In this document: positions 1 to 64,000 of the stretch, piece after piece
Layout of the letters: each line of letters begins with the position of its first letter
Numbering within the stretch: position 1 is the first letter of the stretch
Assembly (NCBI GenBank): GCA_963806185.1
Contig: CAWDXE010000001.1
Coordinates: forward strand, 1,035,734 to 1,099,733
DNA: 64,000 nt
From: an uncultured candidate division Zixibacteria bacterium
Lineage (GTDB): Bacteria > Zixibacteria > MSB-5A5 > GN15 > FEB-12
Direction: 5' to 3'
Position numbers and translations under genes: made by a program
Notes under the pieces: generated by a model
The model's database searches: none
What the model was told of the DNA's origin: nothing
Seen by the model: only the letters and a program-made list of their open reading frames with translations

Positions 1-33
1 CGTCATAGCGAGCGCGAAAATGGCTTTCATCAT
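1..33 (-). CDS. 5' end of a gene running off the window (signal-peptide-like start MMKAIFALAMT)
   Basis: Minus strand reads GGGAGAA (RBS) then ATG ATG AAA GCC ATT TTC GCG CTC GCT ATG ACG to the window edge. Confidence 0.5.
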   Translation of the reverse strand, partial: MMKAIFALAMT

Positions 34-357
34 TTCTCCCGTTTGAGCGTAGAGTTCTATTGGCGGCGAGACCAAATTGGCCTTTCCGACAAGGTCTGTC
101 AAGATTACTTTTTGAACTCTTGAACACTAACCCTGGCCCGCTCTCGGCCAGGCCAGTTTGAACTATTCATCGTGGACGTTCGCTATCCATAAGTATCGAT
201 CCCACAAATAGTTGCCGGACCGCACCGGCACGTGCTATCTTATTAATGGGAAGAGTAGGTGCGTCGCTTCTCGAATTCAAAATGGTGATGTTTGCACAGT
301 GGCCGACGGACTTCCAGTGTATACTCTATATGGACGTTCAACGAGAGGACGGTTGTG

Positions 358-1194
358 ATGACGAAGAAACGATCCGACGAAGATATCAAGACCGCCGTGC
401 GCGAACACTACGCCGCGGCGATAACTCAGTCGCAGCCCTGCTGTGGACCGAAAATCACTCAGCTCGGGCCGGAGACATCGGGAAACTTCATCACGCTGGC
501 CGGCTATTCGGCCGGGGACATTGCCCAGATGCCCGAATCGGTCACCTCGTTTGGCTGCGGCAATCCGGTGAACTTCATGGATGTCAGACCCGGCCAGACC
601 GTGCTCGACCTCGGCTCGGGTGCCGGGCTGGATCTGATTCTGGCCGCTCGTAAAGTCGGACCGAACGGCAAGGTGATCGGTCTTGATATGACCCCGGAAA
701 TGATTGCCGTCTGCAAAAAGAACCTGGCCCAGGCAGGCGTGAAAAATTACGAAGTCCTGCACGGCGAAATGGAAGCGATGCCCATCCCTGCCGGCACGGT
801 TGACTGGATCATTTCCAACTGTGTGATCAATCTCTCACCCGACAAAGCGAAAGTATTTGCCGAGGCGTATCGCGTGCTCAAGCCGGGCGGGCAGATTTTG
901 GTCTCCGACATTGTGGCCATGGGAATGCCTGATGAATTTCGCGACGACATCCGTGCCTGGGTCGGCTGCATCGCCGGTGCTCTGGAAGAAGAAGACTACC
1001 TGAACCACGCGCGGAGAGCCGGATTCACGGATGTCAAAGTAGTGGATAAACTGGTGTACACCGCCGAGACGCTAAACACCCTGGCCAACGGCGACTGCGG
1101 ATGCGGCACGGCCGGTAAGCCGATTGCCCAATCGGCGATCGACCGGTACGCCGGGAAGATCGCGAGTGTGAAGGTGTACGCCCGTCGGTCGTGA
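358..1194 (+). CDS. arsM: Arsenite S-adenosylmethionine methyltransferase
   Basis: SFGCGNP, VLDLGSGAGLD SAM motif, ISNCVINL, WVGCIAGA and N-terminal CC; ATG 358 follows GAGG RBS (ORF track starts at 292). Confidence 0.88.
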   Translation: MTKKRSDEDIKTAVREHYAAAITQSQPCCGPKITQLGPETSGNFITLAGYSAGDIAQMPESVTSFGCGNPVNFMDVRPGQTVLDLGSGAGLDLILAARKVGPNGKVIGLDMTPEMIAVCKKNLAQAGVKNYEVLHGEMEAMPIPAGTVDWIISNCVINLSPDKAKVFAEAYRVLKPGGQILVSDIVAMGMPDEFRDDIRAWVGCIAGALEEEDYLNHARRAGFTDVKVVDKLVYTAETLNTLANGDCGCGTAGKPIAQSAIDRYAGKIASVKVYARRS

Positions 1195-1199
1195 CCGGC

Positions 1200-1985
1200 C
1201 TAGGCGACTTCCTTTCGCTGCAAGATATCGCCGCAGATACTGACTACGGTCACCGTGACCGGGAAATCTGCCCCTGCGTTGGCGCGCGCCGTCATCGCGG
1301 CCTGGGCCAAACCGCCGCAGCAAGGCACTTCCATGAGCACGACTTCGAGCGACTTCAACTCGTTGAGTTGGAATATCTGAGTCAGCTTCTCGACATAGAA
1401 TGGGAGATTGTCAAGTTTCGGACAGGCGATTGCCAGCGCCTTGCCGGTGAGCATTTCCGAATGAAACCCGGCATGCGCAAACGGCACACAATCGGCCGCC
1501 AGCAAAAGATCGGCATTGCGGAAATAGGGAGCCTGTGGCGATACCAGCATCAGTTGCACAGGCCACTGGCGCAGCGACGACGGCTGGGGAGTGGATGCCA
1601 AGACAGCGGTCGGCACACTCTGAGGTGACCACTGTCGCATCGACGATCCGGGGCAACCGCTCTGATGAGCTGCGGGCCGCGGGCCCGGTGTGTGCGCGCC
1701 CATTGACAGCGGCGCCCGCTGAATGTGCGTTACCTTCGCCTGCTCCAGGTTGGCCGCGACCGCCAGCTCGTCATAGGCCTCGACTTCACGTCGCTCGATC
1801 GTCAACGCGCCGGTCGGACAGTGACCCAGACAGGCCCCGGCACCGTCGCAGTACTTCTCCGTTTTCAGTCGCGCTTTCCCATTGACGATTTCCAGCGCCC
1901 CCTCGGCGCATTTGCTGATGCAATCTCCGCATCCGTCGCAGAGCGCTTCGTCAATTCGGATGATATCACGTACAACTTTTGGCAT
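1200..1985 (-). CDS. 4Fe-4S ferredoxin-domain protein (FrdX-like, family usually linked to hcp/HcpR)
   Basis: CDGCGDCISKC and CDGAGACLGHCP ferredoxin motifs, GCPGS, QWPVQL, AADC, CPKLD, EVPCC; ATG 1985 has GAGGG RBS (ORF extends to 2042). Confidence 0.8.
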   Translation of the reverse strand: MPKVVRDIIRIDEALCDGCGDCISKCAEGALEIVNGKARLKTEKYCDGAGACLGHCPTGALTIERREVEAYDELAVAANLEQAKVTHIQRAPLSMGAHTPGPRPAAHQSGCPGSSMRQWSPQSVPTAVLASTPQPSSLRQWPVQLMLVSPQAPYFRNADLLLAADCVPFAHAGFHSEMLTGKALAIACPKLDNLPFYVEKLTQIFQLNELKSLEVVLMEVPCCGGLAQAAMTARANAGADFPVTVTVVSICGDILQRKEVA

Positions 1986-2043
1986 AACACCCTCAGGCTT
2001 CATGTGTTTCGCCATAAGATCGGTCGCCGTGGTGTCATCCACC

Positions 2044-2057
2044 TTGACTTAAATCAA
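2044..2057. promoter_or_regulatory. FNR/DNR/HcpR-type binding box
   Basis: TTGACTTAAATCAA matches TTGAT-N4-ATCAA with one mismatch; lies between the Crp/Fnr gene and the ferredoxin gene. Confidence 0.7.
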
Positions 2058-2095
2058 CGGCTGTTAATTGAATGGCTCCGGATTGATATAATCCA

Positions 2096-2800
2096 CTATC
2101 GCTCATGGGGATCAAGCCCCGCCAATTGCCTCAGGCGGACCCGATCGAGGACCTCTATGCGCGGTCCGTCGACCGAAATAACCTGATCCCGTATCAAGCG
2201 GGCTAATGATCGCGAGAGCGTCTCGGGAATAGTACCAAGCTGGGACGCCAGGACAGTCTTCTTCTCGACCAACGTGATTACCGGTTGTTTCGACTTCGAC
2301 TGCTCGTCCAGCGCGCCTATCAGATAGTGGGCCAGTCGAGTCGTCACGTCAGTCAACGACAACTCCTCCACCAGCTTTGTCATCTTCCGCAGCAACACCG
2401 ATAGCCGGGCAATCAGATTGACTGCCAGTTCCGGATTGCGCCCCAGCAGCGCCACAAACCTGTCTCGTCCGATTACCACCATCTCAGTGTCTTCGAGAGC
2501 CTGTGCTGATGCCGGATAGCTGCTTCCCGAAAAGAGCGCCGCTTCGGCGAAACTGTCGCCGGGCCCGGCAATCATCAAGATCTGCTCCTTGCCGTCAGCC
2601 GACAACTTGAACACTTTGACCCGACCCGTGCCGACAAGATAAAACGCCCGGGCTGGATCCCCTTCGGTGAACAGCAACTCATCGCGACTTGCCGTCCGGA
2701 TTGATGCACTCGCCGCAACATCGTCCAACGATCGATTATCCAGTTGGGAGAACAACTGCGATGACGCCACAATTGACTTTACCGAATTTGCCGTGGTCAT
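2096..2800 (-). CDS. Crp/Fnr family transcriptional regulator (DNR/HcpR-like, no FNR cysteine cluster)
   Basis: cNMP-binding domain (LFTEGDPA..GRVKV..GKEQIL..PGDSFAEAALF) and HTH recognition helix GTIPETLSR. Confidence 0.9.
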   Translation of the reverse strand: MTTANSVKSIVASSQLFSQLDNRSLDDVAASASIRTASRDELLFTEGDPARAFYLVGTGRVKVFKLSADGKEQILMIAGPGDSFAEAALFSGSSYPASAQALEDTEMVVIGRDRFVALLGRNPELAVNLIARLSVLLRKMTKLVEELSLTDVTTRLAHYLIGALDEQSKSKQPVITLVEKKTVLASQLGTIPETLSRSLARLIRDQVISVDGPRIEVLDRVRLRQLAGLDPHER

Positions 2801-2838
2801 GGAGGGAAGATAGATTTTTGTGGAGAAAAACGAAAGGA

Positions 2839-3195
2839 CTACAGGAGACTGTTGAGCAGGCGCTCAATATCCGACATCATCAGCGGCTTGCCCAAAAAGC
2901 CGTCGGCCTTATGCTCACCCATGCGCGCTTCGGCGTCACCCACGGAATAACCGGAGATCAAAATCACCAGCATCTTGGGGTAGCGGGTCTTCACCTCGCT
3001 GAGCAGTTCCAGCCCGGTCATGTTGGGCATGCGCATGTCGGTGATGACCATGGAGAAGCCGCCCTTTTCCAGCTCGGCCAGCGCTTCATTGCCGTCAGAG
3101 GCGCGAACTGAGGCATAGTCAAAGACTTCGAGCATCTCCGAAAGGAGGGAAGACATGTTCGGATTGTCATCGACTATCAATATCTTCTTGGTCAT
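2839..3195 (-). CDS. Single-domain response regulator (receiver)
   Basis: ILIVDD, ITDMRMPNMTG phospho-Asp, ISGY, FLGKP. Confidence 0.9.
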   Translation of the reverse strand: MTKKILIVDDNPNMSSLLSEMLEVFDYASVRASDGNEALAELEKGGFSMVITDMRMPNMTGLELLSEVKTRYPKMLVILISGYSVGDAEARMGEHKADGFLGKPLMMSDIERLLNSLL

Positions 3196-3217
3196 TCCGA
3201 TCCTCGTCTTAAGGGCG

Positions 3218-3244
3218 GTATCGGCAGGACCAAAAAAAAGTTGA
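3218..3244 (-). promoter_or_regulatory. Sigma28 (FliA/SigD)-type promoter for the response regulator
   Basis: Minus strand TCAA-N15-GCCGATAC, 22 nt upstream of the ATG. Confidence 0.6.
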
Positions 3245-3245
3245 G

Positions 3246-4352
3246 TCAGTTTCTGTCAGCCATGGATTGGTTGTAAGCCGAGATGATCTCGGCCTGGAGC
3301 GTGCTGATGCCCCGCTTTTCGAGGGCGGATACGGCTACTTTTCGATCACCGTTCAGCTCCGGCGGGACGAAATCGGGCAACCGGTCAAGCTTGTTAAATA
3401 CCAATATGTACGGGATCTTCTCCGCGCCGATTTCCTCCAGCACGCGCTCGGTCTGTTGAATCGTCTCTTCCAGATGAGCATCAGACACATCGATAACATG
3501 TAACAGCAAATCGGCCGTGCACACTTCCTCCAGCGTCGATTTGAATGATTCGACAAGTTGGTGCGGCAGCTTCTTGATGAATCCGACCGTATCGGAGAAA
3601 ATGATCTGCGCCGGGTACCCCACCGACATTTGACGGGTCGTTGAATCCAGTGTCGTAAAGAGTTGATTGGCGGTGGTCACGCCCGACTTGGTGAGCAGAT
3701 TAAAGAGCGTCGATTTCCCGGCATTGGTATATCCCACCAGCGCCACCTTGAACAGTTCCTGACGCCCCTTGCGCTGGGTCGCCCGTTGCCGGTCCAGTTT
3801 CGCCAACTTCTCTTTGAGATGTGCGATCTTCGTGCGAACCTGCCGGCGGTCGATTTCCAACTGTGTTTCGCCTGGTCCCTTGGTGCCGATGCCACCATAC
3901 TGCTTGGAGAAATGCACCCATGCACCGGTCAGCCGTGGCAGTGTGTACTCCAGTTGGGCCAGTTCCACCTGCAATTTGGCGGCAGCGGTACGAGCCCGGG
4001 TGGCGAAGATATCCAAAATCAGAATCGGCCGGTCGATGACCTTGACCTCGAGTTCTTTCTCGAGATTCCGCTGCTGTCCGGCGGAGAGCGTATCGTCAAA
4101 AATCACCGTGTCGGCGCCCAGTTCTTTGAGCGCCTGCTTCAACTCGCTCACCAATCCCTTCCCCACAAACAACGCCGGATCGGGCCGCGGACGCACCTGC
4201 ACCCGCCGTCCCACGACTCTGGCGTTGGCCGATGTTGCCAGTCGACCAAGTTCATCCAAAGATTGCTCGACAGCGGGGCGGTCGGTGGAGCGCTGAGCCA
4301 CGCCAATGAGAAAGACTTTCTCTGTTGCGGTTGTACCGTGTTCTCTAATCAT
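3246..4352 (-). CDS. hflX: Ribosome-splitting GTPase HflX
   Basis: [45 protein letters not shown]; alternative start 4391. Confidence 0.95.
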
Positions 4353-4520
4353 GTCTACCGGCAAAGATACCCCATTATTCGCACCTGTCAAATGGCAACT
4401 CGTTGGACGAAACGTTCTTGCGTGCGATTATTCGATGTGGACAGGGCGGCTCCAACATCATATATTGGTCTGGTCCGAGTAAACCGGCATCCCAATCACG
4501 TACTCTTGCGCGAGCGTACC

Positions 4521-5351
4521 ATGCCCGAGCCTGATGAGCAACTTAGCGAACGCCAACATCGCGAACAGGAATTCTACGACACGTATCGTCCGAAAAACGT
4601 CGTCAAAAGGGTCACCTTCGATTACGTCTTCGACCAGGTTTCCCGGCCGTGGAATTCCTATTGGTGTACCTACAACGAAGTTTTCAGTCGGTTTCGCGAT
4701 CCCTCACAACGACTGCTCGATTTTGGCTGTGGCCCCGGTGTCGGCTCAATTCGCTACGCCCGTCGGGGATATGTAGTGCATGGCTTTGATATTTCGGAAG
4801 CCAATATCGCCAATTGTCGCATGCTGGCGCAGACTTACGGCGTGGCCGATCGCACGTCCTTCTCGTCACACGTTGCCGAAATTCTCCCCTACGATGACGA
4901 GTATTTCGATGTCGTCGTCGGCATGGATATCCTGCATCACATCGATATTCCCGTGGCTATCGGCGAGGTCAGACGGGTACTGAAGCCGGGCGGCGTGGCC
5001 GTCTTTCGGGAATGCATTGAAGCGCCCGTCTGGGATGCCGTTCGCAACTGGCGTCTCGTCACTCGTTTCTACCCCAAAGAAGCATCATTCGACACGCATA
5101 TCACCGCCGACGAGCGCAAGATCAACGAGCATGACCTGGCCACCATCACGGGCATGTTCGAGGAGTATCAGGTGCGACGCTTCGGGATTGTTAGCCGGTT
5201 GCACCGCTTGGTTCACGATCCCCGGCAGAAAGTGCTCGGGGGCCTGCAGCGGTTTGATTATTACCTGACCAAGGTGGTGCCGCCAATCAGAAAGTTTGGC
5301 GGCGAACTGCTTCTCGTCCTGGAAAAGCGCCAGTCGCCGGCCGCTTCGTAG
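4521..5351 (+). CDS. Class I SAM-dependent methyltransferase
   Basis: LLDFGCGPG, GFDISE, FDVVVG..ILHH, RVLKPGG; true start taken as ATG 4521 because the upstream part of the ORF overlaps hflX antisense. Confidence 0.85.
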   Translation: MPEPDEQLSERQHREQEFYDTYRPKNVVKRVTFDYVFDQVSRPWNSYWCTYNEVFSRFRDPSQRLLDFGCGPGVGSIRYARRGYVVHGFDISEANIANCRMLAQTYGVADRTSFSSHVAEILPYDDEYFDVVVGMDILHHIDIPVAIGEVRRVLKPGGVAVFRECIEAPVWDAVRNWRLVTRFYPKEASFDTHITADERKINEHDLATITGMFEEYQVRRFGIVSRLHRLVHDPRQKVLGGLQRFDYYLTKVVPPIRKFGGELLLVLEKRQSPAAS

Positions 5352-5369
5352 TCGAAAGGCGCAAACGAC

Positions 5370-5564
5370 CTATCCCTGGAATCCGCACGTCTTATGCGTG
5401 CCGTCACAAAACGGCTTGTCCTGTGACTGCCCGCACCGACACAGTGAGAACATCCCCTCTTTCTCAACCACCGAACCGTCGGGCATTATGATTTCCGCCT
5501 TCATGCATTCCACCTTCGCGGAACCATTCGGCTTGATTCTGATCCGCACATTTCCTAGTTCCAT
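5370..5564 (-). CDS. CDGSH iron-sulfur domain protein
   Basis: LCRCGQSQDKPFCDGTH motif; GAGG RBS. Confidence 0.9.
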   Translation of the reverse strand: MELGNVRIRIKPNGSAKVECMKAEIIMPDGSVVEKEGMFSLCRCGQSQDKPFCDGTHKTCGFQG

Positions 5565-5638
5565 ATGCTCCTCACATCTGATGTTTACGCAGTGAACGGT
5601 GCCGGCGCCCGTCGACTGAAAGATGATGCCGGAAGCGG

Positions 5639-6226
5639 CTAGGACGGACGGGTCTCTGACGGCTCCGGAGCAGTCGGCGGTTTCCCCTTTTGTAGGAATA
5701 CCAACTGGATCATGAGCAAAATCAGGGAGCAGGTGATCGCCGAGTCGGCGACATTAAACGTCCAGAACCGATCGAGTTGATAAAACGACAGGTGGATATC
5801 CGGAATGTCGATGTCAACAAAATCGACTACCTTCCCCAGCCGGATACGATCGATCAGATTCCCCACCGCCCCCGCCGCCATGAAAGCCAGCGGCCAGGCA
5901 ATGGCCCTCTGCGTACGGTGTATCCAAAGATACCAGGCCAGAATCGGTAGAATTATCAGGGCCATTATCGTGTACATCACGGGTGATCCAAACCGGGTCC
6001 CCATCGCCCCCCCTTCGTTGTACACCAGCGTGAATTGAACGAAAGTCCCCCACAATTGATAGGGCGGGCGGCCACTGAGTGCCGCAACCGCCCATACTTT
6101 GGTAATCTGATCGAGAATAATGACGGCCAGGAAGATTATTACCGGCCAAAGAAGAAGTCGTCGCTCAGCTGCGTCCAGTCTTTTGATCCTCTTCAGCCGA
6201 TTTGCACTGGATGCACAGGCGAGCAT
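5639..6226 (-). CDS. lspA: Lipoprotein signal peptidase II (true start uncertain, probably near 6160)
   Basis: DQITK, NEGGAMG, GAVGNLIDR, VVDF, FNVAD; follows ileS-dksA. Confidence 0.92.
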   Translation of the reverse strand: MLACASSANRLKRIKRLDAAERRLLLWPVIIFLAVIILDQITKVWAVAALSGRPPYQLWGTFVQFTLVYNEGGAMGTRFGSPVMYTIMALIILPILAWYLWIHRTQRAIAWPLAFMAAGAVGNLIDRIRLGKVVDFVDIDIPDIHLSFYQLDRFWTFNVADSAITCSLILLMIQLVFLQKGKPPTAPEPSETRPS

Positions 6227-6551
6227 GGGGCACCGCCTCGAGCCGCGCGGCCGAAATCGGCTTCTTGCAGCTCTCGCAGAGACCGTAGGTCCCTTCTTTT
6301 ATACGCCGCAGGGCCTGATCGATATGGTAGACCAGCCGGCCCGACTTCGACGCAAACAGGAACGCCATCTCACGGTCCATCGTATCGGTCCCTTGGTCCG
6401 CCATGTGGTACGAATACGCCGAGAGATCGCCGGTCGCTTCACGCGTGGTCGACCCGCCATAACTGTCCCCAACCACGCCCATCTCGTCCAACATCTCTTT
6501 CTTCTTCGCCAGGAGCAATGTCTCGTACTTTTTGAGTTCCGTATCCTTCAT
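6165..6551 (-). CDS. TraR/DksA C4 zinc-finger protein
   Basis: HMADQGTD, ALRRIKEGTYGLCESC..RLEAVPHARLCIQC; GGAG RBS before ATG 6551. Confidence 0.9.
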   Translation of the reverse strand: MKDTELKKYETLLLAKKKEMLDEMGVVGDSYGGSTTREATGDLSAYSYHMADQGTDTMDREMAFLFASKSGRLVYHIDQALRRIKEGTYGLCESCKKPISAARLEAVPHARLCIQCKSAEEDQKTGRS

Positions 6552-6563
6552 GTCCGCTCCCAC

Positions 6564-9500
6564 TTAAGTTTTTGCAACCGCAATGGCGGCCTTCTCGCCG
6601 TTTATAGTCCATTCCGTTCCCCCCGGCAGGCTCACGGAATCCGCCCCATCCATAAACTCCAGAGTATGCGCCAGAGTTTCCTTCCGAATGAACGATTCAT
6701 GCTTCATGACCGCGGCTCTGAGTCGCGGCGACGACGCCACCCGAACCGTGATATGGTCGGACACGTCAAATCCGGACGTCTTTCGCATATTCTGAATCTT
6801 GTTCACCATTTCCCGAGCAAACCCTTCGTCCACCAACTCGGCCGTCAAATTCGTCGACAACGCTACCGTTACCCGACCGTCACTTTCTACCGCCCAGCCT
6901 TCCTTTTCGATCTTCTGAATGTCAGCATCTTCAGAAGTCAGCGTCACACTGCGCCCATTGAGGTCCAGGGTGAGCGCGCCGGTCGTGCGGAATTGCGCCA
7001 ATTGCTCGCTGCCCAGAGTGGACAACTGGCTGGCCGCCTGCTTAACGTCGCCGCCAAGTTTCGGACCGGCTACTTTGAAATTCAGTTTGGCTGAGTAGCT
7101 GACGTAACTATCCAAATCGGCAGCATCTTCGATTCTCTTAATGTTTAGCTCGTCCCGCACAATTTCCAGGAACGGTGTCAATCGGTTGAACATGTTTTTG
7201 CCGACAACATGGATCATCATTTGAGCCAACGGCTGCCGCACCTTCAGATTCTTGCGCGACCGCGCCGCCCGCCCCAGCGACACCATATTCTCCACCAATC
7301 CCATCGCCTCTTCCAGATCGGCGTCAATCAGGCTCTCGTCTGACTTCGGGAATGGCATCATATGGACCGACAGTGGCAAGCCGTGTTTCTGGCGACTCGG
7401 GCCGGTAAGTTCCTTCCAGATCAACTCCGACGTAAACGGCGACACTGGCGCGCTCAACCGGCAAACCCCCTCCAAAACGCGCCAAAGCGTCAGGTAGGCC
7501 CGCAATTTCGACGGTTCCAAACCAGGCCCCCAGAACCGGCGGCGGTTGTTACGAACATACCAATTGGACAATTCTTCAATCACAAAATACTGGATCGCTC
7601 GCACCGGCCGCGTGATCTCATAGGCGTCAAACGCCTTGGTGACGTCGCGCGCCAGCGTGTTGTACTTGGACACGATCCACCGGTCAAACGTCTCGGCCGG
7701 CCCGGCATGCTTTTCCAGGTACTGCTCCACCGAAAGGCCGGACTTCTCCGCCTCCTCCACGACCTCGTCGATATTGGCGTAGATGGCAAGAAACGAGTAG
7801 GTATTGCGCAGCGTGTCAAAATACTTGCGCCCTACTTCACCCAGTCCCTCAATGTCGAACTTTGTCGGGACCCACAGAGCGGAGTTACTCAGAAGGTACC
7901 AGCGGGTCGGATCGGCCCCGTACTGCGCCACGGTCTCAAACGGGTCGAACACGTTCCCCTTATGCTTCGACATCTTCTTGCCTTCTTTGTCAAGAATGAA
8001 CTCGAGTACGACGACATTCTTGAAGGCGGGCTTGTCAAACAGCATGGTCGAAATAGCCAGCAGCGAATAAAACCAGCCGCGCGTCTGGTCAACCGCCTCG
8101 GAAATAAAATCGGCCGGGAAGTTCTGATCGAAAACTTCCTTGTTTTCAAACGGATAATGCCACTGGGCATACGGCATGGCGCCCGAATCGAACCAGACGT
8201 CGATTACCTCCGGCACGCGCGTCATTACCCCGCCGCATTCACACGTCAATTTGACCTTGTCGATTACCGGTTTGTGGAGATCGACGTCCGGTGGCACCTT
8301 GTCCCCTTCTCGGCGCAACTGTTCGATCGATCCTACCGCGCGGGTCTTGCCGCACGATGAATCATCACACACCCAGATTGGCAGGGGCGTTCCCCAGAAC
8401 CGCTCGCGTGAGAGCGCCCAGTCGACGTTGTTCTCCAGCCAGTTGAGCATTCGTCCGGTGCGGATTTCATCCGGCACCCAATTGATAGCATTGTTGTTTG
8501 CCAGCAACTGGTCACGGAACTGGGTCGTCTTGATGTACCACGACTGCCGCGCGATGTAAATCAGCGGTGAGTCGCACCGCCAGCAGAATGGATAGTTGTG
8601 CTCGTATAGCTCCTTCTTGAAGAGCTTGCCGCTGATCTTCAAATCCTTGATGATGATCGGATCGGCGTCCTTAATGTACATGCCCGAGTACGGCCCGGTG
8701 TTCTCGCGGAACAGTCCATTGGCTTCCACTGCCTGCAACACCGGCAGATTAAACACTTTGCCGATCTCGTAGTCATCCGCCCCGTACCCCGGCGCGATAT
8801 GCACGATCCCCGTGCCGTCTTCCATGGTGACGAATTCGCCGACGATTACCTTCCAGGCGTCGTATCCGTCCTTCTTAAACGTGTCAAACAGCGGCTCATA
8901 CCGGCGACCCACATACTCATTCCCCTTTTTTCGCTCCAGCGCGGTCTTCTCTTCACCGAATACTTTGTGCACCAACGCCTCGGCCAGCACCAGCTTCTCG
9001 CCTTCGTGTTCGACCATCACATAGTCGGCGTCGGAGCGCATACACAGCGCCGCATTGGACGGCAGCGTCCACGGGGTCGTCGTCCATACCAGGTAGCTGA
9101 AATCGCCATCAGCCGCCTTCATCTTGACGAAGATCGACGGATCCTTGACGACATCATACCCCTGGGCCACTTCGTGTGAGGATAATCCGGTGCCGCAGCG
9201 GGGACAGAACGGAACTGTCTTGTACCCGACATACAGCAGGTCGCGGTCGAACAGATTCTTGAGAATCCACCAGACCGACTCGATATACTCATTCTTGAGC
9301 GTCACATACGCATCGTCCAGATCAAGCCAGTAGCCGATCCGTCGCGTGATGTCATTCCAGTCCTTGAGGTACTTGAAGACCGACTCCCGGCACCGCTGAT
9401 TGAACTTGTCGATACCGTATTCGATAATCTTCGCCTTGGAGTCGAGCCCCAGTTGCTTCTCGACCTCGATCTCCACCGGCAAACCGTGGGTGTCCCATCC

Positions 9501-9761
9501 CCCCTTACGATCCACTCGATACCCCTGCATCGCCTTGTACCGACAGACTAAGTCTTTGACTGTGCGAGCGATTACATGGTGAATGCCCGGCCGGCCATTG
9601 GCGGTCGGCGGACCTTCATAAAAAACAAACCGAGGCCGATCATGCGCCAGCGCCCGAGCCTTGTGGAATATGTCATGGGCGTCCCAGAACTCAAGCACCT
9701 TGAGCTCGGCCGACGACTGCGTGAACTGGTCCTTTAGTGGATCGAACTTCATATGTACCAT
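6564..9761 (-). CDS. ileS: Isoleucyl-tRNA synthetase, type 2 (eukaryote-like)
   Basis: YEGPPTANGRPGIHH, GWDTHGLPVE, WTTTPWTLPSN, GTGIVH, KMSKH, type-2 C-terminal domain. Confidence 0.97.
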   Translation of the reverse strand: MVHMKFDPLKDQFTQSSAELKVLEFWDAHDIFHKARALAHDRPRFVFYEGPPTANGRPGIHHVIARTVKDLVCRYKAMQGYRVDRKGGWDTHGLPVEIEVEKQLGLDSKAKIIEYGIDKFNQRCRESVFKYLKDWNDITRRIGYWLDLDDAYVTLKNEYIESVWWILKNLFDRDLLYVGYKTVPFCPRCGTGLSSHEVAQGYDVVKDPSIFVKMKAADGDFSYLVWTTTPWTLPSNAALCMRSDADYVMVEHEGEKLVLAEALVHKVFGEEKTALERKKGNEYVGRRYEPLFDTFKKDGYDAWKVIVGEFVTMEDGTGIVHIAPGYGADDYEIGKVFNLPVLQAVEANGLFRENTGPYSGMYIKDADPIIIKDLKISGKLFKKELYEHNYPFCWRCDSPLIYIARQSWYIKTTQFRDQLLANNNAINWVPDEIRTGRMLNWLENNVDWALSRERFWGTPLPIWVCDDSSCGKTRAVGSIEQLRREGDKVPPDVDLHKPVIDKVKLTCECGGVMTRVPEVIDVWFDSGAMPYAQWHYPFENKEVFDQNFPADFISEAVDQTRGWFYSLLAISTMLFDKPAFKNVVVLEFILDKEGKKMSKHKGNVFDPFETVAQYGADPTRWYLLSNSALWVPTKFDIEGLGEVGRKYFDTLRNTYSFLAIYANIDEVVEEAEKSGLSVEQYLEKHAGPAETFDRWIVSKYNTLARDVTKAFDAYEITRPVRAIQYFVIEELSNWYVRNNRRRFWGPGLEPSKLRAYLTLWRVLEGVCRLSAPVSPFTSELIWKELTGPSRQKHGLPLSVHMMPFPKSDESLIDADLEEAMGLVENMVSLGRAARSRKNLKVRQPLAQMMIHVVGKNMFNRLTPFLEIVRDELNIKRIEDAADLDSYVSYSAKLNFKVAGPKLGGDVKQAASQLSTLGSEQLAQFRTTGALTLDLNGRSVTLTSEDADIQKIEKEGWAVESDGRVTVALSTNLTAELVDEGFAREMVNKIQNMRKTSGFDVSDHITVRVASSPRLRAAVMKHESFIRKETLAHTLEFMDGADSVSLPGGTEWTINGEKAAIAVAKT

Positions 9762-9924
9762 TCCGATATAGCCGGTTACAATACGAAATTCCGCCTCGGT
9801 TTGTAAAGGTTTTTATCGCCCGCCGGACTTGCTCCCCCTGCGCCCCCCAGGATGGTCTCCTCAGCCGACCCTCCCGGGAACCGCCGGTCAGGTGCGATCG
9901 CGTGTGACAAACCGAAGATTCTTC

Positions 9925-9954
9925 TTGACCGAAGCGGTCAATATTGTATATCTT
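9925..9954 (+). promoter_or_regulatory. Putative sigma70 promoter with a palindromic operator overlapping the -35
   Basis: TTGACCG-AAG-CGGTCAA 7-3-7 palindrome (9925-9941) starting at TTGACC; TATATC/TATCTT 16-18 nt downstream. Confidence 0.4.
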
Positions 9955-10314
9955 GACTCCATATAATCTATGATATCCGGTTTTGTGGCGCCCCAGTACG
10001 CTGTCTCTTGCGTCCCGAACCGTAACGACTTTTCGAACAACTGAATCCCAGACCGTGACTTTGGCTTTGCCGGTTTTTGGTATTGATCAATGAGCGCACA
10101 CGCAGGATCAGGAGATCCTTCTCACGGGGGGTGGGAGAATGTCCCGGGCCGCAGTATGGCATGTAATGATGACTGCCGATTCGTCAAGCTCACGCAGGCG
10201 CCTCAACTGGTCGCCGGCGACTCCAGCCCGGGATCACCGCTCTCGAAAAATGTCTGACAGAAGCTGTTTTCGTGAATAGATGACCAATACTCAATCAGAG
10301 AATGGAGGAGGTCA

Positions 10315-13044
10315 ATGACCTTCAAAACCCTCATGCGATGTAGCCTTGCGCTGCTGACGTTATTTGTTATACCGTTGGCAGTGCAGGCCACGGTGCACAA
10401 TGTGAGCATCGTGGAATTTTCCTTCAACCCCACCCCGCTGCAAATCGAGTGGGGTGATACGGTGAAGTGGACAAACAACGGTGCTATGGAGCACACGTCG
10501 ACTTCCACCGCCGCTTCGCCCAAATCCTGGGATTCCGGGTCGTTGCTGCCCGGCCAGTCGTTTTCCGTCGATTTTCCCTCTGACGACGGCCCAGGGCCGT
10601 TCCCCTACGTATGTACGTTCCATAGTCTCTCGATGACGGGTGTGATCATCATCCTGCCGGCGCCGCGCGGCGCCTGCTGTCTGCCCACTCCCCCGGGTGG
10701 CTGCGTCATCAAGACGTTGAAAGAATGTACCGCCTTGGGCGGCACGTACCAGGGCGACAATGTCACCTGCGCCCAGGCCAATTGCGGTTCGGGGCCGACC
10801 GGCGCTTGCTGCCTTCTTACGGGTTGCGTCCAGATGACCGCCCAGAACTGCGCCGCGGCCAACGGTTACTACATGGGGGACAACACGAGTTGTGGTACCC
10901 CGAACATCTGCATTGTTGTCGGAGCCTGCTGCGTCCCGGCGACGGGCCAGTGTTTTGAAACCAACATGCCGTCCGAATGCGCCAACGTGAATGGCATTTT
11001 CACACCCGGCGGGACGTGTGCCACGGTTAATTGTGGTACGCCGACCGGCGCCTGCTGTACGCAGGGAGCCGCTGGATCGGTGTGTTCGGTCATTACGGCC
11101 GCGGCTTGCGCTGCTGCCGGTGGCACTTACTACGGCGACGGCACCAATTGCAACAGCAATCCGTGTGATAACACCTTTGGTGCCTGCTGTCTGCCGAGCG
11201 GCGCTTGCGTTCAGTTGACGGCCTTCGAATGTGACCTCGCTCACGGTATCTTTGCCGGCCCCAACACGCCGTGTACTGGCCAAACTTGTCACCCCGTTGA
11301 AGGCGCTTGCTGCGTCCCCGGTGCGACCTGCTTCCAGACCACTGAGGATCAGTGCAAAGCTGCCGGTGGCATTTGGGCAGGTGCCGGCGTTCCGTGCGTA
11401 CCTGACCCGTGCAGCCCGCCACGCGGCGCCTGCTGTATACCCGGTGCCCCTTGTATGATGCTCTCGGCGGCCGATTGTGCCGCAGCCGGCGGCATCTACA
11501 AAGGCGACGGTGTCCCGTGCACGCCGGGCATCTGTAACAATAATCCCGAAATCGGTGCCTGCTGCCTGCCCAACGGCCAGTGCGTCCAGGTACTCGAGGC
11601 CGACTGTATCAAGCATCAAGGTCAGTGGCAAGGTCCGGGGACTCCTTGCGTAGCCGGGCTCTGCCCGACTCCGGTCGAGGGTGCCTGTTGTATCCCCGGT
11701 GCCGGCTGTGTGATCATGACCCAGGCCGAGTGCTTGCACCAGGGTGGCATCTATAAGGGTGACGGCACCAATTGCCTGCCGCCGAATCCGTGCGATCCGC
11801 CTGTCGGCGCCTGCTGCACGCAAACCGGTGGCTGCGTCCAGACTACGGCCCAAAAGTGTAAAGACCACGGCGGTGTCTGGCAGGGTATTGGCGTACCGTG
11901 TATTCCTAATCCGTGCAAAACCAACGATACCACTGGCGCTTGCTGTCTGCCGGACGGCACCTGCATCAGCCCCGTCACACCGGTGGATTGCCAATTCAAA
12001 CACGGCATCTTCCTCGGCGTCGGGACTGCCTGCGTCGGCGTCCAGTGTCCGACCAATATCGACGGCGCCTGCTGCTTGCCGAATGGTACCTGCGTTCAGG
12101 CCCTTCAGTCTGAATGCAAACAGTTCGGCGGTACCTGGTACGGCGGTGGCGTTCCTTGCTCACCGACCCTCTGCCCGCCTGCTGAAACCGGCGCCTGCTG
12201 TCTGCCCGACGGTAGTTGCATCCAGACCACGCCGCTTCTCTGCAAGCGGAAACAGGGCGTCTTCCAGGGTGCCGGTTCCAACTGCGCGCTGGTCCACTGC
12301 AAGCCTCCGACGAAGGGTGCCTGCTGTCTGCCCGACGGCACCTGTGCGCTGACGACGGCTGCTCAGTGTAAAGCCTCCCACGGTGCCTGGCAGGGCAACG
12401 GTACTAGTTGCTCGCCGAATCCGTGCGGCAAACCCAAAGGTGCCTGCTGTCTCCCGACCGGTGGTTGTGTTGTCGTGACGGCGATCGAATGCGAACGCTT
12501 GCACGGCATCTACAAGGGTGACAACATCCCATGTCTCGCCACCACTTGCGAACCGAATCACCCGCAAGGTGGTTGCTGCCTGCCTAATGGCGCCGGCTGT
12601 GTCGTGACGACGCAGACCGATTGTGCTGCTATCGGCGGCGTCTACATGGGTAACGGCGCGCCATGCAACGCGGCGGTCTGCCCGGTCTCTGCTCCGACCG
12701 GTTGCTGTCGCTTGCCCGACGGTACGGCCATCCAGACTACGGGCGTGGCCTGTGCCGGCGCCGGTGGCTTCTATCTCGGCGATAATACCAAGTGCCCGAT
12801 CGCGTCAACTTTGACCAGTTGCTGCGTCGGGGCGACCGGCAATATCGACGGCGATCCCGCCGGTGGTGTCGACATTGGCGACTTAACCGCCTTCATTGAT
12901 AACCTGTTCATCAACTTCACGCCGGTTCCATGCGATCAGTCGGCTGACCTTGATGGCAACGGGAGTATCGATATTGGCGACATGACCGCCCTCATCGACA
13001 ACCTGTTCATCACGTTTACCGATCCGGGACCGTGTACTGAATAG
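10315..13044 (+). CDS. Secreted cupredoxin + 17 Cys-rich GACC repeats + C-terminal dockerin-like protein
   Basis: Signal peptide ending AVQA; plastocyanin-like domain (FSFNP..GDTVKWTN..HT..YVCTFHSLSM); tandem repeats of about 41 aa; two EF-hand-like segments GNIDGD..VDIGDL and ADLDGNGSIDIGDM; GGAGG RBS. Confidence 0.9.
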   Translation: MTFKTLMRCSLALLTLFVIPLAVQATVHNVSIVEFSFNPTPLQIEWGDTVKWTNNGAMEHTSTSTAASPKSWDSGSLLPGQSFSVDFPSDDGPGPFPYVCTFHSLSMTGVIIILPAPRGACCLPTPPGGCVIKTLKECTALGGTYQGDNVTCAQANCGSGPTGACCLLTGCVQMTAQNCAAANGYYMGDNTSCGTPNICIVVGACCVPATGQCFETNMPSECANVNGIFTPGGTCATVNCGTPTGACCTQGAAGSVCSVITAAACAAAGGTYYGDGTNCNSNPCDNTFGACCLPSGACVQLTAFECDLAHGIFAGPNTPCTGQTCHPVEGACCVPGATCFQTTEDQCKAAGGIWAGAGVPCVPDPCSPPRGACCIPGAPCMMLSAADCAAAGGIYKGDGVPCTPGICNNNPEIGACCLPNGQCVQVLEADCIKHQGQWQGPGTPCVAGLCPTPVEGACCIPGAGCVIMTQAECLHQGGIYKGDGTNCLPPNPCDPPVGACCTQTGGCVQTTAQKCKDHGGVWQGIGVPCIPNPCKTNDTTGACCLPDGTCISPVTPVDCQFKHGIFLGVGTACVGVQCPTNIDGACCLPNGTCVQALQSECKQFGGTWYGGGVPCSPTLCPPAETGACCLPDGSCIQTTPLLCKRKQGVFQGAGSNCALVHCKPPTKGACCLPDGTCALTTAAQCKASHGAWQGNGTSCSPNPCGKPKGACCLPTGGCVVVTAIECERLHGIYKGDNIPCLATTCEPNHPQGGCCLPNGAGCVVTTQTDCAAIGGVYMGNGAPCNAAVCPVSAPTGCCRLPDGTAIQTTGVACAGAGGFYLGDNTKCPIASTLTSCCVGATGNIDGDPAGGVDIGDLTAFIDNLFINFTPVPCDQSADLDGNGSIDIGDMTALIDNLFITFTDPGPCTE
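10666..12795 (+). repeat. Intragenic tandem array of 16 six-cysteine repeats plus one degenerate four-cysteine repeat
   Basis: Consensus GACC(L/I)PxGxC-x7/8-C-x3-GGx(W/Y/F)xGxGxxC-x4/5-C, counted in the translation. Confidence 0.95.
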
Positions 13045-13071
13045 CACTTTCGAAGTGATGTGAACTCAGTG

Positions 13072-13108
13072 CGGCGGTTGTGCTTTGGCACAGCCGCCGC
13101 TTTATTTT
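13072..13108 (+). terminator. Intrinsic terminator
   Basis: GCGGCGGTTGTGC-TTTG-GCACAGCCGCCGC followed by TTTATTTT. Confidence 0.8.
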
Positions 13109-13173
13109 GCTCGACCATTGCCCAACGACCCGCCGAAGCGTACATTGGGGGGGATTATTGACGAATTATCTCT

Positions 13174-14976
13174 ATGAAGAAGTCTAATACGAAGGCACCA
13201 CAACCCAAATCACCGGTTCAAGCGACCCTACCTGTTGTCGCCTGGCTGGGGGCGCTTGCCCTCATTGCCGTGGCCACCATCGCGTCTCTGATGCTGTCGC
13301 TCAAACACATCTGGGCCATCGACTTGATCGGCTGCGGCCGGGGCGGCGGATGCGATGAAGTCATCCGCGGATCGTGGGGCATTCTCCTTGGCTGGCCTGT
13401 GGCCTTCGTTGGTCTGGCGTATTTTGCCGGCTGGTTTGTGTTTTGTTTGATGAGCCGACAATCCTCAACACCATCCTGGCTGCGCCTGATTGCCTCGCTC
13501 GGTAGTCTGGTGTCGCTCTTCTATATCGCCATCATGATTGTTGACGGTCACTACTGCGTGTGGTGCTTCACTGCCCACGTGGCCAATCTCCTGTTTACCC
13601 TTCTCCTCTGGATGAACTGGCGATTCTCGTCGGCACCTGTTCCCCGGTTGCCGCTGGTGACCGCGGCTCTCATCGGCGTACTGCTTCTGGCGGCGAGCCG
13701 TCTGACCTACGCCACCCGCTCGCAGGCTGCCACGGCTCGCGAGGCCGCCAGCGCCGCCGAATCCATTGCCAACATCAGCGCACCGACGGAGCAATCGAGA
13801 ATATTTGGCGGCCGTTTTTGGAGCGGTGCGGTGAATGCCGACGTTCGCGTGGTGGTTTTTCACGACTACCAGTGCGAATTATGTCACGAGGTCGAGGTGC
13901 AGCTTTTGTCGCTCTTGAACTCACGTACTGACGTGGCGCTGTCGTACAAGCAGTGGCCGTTCGACGCTTCCTGCAACGAACAGATGCACGGCAGTTCGCC
14001 TCATCCCGAAGCGTGTCTGGCTGCGAAGGCCGTAGAAGCTGCGGGCATTCTGGGCGGCGCGCGCGCCTACTGGTCGATGCATAACGCGCTTATGCGCGCG
14101 AACAGTATGACACAGGAGTACATAATCAATCTGGCCGTCCAGTCCGGTCTTGACCGCGTGGCGTTTGCCGCGACCATGCAGTCGCCTCAGGTAGACAGCC
14201 TCATTCAATCCGACATTGCCGAAGGTGTTGCCTACGGTCTGACCTATACCCCGCTCATCTTCGTCAACGGTTACCCCGTGCGTGGCTGGCGGACGGCCGG
14301 CGCCCTTCCCGAGGCTATCAATCGGGCCGCCCTCTTTGCCAAACAGCAACCGAAAGCAGCCGATCTCCCCGACTCGGCCGCGTACGAACAACTGGCCATC
14401 TGGCAATCAACCCAACCAACTGCCACTCTCCCCGAAGTGGATCGCCCTGCTCTGCTCGGGCCCGGCAACGCGACAAACACGATTGTCATGTTCGGCGACC
14501 TCACCTGCCCGTTTAATGCCGCGGCTATGAATGTCCTGAGACCGATTATCGAATCACGCACCGATACCCGGCTGTTGTTCTATCACTTTCCTCTCGACCT
14601 TGACTGCAATCCACTTCTCAAACAGCAAATCAATCAGTTCGCCTGCGAGGCCACGCGGATCGTCGAGGGCATCCGTCTCCAGAAGGGGGATGATGCATAC
14701 AAACAGGCCTGCCTTTGGGTGATCGCCAATCGGGAACGCATCGGCGCCTCCGCCATGGCTGAGCTGGGACAGCTTTTTGGCCTCGATGCCCCCGCGGTCG
14801 CTGCACTGCTGTCGTCGGACCAGACCGCGGCCCTGCTCAAGAAGGACATGGACCGCGCGGTGGCGCTGAATATTACCACCTCGCCGACCATCTACATTAA
14901 CGGTAAGTTAGTGCCCAACTGGCGGATACCAGGGCTCTTTCCGAAGATACTCGACGCCGCCCGCATCAAACCATAG
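13174..14976 (+). CDS. Vitamin K epoxide reductase (VKOR) domain fused to two DsbA-like thioredoxin domains
   Basis: VKOR loop cysteines CGRGGGCDEV and CVWC redox motif in TM region; Trx1 DYQCELC with TYTP loop; Trx2 DLTCPFN with TSP loop. Confidence 0.88.
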   Translation: MKKSNTKAPQPKSPVQATLPVVAWLGALALIAVATIASLMLSLKHIWAIDLIGCGRGGGCDEVIRGSWGILLGWPVAFVGLAYFAGWFVFCLMSRQSSTPSWLRLIASLGSLVSLFYIAIMIVDGHYCVWCFTAHVANLLFTLLLWMNWRFSSAPVPRLPLVTAALIGVLLLAASRLTYATRSQAATAREAASAAESIANISAPTEQSRIFGGRFWSGAVNADVRVVVFHDYQCELCHEVEVQLLSLLNSRTDVALSYKQWPFDASCNEQMHGSSPHPEACLAAKAVEAAGILGGARAYWSMHNALMRANSMTQEYIINLAVQSGLDRVAFAATMQSPQVDSLIQSDIAEGVAYGLTYTPLIFVNGYPVRGWRTAGALPEAINRAALFAKQQPKAADLPDSAAYEQLAIWQSTQPTATLPEVDRPALLGPGNATNTIVMFGDLTCPFNAAAMNVLRPIIESRTDTRLLFYHFPLDLDCNPLLKQQINQFACEATRIVEGIRLQKGDDAYKQACLWVIANRERIGASAMAELGQLFGLDAPAVAALLSSDQTAALLKKDMDRAVALNITTSPTIYINGKLVPNWRIPGLFPKILDAARIKP

Positions 14977-15065
14977 CTTCCTTTTCCCCTTGTTTTTGAC
15001 GTTGGTTACCCCTACGTTCCCCAAGCAAAAGCGGCCTGTCCGACAGCCGCAAAAGAGAGTGATAC

Positions 15066-15743
15066 GTGGAGTTTTTTTCAAGCGTTCTTGACCTGTTCCT
15101 GCACCTGGATGTCCACCTGCAGGAGTTGATTACTACCTACGGTGTCTGGATCTACGCCATTCTCTTTGTCACCGTTTTCTGCGAAACAGGCCTGGTCATC
15201 ACCCCTTTTCTCCCGGGCGATTCGCTGCTCTTTGCCGCGGGTACCTTTGCCGCGACCGGCGCCCTGAATCTCTGGCTCCTGATGGGCACCCTTATGGTTG
15301 CCACCATTCTTGGTGACATTACCAACTACACGATCGGCTATCGCGTAGGCCACCGTCTTTTCCCCCTCCTGACCTTTCGTGGCCACCGTCTCGTCAAGCA
15401 GGAACACCTTGATCGCACGCACGCCTTTTACGAGAAGTATGGCGGCAAGACCATCATCATTGCCCGCTTCGTGCCGATCGTCCGCACCTTCACGCCGTTT
15501 GTCGCCGGCGTCGGCAAGATGACCTATCTCAGGTTCATCTCCTATTGCGTGGCCGGTGCCTTTCTCTGGGTCGTGGGACTCTCGACCCTCGGGTATCTCT
15601 TTGGCAACATTCCGATCGTACGCAAGAATTTCTCAGTCGTGATTCTCGCCATTATCATCATCTCGACACTTCCTGCCATTATCGAGTGGTGGCGACACCG
15701 TCGAGCCTCCCGCGTTGCGGCTGAAAATTCAGGGGACAAATAG
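15066..15743 (+). CDS. dedA: DedA family membrane protein
   Basis: FCETGL..PFLPGDSLLF, FYEKYGGKTIIIARFVPIVRTF. Confidence 0.93.
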   Translation: MEFFSSVLDLFLHLDVHLQELITTYGVWIYAILFVTVFCETGLVITPFLPGDSLLFAAGTFAATGALNLWLLMGTLMVATILGDITNYTIGYRVGHRLFPLLTFRGHRLVKQEHLDRTHAFYEKYGGKTIIIARFVPIVRTFTPFVAGVGKMTYLRFISYCVAGAFLWVVGLSTLGYLFGNIPIVRKNFSVVILAIIIISTLPAIIEWWRHRRASRVAAENSGDK

Positions 15744-15751
15744 GCGATACC

Positions 15752-17407
15752 ATGGGCGACCTACTGGCCGGATCACCTCTTCTTCTGCTCTTTGTCGTGA
15801 TTGGTGTCGGCTATCTGGTCGGCAGTATTCGCATTTTCGGCTTCAGCCTCGGCGTGGCTGCTGTGCTGTTCGCGGGCATGGCCTTTGGCGCGCTTGATCC
15901 GCGACTCATCCTTCCCGAATACATCTACATCATCGGCTTGGTGCTGTTTGTCTATGCGATCGGCCTTCAGGCCGGTCCCGGCTTTTTCGCCTCGTTTCGC
16001 AAGCGGGGTCTGCGTTCGAGCGGTTTAGCTGTCCTCCTTCTCACCGTGGCTGCCGCAGTATCAATCGCCTTGTATGCGTTCATGGATATCTCCGCTCCCG
16101 CCATCGCCGGCCTGTTCTGCGGAGCGCTCACCAACACCCCTGCCCTCGCGGCCTCGCTTGAGACGATCAACTCCTTCGCCGGAAGATTCTCCGCCGAGGC
16201 GCTCTCCCTGTATAAGAGCGCTCCGGTGGTTGCCTACGGTCTGGCGTATCCGATAGGCGTGTTTGGCGTCATCTTCTGGTTCTACCTGTTCTCCCGGTAC
16301 TTCAAGATCGACTTTGCAAAAGAAGAAGCCGATCGTCTGAAACAATCCGGCTCGGAAAATATCCTTAGCAAGACCTATCGCATTATCAACCCGGCCCTGC
16401 ACGGCAAGACCGTTGCCCAAATGCTTGAATCGTTCGGCCGCACCGGTTTTGTGCTCAGCCGCATTAAGAAGGGTGAAACTATTGAAGTGGTCGCCCCGGA
16501 GACCGTGCTGCATCGGGACGATCAAATTGTCGCCGTCGGCCCGGAACGATCGCAGGAAATCGCCCGCATTCTCTTTGGCGAGGAATCCGCCGAACATATC
16601 CAGGAACGGCGCGACGACATGAGTTATCGCCGTGTCTTCGTCTCCAATAAGGAAGTGATCGGCAAGACGGTTGATCAACTCCGCTACGATCGCCCCTTCC
16701 AGGGAGCCATCACCCGCCTGCGTCGCGGCGACGTCGAGTTTGTCCCTACCCCCGACACCATTCTCGAACGCGGCGACCGCATTCTGGTCGTCTCGCGACG
16801 GGAGCGCGCCGATGAAATTGCCTCCCTCTTCGGAGATTCTATCAAATCAATCTCTGAAGCCGACTTTCTGTCCCTCTCGCTCGGCGTCGTGATTGGCGTG
16901 TTTCTCGGCATGATCCCCTTCCCGATGCCGGGAGGATTGACCTTCAAGCTCGGTTTTGCCGGCGGACCACTGGTTGTAGGATTGATTCTTGGCCGACTCG
17001 AACGGACCGGCCCGATCATCTGGGGCATGCCCTTCACCGCCAACCTGGTGTTGCGCCAGATCGGTCTGGTCTTTTTCCTGGCCGCCATCGGCACGCGAGC
17101 CGGAACCGGCTTCGGTGCGACCTTCCACGCCGGTGGTGTCTCATTGATTGTCGCCGGTGCGCTGATAACGACGGGAGTGACGATCGCCGCCATCCTCATC
17201 GGCTATCGCTATTTCAAACTGCCGTTTTCTGCGGTGATGGGTTTGATGTCCGGCATTCAGACACAGCCCGCCTGTCTGGCGTACGCCAACGAACGCACCA
17301 ACAGCGAACTGCCCAATATCTGGTATGCCACCGTCTACCCGGCGTCGATGATCGCCAAGATCATCCTGGCGCAGATTATCGTCTCGGTGTTACTGGCGTT
17401 TCTATAG
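15752..17407 (+). CDS. AspT/YidE/YbjL family transporter with two TrkA-C domains
   Basis: GLVLFVYAIGLQAGPGFF, GALTNTPALA, RLRRGD TrkA-C, GIQTQPACL duplicated membrane domain. Confidence 0.9.
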   Translation: MGDLLAGSPLLLLFVVIGVGYLVGSIRIFGFSLGVAAVLFAGMAFGALDPRLILPEYIYIIGLVLFVYAIGLQAGPGFFASFRKRGLRSSGLAVLLLTVAAAVSIALYAFMDISAPAIAGLFCGALTNTPALAASLETINSFAGRFSAEALSLYKSAPVVAYGLAYPIGVFGVIFWFYLFSRYFKIDFAKEEADRLKQSGSENILSKTYRIINPALHGKTVAQMLESFGRTGFVLSRIKKGETIEVVAPETVLHRDDQIVAVGPERSQEIARILFGEESAEHIQERRDDMSYRRVFVSNKEVIGKTVDQLRYDRPFQGAITRLRRGDVEFVPTPDTILERGDRILVVSRRERADEIASLFGDSIKSISEADFLSLSLGVVIGVFLGMIPFPMPGGLTFKLGFAGGPLVVGLILGRLERTGPIIWGMPFTANLVLRQIGLVFFLAAIGTRAGTGFGATFHAGGVSLIVAGALITTGVTIAAILIGYRYFKLPFSAVMGLMSGIQTQPACLAYANERTNSELPNIWYATVYPASMIAKIILAQIIVSVLLAFL

Positions 17408-17413
17408 AGGGAA

Positions 17414-17764
17414 TCACGCGGTCTTGTCGTCCTCACCCGACCGGTAGGCAATCACTGACACTTTCTCAATCGTAATCAATCCCTCTCCCACCAGACTATC
17501 CAGCTCGGGCAGAAAGCCGGCCAGCCGTTCCTCGCGGTCGACGATTTCAATCACCATCGGAAGATCCTCGGACAGGCGCAAAACCTTCTGCGTATGAATC
17601 CGGCTGTGCGCGCCGAAGCCGGTGATTCCTCGCAGCACCGTCGCACCGGCCAGGCCATATTTTCGGGCCGCCTCGACAATGACTTCATACAGCGGGCGAC
17701 CGTGAGCTTTGTCACTCTCGCCGATGAAGATGCGCACCAGTTTGGCTTCGGATTCGAGTTTCAT
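17414..17764 (-). CDS. DUF190 (PII-like) protein
   Basis: RIFIGESD..GRPLYE..GLAGATVLRGITGFG..LSEDLP; downstream of crcB as is typical. Confidence 0.9.
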   Translation of the reverse strand: MKLESEAKLVRIFIGESDKAHGRPLYEVIVEAARKYGLAGATVLRGITGFGAHSRIHTQKVLRLSEDLPMVIEIVDREERLAGFLPELDSLVGEGLITIEKVSVIAYRSGEDDKTA

Positions 17765-17775
17765 GGGATCTCTCC

Positions 17776-18147
17776 TCACCGCCGACCCAGCACCATGCCC
17801 ATGTAGAGCAGCAGGATGCCCAGCCCGTTTTGCACGACCACATTTATTCCGGCGAACAGCCACTGGCCGTCGCGAAGAAACTGCGTTGTCTCGAATGCGA
17901 ACGAAGAAAAGGTGGTGAAGCCACCGAGAAAGCCGATCAGAATGATCGCCCGCATCTCCGGACTAATGGTCCATCTCCCCTCAGCCAGCGCCCAAAGGAC
18001 ACCGAACAGAAAGCAGCCGGCGAGATTCACCGCCAGAGTTCCCCACGGATACGAGGCGGGCAGGTAGCGGTGGACCAGCCCTCCCAGCCCATAGCGAAGT
18101 CCCGATCCCAGTCCACCCGCCAGCATGATCAACAGTAGTTTCGTCAT
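17776..18147 (-). CDS. crcB: Fluoride efflux channel CrcB/Fluc
   Basis: GGLGSGLRY, PWGTLAVN, GFLGGFTTFSSF. Confidence 0.95.
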   Translation of the reverse strand: MTKLLLIMLAGGLGSGLRYGLGGLVHRYLPASYPWGTLAVNLAGCFLFGVLWALAEGRWTISPEMRAIILIGFLGGFTTFSSFAFETTQFLRDGQWLFAGINVVVQNGLGILLLYMGMVLGRR

Positions 18148-18173
18148 CGATGATTCAATCGTCCTGCTGAGAT

Positions 18174-18202
18174 AGACTATGGTGTACTCGCGTTCATGTC
18201 AA
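18174..18202 (-). promoter_or_regulatory. Sigma70 promoter of crcB-DUF190
   Basis: Minus strand TTGACA-N17-TAGTCT; GTTCAT-N7-ATGAAC palindrome overlaps the -35. Confidence 0.6.
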
Positions 18203-18234
18203 CGATGAACCGTACGGGCGATCCGTGTCCGTCA

Positions 18235-18263
18235 TTGACACGCGCCGTTGAAGGCGATATATC
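18235..18263 (+). promoter_or_regulatory. Divergent sigma70 promoter of the MFS gene
   Basis: TTGACA-N17-TATATC. Confidence 0.5.
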
Positions 18264-18283
18264 TGCTCGATGAGGATGCAGCC

Positions 18284-19510
18284 GTGACGACACCCTCCGC
18301 CGGCCTTCGCCGCATGGCCGACTTCTTCGGTCTCCGCCGAAGCATGGTCGGCCTTCTGTCGATGGTCATTCTCGTCGGTATGGGCGAGAAGATGGCTGAG
18401 CGCTTCCTGCCTATCTACCTGATCGCCCTCGGCGGCGGTGCTATTTCCGTCGGCCTGCTCAACGGTCTCGACAATCTCCTTTCCGCACTCTATTCCTTTC
18501 CCGGCGGGTACCTTGCCGATCGGCTGGGGGCCAAGCGGGCGCTGATGGTCTTCAACCTGATCGCCATGGTCGGCTTCGTGATCGTGATTGCCATCCCCAC
18601 CTGGCCGGCGGTGATCGGCGGTTCTGCCCTTTTCCTGTCGTGGACAGCCATTTCGCTTCCCGCCACGATGGGCCTGGTGGCCCGTGTCCTGCCAAAGAAC
18701 AAACGCACTATGGGAGTTTCGATGCACTCTCTCGTGCGCCGTTTCCCCATGGCCTTGGGTCCTCTGGTCGGTGGGTTTTTCATTGCGGCCTGGGGCGAGA
18801 CAACCGGTGTGCGGCTCGCCTTCGTAGCGGCTCTTGGCATGGCGCTCATTGCCGCCGTGATGCAGCAAATTCTCATTGAAGACGATCACGAGGCCGCTCG
18901 CGGAGACAAGCCGGTCGAAAAGAATCCCCTGGTGATGGCTCGTCAAATGAGCCCCGCCTTGCGCAGCCTTCTCGTCTCCGATATCCTGATCCGTTTCGCG
19001 GAGCAGATTCCGTACGCCTTTGTCGTCATCTGGTGCATGAAAGAAATCAGCAGTCCGGTGAGTGCGGTTGAATTCGGCGTTCTCACGACGATCGAGATGG
19101 CCACCGCCGTACTCTGCTATATCCCGGTGGCCTACCTTGCTGACCGATCTCAGAAGCGCCCGTTCGTCATTATCACCTTCATTTTCTTCACCCTCTTCCC
19201 GTTGGCGCTAATTTACTGCCACTCATTCTGGCCGTTGGTGGCGGCGTTCGTTCTGCGCGGCTTGAAGGAATTCGGCGAACCGACCCGAAAGGCGCTGATT
19301 ATGGATTTGGCCCCCGCTGGTCGCGAGGCCGCCATGTTCGGAACTTACTATCTGATCCGCGACACGATTGTTTCGCTGGCGGCGTTTGGCGGTGCTTTCC
19401 TCTGGATGCGGAGTCCCGCCGTCAATTTCCTGACCGCCTTTGCCTTTGGTGTTGCCGGCACCCTATGGTTTGCCTGGAAAGGTAAAGACGTCTCACACGC
19501 CGAGTCTTGA
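18284..19510 (+). CDS. MFS transporter
   Basis: GGYLADRLGAKR motif A, about 12 hydrophobic segments; GTG 18284 follows GAGGA RBS (ORF from 18248). Confidence 0.9.
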   Translation: MTTPSAGLRRMADFFGLRRSMVGLLSMVILVGMGEKMAERFLPIYLIALGGGAISVGLLNGLDNLLSALYSFPGGYLADRLGAKRALMVFNLIAMVGFVIVIAIPTWPAVIGGSALFLSWTAISLPATMGLVARVLPKNKRTMGVSMHSLVRRFPMALGPLVGGFFIAAWGETTGVRLAFVAALGMALIAAVMQQILIEDDHEAARGDKPVEKNPLVMARQMSPALRSLLVSDILIRFAEQIPYAFVVIWCMKEISSPVSAVEFGVLTTIEMATAVLCYIPVAYLADRSQKRPFVIITFIFFTLFPLALIYCHSFWPLVAAFVLRGLKEFGEPTRKALIMDLAPAGREAAMFGTYYLIRDTIVSLAAFGGAFLWMRSPAVNFLTAFAFGVAGTLWFAWKGKDVSHAES

Positions 19511-19513
19511 GCG

Positions 19514-20113
19514 TTATTTCGCTTTGCCGATCCAGTTGAGTGGATCGAGGATACTCTTCGGAAAGGTCGGTGCTGATATGAGGGTTTTGTCGCTGACGTG
19601 GCGCAAGTCCTCAATCGTGTAAAAGGCATCGGGATGGCGTGCTCTGATGACCCCAACTACCTCCCCGAGTCGCGCGCGCGGCACAACCGTATAGAGCATC
19701 TCCACCGGCCCCAGAGCGCCATGCCCTTCCACCCGGGTGACTCGAAAATCGTTGGCGATCAGATACATCATCATGTCCGCCGCATCCTGCGTCAGAATCA
19801 AGCGCACCAGGAGCGTCCCCATCGATAGCTTGCGCTCGATCGTCATGCCGACGTAGGTCCCGGTCGCGAACCCACCCGCATAAGCGAGATAATTGGGCAC
19901 ACTCGTCAGATTCTGGACAATCTGACTGATCGCCAGCAGCCAGATCAGGACCTCAAAGAACGCGAGAATCGAGGCGACCTTGCGCTTACCCCGGCCGACT
20001 AGAATGATCTTGAGCGTTCCGCACGAGACATCCACAATTCGAGCACAGAAAATGAGAATTGGCACTACCGCAGGAGGATAGCTGGTGATGTTTATCATTG
20101 CGGGAATGTCCAT
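19514..20113 (-). CDS. DUF2179/DUF5698 (UPF0316) membrane protein
   Basis: IFCARIVDVSCGT, FFEVLIW, AYAGGFATGTYVG, DAFYTIED. Confidence 0.85.
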   Translation of the reverse strand: MDIPAMINITSYPPAVVPILIFCARIVDVSCGTLKIILVGRGKRKVASILAFFEVLIWLLAISQIVQNLTSVPNYLAYAGGFATGTYVGMTIERKLSMGTLLVRLILTQDAADMMMYLIANDFRVTRVEGHGALGPVEMLYTVVPRARLGEVVGVIRARHPDAFYTIEDLRHVSDKTLISAPTFPKSILDPLNWIGKAK

Positions 20114-20245
20114 AGTTCGACCGAAACTCCAAGGACGCAATCTGGGATTTGATGGATATCCAGGCAAGGGAAAACGGGGATATCTTTCCGCTCTTCGTGC
20201 CGAACACTAATTGCTTTGCTGCACTGACTGAATCATACTTCCCGC

Positions 20246-21457
20246 ATGGACCTCACCGTTCTGATTATCTTCGCCGTCGTCTATCTCGGCATGGTGCTGG
20301 GGCGAATCCCGGGTTTCGCGCTCGATAGAACCGGCGTGGCCCTGCTTGGCACCATCCTCCTGCTCGCTTTCGAGCGGACAACCATGCAGGATGCCTGGAT
20401 GGCGATCGACGTCACCACCATCGCCCTGCTGCTCGGCCTGATGATCGTCTCGGCGCAATTCCGCCTCGGCGGATTCTACTCGACTATCACCCGTCGCCTG
20501 GCCAAAGCCAATGTCTCGCCCTCCCATCTGCTGGCTCTGCTGATTGCTGTCGTGGGGCTGCTCTCCGCTATTCTGGCCAATGATATCGTCTGCCTGGCGA
20601 TGACTCCGGTGCTAATCGACGGTTGTATCCGGCGTGGTCTCAATCCGCTTCCGTACCTGCTGGCCCTTGCCTGTGCCGCCAACATCGGCTCGGCCGCCAC
20701 GCTGATCGGCAATCCTCAGAACATGCTGATCGGTCAAACCCTGCACCTTCCGTTTGCCGGATATTTGGCCGTCGCCGCCTTTCCTTCCGTTCTCGGCTTG
20801 TGCATTGTGTGGCTGGTCATCAGGTGGCAGTATCGCACTCGATGGACTCTGCAGCTTCCACCGGTGGTCATTGAGGAATCCGCATTTGATCGCTGGCAGA
20901 CGATCAAAGCGATTGTGGTCACGACGGCATTGATGGCCATCTTCCTTTTCACTGATTGGCCGCGCGATGTCGTCGCTCTAACGGCGGCCGGTATTCTTCT
21001 TGCCAGCCGCAAGATGGCTTCGCGCCAGATGCTCGGCCTGGTCGATTGGCAACTGCTGGTGCTTTTTGCCGGTCTGTTTATCGTCAACTACGCCCTGGCC
21101 CAGTCCGGCATGATGACCGCTGCCATCACCGGCTTGCGCTTGACCGGTCTTGATCCGTCGTCCCCCGCCCCCTTCTTTGTGATCTCGGTCGTGCTTGCGA
21201 ACGTCGTATCCAACGTACCGTCGACCATGCTCCTGCTGCCGATCGCCACTCACCCGCTGGCCGGCCCGATCCTGGCGATCGCCGGTACCTTTGCAGGTAA
21301 TTTGATTGTCGTAGGGAGTATCGCCAACATCATCGTCATCGATCAGGCCGCCCGACTCAATGTACAGATTACTTGGAGCGACCATGCCCGCACCGGCATT
21401 CCGGTGACGATTCTGACTCTGGTCACCGCCGGGCTCTGGCTTTGGCTGGTGGGATGA
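20246..21457 (+). CDS. ArsB/NhaD-superfamily anion permease (YbiR-like)
   Basis: LDRTGVALLG, LANDIVCL, AANIGSAATLIGNPQN, VSNVP, GSIANII. Confidence 0.85.
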   Translation: MDLTVLIIFAVVYLGMVLGRIPGFALDRTGVALLGTILLLAFERTTMQDAWMAIDVTTIALLLGLMIVSAQFRLGGFYSTITRRLAKANVSPSHLLALLIAVVGLLSAILANDIVCLAMTPVLIDGCIRRGLNPLPYLLALACAANIGSAATLIGNPQNMLIGQTLHLPFAGYLAVAAFPSVLGLCIVWLVIRWQYRTRWTLQLPPVVIEESAFDRWQTIKAIVVTTALMAIFLFTDWPRDVVALTAAGILLASRKMASRQMLGLVDWQLLVLFAGLFIVNYALAQSGMMTAAITGLRLTGLDPSSPAPFFVISVVLANVVSNVPSTMLLLPIATHPLAGPILAIAGTFAGNLIVVGSIANIIVIDQAARLNVQITWSDHARTGIPVTILTLVTAGLWLWLVG

Positions 21458-22258
21458 TCAGTTGCGGCGCATGATAAAACGCGCTTCTTCGTATTCGTGG
21501 ACTTTGACGAAGCCGAGCTTCTCGTAGCAGTGAGTTGCGGCAGCGTTGTCACTCTTTACATTCAGGCAGACCAGATTCCCTTCCGCTGTCAATTCCGCGC
21601 ACAGGTGACTGGTCACCGCTCCCGCTAACCCGCGTCTGCGTGCGACCGGTGCGGTCGTTATGTTGCCCAGCACGGCGATCTTGTACTCCGTCGAATAGAC
21701 GTGCACCCCGGCGACTGCCACAATCTTTCCCTGTTCGAATACGCCAAAGTACTTCCCGGTTGCCAGCATCCGTCGATCATAATAATTATCCGGATAGGCG
21801 TTGGAATAGAGTTCTACCAGGGCAGGGTGATGGCTGTCGTCAAGGCGTCGGATATCGAGAGTGCTTTCTTCGCTGCGACGGCTCACCCTTGTCGCATCAA
21901 GCCGCATCTTATGATGCATGCCCAGCGGGATTTCGTCGAATACCCCTTCAAATCGGTTTCGATCCCTCGCCTGAAAATGGCAGAAAAACTCGTAGGGCAG
22001 CAGATCGCGAATTTCTTCAAGAAACCAGCCGAATCGCGACGACACGCCGAATGCCATGACGGTAGGTAACCGCCCACCGGAGTAGACCAGGATCACGTCA
22101 TCCACTACGGGCAAGTGCTCGGCGCCGCTGTAAATGGCGGCCCACTGACAGTGACTGAAGAAGAAATCGTCGAGATCGCCGAGATGGTAGGAGAACAACA
22201 CCGGGTCTTTCTGAAAATGGGTCCGGAGCCGCTCTTTGTCCGACGTATACGTGAACAT
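21458..22258 (-). CDS. GNAT acetyltransferase (FR47-like C-terminal domain)
   Basis: GNITTAPVARRRGLAG acetyl-CoA motif A, NAAATHCYEKLGF. Confidence 0.85.
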   Translation of the reverse strand: MFTYTSDKERLRTHFQKDPVLFSYHLGDLDDFFFSHCQWAAIYSGAEHLPVVDDVILVYSGGRLPTVMAFGVSSRFGWFLEEIRDLLPYEFFCHFQARDRNRFEGVFDEIPLGMHHKMRLDATRVSRRSEESTLDIRRLDDSHHPALVELYSNAYPDNYYDRRMLATGKYFGVFEQGKIVAVAGVHVYSTEYKIAVLGNITTAPVARRRGLAGAVTSHLCAELTAEGNLVCLNVKSDNAAATHCYEKLGFVKVHEYEEARFIMRRN

Positions 22259-22275
22259 GATTGTCCGAAGCGGCG

Positions 22276-22479
22276 CTATTTGCCCGCCTTGATTTTGGTG
22301 AGCATCTCCAGCACTTCGTCGAGCTGCTCCCGTTTGAACGTCACCCCCTTCTTGGTCGGCAGCCACTCCTCATTTTCGGCCCGAAAGTATATCCGCAGCC
22401 CCACCAGTTGGTGACCTTTGTATTCAGAATCCTCGATAATCAATTTCTCGGTTTGAGAACGTTCCAGTTCAAATCGCAT
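22276..22479 (-). CDS. PC4/YdbC family ssDNA-binding protein
   Basis: SEYKGHQLVGLRIYF..WLPTKKGVTF; GGAGG RBS. Confidence 0.88.
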   Translation of the reverse strand: MRFELERSQTEKLIIEDSEYKGHQLVGLRIYFRAENEEWLPTKKGVTFKREQLDEVLEMLTKIKAGK

Positions 22480-22536
22480 TGTGTGCCTCCCATGATGGTT
22501 ATATAAACAGCGCGCCACGAGGCGGCGCGCTGACAT

Positions 22537-22592
22537 AAAAAGTACGCCCGGCGCTCATTACGCAAGTTGTTTCTTGCCGTAAGCACCGGGCG
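22537..22592 (-). terminator. Probable terminator of the porin gene
   Basis: CGCCCGG..CCGGGCG stem preceded on + by an A tract (U tract on minus). Confidence 0.5.
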
Positions 22593-22615
22593 ATGCAGTC
22601 GTCTGAGCTAACAGC

Positions 22616-23284
22616 TTAGAAGCCGTAGCCGATGAAGAAGGCGATATTGGTCGTCTTGATCTTGGGCTGAACCGCTTCGACTTCCTTGATCACGTTTGAC
22701 ATTCCGAGATCATATCGCGCATCAAGAGTGATGACACCCTTTTCACCCGCCGCGATATCGATGCCGCCGCCGAAAGTTACTCCAAATTCGGTCGACTTGG
22801 CGTCAGTGAGATCTTCTTCGCTGTCCCCGGCGCCGGTTTCATACTTGGCCTTCGCGCTGGCCTTGAACCCAAAAAACGGGCCGGCAAAGATATTCGGGGC
22901 GATTTTGCCCTTCGTAGGAATCAAGAACTTGAAAAGCACCGGGACTTGAATGTAGTTGGCCTTTATCGTGACCTTGTCGGTGCCCTCTTCGTACTTGGCG
23001 CCCTTGGATACGTACAGCACTTCGGGCTGAATGGCAATTTGCGGCGACAACTTGAACTGGAGCCACAAGCCGAAGTCAATCCCCATTTTGCTGCTGGGAG
23101 AAACGGTAATCGTGTCCGTGGCCGTCTCGAATACGAAGTCCTTGTCGTCGCCGGTGAGATTGGCCAGACCAACGCCGGCCTTAATACCGTACTTGACCGG
23201 GCGAGTCGCCGTGTCCTGCGCCAGAATGCCGGTGGCCAGCAGGAACATGACGAGCATAATGCTGATTAGAATCGAACGCTTCAT
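22616..23284 (-). CDS. Outer-membrane beta-barrel protein (PorT/OMP_b-brl_2-like)
   Basis: Signal peptide, YGIKAG, IQPEVLYVSKG, YIQVPVL, DARYDLG, C-terminal YGF. Confidence 0.85.
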   Translation of the reverse strand: MKRSILISIMLVMFLLATGILAQDTATRPVKYGIKAGVGLANLTGDDKDFVFETATDTITVSPSSKMGIDFGLWLQFKLSPQIAIQPEVLYVSKGAKYEEGTDKVTIKANYIQVPVLFKFLIPTKGKIAPNIFAGPFFGFKASAKAKYETGAGDSEEDLTDAKSTEFGVTFGGGIDIAAGEKGVITLDARYDLGMSNVIKEVEAVQPKIKTTNIAFFIGYGF

Positions 23285-23451
23285 TGTACTTTACCTCCAT
23301 GAAAGTGGCTATTGCGGTCGCCTTTCAAAGGCCCGTTTCTGGGTCGAAGATGAGAAAAATTATATGTCTACACAAGAGGAAAATGACATGCATATTTTAC
23401 TGTCAGAAGACCGCTACCGTTCGGTCGTCCGGTCTCTTCGTGCTGTCCATG

Positions 23452-23486
23452 AAAAAAACAGGGCGGAAAACCCTCCTTCCGTCCCG
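23452..23486 (-). terminator. Probable terminator of the PPIase-adenosine kinase operon
   Basis: A7 tract then GGGCGGAA..TTCCGTCC stem on +. Confidence 0.5.
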
Positions 23487-23509
23487 CCGGTCAACTTGTC
23501 AATTGATAA

Positions 23510-24010
23510 CTACCGCTTGTACCCGATCTTGCGCAGGAAGCTAACGCGCTCGGCCCGGTCGGCCTCCTCTTCAACCCCGAGCGGCGGCTCACCGTCGATG
23601 ACCCCCATCACCCCCCGCCCTTGCGACGATTCGGCCACAATCACCTGCAACGGGTTAGCCGTGGCACATAAGACGCGACACACTTCGCTCACCTGCTTGA
23701 TCTGATTCAGCACATTGACCGGAAAGCCGTCGCGCAAAAAGATGAAAAACGTATGCCCGCACCCGGCCGCCAGCGCCGCTTCTTTGGCCGCCTCGATCAA
23801 CTCGGGCGCATTTCCGTCGTGGCGAATCAGACGTTTGCCGCTCGCCTCACAGAAGGCAATGCCAAACTTGAGCGTTGGTGACGACGAAACGAGAGTCTCG
23901 TACAAATCCTCAATTGTCTTTATGAAATGTGATTGTCCGAGTATCACATTGGCGCCCTCGGGAATCTTGATCGACACCAATTTGGTTCTCAACTGGTTGC
24001 TGGCACTCAT
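23510..24010 (-). CDS. Adenosine-specific kinase family protein (DUF355)
   Basis: [38 protein letters not shown]-terminal IGYKR. Confidence 0.9.
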
Positions 24011-24813
24011 GGCGTTTCCTTGAAAAGTTTCTCTTCCAGTCCGGTGTTGATGCGCGGATTGGAGTAGTACTCCACACTTTCCCGCTTCACTTTGATGAAC
24101 AGCGTTGCTTTCGCATCAAGAAAGAAGTCAAAGCGCTTGGGTACCCAGTAGTCCTCACCCCCCGGTGTATAGGTAACCGTCATGTTCAGGGCTTTTACCT
24201 TGAACCAGATGCCGGCCCCGGCCTTGGCCGGAGAAAAATTGACCCGCACGAGGCGAAGCGACTCGGCATCGAAAAAATACTCGCCGTTGATCAGGTCCTC
24301 GTCATCCGTCTTGGCGGTCACCACAAAATGCTGAACGGCGTGCCCGTCGATGGTTTCCTCTCCCGGTCCCTTGTACTCAACACTGTATTTTTCGCGATGC
24401 CCCGGGCGAAACGGCCTGAGCATGTCGAACGATATGTCGCGTCCCGGATGTTTCGCCTTCCGCGCCAGCCGCTCGTCGGCGGCTTTGCGCAGATTCTCGG
24501 CGCTCTGTCGCACGCTGTCCTTGTAGTAATCGAGATACTCTTCATGGCACCAGGTCGTGTCGGTCAGGTATTTCAAATATATCCGCTTGAGGAATCGTTC
24601 TTTTTCCCTGAATACGCCGTCCTTTGTCTCCCCCTCAATCAATTCCGCGTCGATCGTCAGGTCGTTGACCGCCGCCCGTTCTTTCTGCCCCTCGGCCAGT
24701 ATGCGGTCGATCAACGCTTGCTGATCGATGCCCTCGCCGGTTTGCGCCTGACCTATTGCGCCATACAAAATCAGGAGCAAAATCGCTCCCCCAAAATGCC
24801 ATTTGGCCCTCAT
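24007..24813 (-). CDS. Hypothetical secreted protein
   Basis: Signal peptide; start and stop overlap neighbours (translational coupling). Confidence 0.7.
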
Positions 24814-26819
24814 CTTGCCTCCTGTGTTCCCTCTTCAATCGTCACCGATTGTATGATGTCACCCTTGATGATCTGATCTACCACGTCCATCCCCTCCGTC
24901 ACCTGTCCGAACACCGTGTAGCGGGCGTCCAGATGCGGCTGCGGCGAATGGGTGATAAAGAACTGCGATCCGCCCGTATCCTTGCCGGACGTGGCAATGC
25001 CCACCGTACCGCGACGAAACGGCTCGTCGGAATATTCACACCGGATATGGTACCCCGGTCCGCCCCACCCGTTGCCGTCCGGATCACCCCCCTGAATGAC
25101 GAAATTCGGCACCACGCGGTGAAACACCAGCCCGGAATAAAAACCATCCTTGGCCAGGTTGATAAAATTCATGACCGTCAACGGCGCCAGATCGAAATAC
25201 AGATCAAATTTGATGATACCCCGATTGGTCGTGATAATCGCGCGCGGATTCCCCTTTGCGTACCGCTTGATCGCCGTCTCAATGTCGGCCGTCGAAAACT
25301 TCGTCTCGGGAGAGCCCACACCTGCCGTGTGATCGATTTCAAGATAGGTCTTTTCGAGCGCCGCCGCGTCGCGCCGGTTGATATACTCCGGATCACTCAA
25401 CCCCAGCGCCAGGATGCGAATGAAAATCGAATCGCGCCGTCCGTCAGCAAGAAACGGCTCTGTCGCGCCGATGATTGATCGACGCAGGTCCATGTCTGTC
25501 GACTTGTCCGCCATCATCTGCTCGAGCTGCGGCAGGTACGGTTCCAGCTTCCCCTGCCCGATGACGTCCACGGCCGACGCATTCACCAGGTAACTCCGAT
25601 GTTTCAAGGCCTCATTGATATAGAAATCTGTGTTGGCGGAGTCGAGCTTTAGCAGTTGCTCCAACGCCGTCGCCGCTACCAACGGGTCGGGGTCGCTAAA
25701 CAACTTGTTCAGTCGTGGAATGACCCGGGTGGAATTCATCAGGCCAAGCGCTTCGGCCATGGCGGCGCGTAAGGATGGCTCCGCTTCGACGTGCAGCAGG
25801 GAGTCAATCACCGCCACCTGTTCATCGCCGCGCACCGCCGAAAGATACTTGAGCGCCGCGCTGACTGTGTTCACATTGGCGTCGCCCGTTTCGTACACGC
25901 GCGCCATATCCACGCCGAGATCGCTGTTCAACGTCCGCAATGCGTCGAAGATCGCGGAGAGAATGAGTGGATTTTCTTCGCGTGCCAGTCGGCGCACCAG
26001 GTACGCGGCCGCGCCCGGTGTTTTCTTCTGCGCCAGACTCTGGATAGCCTGCGCCACCACGTGGGGATTTCCGTCATTGAGCGCAATCGCCAAATACCGC
26101 TCCGCGTCGGGGGAACCGGATACGGCTAGTCCGCGGATGGCCAGGCCGCGCGAATATGGATCGGCATCGGCGAGAAAATCGACATAAACCGGCGTTCCGG
26201 CATCCAGCCCCAGGCGCGCCATAGTAAACAGCCCCGCCAGTTTCACCAGCGTGTCCGGCTCGGTCGGGATAAAACTCGCCAGCGTGCCTGCCTCTGTTTT
26301 GGCCTTGGCATAAAACAGGGCGTAACAGGCGGCGCCGCGCACCTCCGGCGCGGGATGCTTCAGGTATTCGGTGATCGTCGCCGCCACCTCGACCATCGAG
26401 CTGTCGGCCAGACGGCCGGCCGACATCACCGCCTTCTCCGTCACTTGAGTCGGAGCTTCAAACGTAGCGTCGAGCAATCGCCGGGCGTAGTCTTTCTGGC
26501 CCGTGAGTCCCAGTGCGAATGCAGCAGTCGAGGCGACATCGAGCGACGGATCTTTCAGGAGATCGAATAGCTTGTCGGTATCCTTCGCGCCGCCGATCCG
26601 CCCGATCGCCAGCGCCGCGCGTGCGCGAACACTTGGATTATCATCCTTGAGCCCGGTCAGCAGGTCCTTGTTGATCTTTCGGATATCCTCCTGATGGATG
26701 ATGATCGCCAGCTTCTGCTCGACTGTTTTGGGCTTGAGAGTGAGATACAATACGAAGGCCAGGGCGACGACCAGTACAACAATCGCCCCGTTGCGGATAA
26801 GCTTAAGTGTGTTTGACAT
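24810..26819 (-). CDS. Membrane-anchored HEAT-repeat protein with C-terminal cyclophilin PPIase
   Basis: N-terminal TM, repeated VRxxAAxALG HEAT units, FHRVVPNFVIQGGDP, GGSQFFITH..PHLD..YTVFG. Confidence 0.9.
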   Translation of the reverse strand: MSNTLKLIRNGAIVVLVVALAFVLYLTLKPKTVEQKLAIIIHQEDIRKINKDLLTGLKDDNPSVRARAALAIGRIGGAKDTDKLFDLLKDPSLDVASTAAFALGLTGQKDYARRLLDATFEAPTQVTEKAVMSAGRLADSSMVEVAATITEYLKHPAPEVRGAACYALFYAKAKTEAGTLASFIPTEPDTLVKLAGLFTMARLGLDAGTPVYVDFLADADPYSRGLAIRGLAVSGSPDAERYLAIALNDGNPHVVAQAIQSLAQKKTPGAAAYLVRRLAREENPLILSAIFDALRTLNSDLGVDMARVYETGDANVNTVSAALKYLSAVRGDEQVAVIDSLLHVEAEPSLRAAMAEALGLMNSTRVIPRLNKLFSDPDPLVAATALEQLLKLDSANTDFYINEALKHRSYLVNASAVDVIGQGKLEPYLPQLEQMMADKSTDMDLRRSIIGATEPFLADGRRDSIFIRILALGLSDPEYINRRDAAALEKTYLEIDHTAGVGSPETKFSTADIETAIKRYAKGNPRAIITTNRGIIKFDLYFDLAPLTVMNFINLAKDGFYSGLVFHRVVPNFVIQGGDPDGNGWGGPGYHIRCEYSDEPFRRGTVGIATSGKDTGGSQFFITHSPQPHLDARYTVFGQVTEGMDVVDQIIKGDIIQSVTIEEGTQEAR

Positions 26820-27106
26820 ATGTCCGGAAAATCTACCCTGTCAGGCCGAGTCAGGTCAACATATAATGTAAGTGGTTAGGAGCAGTATGGTTGCCTTGTG
26901 ATGGCGGATAAAGACCCCCCTTAACCGGCTGCACCACTGCGAGATGGAGAGGACTCACTGCATCGAGGGACGGTCGGATTCTGCACTTCGCCCGCTAATA
27001 GTGAACCCCGCGCCAAAAGGTATGGCGAAACTGAAGATTTGGACTATATTTCAAAATACCGATCATAATGTCCACCGCTTCACGCGGTTTCCGCAAGGAG
27101 TTCTTC

Positions 27107-28643
27107 ATGCGTGCGCTTCGTCTCTTCTCGATACTCTCCCTGGCCGTCTTCGGCCTCATGCTGTCGGCAAAGGCCGCACCACCGAAGGATTTTATTCGAC
27201 CGCCCCAACATCGCGCTGCCGCCGTGCTTGACTACGACACGTACATCGATGCCAACCGTATCCTCGCGTTTGTAAACAATGATGGTTCTCTGTTCACCGA
27301 CTACGACGGCATGTTCGGCCGGACTGACGGGTTCTACTATCCGTACTATGGGATATCAGGTATCGTGAACGGTTCAACGGACAACACGGTCATTTACACT
27401 GCAGGCCTGTGGATGGGGGGGAAAGTGAACGGCCAGGTGCGGGTTTCGGTGGCTGAATACTATTCTGAATTTGCAGCAGGTCCGATGATCAACGGTGGCC
27501 CGGCTCCTGATTGGGAATCCAAACCTGAGTTTCGTGTGTATTCCCTCCATAGCGATAGCCTTATCGGACATCCGAATGCCGATTATCTGAATTGGCCGGT
27601 CGATCAAGGTGCCCCACTTGACGGTTCGGGATACCCGCTCGTGATGGGCGATCAGGCAAAGTGGACGGTGTTCAACGATGCCGATCCATCTTTGCACCAG
27701 GGACCTGATGGCGGGACTGATCCGCTTGGCATCGAAGTTCGTCAATACGCTTTCGCCTATGACCGACAGGGGATCATGGGCGACGAATTGTTTCTCCAAT
27801 ACACGCTCTACAACCGGGGTGGAAATTACATTGACAGTTTCTACTTTTCTTTTTGGGCTGATCCCGATCTTGGCGATCCAACGGATGATCTAATTGGATG
27901 TGATTCCGTGACGGGAGATTTTTATTGTTACAACGGCGATAATTCCGATTATCAGTACGGTTCGCAACCGCCGGCGTGGGGAGGGAGAGTCGTTGCCGGT
28001 CCGGTTGTCCCCTCTTCGGGCAACCAGGCCTACTTCAACATGGATTCGCTGAGCAACCTGCGGAACACCAAGGTCTCATCAATTGCCAAGTACATCAACG
28101 GGACAGACCCTGCGTCGGCGCAACAGGTCTTTAATTGTATGAAGGGACTCTATGCGAACGGTTCACCGCACATGTATGGTGGCCTTCCACGGAGGTTCAT
28201 GTGCTCAGGTGATCCCGTTGCCGGAGTCGGCGATCTCGATGAGAATCCCAGCGATCGGAGAATCATGGTTACCTGTGGTCCGGTCGTCTTCGCTCCCGGC
28301 GACAGTCAGCAAGTCTTCATTAAGTTTGCAGTCATCCAAGGGCTGGATCGGCTAAATTCGCTTCAGGCTCTTCGCCTTGTGCTAGACTATGGAGAAATTG
28401 CCCCTCCAACCTGTTGCCAGGGGACAACCGGCAATGCCGATTGCAATGCTAATGGTGAAGTCGCGATCGACGATTTGGTCGCCATGATCAATGTGCTGTT
28501 CTTGCTGGAATGAGCCTCAATTCTGTTGTCAGGATGCCGCGAATGTCGATCGCGATCCTTTCAATCAGATAGACATAAATGACATCACAACTATGGTACG
28601 GCACCTCTTCCTCACCTTCGAGCCGCTGCCGGCCTGTCCGTGA
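27107..28643 (+). CDS. Secreted protein with C-terminal dockerin-like domain (frameshift near 28510)
   Basis: Signal peptide; IDANRI..VIYTAGLWMGGKV..WADPDLG domain; CCQGTTGNAD dockerin half, with the second half (CCQDAANVDRD..IDINDIT..LFLTFEPLPACP*) in the +1 frame ending 28643. Confidence 0.8.
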
Positions 28644-28669
28644 TCTCTGTAAATGATAGGGGAGAAATG

Positions 28670-28699
28670 AAAGCGCGGTGAGACCTCATCGCGCTTTTC
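28670..28699. terminator. Hairpin between convergent genes, probable bidirectional terminator
   Basis: AAAGCGCGGTGAG-AC-CTCATCGCGCTTTT. Confidence 0.55.
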
Positions 28700-28701
28700 G
28701 T

Positions 28702-29424
28702 TTAACTGCCGTCCTGGCCTTCGACCAGCATCATCAGGTCCTTCACGAGGATCGGTTCTACCGCGTAGAACCCCTGGCCATACGTGCAGCGAGCCTGCAT
28801 GCCGAACGATCGCGCCATCGCGGACAGATGCTCGATATAATCGCGCTTCTTCTCCGGATTGAGAAACTGCGATCGATGCGCCGAAAGCGCGGCCACCCAC
28901 TGGTCAAAATGCGGTGTGATATCCACCACGAAATTCGGATAGACCTGCGGTGGCAGGAAGTAGTGGAAAATCCGCGACACCAAATGCGATTCACCGTCAA
29001 TCTGAATCTTCTTTAACGCCGCCAGATTACACGCATTGATGGTGATCACTCCGCAGGCCACGTGGTCCGGATGCGACTGCCGCCGACCGTGCCCGACATG
29101 CGGATACGGCGCCAGCACGATGCGCGGTTTTGTCGTGCGTATGATCCGCGCAATCCCCAGGCGTTTGTCGTAACTATCTTCCAGCCGCGTGTCGCCCCAA
29201 TCAAAGGTGGCTACAATGTCGACCCCTAAGACGTTGGCGGCATCCTTTACTTCCTGAGCCCGAATCTCGGCCGTGCCGCCGGTTCCCATCTCCCCCTGAG
29301 TCATGATCACAATACCGCACTTGTACCCGCGCTTAGCCAGATCGATGAGCACGCCGCCCGTGCCCACTTCGACGTCGTCGGGATGCGCGCCGATTGACAG
29401 GATATCGTAAGTTGGTTGTTCCAT
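28702..29424 (-). CDS. bshB1: PIG-L family deacetylase, BshB1-like (bacillithiol synthesis)
   Basis: AHPDDVE, TQGEMGTGGT..R..E, HPDH, FVVDIT, AHRSQF. Confidence 0.75.
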   Translation of the reverse strand: MEQPTYDILSIGAHPDDVEVGTGGVLIDLAKRGYKCGIVIMTQGEMGTGGTAEIRAQEVKDAANVLGVDIVATFDWGDTRLEDSYDKRLGIARIIRTTKPRIVLAPYPHVGHGRRQSHPDHVACGVITINACNLAALKKIQIDGESHLVSRIFHYFLPPQVYPNFVVDITPHFDQWVAALSAHRSQFLNPEKKRDYIEHLSAMARSFGMQARCTYGQGFYAVEPILVKDLMMLVEGQDGS

Positions 29425-29436
29425 AGGCTGTTAAAC

Positions 29437-29468
29437 AAAAACGCCCGGAAGCTGGTGCCTCCGGGCGT
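29437..29468 (-). terminator. Intrinsic terminator of the fadL-lipoprotein operon
   Basis: AAAAA-CGCCCGGA..TCCGGGCG on + (stem then U tract on minus). Confidence 0.65.
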
Positions 29469-29483
29469 CGAAAAATCCGCGAA

Positions 29484-30743
29484 TTATTCAGTCGCTTTGA
29501 AGCGATCTGAGTGGAACTTAAGCATCTTTCTTAGTACGTCATACAAATACGGATTGCTGCCGGTCGGCCCACCCGGGTAGGCATCGTAGTCGAATTCCTC
29601 GACCGTCAGGCCGTGGGTACTCCGTAGCGTTTGAATCCATGACTGGGTCATCGGATAGTAGTTGAACGGTGCCGAAGGACTGCTGGCGATGAAGATCCTG
29701 GTGTTGGCCAGCGGATCGGCTCCGGCTGCGGCGTACAACGAATCCAGACTGTTCGACAGCCACAACGGCCAGACAACCGGACTGGCGTCGCCTGCTTGAT
29801 CGAACGGCAGGTGGAAATCCAGATCGCGTTGATCGGGTTTTACGATATCCCTGATGAGCGTCGTGCTGTCGGTAATGATATCCGACGTATCGACGATCGT
29901 GATGATGGCTGTAGAGTCGCCGGAAATCGCGCGCAGGAAACTGACTGTCAAATTGTGCGGGCTAAAGGCCAGCGAGCCGCCGATGAAAAGGCGCGAGAGC
30001 GGATAGGCGCTGGAACTGTCGAAATGCGCCCGGAAATAGGCGTTGCTCGAATCGAGAAGATTCTGCTCCTGAAGCGCCTGGGTAAACAACGGTATCAGAC
30101 CGCTATTGCCGTCTGCCCCGTCGAAATCAAGAGGCCCGTCCACCGCGGATACCGAACCAAATGTTCCGGGATGCTTGAGCGCCGCGCGAAACGCACCATA
30201 GGCGCCCGTGCCGACGCCGCCGATGCCGATCTTCTTCATGTCGGATATTATTGTGGCCGGAATGCGCGTGCCAAGATACTCCGTGATCAAACGGTCACCG
30301 ATGATGCCGTCGTACTTGCCGGCTGGAGCGCTGTTGCCGTAGAAGTAGGTGCCGAAGACCGGGTCATTCGTCACACAATGAATGATCATCGGCTCAATCT
30401 CGCCGTCGGCGATCATCCGCTCCGCCAGCCGAAACAGACCGTGCTCCCAATAGTAATACTGCGAGCCGCCCTCGGGAGCCAGAAGCACCAGCACCGGCAC
30501 GGGGCGTCCTTCGCCCGTCGGAACCGGCATGGCTACCTTGGGTATATAGGTCGTACCCAGCAGCAATTCCGTCGGATTCTTCAGTTGCAGCGACAGCAGG
30601 GTGTCGTACGAGTGATTGCTGTTCGGAAACAGCCCCCACTCCGTGACACTCGCCGTCGGTATTCCCGTTCCCCGATCATCACAGCCGAAGAACACGGCCA
30701 GCGCCGCCAGAATCGTAATTCCTGTCAATATATATTTGCGCAT
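29484..30743 (-). CDS. Lipoprotein with alpha/beta-hydrolase (esterase-like) fold, nucleophile Ser absent
   Basis: Lipobox-like VFFGC; PVLVLL, GEIEPMII, IGIGGVGTGAYGA..ALKHPGTFGSV (GxSxG position reads GVGTG). Confidence 0.75.
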   Translation of the reverse strand: MRKYILTGITILAALAVFFGCDDRGTGIPTASVTEWGLFPNSNHSYDTLLSLQLKNPTELLLGTTYIPKVAMPVPTGEGRPVPVLVLLAPEGGSQYYYWEHGLFRLAERMIADGEIEPMIIHCVTNDPVFGTYFYGNSAPAGKYDGIIGDRLITEYLGTRIPATIISDMKKIGIGGVGTGAYGAFRAALKHPGTFGSVSAVDGPLDFDGADGNSGLIPLFTQALQEQNLLDSSNAYFRAHFDSSSAYPLSRLFIGGSLAFSPHNLTVSFLRAISGDSTAIITIVDTSDIITDSTTLIRDIVKPDQRDLDFHLPFDQAGDASPVVWPLWLSNSLDSLYAAAGADPLANTRIFIASSPSAPFNYYPMTQSWIQTLRSTHGLTVEEFDYDAYPGGPTGSNPYLYDVLRKMLKFHSDRFKATE

Positions 30744-30755
30744 TGCCTGTCTCTC

Positions 30756-32231
30756 CTAGAACCGGTAGTTGAACGAGAGGGTAGTCTCGTACGTGGCAGC
30801 TTTATAGTCTCCGGGGAAACTGTCCCCGACTCCGTCACCATTGAGGTCAATCACCTGCGCCACCGACTTGTCCGGATACGAGGTGTAGCCGCTGACAATT
30901 CCCAGATCCCAGCGCTCAATGTGGAACATGGCTCCCAGGTTGAATCCGGTCTTGTTGCCGATATCTGCAAACTGAGGCACCAGATCATTGTCATTCTTGT
31001 TAACCTTCTGGTCGATGAAACCGCCGGCCAGCAGAGTCATCGCCGTCAGCGCGTCGTACTTTACGCCCAGCATGATCTTGCCCGCGTTGTCCCACTCCAC
31101 CGGTCTCGAAATATCCGTCTCGAAATAACCACTCACCGCACTCCCGCCCGACGGAAGCGTCGAGTACGTCGAATACGTGAAATCAAAGCCTTCAAACTGC
31201 GACCAGAGTGTATACTCGGCATCCAGCGCCGCGTACAACTTCGGCGTCAACTGATAACCGATTCCTACGCCGAATGACGGCGGCAACTTCAGATCAGTTT
31301 CCACGTCGGCGTTCATCTTGACAAGGTCACCGCCCGTAAACAGATATTCCGCCGTTCCCGGCAGATAATTGTCATGCAGGTACCCGTTGTACGGCATCAA
31401 GAAGCTCCGGCCGGCCTGCCCTTTGAGACCGATCTTAAACGGCACGCGAATATTCGCCGCCAGATTCAGCTTCTCACTCTGCTTGAGCAGCAGCCCCGCG
31501 TTAATTCCAAAACCCCAGCCGTCGAGCTCGTTGATCGTGAATTCCGGAATCTGATCGTACGGCCGATCACTTAGCGGCGCACCCAGCGGGTTTGGACGAA
31601 ACGTCAGATCGTTAAACATGAGGTCTCCCCGCAACAGCTGCAGGCCGAGTCCCAGCGAGAGCTTCTTGGGAATGAACTCCCGGGCGATCGTGAGCTGGAA
31701 TGCGACCACGTCGAGATTGCTCGCGTACTGATTTGTAGGCAACTCCGACGACTTTTGATTGTACGCCGGCAGCATGACGCGTGGGTCGTACAGCTTCCAG
31801 TCGATCTGGTAATCAAACGGCTGATAAATCGAGAAGCCGAGTACCGCCTCACCCCAGTATGGGGTCTTCAACACGGTACCAGCAGCCGGCTTGTTCAAGA
31901 TGGCGTGGGCGTTGTTGATAGCGTACCCGTTGAGAATGCCGTTTGCGTACTGGTTCCCGAACTGATCGGAATTGGAATAGTTCGGTGTCAACTCGTTGCG
32001 GAAATGAATGAATGCGATGTTGGCCCCCAACTGATTGTCGGGCATCCAGGCCAGCCCCGCCGGATTGTAATACATCGCCGTCCAGTCATTGGCGATCGTT
32101 CGAAATGCGCCGCCCATGCCGCGCGCAGTTGTACCCACTCCGGTGTTTTCAAAGCCGGCGGCGAATACTACCGTTGCCGCCAGCGTCACGACCAGTAGTA
32201 GGGTGACGGTGCGTGTGACAAACCCCATCAT
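30756..32231 (-). CDS. OmpP1/FadL/TodX family outer-membrane channel
   Basis: Mature N-terminus AGFE..GTTARGMGGA..DWTAMYYNPAGL; YTLWSQF; C-terminal YRF. Confidence 0.88.
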   Translation of the reverse strand: MMGFVTRTVTLLLVVTLAATVVFAAGFENTGVGTTARGMGGAFRTIANDWTAMYYNPAGLAWMPDNQLGANIAFIHFRNELTPNYSNSDQFGNQYANGILNGYAINNAHAILNKPAAGTVLKTPYWGEAVLGFSIYQPFDYQIDWKLYDPRVMLPAYNQKSSELPTNQYASNLDVVAFQLTIAREFIPKKLSLGLGLQLLRGDLMFNDLTFRPNPLGAPLSDRPYDQIPEFTINELDGWGFGINAGLLLKQSEKLNLAANIRVPFKIGLKGQAGRSFLMPYNGYLHDNYLPGTAEYLFTGGDLVKMNADVETDLKLPPSFGVGIGYQLTPKLYAALDAEYTLWSQFEGFDFTYSTYSTLPSGGSAVSGYFETDISRPVEWDNAGKIMLGVKYDALTAMTLLAGGFIDQKVNKNDNDLVPQFADIGNKTGFNLGAMFHIERWDLGIVSGYTSYPDKSVAQVIDLNGDGVGDSFPGDYKAATYETTLSFNYRF

Positions 32232-32782
32232 GTACTCCGTAATATGTAAATGAATATACCAATTCGCTCATTAACTCCGGGGATAGGTCCGACAGGCGGC
32301 GAGGATCAGCCTGTCAAATATGCGTGAACAACCCTTCCCTTTCACCTAAGACGCTCCAACCCAACAGTTCACCCAAACAAATGGACAGGCAAAGTAGCGA
32401 ACCCCGCGCATACTGTCAAGTGTCAGAAACAAAATAGGTTGGACTCGTCGGTCCTCATTGCCATGTCGCCTCCAGAGGGAATTATTCATCATCCAATGAC
32501 TGTACCAACACCCCTTCTCCATCCCCCCCGTCAGCTCGAAAAAAATGTGCGTGATCTCAAACCAATTGCTCCCAAAACGGTTACCGGCCTGATTCGACCG
32601 GCGACAATCAGGTCATTCTTCCTCTCGAAATGTCACTGATTTAAAAACCGACGTTGGGGAATTTTATTCCCGAGCGATATGGTGGATATTTCCCTGAAGT
32701 TGCGCCGATACTTCCCCTTCCCCTGCCGACCAACCCCGGTAACACATTTAAGATCAATGGATTAGTTGAGATACCGCCGGCA

Positions 32783-32798
32783 TGGCACCAGGCTTGCA
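32783..32798 (+). promoter_or_regulatory. Sigma54 -24/-12 promoter of the SLBB export gene
   Basis: TGGCAC-CAGGC-TTGCA; IHF-like GATCAATGGATTA at 32752-32764. Confidence 0.8.
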
Positions 32799-32870
32799 AT
32801 AGTCGTCGGTGCGATCAGGAGGATCGCCCGAAAAACGACTACGACTGCAAACTACCATAGGAAGGTGAGT

Positions 32871-35213
32871 ATGCGCAAAGTCCTGTTCTTTATCATACTG
32901 GTCATTGTACTGGTATCGCTAAACTGGTTTCACAATGTCTTCGCCGACGATGCCATACCGGCCGGTGTGAATCTGGGCGACATTCAATTGAGTGACGCGC
33001 AGAAGGAGGCTCTTCTTAAGCGTTCGGCGGGCACATCCCCCGTCCAGAATCGACCATATACCACACCCAGACTTTACGATTCGTCGTCGGCTCCCCGCTT
33101 GCCCCAACCTGTTGACACCACGGCTGACAGCACGCTGACGGCCACGGCACGCGAACTGGTTCCGTTTGAGGATCTTAAACCGTTCGGGATAGAACTTTTC
33201 GCGGCACCGCACGAATCCACCCCACCCGAGGATATCGCTTCCTCCAGTGACTATCTCGTCGGACCGGGCGACAATATCGTCGTGTCACTCTGGGGTCGAG
33301 TGGAGAATGAATTCACGCTGACAGTTGATCGGGAAGGCAAAGTGTTCATTCCGAAGGTTGGCCAGATTGTCGTCTGGGGCAAAACCCTCGATCAATGCCG
33401 AACCGCTTTTCAACAGCGTTTCAGCGCCGTCTACTCAGAATTTCAGCTCAACGTCTCATTGGGCAAAATTCGATCGATCCGACTGTACTTGACCGGAGAG
33501 GTCCGTCGCCCCGGAGCCTACAGTGTATCATCCCTCACCTCCCTGTTTAATGCGCTCTACCTGGCCGGAGGTCCGACTGAAAACGGCTCGATGCGTGACA
33601 TTCGCCTGATGCGTCGGGGGACGGCCATCACCACGGTTGATCTCTACAAATTCCTGTTGGAGGGTGACAATTCCAGTGACGTCCGTCTCGAATCGGGCGA
33701 TGCCATCTTTGTGCCTGTCGCCGGCGCGCGCGTGGCAATTCGCGGCCAGATTCGTCGCCCCGCTATTTACGAATTGAAACAGAATGAAACCGCCGGCGAA
33801 CTGCTCTTGCTCGCCGGACGGCCGACCCCGGAGGCGTATCTGGGGCGCGTCATGCTGGAACGCGTCTCGGATCGCGATCAATGGGAGGTGGTCGATCTCA
33901 ATCTGGAACCCGCCTCTACCGATGCCGGCTCCTGCCAGCCGATGAAAGACGGCGACCGGATGACCGTGTTTTCCATCTTTCAGGCCAACCAGAATCGGGT
34001 GGCCATATTCGGCATGGTCAAACATCCCGGCTATTACGAGCGTACCGATACCACCCGCATTGCCGATATCCTGGCCCGTGGCCAGTTGCAGGAATACGAC
34101 GTCTTTTATCAACGGGCCAATCTGTTCCGACGGCATTCGGACTGGCGTACCGAGGTCATCTCGGTCGATCTGCGCGCCGTGCTCAACGGCGACTCGACCC
34201 AGAATCTGATCCTGCAACGGCGCGACTCGCTCCACGTCTACAGCATGGACGAAATTACATGGAAAAAACTGGTCAAGATCGAGGGCGAAGTGAACCGCCC
34301 CGGCGAATATCCGCTGTACGATCAGATGACGGTCAAGGATCTGGTCTTCCTGGCCGGCTCGTTCACCCGAAGCGCGTCATTGTTGCGTGCCGAAGTCGCG
34401 CGCATCGACACCGCCAGCCAGGTGAATATTCAGTATATCGATCTTGGTGATGATTCGGCCATGGCTACCGTGCTGGACGAAGAAGATCACGTCTACATTC
34501 GTCGCATTCCGCAGTGGCAATTGCATCGCACCGTGACGATCACCGGCGAGGTCAATTACCCCGGCGAGTACATGATGTCCAACCGTCAGGAAACACTCTA
34601 TGATCTGCTCACGCGCTCGGGGGGCTTTACGGAAAGCGCCTTCCCGCGCGGCACGATCTTCCGCCGTAAATCGATTGGCGACGTCATCAACCGGTCCGGC
34701 ATTCAGTCGGTGCTCGCGAAATCAAGCCCCATGACTCAGGACTCCACCGGGAAGATCACGCGCACGGTGCATTTCGATATCGAACCAGCCGCGCTCAGCC
34801 GCATGGTCATCGACATGGACAAGATCGAAGCCTCGCGCGGGCAGTTTGGTAATATCGTTCTTGAACCGGGCGACAGTATTCATGTCCCATCGCTCCCGTC
34901 CGGAATCACCGTGATGGGAGCCGTCGGCGCCAACGGTACCATCAAATACCTCGAAGATCAAAACGTGAAATATTACGTCAACCGGGCCGGCAATTTTGCC
35001 TTACAGGCGGACAAGAAGCAGACTCGCCTGATCAAAGCCAATGGCCTCGTCTATTCGGGTGGCGGCGTCCTCGGCAAACACGTCGATCTCGGTGATATCA
35101 TCGTCGTGCCGACCAAGGTTGAAAAAGATCACGACTGGACCAAGTCACTCACCGCCATACTGGGCATAACCACCAGTGCGCTCACTACGGCGCTACTGAT
35201 TACCAAGCTCTAG
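32871..35213 (+). CDS. Polysaccharide export protein with multiple SLBB domains (Wza/KpsD-like)
   Basis: YLVGPGD Poly_export motif, repeated GEVxRPGxY SLBB units, C-terminal amphipathic helix. Confidence 0.9.
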   Translation: MRKVLFFIILVIVLVSLNWFHNVFADDAIPAGVNLGDIQLSDAQKEALLKRSAGTSPVQNRPYTTPRLYDSSSAPRLPQPVDTTADSTLTATARELVPFEDLKPFGIELFAAPHESTPPEDIASSSDYLVGPGDNIVVSLWGRVENEFTLTVDREGKVFIPKVGQIVVWGKTLDQCRTAFQQRFSAVYSEFQLNVSLGKIRSIRLYLTGEVRRPGAYSVSSLTSLFNALYLAGGPTENGSMRDIRLMRRGTAITTVDLYKFLLEGDNSSDVRLESGDAIFVPVAGARVAIRGQIRRPAIYELKQNETAGELLLLAGRPTPEAYLGRVMLERVSDRDQWEVVDLNLEPASTDAGSCQPMKDGDRMTVFSIFQANQNRVAIFGMVKHPGYYERTDTTRIADILARGQLQEYDVFYQRANLFRRHSDWRTEVISVDLRAVLNGDSTQNLILQRRDSLHVYSMDEITWKKLVKIEGEVNRPGEYPLYDQMTVKDLVFLAGSFTRSASLLRAEVARIDTASQVNIQYIDLGDDSAMATVLDEEDHVYIRRIPQWQLHRTVTITGEVNYPGEYMMSNRQETLYDLLTRSGGFTESAFPRGTIFRRKSIGDVINRSGIQSVLAKSSPMTQDSTGKITRTVHFDIEPAALSRMVIDMDKIEASRGQFGNIVLEPGDSIHVPSLPSGITVMGAVGANGTIKYLEDQNVKYYVNRAGNFALQADKKQTRLIKANGLVYSGGGVLGKHVDLGDIIVVPTKVEKDHDWTKSLTAILGITTSALTTALLITKL

Positions 35214-35424
35214 CCAGACTCTCTTTCATTCTCACCTTCCTAACGGCCGTCGATCACGGGAAACCGGGATCGACGGTTTAATCATGGGGCTGGAAATATC
35301 TTCCCGCCCGAACGGAAACCAAGGCCCCACACAGTCCGAAAAACGCCCCACCGGCAACGCCCGCCACACACTTAAGCACAATAAACCCAACAACTTAAAT
35401 AATACTTGCCGCCGCGGCCGAGGC

Positions 35425-35440
35425 TGGCACCCCGCTTGCA
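35425..35440 (+). promoter_or_regulatory. Sigma54 -24/-12 promoter of the aminotransferase-like/sugar transferase operon
   Basis: TGGCAC-CCCGC-TTGCA preceded by an AT-rich tract. Confidence 0.8.
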
Positions 35441-35474
35441 AAACAGTAGCCAGACATAGGAAGGATGAATTACC

Positions 35475-36698
35475 ATGGATTGGAAACGCTCACCTTCAGC
35501 TACTGCCGTTCAGCCGCCAAGGACTGCGGCCGACGACCAGGATTCCGCTTCCCTGCGGAAATTCTTCACATCTGCCGATACCAAAATGACAGGCTCGGCC
35601 ACCGCGGATGATCGTCATACGCACAACGAATTCGTGGCCAAACAGGGGGAATCTATGACCAACCGATTAATGGAAGCCGGTCAGAATCGTGTTGAGGAAA
35701 TCGTCGATCGGATCGCCAAGACGCTGGAAATCAGTCCGGCAATGGTACTTCCCTTCGTCGATTCGACCGACTGTCTGGCCGAATTGCTGCATCATGTCGA
35801 ACCGGTCAATGGCCGGATACTTGCTGCGGGGCATGTCACGCCCGACGTCGCCCTGGCTGCCCACCGGGCCAAAGTCGAGATGAAAGAGATTCTCGGCGCC
35901 TCTCCATTCTGCGGAGACCTGGAGTCACTGCTCCGGGAAGTCATCTCCGAATACGACGTTATCTACCTTGCCAACCCAAGCCGCATCACCGGGGCAAATT
36001 TCTCCCTGGCCGATTTGGAAGCTATGGCCAAGGCAGTGCCGAGCGGGCGACTCATTATTGACGAATACTATTTCGATTTCTACGGCATCACCGGTATTGC
36101 GCTGATCAAGCAGTATTCCAACGTGGTCGTGCTGCGCTCTTTCACGGCCGCCTTTGGCATCGGTTCCGCCGAATCCGGCTATCTGGTTGCGGCTCCGGCG
36201 ACAGTTGTGCAGCTGCAGAAGTCGCTCCCGCCCGAGTCGGTATCGATGACGCTCTACCGGATTATCACGACCGTCATCGAGAATGCGGCCAACCAGACAA
36301 AGCGATTGACCGCCCTTCACGACGAGTCGCTCCGCCTGGCGACCGTGCTGACTCGTCTGGGTGTTCAATGCCGTCTGACCGCCACCGATTTTCTGCTCAT
36401 GCGTGTGGCCAGCCCGACGGAAGTGGGCAACTACCTGGGCAGGTTCCGCGCTCCCATCGAAGATCTGAGCGGGTATCCGGAAATGGGAAATTACATTCGC
36501 TACAAGCTTCAGTCGGAATTCTCCAATAACAATCTGTTGAAGGGATTCGAGAAGATTCCACCGGGCTGTTACAAGATGTCCACGCCGGATCGACGGGCAG
36601 TTCGCCTGCGCCATTCCGGTGACACCACGGTAGCGAGCAAACTGATGCCGGCAAATGTCGCTGATCGGCATCGCGTCCTTGTGGCCGCCAAACAGTAA
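35475..36698 (+). CDS. Class I/II aminotransferase-fold (HisC-like) protein lacking the PLP lysine
   Basis: IYLANPSRITG, LIIDEYYFDF, VVVLRSFTAAFGIGSAESGY versus canonical LRTFSKAYGLAGLRxGY; alternative start 35655. Confidence 0.75.
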   Translation: MDWKRSPSATAVQPPRTAADDQDSASLRKFFTSADTKMTGSATADDRHTHNEFVAKQGESMTNRLMEAGQNRVEEIVDRIAKTLEISPAMVLPFVDSTDCLAELLHHVEPVNGRILAAGHVTPDVALAAHRAKVEMKEILGASPFCGDLESLLREVISEYDVIYLANPSRITGANFSLADLEAMAKAVPSGRLIIDEYYFDFYGITGIALIKQYSNVVVLRSFTAAFGIGSAESGYLVAAPATVVQLQKSLPPESVSMTLYRIITTVIENAANQTKRLTALHDESLRLATVLTRLGVQCRLTATDFLLMRVASPTEVGNYLGRFRAPIEDLSGYPEMGNYIRYKLQSEFSNNNLLKGFEKIPPGCYKMSTPDRRAVRLRHSGDTTVASKLMPANVADRHRVLVAAKQ

Positions 36699-36722
36699 CC
36701 TCGGACAGATTGGGTTATACTG

Positions 36723-38282
36723 ATGCTTCCTGAAATCGACTGCCCCGAACCGATTCTTACTGAATCAGCGAATCCGCCTGCGAGCCGGAGGGCCTTCGAC
36801 CAATTCGTCAGCAGCGAATCCGCGCGCGAACATGACTCCTTCGATGAAACACTCGACGCCCAGCCGACCCGTGTCGGACGAACTGCCTTGTTCGTTCGCA
36901 AAACCATTCTCGCCATCTGCGGTCAATACGGTGCGATTGGTATTTCGCTGGTCGCTCTGACCATAGGCTTCTCGCTCCACCCCGTGCCCTGGTCGATCAT
37001 GGTTGAAGCCGGCGTGGCCATAATACTGATTCGCCTCGCCTATCTGGTGACTCGCGGCCCCAAACCGGTGCTCCGCGCCCACACGATTCGCAAGCGCGCC
37101 CGCTGGGTGCTGGTCGACGAAGCCAAAATCAGCGCCGCGTTTCTATCAGTCTGTTATCTGCTCGACTGGCCGGTGGGCAGACTGACAGTCGGCCTGTTTG
37201 TCGCTTTCAACCTCTGTCTCCAGTTGGCCATGCTCTGGTATTCCCGGCTCATGCTCGCCGGGTTGAGCCGCCAGGCGCAACGACTCGGCAACGTCATACT
37301 GAAGCGACGGGCGATCATTGTCGGCACCGGTCCAAAAGCCCTGGAAATTGCCAATCAGATTCTTGATTCGCCCGACGTTGACACTCAAATCATCGGCTTT
37401 CTCGATTATCATAAGAAGTCACTCTGGCGTTATCGCGATATTCCGTTTCTTGGCCACCCGGAACAACTCAGGGAAATTGCCACCAACGGTCAGCTCGATG
37501 CACTGTTCATTGCGGTCGAACCCGAAGATGTCAGCAACGCCAAGGCGGTCTTCACTGCGGCCGAAGAAATGGGCGTGCCGGTCTTCCTCATGCCGGATGT
37601 CTTCCCGTCGTCGATCGCCTTTGCTCGCTCCGGGTACTTCTGCGGCATGGCCACCCTTATCTATCGCTCGGTGCCGGACGACCACTTCACTCTTCTCGCA
37701 AAATCGATGATCGATCGTGTTGGCGCGATATTCGGACTACTGATGGCCGCTCCCATGATTATTGGTGCTGCTCTGGCTATCAAACTCGACAGCCGGGGGC
37801 CGGTCTTTTTCGCCCAGGTGCGCGTCGGCCTGAATGGCAAGACTTTCAGACTCTATAAATTTCGCACCATGTGCCGCGACGCCGAGCAACTCAAGGCACA
37901 ACTGGCCGGCAGCAACGAAATGTCCGGGCCGGTATTCAAAATGAAAGACGATCCGCGCATCACACGGGTTGGACGATTCCTGCGACGGTACTCGATCGAC
38001 GAATTGCCGCAGCTATTCAATGTTCTGCACGGCGACATGTCGCTGGTCGGCCCGCGTCCTGCTCTGCCCAAAGAAGTCTGTCGCTTCAAACCGTGGCAGC
38101 ATCGCAAGCTGGCGGTTAAGCCGGGTGTCACCTGCATCTGGCAGGTGAGCGGTCGCAACAATATCGACTTCGAGGACTGGATGCGGCTGGACTTGAACTA
38201 CATTGATAACTGGTCGCTCTGGCTCGACGCAAAAATTCTGGCAAAGACAGTGCCAGCGGTACTAAGGGGATCGGGGATGTAA
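36723..38282 (+). CDS. Priming glycosyltransferase (polyprenyl-phosphate sugar-1-phosphate transferase, WcaJ-like)
   Basis: N-terminal TMs, IIVGTG, YKFRTM, DDPRIT..LRRYSIDELPQL, GDMSLVGPRP, KPGVTCIWQVSGR. Confidence 0.92.
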   Translation: MLPEIDCPEPILTESANPPASRRAFDQFVSSESAREHDSFDETLDAQPTRVGRTALFVRKTILAICGQYGAIGISLVALTIGFSLHPVPWSIMVEAGVAIILIRLAYLVTRGPKPVLRAHTIRKRARWVLVDEAKISAAFLSVCYLLDWPVGRLTVGLFVAFNLCLQLAMLWYSRLMLAGLSRQAQRLGNVILKRRAIIVGTGPKALEIANQILDSPDVDTQIIGFLDYHKKSLWRYRDIPFLGHPEQLREIATNGQLDALFIAVEPEDVSNAKAVFTAAEEMGVPVFLMPDVFPSSIAFARSGYFCGMATLIYRSVPDDHFTLLAKSMIDRVGAIFGLLMAAPMIIGAALAIKLDSRGPVFFAQVRVGLNGKTFRLYKFRTMCRDAEQLKAQLAGSNEMSGPVFKMKDDPRITRVGRFLRRYSIDELPQLFNVLHGDMSLVGPRPALPKEVCRFKPWQHRKLAVKPGVTCIWQVSGRNNIDFEDWMRLDLNYIDNWSLWLDAKILAKTVPAVLRGSGM

Positions 38283-38320
38283 GCACATCCCCGATGCAAT
38301 AAACACGGCAGGAGGCCGAC

Positions 38321-39770
38321 ATGTTCGCCAGGACGGCGATCATCTTTCTTGCACTCATCAGCAGTTCATCACTCACCGCGCAGGTTATCCCGGCCGGCCA
38401 TCGTGAATACGATCTGCTCTACGACCAGGTTGAAGCGAACCGATGCCCTGTCAGTCGGACGGTTCGATCGCCAACTGGGACCGTACTCATTTGCCGATCT
38501 GCGCGTTTCTCCCGGTCCCTTTGCTTATCTCCAATCAAACGACGACCGCTACCTGACCCTCTTTGGTTTCGGCCGCGAGCAATTTGACGCCCGCCGAGCC
38601 ACTCGCGCGACCGCCTTCGAGTCGATCCGTGGCGGACTGGTCGGCGCGCCGCTGAAAAACGTCTACATCTACGGTCAGTTTGTACTCGATGAACAGAAGG
38701 CCGACGATCCCGCTTACACCGGTAAGAAATGGCGCGGTCTGGCCGGCGATGTTGAGGACGCTTTTGCCGTCTACGCCACCAATCGGCTGAACATCACCGT
38801 TGGACGCTTTGGCAGTTTCTGGGGAATGCGCGAGTCGCTGATCCTCGGCGCCGAACAGAAGCTTGACGGTCTGGCCTATAGCATCCGGTGGGGAAGACTC
38901 CGCCTGTCGTATCGATTGGCCCGACTCAATCCGTTGCACGTGTTGACAGATAGCGTGAGCATCACCGAGAACAGATACTTCGCCGGACATCGCCTCGATA
39001 TCCATCTCTCCGATGACTTGCGCGTTGGAGCGTTCGAGACCATCATCTTCGGTGGTGAAGGCCGACAGATTGAATTCGCTTACCTCAATCCTCTGCTGTT
39101 TTATCACGGCACCCAACTCAATGATTCAACCAATGACAATGCCCTCATCGGTATCGACTTCGATTGGAAACCACTCCATCGCATGAATCTCTTTGGCCAG
39201 CTGGTGGTGGATGATTGGCAGATCGACAACCAATCACAGGGTGATCAGGAGCCAAACGAATTCGGCCTGCTGGTCGGCGGCTTTCTCGCCGACCTTCTGC
39301 CCGAGACCGACGCGAAATTGACATATATCCGCGTGACAAACCGCACCTACAATCAGATACTCCCACGAAACCGCTATATTAATGATGGCGGCCTGCTGAG
39401 CAGCCCACAGGGCAACGACTTCGACAACGCCCGGCTCGAGATTCGGCACTGGCTCAGCCCCCTTCGCTACCTGCGCACCAGACTCTCATTTCTGCGTCAA
39501 GGTGAAGGAAGCGTTGACGATCCCTGGACTCAGCCCTGGCTCGACATCACCGGCCCATATCACGAACCGTTCCCCACGGGTGTAGTGGAAACGTCCACGA
39601 ACATCTCACTCGGTGGAAAGGGAGTCGCTTTCGATCATCTCTACTTCGATATCGATGCCGGCCTGTCGCACATCAAAAACGACGGTCACGTCGCCGGCGC
39701 CAACCGCACCAGCCTGTTTGCCAGTATCTGCCTGTCGGTCTTTGGCTTTACGTCGATTCCAGTGGATTGA
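38321..39770 (+). CDS. Capsule assembly Wzi-family outer-membrane protein (frameshift near 38425)
   Basis: Signal peptide MFARTAIIFLAL in one frame joins the long ORF containing RYFAGHRL, FETIIFGG, YLNP, DNALIG, GQLVVDD. Confidence 0.72.
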
Positions 39771-39852
39771 TCCGATACTCCACCAAAACCTTTTCTCGAT
39801 TTTGCGGTTCCAATATGATACGTTGTCCGCCGCAAAGTGAAATGGGAGACTC

Positions 39853-41910
39853 ATGATCGAATCGACTCAGGACCGCCGGCCCAATCGACTGATTGGCGAA
39901 ACCAGTCCCTACCTTCTTCAACACGCCTACAATCCGGTGGCCTGGTTCCCCTGGGGTGACGAAGCGCTCACCAAAGCGCGCGCCGAGGACAAGCCGATTT
40001 TCCTCTCCATCGGGTATGCCGCCTGCCACTGGTGCCATGTCATGGAACACGAATCGTTTGAAAGCGCGCAGATCGCTGAATTTCTGAACGAGCACTACGT
40101 CAGTATCAAGGTCGATCGCGAACAACGGCCCGATCTCGACCACATATATATGACCTTCACGCAGGCGATGGTCGGACAGGGGGGATGGCCGATGTCTGTC
40201 TTTCTCACTCCCGATCTGAAACCGTTTTTCGCCGGGACCTATTTTCCACCTGACGACCGCCATGGTCGGCCCGGCTTCATGCGCGTAATAACCGAGATCA
40301 TTGCCGCCTACAAAGAGAATCGCGATGAGGTTGTTAAGTCTGCGGATGACATTTTCGAACAAATCGAACAGATCCTCCAGGCCGACCACGGTCAGGCCAT
40401 GCTTCTCCCCGCGCTGTACAACAACAGTGTTCAGGAGTTGATGAAGGCGTTTGATCATCAGCACGGCGGTTTTGGCTCGGCGCCGAAATTTCCCCATGCG
40501 CTCGAACTGTCCCTGTTCCTGCGCCATTACGCCAAATCCGGCGACCTTACTTATCTACAGGCAGCTGAAAAGGCCCTTCTGGCTATGGCGCGCGGCGGAA
40601 TCCACGATCAGCTCGGCGGCGGCTTCGCTCGCTATTCGACCGACGCCCAGTGGCTGGTCCCCCACTTCGAGAAGATGCTCTATGACAACGCGCTTCTCGT
40701 CCCGACCTACGCGGAGGCGTATCAAGTGACCGGCAATCAGGTCTATCTCGATATCGTGCGCAGCACGCTCGATTTCATTCTTCGCGAAATGAGCGACCCG
40801 GCCGGCGGATTCTATTCCAGTCTCGACGCAGACAGCGAAGGGCACGAGGGGAAATTCTACGTCTGGCCCAAAGACGAAATCGAACGAACGTTGGGTGCCG
40901 AGGCTCAAAGAGCGACTGAATACTTCAATGTGACGAGCGTGGGCAATTTCGAAGGCGTGAACATACTTCATCTTTCACCGGCATCGGACCGCATTCAAGC
41001 CGAACTTGGCGATACGTTCCCCGGTTGGCTGCAATCGATCAAAGCAAAGTTGTTTGATGCTCGCAGCAGGCGCGTGCGCCCGTCAACTGATGACAAGATT
41101 CTGACGTCGTGGAACGGCCTCGCCCTGACCGCCTTCTGCCGAGGGTACCAGGTGACGGGTGACCCGCAGTATCTGATAGCCGCGCGTCGCAACGCCCGCT
41201 TTGTCATGCAGCACCTGTCGCAGAACGGCGGATTGCTGACTCACTCCTACCGCGACGGCAAGCACTCCGATGGCCGCTTCCTCGAGGATTACGCCTACTA
41301 CCTGCGCGGTCTTCTCGATCTGTACGAATCGGATACTTCGGCCGAAAGCGAGGACTGGCTCCGTTTCGCTCGCACGCTGGCCGATCACGCGCTCGATCTC
41401 TTTCAGGATCCCCAGACCGGAACCCTCTTTCTTCGCGAGGCCAACCAGCCCGACCTGATTGTGCGGCCGAAAGACGAAACCGATACCGCCCTGCCTGCGC
41501 CAGGATCACTGCTGATCGGCTCGCTCCTGCGTCTCGAACGACTGACCGGGAATCTTCACTACGGTAAAGCGGCCGAACTCGGCTTGCGCGCCGTCTCCGG
41601 CCACATCGAGCGGTACCCCACCGCGATGGCCTCGGCTCTCATCGCGCTCGAATACTACATTGCCGACCGAATCGAAATTGTCATCGTCGGCTCCGGTGAC
41701 CTACGCGATCAGATGTTAGAAACAATCTATCGTAAGTTCCTCCCTAATCGAGTCCTTGCGATGAGCGCGACTGGGCAGGACGGCTTGCCGCTTTTTGAGG
41801 GACGGTCAGCCGATCCGGGGCAGGTGCGCGCTTTCGTTTGCCGCAACTCAGTCTGCCGCCTGCCGGTGACGACTGTCGACGCCCTTCAGACCGAGCTTGC
41901 GAAACTGTAA
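39853..41910 (+). CDS. YyaL/SPATA20-like thioredoxin + alpha/alpha-barrel protein (DUF255)
   Basis: [52 protein letters not shown]. Confidence 0.93.
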
Positions 41911-42024
41911 GCTGTTATTCGATGTCTACTTATCGGATACACTTTTTCACTTTCTTCTCCTGGGGCAATTTCCTACCTTGGGCGCGATTGGTATAAAGAA
42001 TGGCCCCTCGGCGGGCCGATAAGG

Positions 42025-42837
42025 ATGAGTAGAGTGTCTCACGGATACGACGACAAATCCATAGCCGAGTTAGCCCTGGAATCCTCACCTATGACTGAAA
42101 CGACGGTAACATCGCCTCTCGGTTCAATCAGCGCGCCGGTCGCCGCCGCGGCGTCGCGTGCCCGTCTTGTTTTGGTCGGGTCGCGCGAGTCCGTCGGAGA
42201 AGAACGGGTGGTGCCGTTTGCCCTGCCGGATCACAACCGGCTGGCGCTGGTGGTGAAGCGAGGCATTGATATTTTGGGTGCGTCACTCTTCCTGATCGTG
42301 TCGTCGCCGATCATCGGCCTGCTCGGCCTGCTCATCAAGATGGAAAGCCACGGCCCGATCTTCTTCCGCCAGATTCGTCTGGGCGTGAACGGTAAGCCGT
42401 TTTACATGTTCAAGCTGCGGACGATGGTTTCCGATGCTGAACGTCGCAAGAAGGATCTACTTGCGCACAACGAACAGGATGGCCCCGCCTTTAAGATTCG
42501 CAAGGATCCGCGTATTACCACGCTTGGGCGGTTGCTGCGCAAGTTTTCGCTCGATGAACTCCCGCAGTTTGTGAACGTGTTGATGGGCGACATGTCGCTC
42601 GTGGGACCAAGGCCGCCGTTGCCGAAGGAAGTCATGCGGTACGAGACATGGCAGAAGCGCCGCTTGTCGGTGAAGCCGGGCGTGACCTGTGTATGGCAGG
42701 TTGACGGTCGCAATCAGGTCAGTTTTGACGATTGGGTGAAGCTTGATCTCTGGTATATCGACCACTGGTCGCTATGGTTGGATATTAAGTTGATTGCCAG
42801 AACGCTTCCGGCCGTTCTCCGCGGCTCCGGGCTGTAG
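42025..42837 (+). CDS. Short sugar transferase (second priming phosphoglycosyltransferase)
   Basis: KRGIDI, FKLRTM, DPRIT..LRKFSLDELPQF, GDMSLVGPRP; alternative start 42091. Confidence 0.9.
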   Translation: MSRVSHGYDDKSIAELALESSPMTETTVTSPLGSISAPVAAAASRARLVLVGSRESVGEERVVPFALPDHNRLALVVKRGIDILGASLFLIVSSPIIGLLGLLIKMESHGPIFFRQIRLGVNGKPFYMFKLRTMVSDAERRKKDLLAHNEQDGPAFKIRKDPRITTLGRLLRKFSLDELPQFVNVLMGDMSLVGPRPPLPKEVMRYETWQKRRLSVKPGVTCVWQVDGRNQVSFDDWVKLDLWYIDHWSLWLDIKLIARTLPAVLRGSGL

Positions 42838-42879
42838 ACTGTTAGCAAGAATCGGCTCACAACGATCTTCCGTCACAAA

Positions 42880-44370
42880 TGTCACGCCTGCCTTGAGCGG
42901 GTGCCCAACACTTCGTTGCCAAACAGATTTCTCTTTTTTGTCATCCTGAACTCACGGGATTTGTCATCCTGAACCTTTTCCCAAAGGTTCAGGATCTCGA
43001 TGTCCACCGCACTACCGTTCGCGTCATTGCGAGGCGCGCATCGCGCCGTGGCAATCTCTCAGTTCTCTTCTCCCGTCCCTCACCCCAGCCCTCTCCCATT
43101 GGGAGAGGGAGCAAGAGGGTGCTCTGGTAGGTCAGGCTTCTTTGACCAATTGATCAAGAAGCCTGACAGCAGGTGCTGATATACCATAGATTAATTGGAA
43201 ATTGCCTCGCCGGGCAGCATCGATGCCCGCCGCAGGCGAGCGGATGCTGCCCGGGTGGTCCGTAAATCCCCAACAATGGCAGCACCCGCTCGAAGACTCG
43301 CATCGGTGCTGCCCTACTTGGCCCCGCACTTCGACAAACCTTCCACAACCGCCCCTTTCCGGCAACTATTTTCAATTGCCCGAAAGTTTTTGCATTTCCA
43401 CTGACAGGTTCTGGCAGTGGCAGGAATTAGTTTACCGCTAGGCAGACAGCCGCGCGGGGCGAGGGGGCCGGGGGAGGTCGCACTGGCAAGGTCGAACGCA
43501 ACGAGAGAAAGCTCCGTTGCCTGGGTGTACCGCTACTATCGTGCCTTTGGGCATCTGGGCAACACATGTGCCGCCGAGCGCCGCTGCTCGGCGGCGCACT
43601 TTTTATATGCCGTACCCCGGCATTTGTGCCGGGGCAGCTTTTGGGAATCGCCCCTCGTCGAGGTTTATCCTGAGCGACCCCGAAGGGCTCGGGACGGCAT
43701 TGGAACTGTCCTCCCATCCATGCCCTCCCGTCATGTCACCCCCGCCTTGAGCGGGGGCCCACCCATCCAGCAATGCGATCATCCTGTATTCGTGGGTACA
43801 AAGTGTATGTCAAGATTCTCAAAATGTATGTCGAACCTCACACGTTGAGGCCAACACGAAATGCGTTGCTACTGACCGTTTGAAAAACAACGGAGTACGA
43901 ACGCGCGGGACTCTACAGTGAAATGCGAGCAAGTGAGTAGAGTTTGTCTTTGCTCGACGAGTGTGGGTTACGGCGGGTCCATGGGGGCAGTTTGCGAAGA
44001 TACCCCACCGCGCAGGCGGTGGGGTACGGATGCTGAGATTGGAGCGGGTTTAAACAGTAGTGCCTATATATAGGGCCCCGATCCGCATTCTGTAGCGATT
44101 TGGTAGTGCAATGGATTGCGAGGGCATGGTGAGATCGTGCGTGATCATGACGCACATCGACGTCGCTCAGTGTGACGGTTCGCACTTACGACAGATTTTG
44201 CTGTCAGGTCGAAACCGCCGCGGTTTAAACCTACAAGAAGAGAACTGAAAGATCGCCACGGCCCGAAGCGGGCCTCGCGATGACATTTGTTGGGTGCGGG
44301 CCTCGCGATGGCGTGATTGTGAAGGCGGTGGACACTGAGATCCTGAATCATCGGAATGATTCAGGATGAC
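42880..44370. repeat. Intergenic array of heterogeneous REP-like palindromes, partly mirror-symmetric
   Basis: GTCATCCTGAA..TTCAGGATCTC, GTCATTGCGAGG..CCGTGGCAATC, CCCTCACCCC..GGGAGAGGG, GTAGGTCAGG..CCTGAC and CGTACCCC..GGGG units, with inverted counterparts in the right half. Confidence 0.8.
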
Positions 44371-44449
44371 GAGGGAAGGAAGCTCCGGCGCACCACCCCC
44401 CCATCTTTATCTTGCCCGCCGTTCCCCCGCGCGTGTATAAATCTCCCGT

Positions 44450-45604
44450 ATGAGTACCTCCCGTCTGCTCACCTGGATTGAACTGTCGCGCGCCGCACTC
44501 GACGCCAACATCAAGTCGCTCGCCAAACTCGCCCGCGGCCGCGTCATGGCCCCGTCAGTCAAAGCCAACGCCTACGGCCACGGCCTTCCCGAAATTGTCA
44601 GCCTGCTGGGGTCGCGCAAAGATGTCGGCTATCTGTCGGTCCACTCGCTCGACGAGGCCATCATCTGCCGCGCCAACGGCTGGCAAGGGAAGCTGATGAT
44701 CCTCGGGCCGGTGCACCCCACTATGGCCGCCGAGATTGTCGCGTTTGACCTCGAACCGGTGGTCAGCTCGCTTGATATTCTCACCGCACTCGGCAAAGCG
44801 GGTGACAAGGCCGGCCGACCGGTCCGCTCCCATCTCAAACTGGAAACCGGCACCAACCGTCAGGGGATCACCGCCAAGGACCTCCCCAAATTCGCCAAGG
44901 CGTACAAGCAATACAAAGCGCTGGGCAAACCGTACGGCGCCTCTACCCATTTCGCCAATATCGAGGACACGACGTCGCACGAATACGCCCAGTCGCAACT
45001 CGACACGTTTACCACCCTGGTCGCACAGATGAGCAAGCTGGGAATCAAGCCGAAAGTCCTGCACACGGCGTCCTCGGCCGCCCTCATCCTGTTCGAAAAA
45101 ACCCGCTTCGACCTGGTCCGGCCCGGCATCTCGTTCTACGGCCACTGGCCCTCGAAAGAGACTTATCTGTCGTACCGGCTCGAGGGGGGCACCAACGGTA
45201 TCCTGCATCCGGTGTTGACCTGGAAGACGCGCATCACACAGCTCAAGGACCTCCCCGCCGATTCATTCATCGGGTATGGCTGCACCTATCGCACGACCGC
45301 CCGGTCGAAAATCGCCGTACTGCCGATCGGGTACTACGACGGGTACGTGCGCGCCCTCTCCAACACTGCCTATGTGCTGGTGCGCGGGCAACGTGCCCCG
45401 GTGCGGGGTCGCATTTGCATGAATCTGATGATGATCGACGTCACCGATATCAAGGGAGTGCGGCATTTTGACGAGGTAACGCTGATTGGTCGCGACCATC
45501 GCGAGACTCTATCCGCCGAGCAATTGGCAGCCTGGGCGGGGACGATCAACTACGAGATTCTGGCCAGGCTGAATCCGGCGCTTCCGCGAGTCATTGTCGG
45601 GTAA
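44450..45604 (+). CDS. alr: Alanine racemase
   Basis: VKANAYGHG, HLKLETGTNRQG, THFA, VRPGI, IGYG, IGYYDG, GRICM, TINYE. Confidence 0.95.
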   Translation: MSTSRLLTWIELSRAALDANIKSLAKLARGRVMAPSVKANAYGHGLPEIVSLLGSRKDVGYLSVHSLDEAIICRANGWQGKLMILGPVHPTMAAEIVAFDLEPVVSSLDILTALGKAGDKAGRPVRSHLKLETGTNRQGITAKDLPKFAKAYKQYKALGKPYGASTHFANIEDTTSHEYAQSQLDTFTTLVAQMSKLGIKPKVLHTASSAALILFEKTRFDLVRPGISFYGHWPSKETYLSYRLEGGTNGILHPVLTWKTRITQLKDLPADSFIGYGCTYRTTARSKIAVLPIGYYDGYVRALSNTAYVLVRGQRAPVRGRICMNLMMIDVTDIKGVRHFDEVTLIGRDHRETLSAEQLAAWAGTINYEILARLNPALPRVIVG

Positions 45605-45677
45605 GCACTTACAAGACTATAAAGACCGCATTTTTTTCTTGGAATCAGGATGAAATCTCCACTTATTCTGCCGATTA

Positions 45678-45742
45678 TTGTTACAAAATTCACTTGACAG
45701 TTGGTCTCGTGAGGAATACTATTATTGTGAACGTTTTCACAT
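45678..45742 (+). promoter_or_regulatory. rex promoter flanked by two Rex operators
   Basis: TTGACA(45694)-N17-TACTAT(45717); TTGTGAACGTTTTCACAT at 45725-45742 and degenerate TTGTTACAAAATTCACTT at 45678-45695. Confidence 0.8.
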
Positions 45743-45789
45743 ATTTCGGTAATGCATTCGGCCATATAAAGTTTGGGGCATATTGACCA

Positions 45790-46464
45790 ATGATACCCGG
45801 AACGCCTATATCCAAGAAGCGAATCTCTGAATCGACGATTCATAGACTCTCCCTCTACTATCGAGCGCTTTCTTTGCTCGAAAAAGAGAACATTGAGACT
45901 GTTTCGTCAAAGGAATTGGCGCGACGGGAAAAGCTCACACCCGCTCAGGTTCGCAAGGATCTCTCCTTCTTTGGTTCCTTCGGGACGCGCGGTCTTGGGT
46001 ATCCGGTCAAAGAACTGAAATCGCAGATCGCCACCATTTTGGGTATCGATCGTTCCTGGCGTGTGGCGCTGGTAGGGATTGGGAATATCGGTTCGGCGCT
46101 CGTCTCGTACAAGGAGTTCACCCGACAAGGCTTCAACATCGTCAAGCTGTTCGACAACGATCAGCGCAAGATCGGCTCCAATCATAAGGGACTGATTGTC
46201 AGCGACATCAGAAATCTCGAGAGCGAACTGAAAGAAGCCAAGATCGAGATGGTGGTGGTGGCTGTTCCGGCCACGGTGGCGCAGTACATTGTCGACGACG
46301 TCATTCGCGCCGGTATCAAGGCGATTCTGAATTTTGCGCCAGTGAATTTGAAAGTGCCTGACGACGTTTATCTGCGGCACGAGAACATGTCAATGGAGCT
46401 GGAATATCTCTCCTTCGCCGTCGTGAATCAGCATACGCAGAAACGGGCGCGAGCACTGGCGTAA
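45790..46464 (+). CDS. rex: Redox-sensing transcriptional repressor Rex
   Basis: RLSLYYR, QVRKDLSFFGSFGTRGLGY, VGIGNIG, ILNFAP. Confidence 0.96.
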   Translation: MIPGTPISKKRISESTIHRLSLYYRALSLLEKENIETVSSKELARREKLTPAQVRKDLSFFGSFGTRGLGYPVKELKSQIATILGIDRSWRVALVGIGNIGSALVSYKEFTRQGFNIVKLFDNDQRKIGSNHKGLIVSDIRNLESELKEAKIEMVVVAVPATVAQYIVDDVIRAGIKAILNFAPVNLKVPDDVYLRHENMSMELEYLSFAVVNQHTQKRARALA

Positions 46465-46491
46465 GGCGTTTTCTGTATGCATATTCAGTTT

Positions 46492-46518
46492 TGGCGGGCC
46501 CGGCCCGCCATTTTTATT
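46492..46518 (+). terminator. Intrinsic terminator after rex
   Basis: TGGCGGGCC-C-GGCCCGCCA then TTTTTATT. Confidence 0.65.
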
Positions 46519-46610
46519 GCCCGAGAGGTCCCGCTGCTCTATTTTCCCACAGGTACTGATCGAAATACAGTGGATCACCGGCGCATTTGGCCGACAATGG
46601 TATAACGAAT

Positions 46611-47630
46611 ATGTTGCGCATCTTTACCCTTTCTTTTTTGCTCCTGGCGTTGTCCGCTTTCGGGCAGCAGCCCAGTGACTCAATCCCGCTTTACCGCCAG
46701 AAAGGCGGGCACGCCCTGCTCGAAAAGGACTGGGCGAAAGCCCGTACAAATTACGAGGCGGTGATTCGTCTTGATTCCAACAATTTTGAAGCACTCCGCA
46801 ATCTGGGTGTGATTTTCACGGCTACCGGCGATCAAAAGAAAGCCAAGCCGTGCTTTGACCGAGCCTATGCTATCAACCCCGACGATGCCGATCTCTGCAA
46901 TAATCTCGGCGTCATTGCCAGCAACGAAGGTCGTTCCGCCGACGCGATAAAGTTCTTTGAACATGCCGTGCTGGGTGAGGACTCCAATGTCATCTATCTC
47001 ACCAGCCTGGGGAACGAATATGCCAAGATCGGCCGGGTACTCAAAGCGCTCCCCTATCTGCGGAGAGCTGACTCGCTAAAACCCAATCAGCCGATCGTGT
47101 ACTTCTCACTCGGCAACTGCTTTGCCTCCAACAAGCAGTACGATTCCGCCGAAGTTTACTATGAGAAATCGGCGACGGCGGGGGGCAAGGATGCAGAGTT
47201 GTTCTACTTCACCGGCGTGGTGGAACGGAATCTGAAGAAATTCGATGAGGCCGAGGCTAGCTACAAGAAGGCGATCGAGATCGATCCGAAATACAAAGAC
47301 GCTCTGCAAGCGCTGGGGCTTTTGTATGCCCAGCAGTCGAAGTACACGGCGGCGGCCACGCAATTTGAAAAAGTCACCAAGCTCGATTCCAAATACTACC
47401 CGGCCTGGATTGGCCTTGGCGTCACGTCATACATGACCCGTCAGTTTGCCAGGTCGGACACTATACTCTGGAATCTCTTTCACACCGATTCGACTTTGGG
47501 GAAGCAGATGCAGGATCTGCTCCAGCGCGAGATTGCCCGGTATCGCGCGGCCAACGGTGACACGACCACGCCGGTGCCGGCGCAGCCGGCCAAACCGGTG
47601 GAGCTCCCAGCGGGCGACGACAAACACTAA
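46611..47630 (+). CDS. Secreted tetratricopeptide-repeat protein
   Basis: Signal peptide; repeated NLGVI..A..Y..A..xDP TPR units. Confidence 0.88.
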   Translation: MLRIFTLSFLLLALSAFGQQPSDSIPLYRQKGGHALLEKDWAKARTNYEAVIRLDSNNFEALRNLGVIFTATGDQKKAKPCFDRAYAINPDDADLCNNLGVIASNEGRSADAIKFFEHAVLGEDSNVIYLTSLGNEYAKIGRVLKALPYLRRADSLKPNQPIVYFSLGNCFASNKQYDSAEVYYEKSATAGGKDAELFYFTGVVERNLKKFDEAEASYKKAIEIDPKYKDALQALGLLYAQQSKYTAAATQFEKVTKLDSKYYPAWIGLGVTSYMTRQFARSDTILWNLFHTDSTLGKQMQDLLQREIARYRAANGDTTTPVPAQPAKPVELPAGDDKH

Positions 47631-47658
47631 TATTATTTAGAAGCATCCCTTCTCTCGG

Positions 47659-48116
47659 CCTCACCCCAACTCTCTCCCAGAGGGAGGGGGAGTAAGAGGG
47701 GCAGCTGTTATGGTCATGTAGGGCAAACCCCATTTTCCATTTATCAAGGGGTTTGCCATCTTCCTCTTTGAACCCCCTATCGGCCCTCACCCCCGCCCTT
47801 TCCCAGAGGGAGAGGGAGTAAGAGTGCTGCGCCAGTGATATGCGGATGCCGATAGAATTCGCCTATGAAGTCATCGCGAGGCGCGTTGCGCGCCGTGGCG
47901 ATCTTTCAGGTTCATCCACCGATGTCTCCTGGGCTGCCGACAGCGCACCAATAGAACGGAGTCGCGAAGCGTCACCCTGAGCGCGAGTCGAAGGGTGGCG
48001 AAGGGACTCTTGTAGGGCAAAACTCATTTCCCATTTATCAAGAGATTTGCCAACTTCTCCGCTCGATATCACACTTGGCGGACCCCCTGACAAATTGAAA
48101 ACGGGGTCCGCCCTAC
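47659..48116. repeat. Second cluster of REP-like palindromes
   Basis: CCTCACCCC..GGGAG at 47659 and 47784; GTAG hairpins at 47718, 48012 and 48116(-); GTCATCGCGAGG..GTGGCGATC at 47870; GTCACCCTGAGCG..TCGAAGGG at 47971. Confidence 0.8.
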
Positions 48117-48128
48117 TTGTATTTGTGC

Positions 48129-48566
48129 TCACCCTCTCCCCTCCGCTCTCGCCTTCAGCGCCTGATTCATCATTTCAAACCCGCGCCGCGTATTGTCGTT
48201 CAACATCCTCTTCATGAACGGCACGAGCAGGCCGCGAAAGTTTTCGCCATGCAGAAATCGCACCATGCCCGGGTCGGTCGGCTCGATGATGAAGTAATGT
48301 TCCCCGCTGAACAGACCGGGGATCGGCAGTCGTCCGACCCAACGCAGTTCGCGCGGCTTGTCGACCACGAGAAGTTCCGGAGACATGGTCATCGTTCTGG
48401 TATCGGGGGGCGCGATGCTGATGATCAGCTTCTCCCCTACTTTCGGCAGACCGCGAACTGATGTCAGCATCGGATTCCATTCGGCGTGCCGGGGGAAATC
48501 AATGAGCATCTCCCACACCCGTTCGGGTGTGGCGGAGATATCGATGAATGTGGTTAGGGTGAGCAT
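48129..48566 (-). CDS. SRPBCC (polyketide cyclase/START-like) domain protein
   Basis: IDISATPERVWEMLIDF..WNP, ELRWVG, GEHYF, GFEMMNQALKARAE. Confidence 0.88.
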   Translation of the reverse strand: MLTLTTFIDISATPERVWEMLIDFPRHAEWNPMLTSVRGLPKVGEKLIISIAPPDTRTMTMSPELLVVDKPRELRWVGRLPIPGLFSGEHYFIIEPTDPGMVRFLHGENFRGLLVPFMKRMLNDNTRRGFEMMNQALKARAEGRG

Positions 48567-48648
48567 GGGGGGAAGATATCGGACACGTGGTGATCGGACA
48601 ATGGTCTTTTGTATTGTTAATTGTGCGTTGATTCGCAAATATGCTGCG

Positions 48649-49428
48649 ATGGATCTCACTTTACCTACTTACTTGGGAAGTAATTATCTAAGCAACTCTC
48701 AGCGTGCTCGGGTGATCACCGAAGCATGGGCCGTCAGAAATCTATATTGTCCGGCATGCGATGCAGAGCTATTAACTCAATTCCCGGCGAATAGCCGGGC
48801 CGTCGATTTTCATTGTTCGCTCTGCAATTCACGATATCAGTTAAAGGCAACCAAGAGCGCCATTGGAGGAAGAATTAATGATTCGGCCTATGAATCTATG
48901 ATGAGCGCAATCAGGAATAATCAGTGTCCTCACTTCATCATCATGCGGTATGACCTGGCCTCTGCTCGTGTGCGGGACTTACTGTTGCTCCCCTCTTTTG
49001 GGATATCCGAGAGCGCGATTATTGCTCGAAGGCCGCTGGCGCCGACAGCTAGGCGCGCAGGTTGGGTCGGATGTCTAATTGACTTGGGATATCTCCCGGC
49101 CAACGCACGAATTTTGATCGTCCAGAATTTTGCCGTTCAGCCCCGCGAACACGTTACAGCGAAGTTTGCCTCGCTAAGGCCCTTGGAAAGTCATTCCGCG
49201 AAATCCCGGGGCTGGGCTCTAGACGTATTGACATTGGTTCAAACGCTCAAGCGAGAGGAGTTTTCGTTGAGCGACATTTATGCGAGCGAAGCAGTACTTG
49301 CGGCGCTTCATACTAACAATAGGAACATTAGAGCCAAGATTCGACAACAGCTGCAGGTACTTCGCGACCTTGGCTTAATAAAATTCCTCAGCCCTGGTCG
49401 GTACTCGCTCTTGGGGAGCGTGAAATAG
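48649..49428 (+). CDS. DpnI-like (Dam-replacing family) modification-dependent restriction endonuclease
   Basis: SQRARVITEAW..YCPAC, VDFHCSLC..YQLK, RRPLAPTARRAGWVGC, winged helix NRNIRAKIRQQLQVLRDLG; AT-richer than neighbours. Confidence 0.88.
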   Translation: MDLTLPTYLGSNYLSNSQRARVITEAWAVRNLYCPACDAELLTQFPANSRAVDFHCSLCNSRYQLKATKSAIGGRINDSAYESMMSAIRNNQCPHFIIMRYDLASARVRDLLLLPSFGISESAIIARRPLAPTARRAGWVGCLIDLGYLPANARILIVQNFAVQPREHVTAKFASLRPLESHSAKSRGWALDVLTLVQTLKREEFSLSDIYASEAVLAALHTNNRNIRAKIRQQLQVLRDLGLIKFLSPGRYSLLGSVK

Positions 49429-49445
49429 CCCCCCCATTAATCCCC

Positions 49446-49473
49446 TTGACCTCTCCCCCATTTCTCATATATT
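49446..49473 (+). promoter_or_regulatory. Sigma70 promoter of the rpmH operon
   Basis: TTGACC-N16-TATATT, 27 nt before the rpmH ATG. Confidence 0.55.
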
Positions 49474-49500
49474 AACAGGCTATTAACGAACGGAAGAACT

Positions 49501-49653
49501 ATGAAAAGAACCTTTCAACCATCTAACCGCAAGCGTCTCAACGACCACGGTTATCGCGCGCGCATGGCCACCAAAGGCGGCCGCAAGGTCCTCGCCCGCC
49601 GTCGCGCCAAAGGTCGCCGGAGACTGACGGTTACCGTTGCCCGAAAGAAATAA
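49501..49653 (+). CDS. rpmH: 50S ribosomal protein L34 (not in the ORF track)
   Basis: Translated by hand: [50 protein letters not shown]. Confidence 0.97.
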
Positions 49654-49987
49654 GTTTCCCCGGAGCCTCAGCCTCAAGCACCGGCTCGAGATCAGCGAAC
49701 TGGTGCGCCACGGTCAGCGGTTTGCGGGGGTTTCTTTTACCTTGGTGGCCCAGACCAGCGACCGCTTTGGCTGGTGTGTCCTCGTAGGGAAAAAACATGG
49801 CACCGCCGTCCGTCGCAACCGGATCAAACGGCTGGTGCGCGAGGCGATTCGGCTGGAACGAAACCGGCTTGACAAACCGGTCAAAATCGCTGTCCTTCCG
49901 TTCGCGAAGGATGAACTCCCGAATTTTGAAACCATACGCACCGATGTTGGCCGGATCTTTGCCAAAATCGCCCGGCTCTCTGAGTAG
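49637..49987 (+). CDS. rnpA: Ribonuclease P protein component
   Basis: [19 protein letters not shown] motif; synteny with rpmH. Confidence 0.92.
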
Positions 49988-50201
49988 TTTGCTGGCGCTC
50001 CCCCTTGTTGGGCTGATCCATGTCTATCGGTGGACCCTCTCCCCGCTCATCGGACAGCAATGCCGCTTCGACCCCACCTGCTCGCACTACGCCCAGGACG
50101 CCCTGCACAAGCATGGAGCATGGCGCGGGAGCATTTTGGCGATCAAACGGATTGGCCGATGTCACCCTTGGCATGCGGGCGGCTTTGACCCGGTGCCATA
50201 A
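49980..50201 (+). CDS. yidD: Membrane protein insertion efficiency factor YidD (start approximate)
   Basis: YRWTLSP..CRFDPTCSHYA..RIGRCHPWHAGGFDPVP. Confidence 0.92.
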   Translation: MSSLLALPLVGLIHVYRWTLSPLIGQQCRFDPTCSHYAQDALHKHGAWRGSILAIKRIGRCHPWHAGGFDPVP

Positions 50202-50221
50202 CCTCCACAGGGAATTGTGCT

Positions 50222-51943
50222 TTGGATAAAAAAACGATCCTGCTTCTTATCCCCATCGTGCTGGTAATCATCTTCTACTGGCAGATCCTCGAATTCCTGG
50301 GTCTGTACACCCCGGCTCCTCCGGTCCAGACCGGCAAGACCGACACCACCCAGGTATCGACCCCACCCGATTCGCAACTCCCGGTAGTCTTAGCTCCGGC
50401 TGCTGTCCAGCCGGTCCTGGATACCACGCTGGCCGCCGCGCCGGTCGACACGACCACGGTGAGCGTCGATACGGTGGTCATCACGACCAAGAGGTATATC
50501 GCCACCCTGATCACCAAGGGAGGCGGGCCGATCTCGATCAAGCTCGAGGATTACCATTACCACGACGATCGCGGCAATATTGAGATGGTACCGTTTCCTG
50601 CCGAAGTGACCCCGGCGCTTGCGTTTTCATCCGGGACATTTCAGACGGGGAGTCTTCCGTTCGTATCAAGCCTCTCCCCCGGTCATTACAATGCATCAAC
50701 CGCACCGGTCGACGTCGTCTACACCTACACCAACCCGCAGGGCGGGCAGATCGTCAAGAGCTATCGCTTTTATCCGGATGACTATCATTATGACCTCACC
50801 GTCGGCGTCAATCGACGGGAAGCGCTCGGCTTCGAACGACAGTACGAGTTGATGTGGAATACGCCGCTCGGTGCCACTGAGCCGGACCTGAAGTCGGATT
50901 ATCTGGAAATGAAGGGCGTTGCCCGCATGGGCGAGGATTTCCGCAAGCTCGAGAAATTCGAAGGCAACACACTGAACATGCAGGAGAGCGGCACAACGGC
51001 CTGGGCCGGTGTGCGCTCGAAGTACTTCACCGCCGTTCTGATTCCGATGAACAAACCGGCCGACGGTGTCTCGGCGACTGGTAGTCAGCAAGCCGCTACC
51101 GGGCCTCACGGCACCTACGAGAAGCGCGACGTGCACGTCGGCATTGAAATGCCCCTCGCCGCGACGTCGACGTTCACCGACACGGTCCGCGTCTTTGTCG
51201 GCCCGCTCGACTATACGCTGATGGCGCGCTACGGCAAGGGGCTGCAGGATATTCTCGATATCGGCACCACACCCGTCGTCGGCTGGATCATCAAGATCTT
51301 CGCCGTGCCGATCATCTGGCTGTTGCCCAAAATCTATGCTGTCATACCCAACTACGGGTTTGTCATCATCATCTTCGCTCTACTGGTAAAGCTGATCACG
51401 TTACCGCTATCGCTCAAATCAGTCAAATCGATGGCCGGCCTCAAGGAAATTCAGCCGAAGATGGAAGAGCTGAAAGTTAAGCACAAGAACAACCCGCAGG
51501 CGCTCAATGCCGAGATGATGAAATTGTACAAGCAGGCCGGCGTCAATCCGGTCTCCGGCTGTTTGCCGATCCTTTTGCAGATGCCGCTCTTTTTCGCCAT
51601 GTTTGCCGTCTTCCGCTCGACCGTGCTGCTGCGGAAAGCGCCATTTATCGGCTTTGTCGACGATCTGTCGCGCGGCGCCACCGGTCTTACCGACCCGTAC
51701 ATCATTCTCGTGCTTCTGATGGTCGGTTCGCAGTTTGTCTCCCAGATGTTCACGATGGCGTCAAGTCAACAGAACAAGATGATGATGTACATTCTGCCGC
51801 TGGTGATGGGTTTCTTCTTCTATACCGCGCCGGCCGGCCTGGTTATCTACTGGACCTGTTTCTCAATCCTGTCGCTGGTTGACTATTATCTTTTCCGGCG
51901 CAACCAGCCGTTGAATCCGCAAATCAAAACCGCCACGACGTAG
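50222..51943 (+). CDS. yidC: Membrane protein insertase YidC
   Basis: KYF, FVGP, NYGFVIII..VK, QPKMEEL, GCLPILLQMP, PAGLVIYW. Confidence 0.95.
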   Translation: MDKKTILLLIPIVLVIIFYWQILEFLGLYTPAPPVQTGKTDTTQVSTPPDSQLPVVLAPAAVQPVLDTTLAAAPVDTTTVSVDTVVITTKRYIATLITKGGGPISIKLEDYHYHDDRGNIEMVPFPAEVTPALAFSSGTFQTGSLPFVSSLSPGHYNASTAPVDVVYTYTNPQGGQIVKSYRFYPDDYHYDLTVGVNRREALGFERQYELMWNTPLGATEPDLKSDYLEMKGVARMGEDFRKLEKFEGNTLNMQESGTTAWAGVRSKYFTAVLIPMNKPADGVSATGSQQAATGPHGTYEKRDVHVGIEMPLAATSTFTDTVRVFVGPLDYTLMARYGKGLQDILDIGTTPVVGWIIKIFAVPIIWLLPKIYAVIPNYGFVIIIFALLVKLITLPLSLKSVKSMAGLKEIQPKMEELKVKHKNNPQALNAEMMKLYKQAGVNPVSGCLPILLQMPLFFAMFAVFRSTVLLRKAPFIGFVDDLSRGATGLTDPYIILVLLMVGSQFVSQMFTMASSQQNKMMMYILPLVMGFFFYTAPAGLVIYWTCFSILSLVDYYLFRRNQPLNPQIKTATT

Positions 51944-51946
51944 GTT

Positions 51947-53347
51947 ATGACTGCCGCTTCGCGCGGCGCGAGGGCCGCTTACTCAGAGGATACCATTGTC
52001 GCGATCATCACCCCGCCCGGCGAGGGTGGGATCGCGGCTTTGCGTCTGGCCGGTCCGAAGAGTCTGGCTATCTTTCAGAATCATTTCAAAGCCCGACATG
52101 ATGCAGCGCCGCTCGAACCGTTTGTGATGCGCTATGGCCACGCGGTCGATCGCGATGGCGGGATGATCGACGAGATCCTCGCGGTCTTCATGCCGCAGGG
52201 GAGAAGTTACACCGGTCTGGACCAGGTGGAGATCTTCTGCCACGGCGGCCGTCAGGCGGTATCACTCATTATGGAGCAATTTATCAATTCAGGCGCTCGC
52301 CCCGCCGAACCGGGCGAGTTCACCCGCCTGGCTTTCCTCAATGGACGAATCGATCTGACCCGCGCTGAAGCGGTAGCCGAGCTGATCGCTGCCAACACAG
52401 CCCAGTCGTATCGCGTCAGTCGGGAGCATCTACTTGGAGCATATTCGGAGCACATTGAAAAGCTGCGCGGTGAGCTGGTGAGTATTCTTGCTGAAGTTGA
52501 GTCCGGGATAGATTTTAGCGAAGAAGACATCGACCCTGCCGAAAGCGCGAAACTGGTCGAACGCATCTCGGCGCTCGCCGGGAGCATCAAGACACTGCTC
52601 GATTCATACATTGGCGGTCGCATCATACACGAGGGATTTCACGTCGCCATCGCCGGCCGCCCGAACGCCGGGAAATCATCGCTCTTCAACCTGCTTCTCC
52701 GCCAGGAACGCGCTCTGGTCACGCCTACGGCTGGCACCACCCGTGACTACTTGAGCGAATGGATTGATCTTGGGGGGTACGCCGTGGAGCTGATTGACAC
52801 GGCCGGCCTCCGGAAGGGGGGAGGGGCGATCGAGAAAGCGGGGCAACGGCGGTCGTCGGATATCCTCAAGCGAGTGGACCTGCTGCTCTGGATATTCGAC
52901 ATCTCACAACGCGGCTGGGAGTCCAGACTCACACAAGATCAGAGTACACACCCGGCGAAGTCGCGAATGCTGGTCGCAAATAAGATCGATCTTATCAAGA
53001 AAACAACTGTCCCACAATATGTTAACGATGACATGGTGGCTGCCATATCCTGCGTAAAGAGAACGGGGATCGACGCCTTGAAGGAAGAGATTCTACGCCA
53101 AATTGCAGTCCGAATGCCCGACCTCACCTCGGGGTTGGTGGTCACCTCCGCTCGCCATCAACAAAAGCTCAAGTCCGCCCTGAAGGGCCTCACGGCCGCC
53201 CGCCGGAGGCTCAGCGCGGGGGAGGGGACTGAGTTGGCAGCCTTCGAACTTCACCAAGCTGTCGACTTTCTCGACGAAATCACCGGTCGGATCTACACCG
53301 AAGAGATTCTCGGTGCGATCTTCGCCCAGTTCTGTGTCGGTAAGTAA
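51947..53347 (+). CDS. mnmE: tRNA modification GTPase MnmE
   Basis: DTIVAIITPPGEGG, GEFTRLAFLNGRIDL, GRPNAGKSS, GTTRD, DTAG, C-terminal FCVGK. Confidence 0.97.
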   Translation: MTAASRGARAAYSEDTIVAIITPPGEGGIAALRLAGPKSLAIFQNHFKARHDAAPLEPFVMRYGHAVDRDGGMIDEILAVFMPQGRSYTGLDQVEIFCHGGRQAVSLIMEQFINSGARPAEPGEFTRLAFLNGRIDLTRAEAVAELIAANTAQSYRVSREHLLGAYSEHIEKLRGELVSILAEVESGIDFSEEDIDPAESAKLVERISALAGSIKTLLDSYIGGRIIHEGFHVAIAGRPNAGKSSLFNLLLRQERALVTPTAGTTRDYLSEWIDLGGYAVELIDTAGLRKGGGAIEKAGQRRSSDILKRVDLLLWIFDISQRGWESRLTQDQSTHPAKSRMLVANKIDLIKKTTVPQYVNDDMVAAISCVKRTGIDALKEEILRQIAVRMPDLTSGLVVTSARHQQKLKSALKGLTAARRRLSAGEGTELAAFELHQAVDFLDEITGRIYTEEILGAIFAQFCVGK

Positions 53348-53386
53348 AAGCCGTACATAGCGTCCAGCACAATTAACTCTCAGCGC

Positions 53387-53402
53387 TGTTTCACGTGAAA
53401 CA
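53387..53402. promoter_or_regulatory. parS: parS centromere site
   Basis: Perfect TGTTTCACGTGAAACA; palindrome extends to 24 bp (GCGC flanks). Confidence 0.93.
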
Positions 53403-53519
53403 GCGCGAAAATAGACACTTGCGATCTTTGTTAAAAAGTGTTTCTTGGGAATTCCTGTGTAGGTAACCATGCGCTCTTTCGAGGATCTGAGCGCGAGAAA
53501 ACCAAGTTTTGGAGGACAA

Positions 53520-54155
53520 ATGCGTAGAAATGTGCTGACCGTAGGGGCGTCCGTCCTTGCACTGGGAGCTGTTCTGGCTCTGACAAACTGCCAAAATCAA
53601 AGTGCCGATAAGACCGATGATACCTCTTCGGCTATGGCGCAGAATACCGCCACGAATGCCGATCCGAAAGTTCACGGCAAATACCTGGTCAATCTTGGCG
53701 GCTGCAACGACTGCCATTCACCCAAGAAAATGACTGACCAGGGTCCGGTGCCGGACGACTCACGCCTGCTTTCCGGGCAGCCGTCGGATTTGCCCGCCCT
53801 CGACGCACCAACTATGCTTTCACCAACTGGTTGGATGGCCGCTTGCAACGGTCACATGACCGCCTGGGCCGGACCATGGGGGATTAGCTACGCCGCCAAT
53901 CTCACGCCGGATACGGCAACCGGACTTGGCGCCTGGACGCCAGACATCTTTGTTGCCACGCTTCGCACCGGCAAACACATGGGCTCCGGCCGGAATATTC
54001 TGCCCCCGATGCCCTGGAATTTCTACTCAACGCTTACTGACGATGATCTCAAGTCGATCTTTGCCTATCTGCAATCGCTCCCGCCGGTCCACAATCAGGT
54101 TCCCCAGCCCGTGCCGCCGGCAGCTGCGCCCGCGCAAGGCGGTAGCACGAACTGA
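53520..54155 (+). CDS. Lipoprotein c-type cytochrome (single CxxCH)
   Basis: Lipobox-like LALTNC, GKYLV..GCNDCH, ANLTPD..TGLGAW, PPMPW distal Met; GGAGG RBS. Confidence 0.88.
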   Translation: MRRNVLTVGASVLALGAVLALTNCQNQSADKTDDTSSAMAQNTATNADPKVHGKYLVNLGGCNDCHSPKKMTDQGPVPDDSRLLSGQPSDLPALDAPTMLSPTGWMAACNGHMTAWAGPWGISYAANLTPDTATGLGAWTPDIFVATLRTGKHMGSGRNILPPMPWNFYSTLTDDDLKSIFAYLQSLPPVHNQVPQPVPPAAAPAQGGSTN

Positions 54156-54178
54156 GGAATTTTCGTATATAGAAGGAG

Positions 54179-56048
54179 ATGTCCTCGAGAGATTTTGACA
54201 TAATTGTCATTGGTGGCGGCCACGCCGGAGTCGAAGCGGCGCTGGCCGCTGTCCGTATGGGAAAGAGGGCGGCCATCGTCACCATGGATGCCGACCGTCT
54301 TGCCCTCATGTCCTGCAATCCGGCCGTCGGCGGCATTGGCAAATCACAGCTGGTAAAGGAAGTCGACGCCCTCGGTGGGATCATGGGCGAAGCCACCGAT
54401 GCCACTGGTATCCAGTTCCGGCGGCTCAACCTGTCGCGCGGGCCGGCGGTCTGGTCGACTCGAGCTCAGGCCGATCGGATTGCCTACAACAAGTATATTG
54501 TCGATTTCTGTCGTTCCCAATCGAATCTCACGATCATTCAAGCTCTTGCTGGAGCAATTCTTACCGACAACGAACAAGTCGTCGGCATCCTCACCGAACA
54601 GGGGGAGAGGATCTCCTGCATAGCCATTATCGTGGCCACCGGCACATTTCTCGGTGGGCTGATTCATATCGGGGAGAAGAAATTTCAGGCTGGTCGGATC
54701 GGCGAACCGGCCGCCTACAAGTTATCCGATTCGTTCCGCGAACTCGGCTTTGAGCTGGGTCGCCTGAAGACTGGCACACCTCCGAGGCTCGACGGCGACA
54801 CGATCGACTGGTCGAAATGCCAAATGCAACCGGGAGAGGAACCCATTCCATTTTTCTCTTATCGATCCCCCCGGCGCCGTTTCGAACAAACTCCCTGCTA
54901 TCTGACGGCGACCACTGCAAAGACCAAAGAGATCATCTCCGCGAATTTCCATCGCTCGCCGATGTTCTCGGGGCAAATTCATTCGACCGGCCCGCGCTAC
55001 TGCCCGTCGATCGAAGATAAATTCTACCGCTTCGCCCATAAGCCGACCCACCAGATATTTCTCGAACCGGAAGGGAACGGGACGAGCGAGGTCTATCCGA
55101 ACGGCTTCTCGACTTCGCTGCCTGAGGATGTGCAAGTTGCTGCTATAAAAACAATTATAGGACTTGAAGAGGTGCGAATCACGCGTCCCGGGTACGCTGT
55201 CGAATACGATTACTGTCCTTCCTACCAGATCAAGCCCTCTCTGGAAACCAGGCGCGTGAGGAATCTCTTTTTCGCCGGCCAGATCAACGGTACCTCCGGC
55301 TATGAAGAAGCGGCAGCACAGGGGATCATGGCGGGAATCAATGCCTCTCGGGCGATCAATGGTGAGGAACCGTTTGTGCTGGACCGCTCCGAGGCATACA
55401 TCGGGGTGATGATTGATGACCTGATTACTCGTTCGACCACTGAACCGTATCGGATGTTCACCTCCCGTGCGGAATACCGCCTGGCTCTTCGAGAGGACAA
55501 TGCTCGCGATCGCCTGGCGGCTCACGCAAGCCGGCTGGGTCTTATTACTCCCACTGATTTTGCATCGTTCACCCAGCTCGACAAGAACACGCGGGCCGAA
55601 GTGGCCTTGCTGCGCAAGACTCGAGTGCGAGCCTCGACCCTTGGCGAGCTGGGGGAGAGGCTCGGCAGAGTCCGAGACCGTCTGCCTGGCGGACCTTCTC
55701 AAGCAACCCGGCATCGGGATTCCCGAGATTCTGCCGGTGATCGCACGGTTTGAGGGGAAGTTCTCCGTCGATATCGAAACTCTCGAGCGAGCTGCTATCT
55801 TCATTCGATATGAAGGGTATATCGATAAGCAGGACCGTGAGATAGCGAAATTTAAGAAGGCCGAAACTCAGCTTATTCCTGACTCTTTCACCTACGAAGC
55901 GCTCAACGGTTTACGTAATGAGGCGCGCGAGAAGCTTACCCGCTTCCGTCCCTCGTCGCTTGGCCAAGCCAGCCGTATCGAGGGGTTGACTTCGGGTGAT
56001 CTGGCCGTGCTGTCAGTCCACCTCAAACGCCACCAGATACCAGTGTGA
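54179..56048 (+). CDS. mnmG: tRNA uridine 5-carboxymethylaminomethyl enzyme MnmG/GidA (frameshift near 55665)
   Basis: GGGHAGVEA, SCNPAVGG, RLKTGTPPR, GPRYCPSIE, GQINGTSGYEEAA; C-terminus (RYEGYI..LGQASRIEG) in the +1 frame. Confidence 0.95.
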
Positions 56049-56671
56049 GGAACGACGCAATGCGAACGGTTGAATCACTTGCTCTCGATATTCCGGCTAT
56101 CCTTGCCAAACACGACCCGTCCGGCCGCATTCGCGAGTATCACACAGCGCTGATGCGCGAAAACGCTGTCGTGAACCTTGTTTCACGTGAAACAACGGAG
56201 ACTGATTTTCTAAAGCTGTGTGCCGAGTCATTGTTGCCATTTGAGACAGAAGCGCTCGCACAGCGGACATTCACAAGCTATCTCGATATCGGCTCCGGCG
56301 GCGGACTGCCGGCCATTCCACTCCTTCTCACCGGCAAAGTGTCCGGCAAATCTGTACTATACGAGCGCACTCAGAAGAAAGCGGCCGCGCTGCAGCGAAT
56401 TCTCGAGACCCTCAAACTCGGCGCACACGTGCTCCCGCTGTCATTTGGAGAAACACCTCGGAGCGATCGCTTCTCTCTGGTTACCGTCCGGTATGTTACC
56501 CTCACCGACCGAATGCTTCGCGATATCGTCAAGCTGCTCACTCCCGACAGCCTCTGTATCTACTACGGTCGCCCGGACTTCAAAACAAAAGTCGGCCAGG
56601 TAACCATGTATCCCTATCTCGTTCCGCCCGATACGGTCGCGCGCCATTTCTCTATTATCAAACTCAAATAA
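56045..56671 (+). CDS. rsmG: 16S rRNA m7G527 methyltransferase RsmG/GidB (divergent)
   Basis: [25 protein letters not shown]; position between mnmG and parA. Confidence 0.82.
56179..56194. promoter_or_regulatory. parS: parS site inside rsmG
   Basis: Perfect TGTTTCACGTGAAACA, read as VSRET in the protein. Confidence 0.9.
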
Positions 56672-56753
56672 ATCCGCGCCGGAAGATTTTTCTGTTGAAT
56701 CTCCTCGCTCCAAGTCGCTATACTCGATTACACTTGGTCGAAAGCGGGAGCCA

Positions 56754-57516
56754 TTGTACAAGATAATTGCGATTGCCAATCAAAAGGGGGGCGTAGGGAA
56801 GACCACCACGGCGGTGAATCTCACCTCCTGTCTGGCCGCCGCCGAACAGAAAACACTTCTCATCGATATGGATCCCCAGGCCAACTCCACGAGCGGAGTC
56901 GGTTTCGACAAGAATACCGTAGAGCATTCCATCTACGATGTCCTCATCGGCCAGAAGGTTATGAGCGACATCATCAGACCGACCGGCCTTCAGTTTCTCG
57001 ATATCGCTGCCTTCATCGATATCGCTGGTCGGCGCTGAAATCGAATTGGTCTCACTGTTCTCACGTGAGACAGCGGCTGAAAAATGCGCTCGACGGCGTT
57101 GGGCGACCAATATACCTACATCATTATAGACTGCCCGCCGTCGCTCGGACTCCTGACGATCAACACGCTGACTGCCGCACACTCGGTCATCATCCCGATT
57201 CAATGCGAATACTACGCCCTCGAGGGTCTGGGCCAGCTCATGAATACGATCAGACTGGTGCAGCAGCACCTCAATCCGCAACTCGCCGATCGAAGGAGTG
57301 CTGCTGACGATGTACGACGGCCGCTTGAATCTTTCGAAGCAGGTCTCCGATGAAGTGCGCAAACATTTCGACAACAAAGTCTATTCCACGGTGATCTCGC
57401 GCAATGTCCGGCTGTCCGAGGCGCCGTCATTCGGCAAGCCGATCATCCTGTACGACATCCTGTCGACCGGAGCGGAGAATTACATGGCGCTCACCAAAGA
57501 GGTAATGGCACGATGA
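56754..57516 (+). CDS. parA: Chromosome partitioning ATPase ParA/Soj (four apparent +1 frameshifts)
   Basis: [18 protein letters not shown], then [42 protein letters not shown] spread over successive frames. Confidence 0.93.
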
Positions 57517-58358
57517 GCAAGCTGGTGCTGGGAAAAGGGCTCGGGGCGCTGATTCCGAGTCAGGTCGACGACGGCAAAGAGGAGAGCAGGATGCGGACGA
57601 TTCCGGTGAGTGCAATCACGCCCAATCCTCATCAGCCGCGCCAGGATTTCACCGAGGAAGAACTGCAGGAACTGGCCGAATCATTTAAGCACAACGGCAT
57701 CATTCAGCCCCTCGTGGTAAAAAAGACCGATGCGGGCTATATTATTATCGCCGGAGAACGTCGCTTCCGCGCCGCCCAGCGCGCCGGCCTGACCGAAGTC
57801 CCGGCGGTGGTGATGGACGATATCGACGACGTGCGCATGCTGGAGCTGGCGCTGGTCGAGAACATTCAGCGACAGAATTTGAATCCGATCGAGCTGGCCG
57901 ATGCTCTGCAGCGGCTCATGGACCAGTGCGGTCTCACTCAACAGCAGTTATCCGAACGTATCGGCAAAGGCCGCGTGGCGATTGCCAACACGCTTCGGCT
58001 GCGCACGCTGCCGACGTCAATTCAGAATTTCGTGCGCGCCGGGAGATTGACCGAGGGTCACGCGCGCGCGCTGCTGGCGCTGCCCGATGAGACCGCCATG
58101 CGTGTGACGTCCGAACGCATCATGAACGAATCCTGGTCGGTGCGCCAGGTGGAAAAAGAGACCAAAACGAAGCGCAAGCGGCTGATTCCCAAACGCAAGG
58201 CCCCGGAGATCCACGAAATCGAATCGCAACTCAAGCAGATCCTGGGCACATCGGTGAAAATCATTCCCGGTCTCAAACGCGGGCGCATCGAGATAGAATA
58301 TTACGGTGAGGACGATCTCGGCCGTTTGTGGGATTTATTGAAGGCGTTGCCGCACTGA
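57513..58358 (+). CDS. parB: Chromosome partitioning protein ParB/Spo0J
   Basis: LGKGLGALI, NPHQPR, IIAGERRFRAA, ENIQRQNL, GHARALL. Confidence 0.96.
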   Translation: MSKLVLGKGLGALIPSQVDDGKEESRMRTIPVSAITPNPHQPRQDFTEEELQELAESFKHNGIIQPLVVKKTDAGYIIIAGERRFRAAQRAGLTEVPAVVMDDIDDVRMLELALVENIQRQNLNPIELADALQRLMDQCGLTQQQLSERIGKGRVAIANTLRLRTLPTSIQNFVRAGRLTEGHARALLALPDETAMRVTSERIMNESWSVRQVEKETKTKRKRLIPKRKAPEIHEIESQLKQILGTSVKIIPGLKRGRIEIEYYGEDDLGRLWDLLKALPH

Positions 58359-58466
58359 AAGGCACCGCAGTCGACGAATGCCGTGGCCGACGGAAGCCGG
58401 CCGGCTTGACATACAGGACGCACGACAAAACGACAGGAGTCCCGGCGCGCGAGCGCACGACTGATC

Positions 58467-59258
58467 ATGAAGACCGCCAAACATGTCACGCTTATGATCG
58501 TCCCGGAAGGAAGTGAGGCCCGACGGGGTATTCGCCTCCCGGTATGGATTTTTCGCGCCGCCGTAGTTACCTTTGGATTAGTCGTTGTTGGCATTATCTT
58601 GTTCTTCGTCTTTTACGGGCAAATGTTGTCGCGCGTGGCGATGACGAACAAGATCAGCGAAGAGAATCAGATGCTGCGCCGGTATCGTTACAAAGTGCAG
58701 CTTCTGGAGAATAATTTATACCAGGCGCGCGAGATGGTCGGGCGGCTGGCCAAGATTGCCGGCGTGACTTACGAATTTCCGGCTCTGCCGGATGATTCGG
58801 AGCTATTCGCCAAGAAGGATACGTTTGATTCACTGGGCAATCCGCTGGCGAATGTCGGCGACCGGACGATGCCGAAGGGTCTGCCGGTGCGCGGGTTTGT
58901 CAGTCAGGCGTTCAACACCGCCGGGTCGTCACACTTCCACCCGGGTGTCGATATCGCCTGTGCGGTCGGCACACCGGTACTGGTGACGGGCCCGGGCGAA
59001 GTAGTGTATGCCGACTACGATTCGACTTACGGCTACATGGTGGTCGTCAAGCATAACGACAGTGTGACAACCGTCTATGGGCACAACGACAAGATTTTGG
59101 TGTACGAAGGACAGGAGGTGGACGCGGGGACGATGATCGCACTGACCGGAAATACCGGCAAATCGACCGCGCCGCATCTGCATTACGAATTGAGAATTAA
59201 CGACGAACCTGTGAATCCGATGGGTAGTCAATATGATAAAGAAAACCTTTCTAGGTGA
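58467..59258 (+). CDS. Membrane-anchored M23 peptidoglycan endopeptidase
   Basis: TM helix + coiled coil, HPGVD, YGH, TGKSTAPHLHYE. Confidence 0.92.
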   Translation: MKTAKHVTLMIVPEGSEARRGIRLPVWIFRAAVVTFGLVVVGIILFFVFYGQMLSRVAMTNKISEENQMLRRYRYKVQLLENNLYQAREMVGRLAKIAGVTYEFPALPDDSELFAKKDTFDSLGNPLANVGDRTMPKGLPVRGFVSQAFNTAGSSHFHPGVDIACAVGTPVLVTGPGEVVYADYDSTYGYMVVVKHNDSVTTVYGHNDKILVYEGQEVDAGTMIALTGNTGKSTAPHLHYELRINDEPVNPMGSQYDKENLSR

Positions 59259-59673
59259 AGAGGATGACGGTACCATGAACACGATCATCGGGAAAGACAC
59301 AGTTATCACCGGGACCTTGGATGTCAAGGGCGCGCTGCGCGTCGATGGGCAGGTCAAGGGTAAGATTCTCTGCAACGATACCGTCACGGTAGGCGCTACC
59401 GGCGTTGTCGAAGCGGACATCGAGGCGGCCAATGCCGTCATCGCCGGCCATATGATCGGAAACGTGGTCGCGACCGACAAAATCGAACTGCAGGCTAAGT
59501 GCGAGATGGACGGCGACTTGCGCACCAAGTCACTGGTCATTGAGCAAGGAGCCGTCTTCTGTGGTGCCTGCAATATGAAGGAGACCCGTTCGAATCTCGG
59601 TTTCCTCCCGCCCGAAGAGAAGAAACAGAAGCCGATAGAATCGATCGTGGGCGAGAAGAAATCGCAGTTCTGA
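59233..59673 (+). CDS. Bactofilin (polymer-forming cytoskeletal protein)
   Basis: TIIGKDTVITG..LRVDG..G.V.ADI..IEQGAVFCG beta-helix; overlaps the M23 gene end. Confidence 0.93.
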   Translation: MIKKTFLGEEDDGTMNTIIGKDTVITGTLDVKGALRVDGQVKGKILCNDTVTVGATGVVEADIEAANAVIAGHMIGNVVATDKIELQAKCEMDGDLRTKSLVIEQGAVFCGACNMKETRSNLGFLPPEEKKQKPIESIVGEKKSQF

Positions 59674-59701
59674 GGTCCGGCCGTCGCTCCTCAAGGGCCG
59701 C

Positions 59702-59889
59702 TGTGGACAACGGCTCCGGTTTGTGGATAATCAGATAAGATGTTGTCATTAAATATCTTATCTGATTATTGTTTGTCTGGGAACTTCGGTTTGTCCACAG
59801 GATGCTATTGAGTTAACCTGCTATATTTCGGCACGTTAACCTAATCCGAATAAAGCGGCGCATCAGCTTTTCCGGCCTGGCGTGGATAA
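59702..59889. other. oriC: DnaA-box cluster, candidate chromosomal replication origin
   Basis: TGTGGACAA 59702, TGTGGATAA 59722 (perfect), TTGTCCACA 59791, CGTGGATAA 59881; AT-rich; near parS/parAB/mnmG. Confidence 0.7.
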
Positions 59890-60026
59890 CAGTTACGATA
59901 AACTCAGCTCCCCTTGGGGAAAAATCCTGGAATCTTGCGATTCCCAAAAGACTTGCGACACCCATTCGGTGTACTCTATGCTAGAGGCTACTCACTGGGA
60001 TGACGAGACTTAACTAAGGAGACAGC

Positions 60027-61034
<1,008 letters not shown>

Positions 61035-61044
61035 GGGCCTCCGG

Positions 61045-61184
61045 CCCTCACCCTTTCAGAGTGTCAAGTAGGTCAGGCTTCTATTTCCATTTGATCAAGA
61101 AGCCTGACAGGTAAGCTGGCGTCAGGTCACACGCCTCGCGGACTCGGCGCAGGACCCGACGCAACACGGTGGTTGGGGTGAGGG
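61045..61184. repeat. Third cluster of REP-like palindromes
   Basis: CCCTCACCC at 61045 with inverted GGGGTGAGGG near 61175; GTAGGTCAGGCTTCT..AGAAGCCTGAC at 61068-61108; GCGTC..GACGC hairpin. Confidence 0.72.
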
Positions 61185-61231
61185 CGAGTAAGTCGCGCAA
61201 TTTCGATAGAGAACAATTGTAAGTGTTAACC

Positions 61232-61879
61232 ATGTTCACCGACACCCGTCTTTCAGATCTTCCCGGCTACGCCAAACTGTTCGTAGCCGTCTTTACCGCC
61301 CTCATGCTGTGCGTCTGTTTCTGGGCGGCGGCGCTGTACACGGTCGATAAGGGAGTAGTCGACCCCAACAACCTGCCCGCCTATCTTCAGGCCGTAGCGG
61401 ACAAAAATATTCCACACCACACCGACACCACCTCCGAAGCGTTCGACACGCTTCCGGTTATGGCGCCGGTCTGGGATTCGACCCTTAAGGGGCAGGAAAT
61501 GCCGCTCGATTCCATCTCGGCTGAATCGCTGCGAGTCGTCGGCATGGCCAAGGAAACCGTCTTTGTGGACACTGAGCACGAAAGCAAACTGCGCGAGAAT
61601 CTCGGCCTGGCCCACACCCATATCAACGGCCAGACACTACTGTATTTCGCCTTTGGGTTCATCTTCCTGTTTACCTCTGCGACGGCATCCCGGAAGAAAC
61701 TGGTCTACTGGGTTTTCGGCATCGCTATCCTTGTGCACAATATCGGTCTGACCGGGCAAGGGTACTGCTGGGTGTTTGATGATCTATTGGCGCTGAGCGG
61801 CGTAGTCATCTTGTTGACCATCGCCTATATGGCGATGCTCATATTCGCCGACCTTGGCAAGTCACCGAGGACTCGATGA
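61232..61879 (+). CDS. Hypothetical membrane protein with His motifs
   Basis: About four hydrophobic segments, AHTHING and LVHN motifs. Confidence 0.7.
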   Translation: MFTDTRLSDLPGYAKLFVAVFTALMLCVCFWAAALYTVDKGVVDPNNLPAYLQAVADKNIPHHTDTTSEAFDTLPVMAPVWDSTLKGQEMPLDSISAESLRVVGMAKETVFVDTEHESKLRENLGLAHTHINGQTLLYFAFGFIFLFTSATASRKKLVYWVFGIAILVHNIGLTGQGYCWVFDDLLALSGVVILLTIAYMAMLIFADLGKSPRTR

Positions 61880-62223
61880 ACGACACACCAGCACAAGGAC
61901 AACTGCTGATTATCTGGGAATACTGGATCGCCCATGGCCGCGAGAAGGAATTCGCCCAGATGTACGGTCCCGAAGGGGACTGGATGAAGCTCTTTGGCGA
62001 GGCCCCCGGGTATGTCCGGAGCGATTTGCTGTTGGACAAGCAGGACCCGTCGCGAGCGATCGTCATGGACTGGTGGGAATCGCGTCAGCTGTACGAGGCG
62101 TTCCTGCACGAGTTCAAAGCGGAGTATGAAGCGATCAACGCCCGGGCGAAAATGCTCAATTCCTCGGAATGCTGTCTCGGCTGGTTCTTCCGCGATCCTG
62201 CCACCCCCGGACTGGAGAGCTGA
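61876..62223 (+). CDS. Antibiotic biosynthesis monooxygenase (ABM)-like protein
   Basis: IWEY..GREKEF..YGPEGDW..F..APGY..DWWES. Confidence 0.75.
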   Translation: MNDTPAQGQLLIIWEYWIAHGREKEFAQMYGPEGDWMKLFGEAPGYVRSDLLLDKQDPSRAIVMDWWESRQLYEAFLHEFKAEYEAINARAKMLNSSECCLGWFFRDPATPGLES

Positions 62224-62696
62224 TGGCTAAGAGCAAACGACCAGACATGACAATCCGACGGGCCGCACAGGATGGCGAACTTTCGCTCTGCTTTGAGATT
62301 TATGCGAAGGCAGTCCAGGCATATGTTCCGACTTCGGCAAACTGGGATCGGGACGGCGAACGAGCGGCCTTTCTCAAGATTGTAACGGAGAGTAACACGG
62401 GCATGCATGTTCGCAACGGCAGCGTGATTGGCTTTGATTCATTTTTCGAACGGCCGCACGATATCTGGCTTAGCGGCATTTATTATCATGCTGAATACGA
62501 CGCGGCCCCGGAGACGGAAATCCTCGGCTACATCCTGAATGTAGCCGCGCTCGCCCGCCTGACTGGAAAGAAGATGCGAACCCGCATCCTCAAGACCTTG
62601 CCGCAGGTTGCCGTCTACCGCAAGTGGGGCTTTCAGGTACTGGATGAGGACAACAACTACTTCTGGTTGGAAGGGAACGGTACGTTTGGCCACTGA
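62223..62696 (+). CDS. GNAT-like protein
   Basis: MTIRRA start, [15 protein letters not shown] overlaps the upstream TGA. Confidence 0.6.
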
Positions 62697-63587
62697 TTAT
62701 CGACAATACCTCCAGCCCGAAACCGTCTCCAAACTCAAGGGGATGGAACTGCGCGCGCGCATGGTGGTCGAGGGGTTTATCGCCGGCCTGCACAAGTCGC
62801 CCTATCACGGTTTCTCGGTCGAATTTGCCGAACATCGCCAGTACATGCCGGGCGACGATATCCGCCGCATCGACTGGAAAGTGTTCGCCAAGACCGACCG
62901 CTATTACATCAAGCAGTACGAGGAAGAGACCAACCTGAAAGGGTATCTCCTGCTCGACTGTTCGGCCTCGATGAACTACAAGTCGGCGCCACGATCACCA
63001 AGTTCGATTACGCCGGGCCTTCTGACCGGCGCCGCTGTCATACATGATGCTCCGCCAGCGCGATGCGGTCGGGCTGGTGAGCTACGATCAGAAGATCCGC
63101 CGGTATATTCCGCCGCGGTCGCGGTCGGGGCATTTGCACGTGCTGCTCAACGAGGTCGCACAGCAGCGGCCGAGCAATCTTACCGACGTCGGCGCGGCCC
63201 TTCACGAGATGGCCGAACGGATCAAGCGGCGCGGGCTGGTGATTATCATGTCGGACCTGCTCGACGAGGCCGCAGACGATCATCTCCGGTCTCAAGCATT
63301 TCCGTTACAACCATCACGAGGTGATCGTCTTTCACATTCTCGATCCGCGCGAGCGGGATTTCGCTTTTGGCCAGGAGGCGGCGTTTAAGGATATGGAGAC
63401 GGGGGAGGAGATCACCACCTTGCCGTATCAGATCAAGCGGGATTTCGCGCATCAGGTGAAGGAGTTCTCCGACCAGATCGCTTCCGCTTGCCGGCAGTCG
63501 AATATCGATTATCACCCGATTGACACCTCGATGTCGTTCGACAAGGCGTTGTATGCGTTTTTGGCGAAGAGGGAACGGTTGTATTGA
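62686..63587 (+). CDS. DUF58 protein (MoxR-associated, vWA-like), several frameshifts
   Basis: [57 protein letters not shown] across frames. Confidence 0.88.
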
Positions 63588-63627
63588 TTCTGGGCGAACG
63601 CAAATGTCCTCTGTGTTTTCTTGATTT

Positions 63628-64000
63628 ATGAACATACTCCGTGCCCTCTCTATCCTCTTCACCCTCGCCCTCGGCGCGCAGGCCCAGAGCGGTATGCTCC
63701 ATGTCCAATACCATCAGGAACAACACTCGATCCTCGATACGACCACCGTCGCCGACTCCGCAACCACAAAAGCACACCCCTCGACTCAACTCTGGTTCTT
63801 CGCCGATAGTCTCATGCGCATCGAAGCACCCGCCGACTCCGTCAACCGTCTGCAGTATATATCCATCGTGGCCGCAACCGATGTCTGGTTGTTCAACAAA
63901 TTCAACGGCCAGGGTCAGCACATGGTCGACACCACCCACGCCGGCAAAGTACACCCGGTTGTCTTTGGTTCGATTTTGACCGATGAACTCCTGAAACTGG
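63628..64000 (+). CDS. Hypothetical secreted protein, 3' truncated by the window
   Basis: Open frame MNILRALSILFTLALGAQA-QSGMLH... with a signal peptide and no stop before the window end. Confidence 0.65.
   Translation, partial: MNILRALSILFTLALGAQAQSGMLHVQYHQEQHSILDTTTVADSATTKAHPSTQLWFFADSLMRIEAPADSVNRLQYISIVAATDVWLFNKFNGQGQHMVDTTHAGKVHPVVFGSILTDELLKL

Follow-up and report, generated by a model that had tools for sequence, protein, structure and literature searches.

A VKOR-DsbA-DsbA fusion and a cysteine-rich repeat protein as a likely client-biased accessory oxidative-folding module in Zixibacteria

Introduction

The folding of bacterial secreted proteins that contain dozens of disulfides is still little understood. 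BdbA/BdbB is an accessory Dsb pair linked to sublancin. DsbL/DsbI is an accessory Dsb system linked to its client AssT (PMC6067686, PMC12453122), and MauD/MauE is linked to methylamine dehydrogenase, for which six disulfides are reported (bioRxiv 10.64898/2026.03.05.709764). The characterised client-linked systems cited here serve clients with few bonds. In a 64,000-nucleotide stretch of an uncultured Zixibacteria genome (the window), a gene for a cysteine-rich secreted protein (gene 1) precedes a gene in which VKOR is fused to two DsbA-like domains (gene 2). This arrangement raises the question of whether the fusion is the folding enzyme of its neighbor, as an initial annotation proposed when it described a candidate dedicated secretion/oxidative-folding system. 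In a literature search of titles and abstract openings, with subscription papers thinly covered, we found neither a VKOR-DsbA-DsbA architecture nor its pairing with a repeat protein, and no paper on Zixibacteria dockerins or on Planctomycetes Cys-rich proteins together with VKOR.

Results

Table 1. Features of the gene pair, in window coordinates
Feature	Position	Strand	Basis or remark
Gene 1, secreted protein of 909 aa with 106 Cys: cupredoxin, 17x six-cysteine (GACC) repeat, dockerin-like tail	10315..13044	+	ORF; orthologs
Putative Sec signal peptide, aa 1-25	10315..10389	+	basic start, hydrophobic core, A-x-A-type cleavage site, by eye
Plastocyanin/amicyanin-like cupredoxin domain, H60/C100/H103/M107	10390..10659	+	PF00127 above cut-off
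16 tandem ~42-aa six-Cys repeats, aa 119-794	10669..12696	+	predicted beads, each a small beta-hairpin + helix
Degenerate 17th repeat, 4 Cys	12697..12804	+	repeat alignment
Zixibacteria-type dockerin-like tail, two Asp-rich loops, 4 Cys	12814..13044	+	phmmer; Pfam sub-threshold
Intrinsic-terminator-like hairpin + T-tract	13071..13110	+	13-bp stem, 10 G-C pairs
Gene 2, VKOR-DsbA-DsbA* fusion, 600 aa	13174..14976	+	ORF; Pfam domains
VKOR membrane domain, five hydrophobic segments, loop Cys54/Cys60, C128-x-x-C131	13234..13695	+	PF07884
DsbA-like domain 1, C234-E-L-C237, T359-P360, extra pair C267/C281	13789..14343	+	predicted catalytic
DsbA-like domain 2, C445-P-F-N, proline loop + pair C478/C491 retained	14404..14973	+	30% identical to domain 1

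Gene 1 had been described as encoding a secreted protein of 909 aa with about 105 cysteines and a cupredoxin-repeat-dockerin architecture. The length is exact and the count is 106 (Table 1); seven orthologs were aligned at 43-55% identity. The cupredoxin and the repeats stood. PF00127 matched aa 30-113 (E 1.9e-4 with the full-length product, 1.1e-6 with the domain excised), and the type-1 copper His/Cys/His/Met set occurs in 8/8 orthologs that possess the domain, making it a candidate type-1 (blue) copper domain that would bind copper. The dockerin assignment was weakened: because the tail scored 16.9 bits against Pfam Dockerin_1 (PF00404), below the cut-off of 22.9, we class it as dockerin-like only. 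A phmmer search with the tail matched 87 ORFs in the same genome, gene 1 counted. Cohesins gave three matches above cut-off in the genome, and one cohesin protein ends in a T9SS-like C-terminus as read from its sequence. The duplicated Asp-rich loops and the presence of cohesins recall cellulosome-type dockerin/cohesin display, but the gene 1 tail is sub-threshold and Cys-flanked, and cohesin pairing is putative. Disulfide bonding and surface anchoring of gene 1 are likewise predictions, and we saw no sign of a secretion system dedicated to it.

The repeats usually follow the spacing CC-x5-C-x7-C-x13-C-x4-C. The family had no match in Pfam or NCBIfam, matched unnamed clusters only in the Atlas, and gave no Foldseek match at E<=0.001. 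Against PDB sequences, the sole matches with E < 0.1 were iRhom1/2 (E 4e-6 for the whole protein, 1e-3 for the best single domain), and all six repeat cysteines align with one module of the iRhom domain (iRhom2 about 568-611). An AlphaFold2 model of three repeats (pLDDT 89, pTM 0.50) superposed on the iRhom structure with an rmsd of 1.8-1.9 A over 41 residues, with weak structural scores (Z 3.8-4.3; Foldseek E 0.2-0.7). iRhoms are thus the top matches by sequence and by structure, at low scores. In animal iRhom1/2 (PDB 8SNL, 9XY4, 9O58, 9Q7Y), the iRhom homology domain is reported to contain 8 disulfides (PMC11248996); one of its sub-modules resembles the bacterial repeat, which unlike iRhom forms free tandem arrays. 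Because the match spans about 40 of the 240 residues of the iRhom domain and the Z scores are low, homology is plausible but not proven. Cys2 and Cys6 are absent together in 5 terminal repeats, probably through a single ancestral event. This joint loss and the alignment with a disulfide-bearing module argue that the repeat cysteines form disulfides. The joint loss tentatively predicts a C2-C6 bond; C1-C4 and C3-C5 would be a guess for the other two.

The VKOR domain and both DsbA-like domains reported in gene 2 are all present, but of the two DsbA-like domains only the first has a CXXC. PF07884 (VKOR) matched with 38.3 bits against a cut-off of 27.5 (E 1.8e-9), and its five hydrophobic segments agree with the helices of an AlphaFold2 model of the whole product (pLDDT 89, pTM 0.78). 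With a basic N-terminus and an odd number of helices, the protein would have its thioredoxin-fold domains outside the membrane. The catalytic cysteines are near-invariant across 159 homologs: the VKOR loop pair is found in 156 and the VKOR CXXC in 157, the remainder being gaps, and domain 1 retains its CXXC, T-P and extra Cys pair in all 159. VKOR proteins carry a conserved Ser/Thr downstream of the loop cysteines. At the corresponding S-x-W position most homologs have Ser; gene 2 reads G-S-W and several relatives G-P-W/Y. In structural matches, domain 1 resembles BdbD and alpha-DsbA, a thioredoxin fold with a helical insert. Domain 2 has C-P-F-N in place of CXXC, and CXXC at this site is absent from the 12 commonest site patterns, which account for 150/159 homologs.

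Known bacterial VKOR-thioredoxin/DsbA fusions likewise join VKOR to a periplasmic thioredoxin-fold domain, and the profile match to gene 2 has E 2e-11 to 8e-9. The loop Cys pair and CXXC are shared with Synechococcus VKOR (PDB 3KP9/4NV2) and with the Clostridium sp. VKOR-DsbA (PMC12453122), which is reported to complement E. coli dsbA dsbB. Gene 2 differs from them in its pair of complete DsbA-type domains; both have an additional Cys pair, and the second has no CXXC.

The genes lie on the same strand, 129 bp apart (130 bp in the initial annotation), and the terminator noted between them is borne out by a stem and T-tract that fold more stably than shuffled sequences (z -2.8). In one metatranscriptome, five near-identical short contigs fell on gene 1 and the region upstream of it, with no contig on gene 2; we set these contigs aside as evidence on expression or co-transcription because of possible DNA in the library.

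To place the pair in its phylum, we searched 285 Zixibacteria genomes. The fusion was found in 11 and an ortholog of the repeat protein in 10 (threshold E<=1e-55; the next best match, 2e-32, is a 4-repeat protein), so that 12 genomes carry either gene and 9 carry both. VKOR matches in G022, G065 and G105 (C151) were excluded from these counts, having no match to the fusion domains. Among the exceptions, G134 is 78% complete, and its repeat gene is cut by a contig end on the side that bears the fusion in three congeners; G187 is 58% complete; and G135 has a broken, separately derived fusion copy, placed among planctomycete fusions in the tree (SH-aLRT 99). In genus g5, both genes occur in 2/8 genomes and neither in 6/8. 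Three congeners there (99% complete) keep the genes that flank the repeat gene and have no match to the repeat gene itself; the same empty-site comparison at the fusion locus gave no match, flanks included, and was uninformative.

The two genes are adjacent in 6/9 of the genomes with both, in the order repeat-fusion, fusion-repeat or divergent, and in four unrelated neighborhoods. A convergent pair (L161) adds a fourth orientation. In G021, G105 and G118 (3/9) both genes are kept though unlinked, and another fusion of the Zixibacteria clade, at locus L158, lacks a repeat gene within 10 kb. A larger conserved island was ruled out, since other neighbors differ between genera. Shared aerobic lifestyle was also rejected as the cause of co-occurrence: COX1-family genes occur in 77/108 genomes of the family, 10 of those being fusion genomes, which leaves the rarity of the fusion unexplained by respiration. 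The Zixibacteria fusions form one clade in the tree. The nine-genome match may therefore rest on a single acquisition followed by losses or transfers, and related genomes within it are not independent observations.

The pair recurs outside this phylum. At 73 non-Zixibacteria loci, mostly from Planctomycetota, repeat genes occupy 8/136 immediate-neighbor slots compared with 3/679 farther away. Of 135 non-redundant fusions (116 evaluable), 30 lie within about 2 kb of a repeat gene, at 27-81% mutual identity, and adjacency requires some 9-10 changes of state on the tree; 20 of the 30 linked cases are divergent. In a sample of 201 Phycisphaerae genomes, strong long-array matches were found in 7/14 fusion genomes, the query genome left out, compared with 3/186 others. 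In the evenly drawn Phycisphaerae sample, an adjacent repeat gene was found at 0/15 retrieved fusion loci, and many planctomycete fusions adjoin argS or MeaB-type genes. The link between client and enzyme that the initial annotation had drawn from position therefore exceeds chance, with 9/12 Zixibacteria genomes sharing both genes and adjacency surviving rearrangement and recurring in Planctomycetota; its expectation of conserved adjacency held for 6/9 Zixibacteria genomes but not for most planctomycete fusions, which have no repeat-gene neighbor. In unrooted trees, the Zixibacteria fusion clade is not nested within any planctomycete clade. The repeats score slightly higher against Phycisphaerales arrays (means 82-86) than against other Zixibacteria arrays (77-81), and we claim no donor or direction of transfer.

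MauE is a reported DsbB substitute. By homology it is present, with a CGC motif, in 272/285 Zixibacteria genomes including the source genome, and is the probable default disulfide enzyme of the phylum. VKOR was found in 12 and DsbB in 1 of 151 genomes. The source genome (82% complete) has one VKOR; DsbB was not found in it, and neither was a stand-alone DsbA partner. With MauE in nearly every genome and the fusion in so few, a role for the fusion as sole housekeeping oxidase, a case the initial annotation had raised against its own proposal, is unlikely, and the fusion is probably accessory.

Discussion

We favor, with moderate confidence, the explanation that the fusion is an accessory, self-contained disulfide oxidase, inherited and kept together with the long repeat protein, which it probably prefers as a client, and that it supplements a general pathway likely based on MauE. 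Gene content and genomic distribution make the pair likely to be a client-biased accessory oxidative-folding module. This explanation starts from observed domain content, motif conservation, co-occurrence, repeated adjacency and MauE distribution, to which we add inferred mechanistic steps. The unfolded repeat protein would be exported by Sec and its thiols oxidized by the CXXC of DsbA domain 1, giving up to 52 disulfides, three per repeat, from 104 mature cysteines with the copper ligand Cys left out. By the route of known VKOR-thioredoxin fusions, electrons would then reach quinone through the VKOR loop pair followed by the VKOR CXXC; genes of the heme-copper oxidase family occur as well, and their products may be the electron sink. 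The folded product would be a string of disulfide-stapled beads, its tail probably attached to cohesin-bearing surface proteins and its copper domain at the distal end. Such a copper-tipped stalk had been proposed for gene 1. The ligand set fits, but adjacent pairs in G033 and L160 have no cupredoxin in the repeat protein, so the copper tip is dispensable for gene pairing.

Eukaryotic protein disulfide isomerase (PDI) combines active a domains with inactive b/b' domains. By analogy, the CXXC-less domain 2 likely binds unfolded substrate; here too an active thioredoxin-fold domain stands beside a redox-inactive one. The folds of gene 2 are of DsbA type and fused to VKOR, and the likeness is analogy only.

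The strongest competing explanation, which we consider rather unlikely, is that the fusion is a general-purpose extra oxidase that hitch-hiked: both genes would have entered one Zixibacteria lineage jointly, and the enzyme would serve the whole Cys-rich secretome of about 87 dockerin-tailed proteins without preference. The single fusion clade, the terminator between the genes and the lack of a repeat neighbor at most planctomycete fusions are consistent with this. No DsbA-family domains other than those of the fusion were found in the 82% complete source genome, which encodes three further secreted proteins with 106-159 Cys. Hitch-hiking does not readily account for adjacency that persists in four orientations and several neighborhoods while other neighbors change, for both genes being kept even when unlinked, for their joint absence in congeners, or for neighbor enrichment in a second phylum with its repeated state changes. 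We therefore retain the accessory, client-preferring oxidase, whose preference is probably partial, so that other secreted proteins can likely be served as well.

Strict dedication lies at the opposite extreme. If unbroken arrays of at least 11 repeats were unfoldable without the fusion, acting as a tethered oxidase-isomerase, then fusion-bearing Zixibacteria should stand apart, and their arrays indeed have 11-17 repeats compared with a longest unbroken run of 8 in 20 loci re-examined in fusion-less genomes, drawn from a subset of roughly 70 weak-hit genomes. The six strongest Phycisphaerae long-array matches are also all from fusion genomes. These 20 loci are few, and a similarity search that favors orthologs may miss long divergent arrays. 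Fusion-less relatives have proteins with up to 12 repeats (10-12 in total) and 104 Cys, so cysteine load alone does not demand the fusion, and short genes of 2-4 repeats also adjoin it. We consider strict dedication improbable, and the initial proposal overstated in this respect.

Least credible, and highly improbable in our judgment, is a copper or redox system in which the repeat cysteines bind metal or relay electrons between the cupredoxin and the VKOR/quinone pool: the type-1 ligand set is intact and ScsC-type copper-resistance proteins are among the matches of the DsbA domains, but adjacent partners in G033, L160 and Phycisphaerales have no cupredoxin, the repeat Cys count is even and fixed with a likeness to a disulfide-stapled eukaryotic module, and VKOR is an inner-membrane enzyme whereas the client tail is common to dozens of secreted proteins.

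The accessory oxidase that we favor resembles DsbL/DsbI, MauD/MauE and BdbA/BdbB in that it would provide a second oxidative pathway for a particular disulfide-dependent client beside a likely general one, and it is encoded beside and co-distributed with that client, as in the DsbL/DsbI-AssT type. It differs in being one VKOR-based polypeptide with a client of about 50 potential disulfides, and in a linkage that is often divergent or terminator-separated. Compared with other VKOR-thioredoxin/DsbA fusions, its distribution is rare and patchy and tracks one client family, in a phylum nearly always equipped with MauE. It is probably an add-on folding machine retained mainly for the repeat protein. 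A tentative extension, which we consider less likely than not, is that it is a one-piece bacterial PDI-like foldase for long iRhom-like three-disulfide arrays, travelling with its client between Planctomycetota and Zixibacteria and enabling stalks of about 50 disulfides that MauE folds poorly.

The pair is a ready test case for the folding of disulfide-rich secreted proteins, in that the oxidase is encoded by one gene and the client is modular, with 3 to 17 repeats. If our explanation is true, the active and inactive DsbA pair on VKOR would be a bacterial counterpart of the PDI design, and the fusion may be a tool for producing disulfide-rich proteins.

The gene pair and the repeat protein

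The genome holding the window is 3.65 Mb long and 82% complete, and the window lies on its contig C1. The initial annotation described a 909-aa secreted protein with about 105 cysteines, a VKOR domain with two DsbA-like domains encoded 130 bp after it, and a strong terminator between the genes. We recovered all three, with a spacing of 129 bp and a 13-bp hairpin followed by a T-tract. Upstream of the pair lies ileS in divergent orientation; a VTT-domain (DedA-like) gene and transporter genes lie downstream.

Coordinates of the gene pair and of other features in the window, the source genome (G000) and two further Zixibacteria genomes (G021, G135)
Feature	Location	Strand	Description
Gene 1 (array gene)	window:10315-13044	+	909 aa, 106 Cys
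Gene 2 (fusion)	window:13174-14976	+	VKOR + two DsbA-like domains
Polysaccharide export/capsule cluster	window:32766-42837		Poly_export/SLBB, Wzi, two sugar transferases; encloses DUF255 thioredoxin-domain protein
DpnI-family (Dam-replacing) restriction gene	window:48358-49428		5' of yidC/mnmE/gidA region
Giant secreted Cys-rich protein	G000 C7:366341-375763		within 2165-3140 aa; different repeat
Giant secreted Cys-rich protein	G000 C6:87881-97063		within 2165-3140 aa; different repeat
Giant secreted Cys-rich protein	G000 C1:744516-751013		within 2165-3140 aa; different repeat
MauE (L260)	G000:C7:566096-566479		CGC motif
Tandem array genes, G021	L059:6833-19460		cupredoxin-headed + DUF7901-headed; just 3' of MenB/MenA/MenC/MenE-like genes
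Broken fusion gene, G135	L063:395-2304		interrupted by stop and frame change

The gene 1 product has a signal-like N-terminus that includes one cysteine, a cupredoxin (PF00127; residues H60, C100, H103 and M107), 16 repeats with six cysteines and a 17th with four, and a dockerin-like tail; 87 ORFs of the same genome match this tail. Leaving aside the copper ligand, 104 cysteines remain in the mature protein, an even number. The repeat family had no match in Pfam or NCBIfam, and a three-repeat model was locally confident (pLDDT 89), with the beads loosely fixed (pTM 0.50). All six cysteines are kept in 498 of 578 distinct repeats; in 70 the sixth is missing from its position in the model, often shifted by an insert in the examples listed, and Cys2 and Cys6 are lost together in five terminal repeats. 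These sequence patterns favour disulfides rather than metal ligands.

When a 91-repeat profile was searched against 177,635 PDB sequences, the sole matches under E 0.1 were iRhom1/2 (best E 4e-6), with all six cysteines aligned. Structure searches placed the same iRhom chains first (rmsd 1.8-1.9 Å over 41 residues, Z 3.8-4.3). The accessible text of PMC11248996 describes eight staple disulfides and an unprecedented fold for the iRhom domain, and the available portions of 10.1101/2024.12.22.629961 and PMC13277793 also give eight disulfides.

Orthologs of gene 1 carry 11-17 repeats. G021 has a second array copy headed by DUF7901 in place of the cupredoxin; the position of its array genes beside menaquinone-synthesis-type genes is possibly a coincidence, and menaquinone is a plausible VKOR acceptor. 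At loci L273-L292 of fusion-less Zixibacteria, the repeat often has an Asp-rich insert ahead of the sixth cysteine that resembles a calcium-binding loop.

The fusion enzyme

We modelled the gene 2 product (pLDDT 89) and counted motif conservation over 159 full-length homologs. Of these, 156 have the VKOR loop Cys pair and 157 the VKOR CXXC, the remainder being gaps. No homolog lacks the CXXC, the T-P loop or the second pair of cysteines in domain 1. In domain 2 the second Cys pair is retained in 154, and the proline too, and CXXC is absent from the 12 commonest active-site patterns, which together cover 150 of the 159. The active site of domain 2 here is C-P-F-N, and several Zixibacteria fusions have no cysteine there. 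Both DsbA-like domains of the proposed disulfide machine are present, but the second is without a CXXC. Given 30% identity between them, one domain likely arose by duplication of the other and was inactivated.

The nearest solved relatives are BdbD/alpha-DsbA/ScsC-type proteins and the Synechococcus VKOR-thioredoxin fusion. At least 150 clusters (50% identity) exceed 550 bits against the family profile; there are 282 confirmed genome matches and, among the 80 matches listed, most are Planctomycetota. Two Zixibacteria loci (L065, L069) encode a different VKOR-containing architecture (515-560 aa), unrelated to the fusion, beside a gene whose N-terminus presumably resembles a peptidase-C39 transporter.

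Co-occurrence and adjacency in Zixibacteria

Across 285 Zixibacteria genomes, the fusion occurs in 11, an array ortholog (E<=1e-55; next best match 2e-32) in 10, and both in nine. Three genomes have only one of the two: G134, which is incomplete and has a contig end within the array gene; G187, which is 58% complete; and G135, where the fusion copy is broken. Because that copy groups with planctomycete sequences, it would stem from an independent transfer or from a contig binned wrongly. The Zixibacteria fusions form a single clade (SH-aLRT 100), so co-occurrence there may count few independent events.

Adjacency, the conservation of which in relatives the initial annotation had made decisive, is kept through rearrangement in six of the nine genomes with both genes, in four unrelated neighbourhoods: repeat gene before fusion here, the reverse in G010 and G033, and divergent in G088, G120 and G136. 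A convergent pair at locus L161 is an additional case. The genes lie on separate contigs in G021 and G105 and about 58 kb apart in G118, and no array lies within 10 kb of the fusion at locus L158. Two of the eight genomes in genus g5 have both genes, and the array gene is absent from three complete congeners that retain the flanking genes. The terminator here, and the divergent orientation that predominates among linked pairs overall, point to common regulation or common inheritance more than to a single transcript.

Linkage outside the phylum

At 73 non-Zixibacteria genome loci, repeat genes occupy 8/136 immediate-neighbour slots versus 3/679 farther ones (Fisher p 5e-5, which overstates the significance since related genomes are not independent); with duplicates retained, the full set of 160 loci gives 23/293 and 9/1281. 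When the fusions were reduced to a non-redundant set of 135, of which 116 had enough flank, a repeat gene lay within ~2 kb of 30; the two genes are divergent in 20 of these cases, and the median mutual identity of the linked fusions is 36%. On a 71-row tree, from which repeat-less loci with <1 kb of upstream sequence were left out, the linked state takes 9-10 changes versus a shuffle mean of 14.7, and it is therefore clustered but scattered. Another family of divergent neighbours of the fusion, at loci L110, L134, L171, L201 and L144, has an unannotated Cys-containing N-terminal domain with four repeats, or without repeats in L144.

Among 201 evenly drawn Phycisphaerae genomes, 15 have a full-length fusion. 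Strong long-array matches, scored on only 4-6 candidates per genome, occur in 7/14 fusion genomes (query genome excluded) versus 3/186 fusion-less ones. None of the 15 fetched fusion loci has an adjacent repeat gene; one has a repeat gene ~4.5 kb off. A second, weaker match spanning roughly VKOR and one DsbA is found in seven of the 15 fusion genomes (G429, G337, G409, G360, G388, G478 and G443), which would fit one general and one specialised copy. Many planctomycete fusions adjoin argS or MeaB-type genes, and each of five planctomycete genomes tested has a few repeat genes; repeats are therefore a general feature there. We regard a general extra oxidase that hitch-hiked as unlikely.

A probable addition to a MauE background

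The fusion is the sole VKOR of the source genome (82% complete) and bears its only DsbA-family domains; no DsbB or stand-alone DsbA was found in the same assembly. Neither VKOR nor DsbB is present in 138/151 genomes of the order. In E. coli, MauE carrying a CXC motif can stand in for DsbB, according to the accessible part of a preprint that there makes no mention of Zixibacteria (10.64898/2026.03.05.709764). MauE occurs in 272/285 Zixibacteria genomes (194/198 high-quality ones), and the source copy overlaps a rhodanese-like gene and is preceded by a ZIP transporter. Because MauE is so widespread and the source copy has CGC, the fusion probably supplements a putative MauE default, and the case once named against a dedicated role, with the fusion as sole housekeeping oxidase, is unlikely. 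COX1-family genes in 77/108 family genomes rule out oxygen respiration as a shared cause of the distribution; COX1-family oxidases are a plausible electron sink.

A proposed folding pathway

Co-occurrence and adjacency support a link between the two genes, as first proposed, but repeats and high Cys loads also exist without the fusion. Proteins of fusion-less Zixibacteria reach 12 repeats and 104 cysteines, with at most 8 repeats in an unbroken run at the 20 loci drawn from part of the ~70 weak-hit genomes, and the source genome encodes a further three secreted proteins of 106-159 cysteines each, so neither feature strictly requires the fusion. By our reading of the sequences, two of these giants end in a T9SS-like C-terminal domain. 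An indispensable dedicated foldase is improbable. A copper/redox relay is very improbable; cupredoxins with intact ligands occur in eight orthologs, and the array proteins of G033 and L160 have none.

We consider it reasonably probable, and likelier than these alternatives, from knowledge of the families, that the repeat protein would be exported by Sec and its thiols oxidised by domain 1, with electrons passing through VKOR to quinone while domain 2 would hold the substrate. The folded bead-string would then be displayed on cohesin proteins through putative binding by the dockerin-like tail (three cohesin matches exceed the cut-off in the source genome). No description of the architecture or its pairing with the repeat protein was found in the literature searched. 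The fusion would work like DsbL/DsbI-AssT or MauD/MauE (PMC6067686, PMC12453122), and it shares its build with the Synechococcus VKOR-thioredoxin fusion; it differs from these systems in its inactive second domain, the scale of its client and its MauE background.
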